Assembly: GCF_003334815.1 (NCBI RefSeq)
Contig: NZ_QOWO01000123.1
Source of the DNA: Escherichia coli
GTDB lineage: Bacteria; Pseudomonadota; Gammaproteobacteria; Enterobacterales; Enterobacteriaceae
Length of the DNA: 676 bases
Reading direction: 5' to 3' (one strand)
In this document: in pieces, positions 1 through 676 of the stretch
Position numbering within the stretch: the first letter of the stretch is position 1
How the letters are laid out: each line of letters opens with the position of its first letter
The notes under the pieces: model-generated
Told to the model about the DNA's origin: nothing
Database searches by the model: none
What the model saw: the letters and a program-made list of their open reading frames with translations, nothing else
Position numbers and translations under genes: made by a program

Positions 1-23
1 GGTAATGCTGCCAACTTACTGAT
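1..23 (+). repeat. IS1 left terminal inverted repeat (IRL)
   Basis: The sequence ggtaatgctgccaacttactgat matches the recalled canonical IS1 IRL (GGTGATGCTGCCAACTTACTGAT) at 22 of 23 positions (A for G at position 4). The partner IRR is outside the window, so the inverted repeat cannot be confirmed internally. Confidence 0.85.
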
Positions 24-35
24 TTAGTGTATGAT
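9..35 (+). promoter_or_regulatory. Putative insA promoter overlapping IRL (approximate)
   Basis: A -10-like hexamer tatgat at 30..35 and a weak -35-like tgccaa at 9..14 with a ~15 bp spacer. The IS1 insA promoter is known to lie partly within IRL; the exact hexamers here are my reading and are uncertain. Confidence 0.3.
12..24 (-). promoter_or_regulatory. Putative IHF binding site within IRL
   Basis: The reverse complement of 12..24 is aatcagtaagttg, which matches the IHF consensus WATCAANNNNTTR with one mismatch. IHF binding at IS1 ends is established knowledge; this placement is by motif inspection only. Confidence 0.4.
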
Positions 36-44
36 GGTGATTTT

Positions 45-50
45 AAGGTG
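45..50 (+). promoter_or_regulatory. Shine-Dalgarno-like sequence for insA
   Basis: aaggtg sits 5 nt upstream of the GTG start codon at 56. Confidence 0.5.
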
Positions 51-55
51 CTTGC

Positions 56-331
56 GTGGCTTCCATTTCCATCAGATGTCCTTCCTGCTCCGCTACTGAA
101 GGCGTGGTGCGTAACGGCAAAAGCACTGCCGGACATCAGCGCTATCTCTGCTCTCATTGCCGTAAAACATGGCAACTACAGTTCACTTACACCGCCTCTC
201 AGCCCGGTAAGCACCAGAAAATCATTGATATGGCCATGAATGGCGTCGGATGTCGCGCCAGTGCACGCATTATGGGCGTTGGCCTCAACACGGTTTTACG
301 TCACTTAAAAAACTCAGGCCGCAGTCGGTAA
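56..331 (+). CDS. insA: InsA, IS1 transposition inhibitor / DNA-binding protein (91 aa, GTG start)
   Basis: ORF track 56..331 gives [91 protein letters not shown]. It is the same length as canonical IS1 InsA and close to it as recalled, with a CxxC...CxxC N-terminal zinc-finger motif (C8, C11, C32, C35) and a C-terminal helix-turn-helix-like region. The start is GTG (position 56 = gtg), as in canonical IS1. Stop is TAA at 329..331. Confidence 0.93.
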
Positions 332-676
332 CCTCGCGCATACAACCGGGCAGTGATGTGATTGTCTGCGCTGAAATGGACGAACAGTGGGGCTACGTCG
401 GTGCTAAATCACGTCAGCGCTGGCTGTTTTACGCGTATGACAGGATACGGAGGACGGTTGTGGCGCACGTCTTCGGTGAACGCACTCTGGCCACACTGGA
501 GCGTCTTCTGAGCCTGCTGTCGGCCTTTGAGGTCGTGGTATGGATGACGGATGGCTGGCCGCTGTATGAATCACGCCTGAAGGGAAAGCTGCACGTTATC
601 AGCAAGCGTTACACTCAGCGCATTGAGCGACATAATCTGAATCTGAGACAACATCTGGCAAGGCTGGGACGGAAGT
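250..676 (+). CDS. insB: InsB / C-terminal part of the InsAB' transposase (3'-truncated by window edge)
   Basis: Manual translation of frame 1 from ATG at 250: [142 protein letters not shown]..., with no stop before position 676. It closely resembles recalled IS1 InsB (…[46 protein letters not shown]…[49 protein letters not shown]…). It is absent from the ORF track presumably because it runs off the window. The functional product is the InsAB' fusion (56..~312 joined to 310..end) made by -1 frameshifting. Confidence 0.88.
307..313 (+). other. Programmed -1 ribosomal frameshift slippery site (A6C) for InsAB' transposase
   Basis: aaaaaac at 307..313 lies in the insA frame as tta-aaa-aac, 16 nt before the insA stop. 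The -1 frame (window frame 1) is open from 229 to the window end. This matches the established IS1 A6C frameshift mechanism. Confidence 0.85.

Follow-up and report, generated by a model that had tools for sequence, protein, structure and literature searches.

Results

Organization of the window

The stretch of DNA analysed here (the window, 676 nucleotides) corresponds to bases 1-676, the left 88%, of IS1, a 768-bp element, here of the IS1F isoform lineage. It consists of element sequence alone, without flanking DNA. It opens with GGTAATGCTGCCAACTTACTGAT, the IS1 left inverted repeat (IRL), continues through insA and ends within the overlapping insB frame (Table 1). The final 92 bp of IS1 (bases 677-768) lie outside the window; they encode residues 143-167 of InsB and its stop, contain the right inverted repeat (IRR) and terminate in ...GTTGGAGTCATTACC.

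Table 1 Features of the 676-nucleotide window. Coordinates are window positions; candidate and promoter-like entries are predictions from motif or consensus matches.
Feature	Position	Strand	Basis and remarks
Left inverted repeat (IRL), IS1F-type (GGTAATG... vs IS1A GGTGATG...)	1..23	+	Window begins at element base 1
Promoter-like site CTGCCA, 16-nt spacer, TATGAT; candidate insA/insAB' promoter	8..35	+	Consensus scan, 9/12
insA, 91-aa repressor/DNA-binding protein with zinc ribbon and helix-turn-helix (HTH); complete, GTG start	56..331	+	ORF list, Pfam
insB frame, -1 relative to insA	250..676	+	142 of 167 codons present, all open; full-length stop at 751-753
A6C slippery heptamer AAAAAAC, -1 programmed ribosomal frameshifting to give InsAB'	307..313	+	Exact motif, in insA/insB overlap
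Candidate catalytic Asp 1, InsB D44 in EMDEQW	379..381	+	Motif pattern
Candidate catalytic Asp 2, InsB D101 in MTDGW	550..552	+	3 codons after W98 (541-543)
Candidate catalytic Glu, InsB E126 in RIERHN	625..627	+	24 residues between D101 and E126

The IRL differs from that of IS1A at position 4, and the IRL and IRR of IS1F have been reported to be distinct from the IS1A-E ends (PMC12903888). When the 23-bp ends of a full-length 768-bp copy 100% identical to the window (L003 3001-3768) were compared with one another, they paired at 20 of the 23 positions. The promoter-like site overlaps the IRL, and a weak IS1 promoter partly overlapping the IRL has been described (PMC12428005). Three sigma-70-like sites were found in the window versus 0.4 expected from shuffles; the two others, each a 9/12 match, fall within insB (608-636 on the plus strand and 661-632 on the minus strand).

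InsA matched the Pfam families Zn_ribbon_InsA (PF03811, 2.7e-19, residues 1-36) and HTH_Tnp_IS1 (PF12759, 2.5e-26, residues 43-86), together with the NCBIfam model NF050000 (IS1/IS1595 zinc domain). The insB frame matched DDE_Tnp_IS1 (PF03400, 8.4e-58) over model positions 1-106 of 131, the match being cut by the window end. The product fused by a -1 slip scored 244.4 bits against NCBIfam NF033558 ('IS1 family transposase'), for which the cutoff is 100. As is typical of the IS1 family, an A6C heptamer links two overlapping ORFs, one in the 0 and one in the -1 phase. The initial annotation of this DNA described both reading frames and the A6C site as intact; this holds for insA and for the heptamer, but insB can be traced only as far as codon 142 of 167.

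Comparison with IS1A and IS1F

The IS1A reference (19796-20563, reverse strand) and the IS1F reference (4518472-4519239) were both taken from the annotated K-12 MG1655 record NC_000913. Ungapped comparison of the 676 bp with IS1A gave 610 matches, 66 mismatches and no gaps, or 90.24% identity. The substitutions fall throughout the window: 6 in bases 1-55, 16 where insA alone is encoded, 7 where the two frames overlap and 37 where only insB is present. Comparison with K-12 IS1F over the same 676 bp gave only two mismatches (99.70% identity). The window has the IS1F-type allele at all 66 of its sites that separate IS1A from the IS1F type, and its identity to the IS1F type is even along its whole length. 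Between the two references we counted 73 mismatches over 768 bp, in agreement with the published values of 73 mismatches and 90.5% identity for IS1F, the 'type IV' IS1 (PMC12428005, PMC12903888; designation of Umeda and Ohtsubo 1991, as given in PMC12428005).

At the protein level InsA differs from its IS1A counterpart at six of 91 residues (V4I, S7R, D15E, T52K, T69S and I80V), exactly the differences listed in the initial annotation. The insB frame has 15 differences from IS1A in the 142 codons present, nine of which lie downstream of the slip site. The three InsB segments that had been quoted for the window, namely the N-terminus, the change of DSLRKT to DRIRRT and a segment of 17 residues for which IS1A has ATLGRLMSLLSPFDVVI, proved exact in translation.

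The window is thus the divergent IS1 isoform with many scattered substitutions that had been proposed. At 90.24% it lies below the identity of at least 99% to IS1A taken beforehand as the mark of canonical IS1A/IS1R, and its best matches were all IS1. The contrast drawn with 'canonical K-12 IS1' stands insofar as the window differs from IS1A, but it is inaccurate as worded because IS1F is itself carried by K-12, being one of the six IS1 copies of that strain. Database labels are in keeping with the assignment. The depositor of a GenBank copy with 99.7% identity labelled it 'insertion sequence: IS1 family IS1F', and 'IS1-like element IS1F family transposase' is a PGAP product name in use. Judged by these alignments and labels, the isoform is one already named and common, and not an unnamed one. 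A literature search on the names IS1N, IS1SD, IS1X2 and iso-IS1 yielded only resistance-plasmid papers, none of which tied these names to the IS1F sequence.

Selection on the reading frames and the frameshift site

Between the window and IS1A, dN/dS was 0.081 for insA (56-249) and 0.083 for insB beyond the slip site; the two wrong frames gave 4.5 and 6.7. Read in the insA frame, the part of the overlap that precedes the slip site gave 0.15, whereas in the insB frame these bases (250-312, 21 codons) show seven nonsynonymous and no synonymous differences from IS1A. The pattern of selection therefore changes frame at the slip site. Seven nonsynonymous and no synonymous differences are what is expected if the InsAB' fusion alone is made, and insB has been reported to encode no separate protein (PMC12428005). 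By this measure, protein-level selection acts on insB only beyond the slip site (from about 313), and the heavily altered 'InsB N-terminus' (MSRQCT vs MPGNSP) is unselected sequence, the frame being untranslated there.

The A6C heptamer occupies 307-313 not only in the window but also in IS1A, in IS1F and in a copy from an O145 chromosome. RefSeq tags identical copies 'programmed frameshift', and the role of the motif in IS1 frameshifting has been described (PMC12428005). A search of both strands against Rfam at E <= 1 gave no match and hence no curated RNA family over the IS1 frameshift region. Minimum free energy folds of 314-400 and 314-440, computed by a method without pseudoknots, differed between IS1A and the window and gave no conserved stimulatory hairpin.

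The three candidate DDE motifs of InsB are identical in the window and in IS1A and stand at the same residues, and on motif pattern D44, D101 and E126 are probably the DDE residues. The 24 residues lying between D101 and E126 agree with the spacing reportedly described for IS1 by Ohta et al. in 2002.

The window lacks the lesions of the K-12 and fec-locus copies

K-12 IS1F is a damaged copy. It carries the lesions InsA H34P, InsB W98* and S143L, and its insB7 is annotated as a pseudogene. At position 156 the window reads CAT (InsA His34) where K-12 IS1F reads CCT (Pro), and at position 542 it reads TGG (InsB Trp98) where K-12 IS1F reads TAG. The third lesion, in codon 143, is past the window end. 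As the W98* stop comes three codons before MTDGW and 28 before RIERHN, only one of the three candidate catalytic residues would remain in the truncated product. K-12 IS1F reportedly does not move without transposase provided in trans; in the K-12 experiments only the nonsense-bearing copy was used, and it moved only when an IS1A-type InsAB' was overproduced (PMC12428005, PMC12903888). With transposase supplied, IS1F was the most mobile of four non-consensus copies and accounted for 44% of events (PMC12903888).

A 61-base probe gave exact matches to the nonsense allele in 2,851 E. coli records versus 4,233 for the intact allele, the latter count taking in mosaics with an F-type right half. In three of three further chromosomes (E2865, 503025 and ATCC 11775) the nonsense copy sits at the K-12 site, downstream of fecIR-ykiE. 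G542A (W98*) and C677T recur in both fec-linked copies that could be aligned in register (E2865 and 503025); the ATCC 11775 copy, at this locus and likewise with the nonsense allele, contains an indel and was left out of the base-by-base alignment. Each of the two aligned copies shows private decay: in E2865 C313A turns A6C into A7, and 503025 has five further transitions. From these alignments the fec-linked nonsense copy appears to be a vertically inherited, decaying relic passed on with the fec locus. Note that the plasmid pTB211 (NZ_CP033251.1, around 36638-37279) carries an IS1 fragment with W98* that is 5'-truncated and frameshifted, and hence the nonsense allele also occurs away from the fec locus.

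Identical and near-identical copies elsewhere

Annotated E. coli, plasmid and phage collections were searched with the window. Copies in many complete E. coli chromosomes (O145, O103, O157 and others), and one on a plasmid, match all 676 bp at 100% identity. A match of at least 99% was found in 3,877 E. coli records, and many Shigella plasmids carry copies 99.9% identical to the window. Every 100% match that was inspected extends as a full 768-bp element. NZ_CP028379.1 1264483-1265250 is one example of an intact IS1F-type element of this length. One such 768-bp copy, with no differences, interrupts dgcZ and is flanked by an 8-bp target duplication, GTTTATCG; a second, also without differences, interrupts a fimbrial chaperone gene and has a 9-bp target duplication, AACTTCCTA. 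The six IS1 copies of plasmid pSB4_227 of S. boydii Sb227 are all IS1F-type (one to three mismatches per 768 bp to the full-length form of the window's element, versus 68-70 to IS1A), and three of the six have 9-bp target duplications.

Two exact copies, at L003 3001-3768 and L005 1501-2268, have no target duplication. The flanks are fragments of genes unrelated to each other, for a CPBP endopeptidase and an alpha/beta hydrolase in one case and for hchA and an HD-domain protein in the other, an arrangement suggestive of recombination between IS1 copies or of IS1-mediated deletions.

Alternative readings of the window

Very probably the window is an IS1F-type IS1 in its intact, transposition-competent form. 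One competing reading, that the window is canonical IS1A/IS1R and only seemed divergent owing to a faulty reference, is discarded: direct alignment gives the 66 mismatches and 90.24% reported above, and every IS1A residue given in the initial annotation agrees with the IS1A translation from NC_000913. The reference used there was accurate. A mosaic of IS1A and IS1F might be entertained, since such elements exist (NZ_AP021894.1) and the best match of 1,055 E. coli records falls in the 95-99% band, but with IS1F-type alleles at all 66 discriminating sites this origin is rejected for bases 1-676 (bases 677-768 hold only three informative sites), and we give it next to no weight. Only slightly more credible, and still very unlikely, is that the window is the fec-locus relic itself, the vertically inherited defective copy next to fecIR-ykiE. 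That allele is widespread, as the 2,851 records and the three chromosomes attest, and the window is only two mismatches from K-12 IS1F. Both mismatches, however, are exactly the lesions of the relic within the span of the window, and G542A is in all aligned fec-linked copies; positions 156 and 542 thus lead us to reject the identity.

The reading with the most substance, although we consider it improbable, is that of an IS1F-type remnant, 3'-truncated or non-autonomous for another reason, that ends at or near base 676, without IRR and InsB C-terminus, and is immobile. The window does end at base 676 of 768, and damaged IS1 copies exist, the frameshifted and 5'-truncated pTB211 copy being an example. 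Against this, the first letter of the window is exactly base 1 of the element, its 676 bases contain no lesion, and all inspected 100% matches continue to the full 768 bp. A 676-base record at a repeat edge would also be in keeping with a collapsed repeat contig from a short-read assembly. IS1F-type copies vary at base 677, immediately beyond the window, intact ones having C and fec-linked relics T. The stop at 676 might therefore reflect a collapsed-repeat unitig broken at a point of divergence between copies, although among the copies examined no combination first differing at 677 was found.

Discussion

The isoform identity of the window, its intact coding capacity over 676 bp, the purifying selection in exactly the frames that the IS1 model predicts and the presence of identical copies, flanked by target duplications, at independent sites are direct observations. 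We infer that this copy is complete beyond base 676 and active. The intact IS1F form is likewise probably functional, given the selection signatures and the identical mobile copies elsewhere. The proposal that this is a functional divergent member of the family and no decayed copy is thus supported, at the level of sequence, by dN/dS of about 0.08, the A6C site, the Pfam and NCBIfam matches and the identical copies with target duplications. In principle these identical copies could have been mobilised in trans by co-resident IS1A-type elements, but the F-type coding frames are under strong purifying selection, which speaks for a lineage that relies on its own proteins.

In the mechanism established for IS1, insA and insB are transcribed from a weak promoter that overlaps the IRL. 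Standard translation yields InsA, which through its zinc ribbon and HTH binds the inverted repeats and represses the promoter. A rare -1 slip on AAAAAAC joins the DNA-binding domains of InsA to the DDE domain encoded in the insB frame, giving the transposase InsAB', which moves the element and leaves target duplications of 8-9 bp.

IS1 is one of the earliest insertion sequences to have been reported, and its isoform IS1F was already named in 1991. The window was rightly regarded as a known kind of element (99.70% identical to IS1F and 100% to copies in many E. coli chromosomes): it is an already known, ordinary and common mobile element. A divergence of about 10% from IS1A should not be counted as novelty, either by annotation pipelines or by readers. 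Two deep IS1 lineages, the A-type and the F-type, coexist with their mosaics in the Enterobacteriaceae. Note also that the IS1F of the K-12 reference is a dead copy (W98*), and functional statements based on K-12 need not hold for the intact form.

A broader proposal, which we regard as possible but doubtful, is that the intact IS1F type, and not the IS1A 'consensus', is the main autonomously active lineage through which IS1 has expanded in Shigella and in a number of pathogenic lineages of E. coli, and that its more symmetric inverted repeats may give it an intrinsically higher activity. The exact copies at many sites and the six pSB4_227 copies, all of this type, are compatible with the proposal, as is the finding that IS1F ends moved most when transposase was provided (PMC12903888). 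If it were true, the K-12 finding that 'IS1F is immobile' would reflect one nonsense mutation in a fec-linked relic. Even so, a leading role of the IS1F type is an extension of known biology and not a new kind of system.

Relation to known IS1 elements

The nearest named relative, K-12 IS1F, shares with the window its IRL, its A6C site and the set of substitutions that separates it from IS1A, but it is defective whereas the window is intact at both lesion sites inside its span. IS1A, IS1E and IS1R, the 'consensus' IS1 of most experimental work, share with the window the 768-bp architecture without indels, the insA/insB overlap, the A6C heptamer and the Pfam and NCBIfam families. At position 210 the window has A (InsA K52), whereas the six pSB4_227 copies all agree with IS1A in having C (T52); the multicopy IS1 of Shigella virulence plasmids was historically named 'iso-IS1'.

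The mosaic IS1 of NZ_AP021894.1 (L006 61-828) is about equally distant from both types (identity 94.7% with the IS1F type, 94.5% with IS1A), with six private changes, and is followed 672 bp downstream by an exact copy of the IS1F type (L006 1501-2268). It has IS1A alleles at the informative sites from 4 to 372 and IS1F alleles from 396 to 750, so that its right half (from about 396) shares the IS1F-type alleles of the window while its left half is IS1A-type. This arrangement of alleles suggests that the two IS1 lineages have recombined, the junction lying between 372 and 396.

Follow-up and report, generated by a model that had tools for sequence, protein, structure and literature searches.

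The window, by which is meant the whole 676-nt stretch of DNA that was analysed, comprises the left part (bases 1-676) of an IS1 element that is 768 bp long and of IS1F type, and carries the left terminal inverted repeat (IRL), a complete insA gene, a frameshift motif and most of the insB frame. At its left margin, a sigma-70-like hexamer pair (CTGCCA and TATGAT with a 16-nt spacer; 8..35, plus strand), which overlaps the IRL, was picked up by a consensus scan that returned 3 sites in the window versus 0.4 expected from shuffles. The position of this pair fits a weak IS1 promoter repressed by InsA, and such a promoter, overlapping the IRL, would drive insA. The IS1 promoter lies partly within the IRL, and InsA binds the inverted repeats and represses transcription (PMC12428005). 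No match up to E = 1 was returned when the window was searched against Rfam.

The insA gene (56..331, plus strand), delimited using the ORF list, Pfam, and NF050000, is complete, starts with GTG, and encodes 91 aa. Two CxxC pairs are present in this ORF, PF03811 and PF12759 (Zn_ribbon_InsA, HTH_Tnp_IS1) are recorded on the insA-equivalent gene, and the NF050000 zinc-binding domain scored 41 bits against a cut-off of 28, which together give the zinc ribbon and HTH of the IS1 family. By analogy with the established behaviour of IS1, the product would act as a repressor and an IR-binding protein. The slippery motif AAAAAAC (A6C; 307..313, plus strand), located from the sequence and the PGAP annotation, would allow a -1 frameshift from InsA into the insB frame. 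In IS1, a rare -1 frameshift at A6C gives InsAB', which catalyses transposition with a short target duplication (PMC12428005). The insB frame itself (250..675, plus strand), defined by frame-1 translation and PF03400, lies at -1 relative to insA, contains the DDE catalytic region, and is cut by the window end; frame 1 stays open from 250 onwards, and 142 of the 167 insB codons are in the window. An A6C motif with an insB frame at -1 is the arrangement of the IS1 family. PF03400 (DDE_Tnp_IS1) is recorded on the insB-equivalent gene, and the modelled 207-aa part of InsAB' that lies in the window matched NF033558 (transpos_IS1, an equivalog) at 244.4 bits (cut-off 100) across profile positions 1-199 of 199, which identifies an IS1-type DDE transposase. 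A modelled InsAB' fusion of 232 aa ends at the same stop as the two-piece 'programmed frameshift' CDS of PGAP. Full-length copies of the window isoform are predicted from these reading frames to encode the 232-aa InsAB' intact, and the isoform is presumably active.

The IRL (1..23, plus strand; GGTAATGCTGCCAACTTACTGAT) was delimited using its match to the opposite repeat, a target-site duplication (TSD), and the start of K-12 IS1F. Its sequence matches the reverse complement of the right inverted repeat (IRR), taken from full-length copies that are identical over 1-676, at 20 of 23 bases; GGTAATG opens both repeats and the likeness falls off past base 23, as in the terminal repeats of the IS1 family (~23 bp, GGT(A/G)ATG start). 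In the finished genome of E. coli 2013C-4538 (L002), dgcZ is split by a copy identical over 1-676, and the 8-bp direct repeat GTTTATCG adjoins both base 1 and base 768 of that copy; a match of 8 bp would arise there by chance with a probability of about 1.5e-5. Six identical copies, which represent four distinct contexts, have flanks that part exactly at base 1, and the annotated mobile element IS1F of K-12 begins at the equivalent of window base 1. Because flank divergence, TSD, and the K-12 IS1F start agree, window base 1 is confirmed as the true outer end of the IRL. The element measures 768 bp from IRL to IRR in copies L001-L004 and L025-L027, all of which are identical over 1-676, and the bases absent from the window (677-768) hold the IRR, the last 25 codons of InsAB', and the stop codon at 751-753. 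The preliminary description had placed the start of the IRL at base 1, the cut before the IRR, and the element end at about 768, and had taken a TSD of 8-9 bp as typical of IS1; all of this is borne out, the last point by the 8-bp TSD in dgcZ and by a 9-bp TSD around another IS1 copy (L024).

The isoform was assigned by comparison with K-12 IS1F, IS1A, and IS1D. The full-length element is identical to K-12 IS1F at 764 of 768 positions (99.5%; 674 of 676 inside the window), and to IS1A and IS1D at 699 (91.0%, 69 differences) and 696 (90.6%) of 768, respectively, which places it far nearer K-12 IS1F than either of the other two. The four sites that differ between K-12 IS1F and the window isoform are 156, 542, 677, and 703. 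When the window was run by megablast against 5,426 complete E. coli genomes, 4,971 of them gave IS1-like matches, including many chromosomal copies that are 100% identical across the 676 bases and carry the PGAP annotation 'IS1 family transposase, programmed frameshift'. Thousands of matches were also found in a plasmid collection, chiefly from Klebsiella and Escherichia and also from Enterobacter, Salmonella, Citrobacter, and Shigella. Nearly all E. coli have IS1 as a native element (PMC7373316). The window is a common, ordinary E. coli IS1, and the biology of the element is already known.

Among species-representative genomes, the exact 200-mer at window positions 477-676 matched only Pantoea piersonii. 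The copy in P. piersonii IIIF1SW-P2 (L028:3696-4463, NZ_RARB01000025.1) is without IS bases 1-83 and is interrupted by a scaffold 'N' with a 62-nt overlap (IS 120-181) duplicated on either side of it, an assembly artefact inside IS1. After base 119 it differs from the E. coli isoform at three positions, a near-identity that suggests recent transfer or contamination.

Identical full copies were found in at least four contexts, and three of the four sampled were without a TSD. The context with an 8-bp TSD is dgcZ; those without are the point where fragments of a CPBP endopeptidase and an alpha/beta hydrolase are joined (L001, L026, and L027; seen in O145 and O157 strains among others), and, in L004 and L025, the junction between fragments of an HD-domain gene and hchA and the mdtM-brnT interval. 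The TSD-less junctions (L001:2987-3782, L004:2987-3782, and L025:1187-1982) suggest IS1-mediated adjacent deletion or recombination between copies. Matching repeats of 8-9 bp are therefore not always found, even when flanks are available. L004 and L021 have a common right flank and different left flanks. The CPBP/IS1/hydrolase locus is also present in a 260-kb record labelled as a non-mobilizable plasmid (L026; pB39_V, NZ_OQ420472.1, 226669-229744), where the neighbouring proteins WP_001167434.1, WP_001301456.1, and WP_001231525.1 match O145 and O157 chromosomes; the record may represent chromosomal DNA that was submitted as a plasmid, or the locus may be an island common to replicons. Two further arrangements were seen in E. 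coli 203740. A full IS1 of the isoform with T at 677 lies within an IS1A-type fragment consisting of the IRL plus about 81 bp (L022:420-1268), and this nesting interrupts the mqsR toxin gene. Downstream of mutS, a mosaic IS1 (L023:501-1268) carries IS1A-type alleles over 1-265 and IS1F-type alleles over the remainder, which indicates recombination or gene conversion between isoforms.

Contigs that end at the same base as the window were sought by exact-sequence look-up using the truncated 142-aa insB product (250-675) as query. This product, named 'transposase, partial [Escherichia coli]' at NCBI and recorded there on 70 contigs, was found in 137 index blocks, and in 128 of these every contig is under 2 kb long. 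One of the contigs, CYCM01000141.1 (L017, GCA_001286185.1), stands alone at 676 bp and begins and ends exactly where the window does; it is recorded for at least 20 samples, and its only difference from the window is the substitution A156C. Only this 156C allele was retrieved as a public 676-bp contig, and the 156A allele of the window was not. In GCA_002407365.1, five contigs enter IS1 from unique left flanks that differ from contig to contig, and all five stop at 676; two metagenome contigs assembled by MEGAHIT (k = 111 and k = 141) also end at IS1 base 676. In total, the contigs ending at this base (L009-L015 and L017) number at least seven besides L017 and come from three assemblies other than that of L017, so that the endpoint recurs as would be looked for in a collapsed-repeat contig. 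A further contig (L016) ends at 677, not 676, and there is therefore more than one fork near the site. Contigs with this endpoint at 676 show C at position 210 as a second common allele. An in-branch endpoint in an assembly graph would shift with k. An in-branch as the cause of the 676 end was rejected, as the k = 111 and k = 141 contigs stop at the same base; the constancy of the endpoint across different k points instead to an out-branch at 677.

Base 677 is C in the window isoform and T in K-12 IS1F. A perfect 55-mer carrying 677T is present in 2,511 complete replicons and the corresponding 677C 55-mer in 4,390; since the C query matched 5,953 records and these include both sets, the two alleles must occur together in at least 948 complete replicons. 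A further isoform, annotated as intact and bearing the 9-bp TSD mentioned above, likewise has T at 677. The two margins of the window are thus both points of divergence between copies, since left flanks part at base 1 and, on the right, C and T at 677 are co-resident in those records. In each of E. coli E2865 and 300709, a fecI-adjacent IS1F with 677T (alleles 156C, 313A, 542A, 677T, and 703T) is accompanied by a 677C copy. The co-resident copies in these two genomes also differ at 156, 313, 471 or 501, and 542, and no real genome was shown to have co-resident copies that are identical over 1-676 and first differ at 677. A plain two-copy SNP fork without graph simplification was rejected, as the 677T copies of E2865 and 300709 differ also at 156, 313, and 542; given these additional differences, the model works only with bubble popping or with greedy extension.

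A toy de Bruijn graph was built from three real copies of the window isoform with their flanks and the fecI-adjacent IS1F of E2865, using single-strand k-mers, uniform coverage, and a bubble rule defined by the authors, and is idealised in these respects. In the unsimplified graph, a unitig ends at 676 at every tested k up to 133, and the strict unitigs obtained without simplification are much shorter (543-676). Bubble popping closes and removes the differences at 156, 313, and 542, and the 677/703 branch fails to re-merge because only 65 nt of common sequence are left ahead of the diverging right flanks. Once bubbles are popped, the collapsed unitig is exactly 1-676 at k = 67, 77, 99, 127, and 133; it is 1-768 at the three tested k up to 63, and 1-541 at k = 141. 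Within the terms of this idealised model, both ends of the window were shown to be reproduced in silico.

From the allele counts, the contig ends, and the simulation, we infer that the last window base (676..676, no strand assigned), which is the last shared base before the C/T site at 677, is an assembly-graph fork placed one base before a common polymorphism. The window is most probably a collapsed-repeat contig produced by short-read assembly. The source would be an E. coli or Shigella genome, or a metagenome, with two or more IS1F-type copies; the contig would start at base 1 since the left flanks of the copies diverge there, and would stop at 676 since the copies differ at 677, where the window isoform has C and both the resident fecI-adjacent IS1F and another active isoform have T. 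Base 677 lies 92 nt from the IS end, with 65 nt following the linked site 703, and should at usual k give a fork that persists, as opposed to a bubble that can be popped. The assembly graph of the source is predicted to have two or more incoming links at base 1 and exactly two outgoing branches past 676, one of which would begin CACTGTCG and run to the IRR before splitting into several flanks, while the other would begin TACTGTCG and lead to the right flank of the fecI-adjacent IS1F (TCCTCCCGAACTCAA) or into another copy with a 677 variant. How the window arose, and which 677 variant forked it, are what we infer from these data. The preliminary description had offered either an assembly break at a repeated IS copy or deliberate extraction of the element. 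The former is supported by the recurrent contigs that end at 676, the 677 polymorphism, and the simulation; the latter found no support and would be expected to have taken all 768 bases. That description was right that the insertion context is invisible; it understated the matter, since a collapsed contig stands for several copies and has no single context.

A deliberate cut from a longer sequence, or a cut made by an arbitrary windowing rule, for example in a partial-IS1 entry, is an unlikely origin for the window. A start exactly at the IS terminus would be a curator's natural choice, but a curated extraction should include all 768 bp with the IRR, and an arbitrary cut has about a 0.5% chance (4/768) of ending just before one of the four sites that distinguish K-12 IS1F from the window isoform. 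In addition, whole-genome shotgun assemblies contain contigs that share both ends of the window.

Somewhat less probable again is a biological 3' end, whereby an IS1 copy was physically truncated after 676 by another mobile element and the contig stopped at this second repeat. Such a structure exists in the chromosome of E. coli AR_0369 (L008), in which base 676 of a fecI-adjacent IS1F-type copy directly abuts an IS3-family element at its left end (TGATCTTACCCAGC); the junction creates a TGA stop, yields the same 142-aa product, and would likewise fork a graph at 677, with a branch predicted to start GATCTTACCCAGC after 676. Of 5,426 complete E. coli genomes (a collection without Shigella chromosomes), however, only one had a contiguous junction between IS1 base 676 and an IS3-family element, and the other rows with at least 80% coverage were two-piece matches about 263 bp apart, each representing a complete IS1F beside an IS3-type end. 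The AR_0369 copy also differs from the window at 142, 156, 170, 573, 597, and 636. At 1 in 5,426 genomes, nested-IS truncation was rejected as the general cause of the 676 end and kept as a minor rival. The IS3-family element itself (L008:3380-3620, CP027140.1) has the left end TGATCTTACCCAGCAATAGTGG and an OrfA that begins MTKNTRFSPEVRQRA; we take it to resemble IS629/IS1203. An inverted IS1A-type copy lies about 1.6 kb beyond the IS3-family end.

It is more doubtful still that 676/677 of IS1F-type elements is a recurrent biological breakpoint, such as a preferred nesting target for IS3-family elements or a recombination junction between isoforms; if it were, many of the contigs that end at 676 would be real truncated or mosaic copies and not products of a SNP fork. 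That the terminal match is coincidental, with base 1 inside a longer conserved element or otherwise not an IS end, is scarcely credible, as no support for it was found and it is refuted by the flank divergence, the adjoining TSD, and the K-12 IS1F annotation.

Under the preferred reading, that of a collapsed-repeat contig, the window is a consensus of several copies and so not a locus with a hidden insertion context. Its length of 676 bp, explained by a SNP 92 bp from the IS end, can help to spot and filter such contigs. IS1 is among the best-studied mobile elements; the window is a textbook IS1 and, most probably, a routine short-read assembly artefact, both already known and of little biological weight.

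Of the known systems, the IS1F of K-12 MG1655 (4518472-4519239, beside fecI/ykiE) shares with the window isoform its length frame, GGTAATG termini, insA/insB layout, and A6C motif. It differs in carrying G542A, which changes a Trp codon of insB to a stop and makes the gene an annotated pseudogene; A156C, which gives InsA H34P where the window isoform keeps 156A; and C677T and C703T, neither of which the window isoform has. K-12 IS1F sits adjacent to fec and is reported to transpose only at extremely low frequency (PMC12428005), whereas the window isoform is represented by several 100% identical copies in different contexts, one of them with a fresh-looking TSD. The window isoform is an intact relative of the defective K-12 IS1F and probably the active form that gave rise to recent insertions, among them the one in dgcZ. 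The A156C substitution falls in codon 34 of insA and changes the second CxxC pair from CSHC to CSPC; besides K-12 IS1F, it was found in the 676-bp contig CYCM01000141.1 and in one GCA_002407365.1 copy (L011). K-12 IS1F keeps A6C at the slippery motif, whereas in the fecI-adjacent IS1F of E2865 and 300709 (L018 and L020) C313A turns A6C into A7; these copies also carry the stop at 542 and are defective regardless.

IS1A and IS1E, the 'consensus' K-12 IS1 of the IS1R type, belong to the same family as the window element and agree with it in the length of 768 bp, the gene order, the frameshift motif, and 23-bp IRs, but differ by about 9% nucleotide divergence and by an IR that starts GGTGATG and not GGTAATG. 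Multi-copy IS complicate short-read assembly (PMC4558774). The collapsed-repeat contigs that such elements give usually stand out by a read depth that is a multiple of single-copy depth. They are like the window in starting at a repeat boundary, ending at a graph fork, and recurring in many assemblies; unlike those delimited by the repeat boundaries, the window contig is shorter than its repeat by virtue of an inter-copy SNP near the 3' end.
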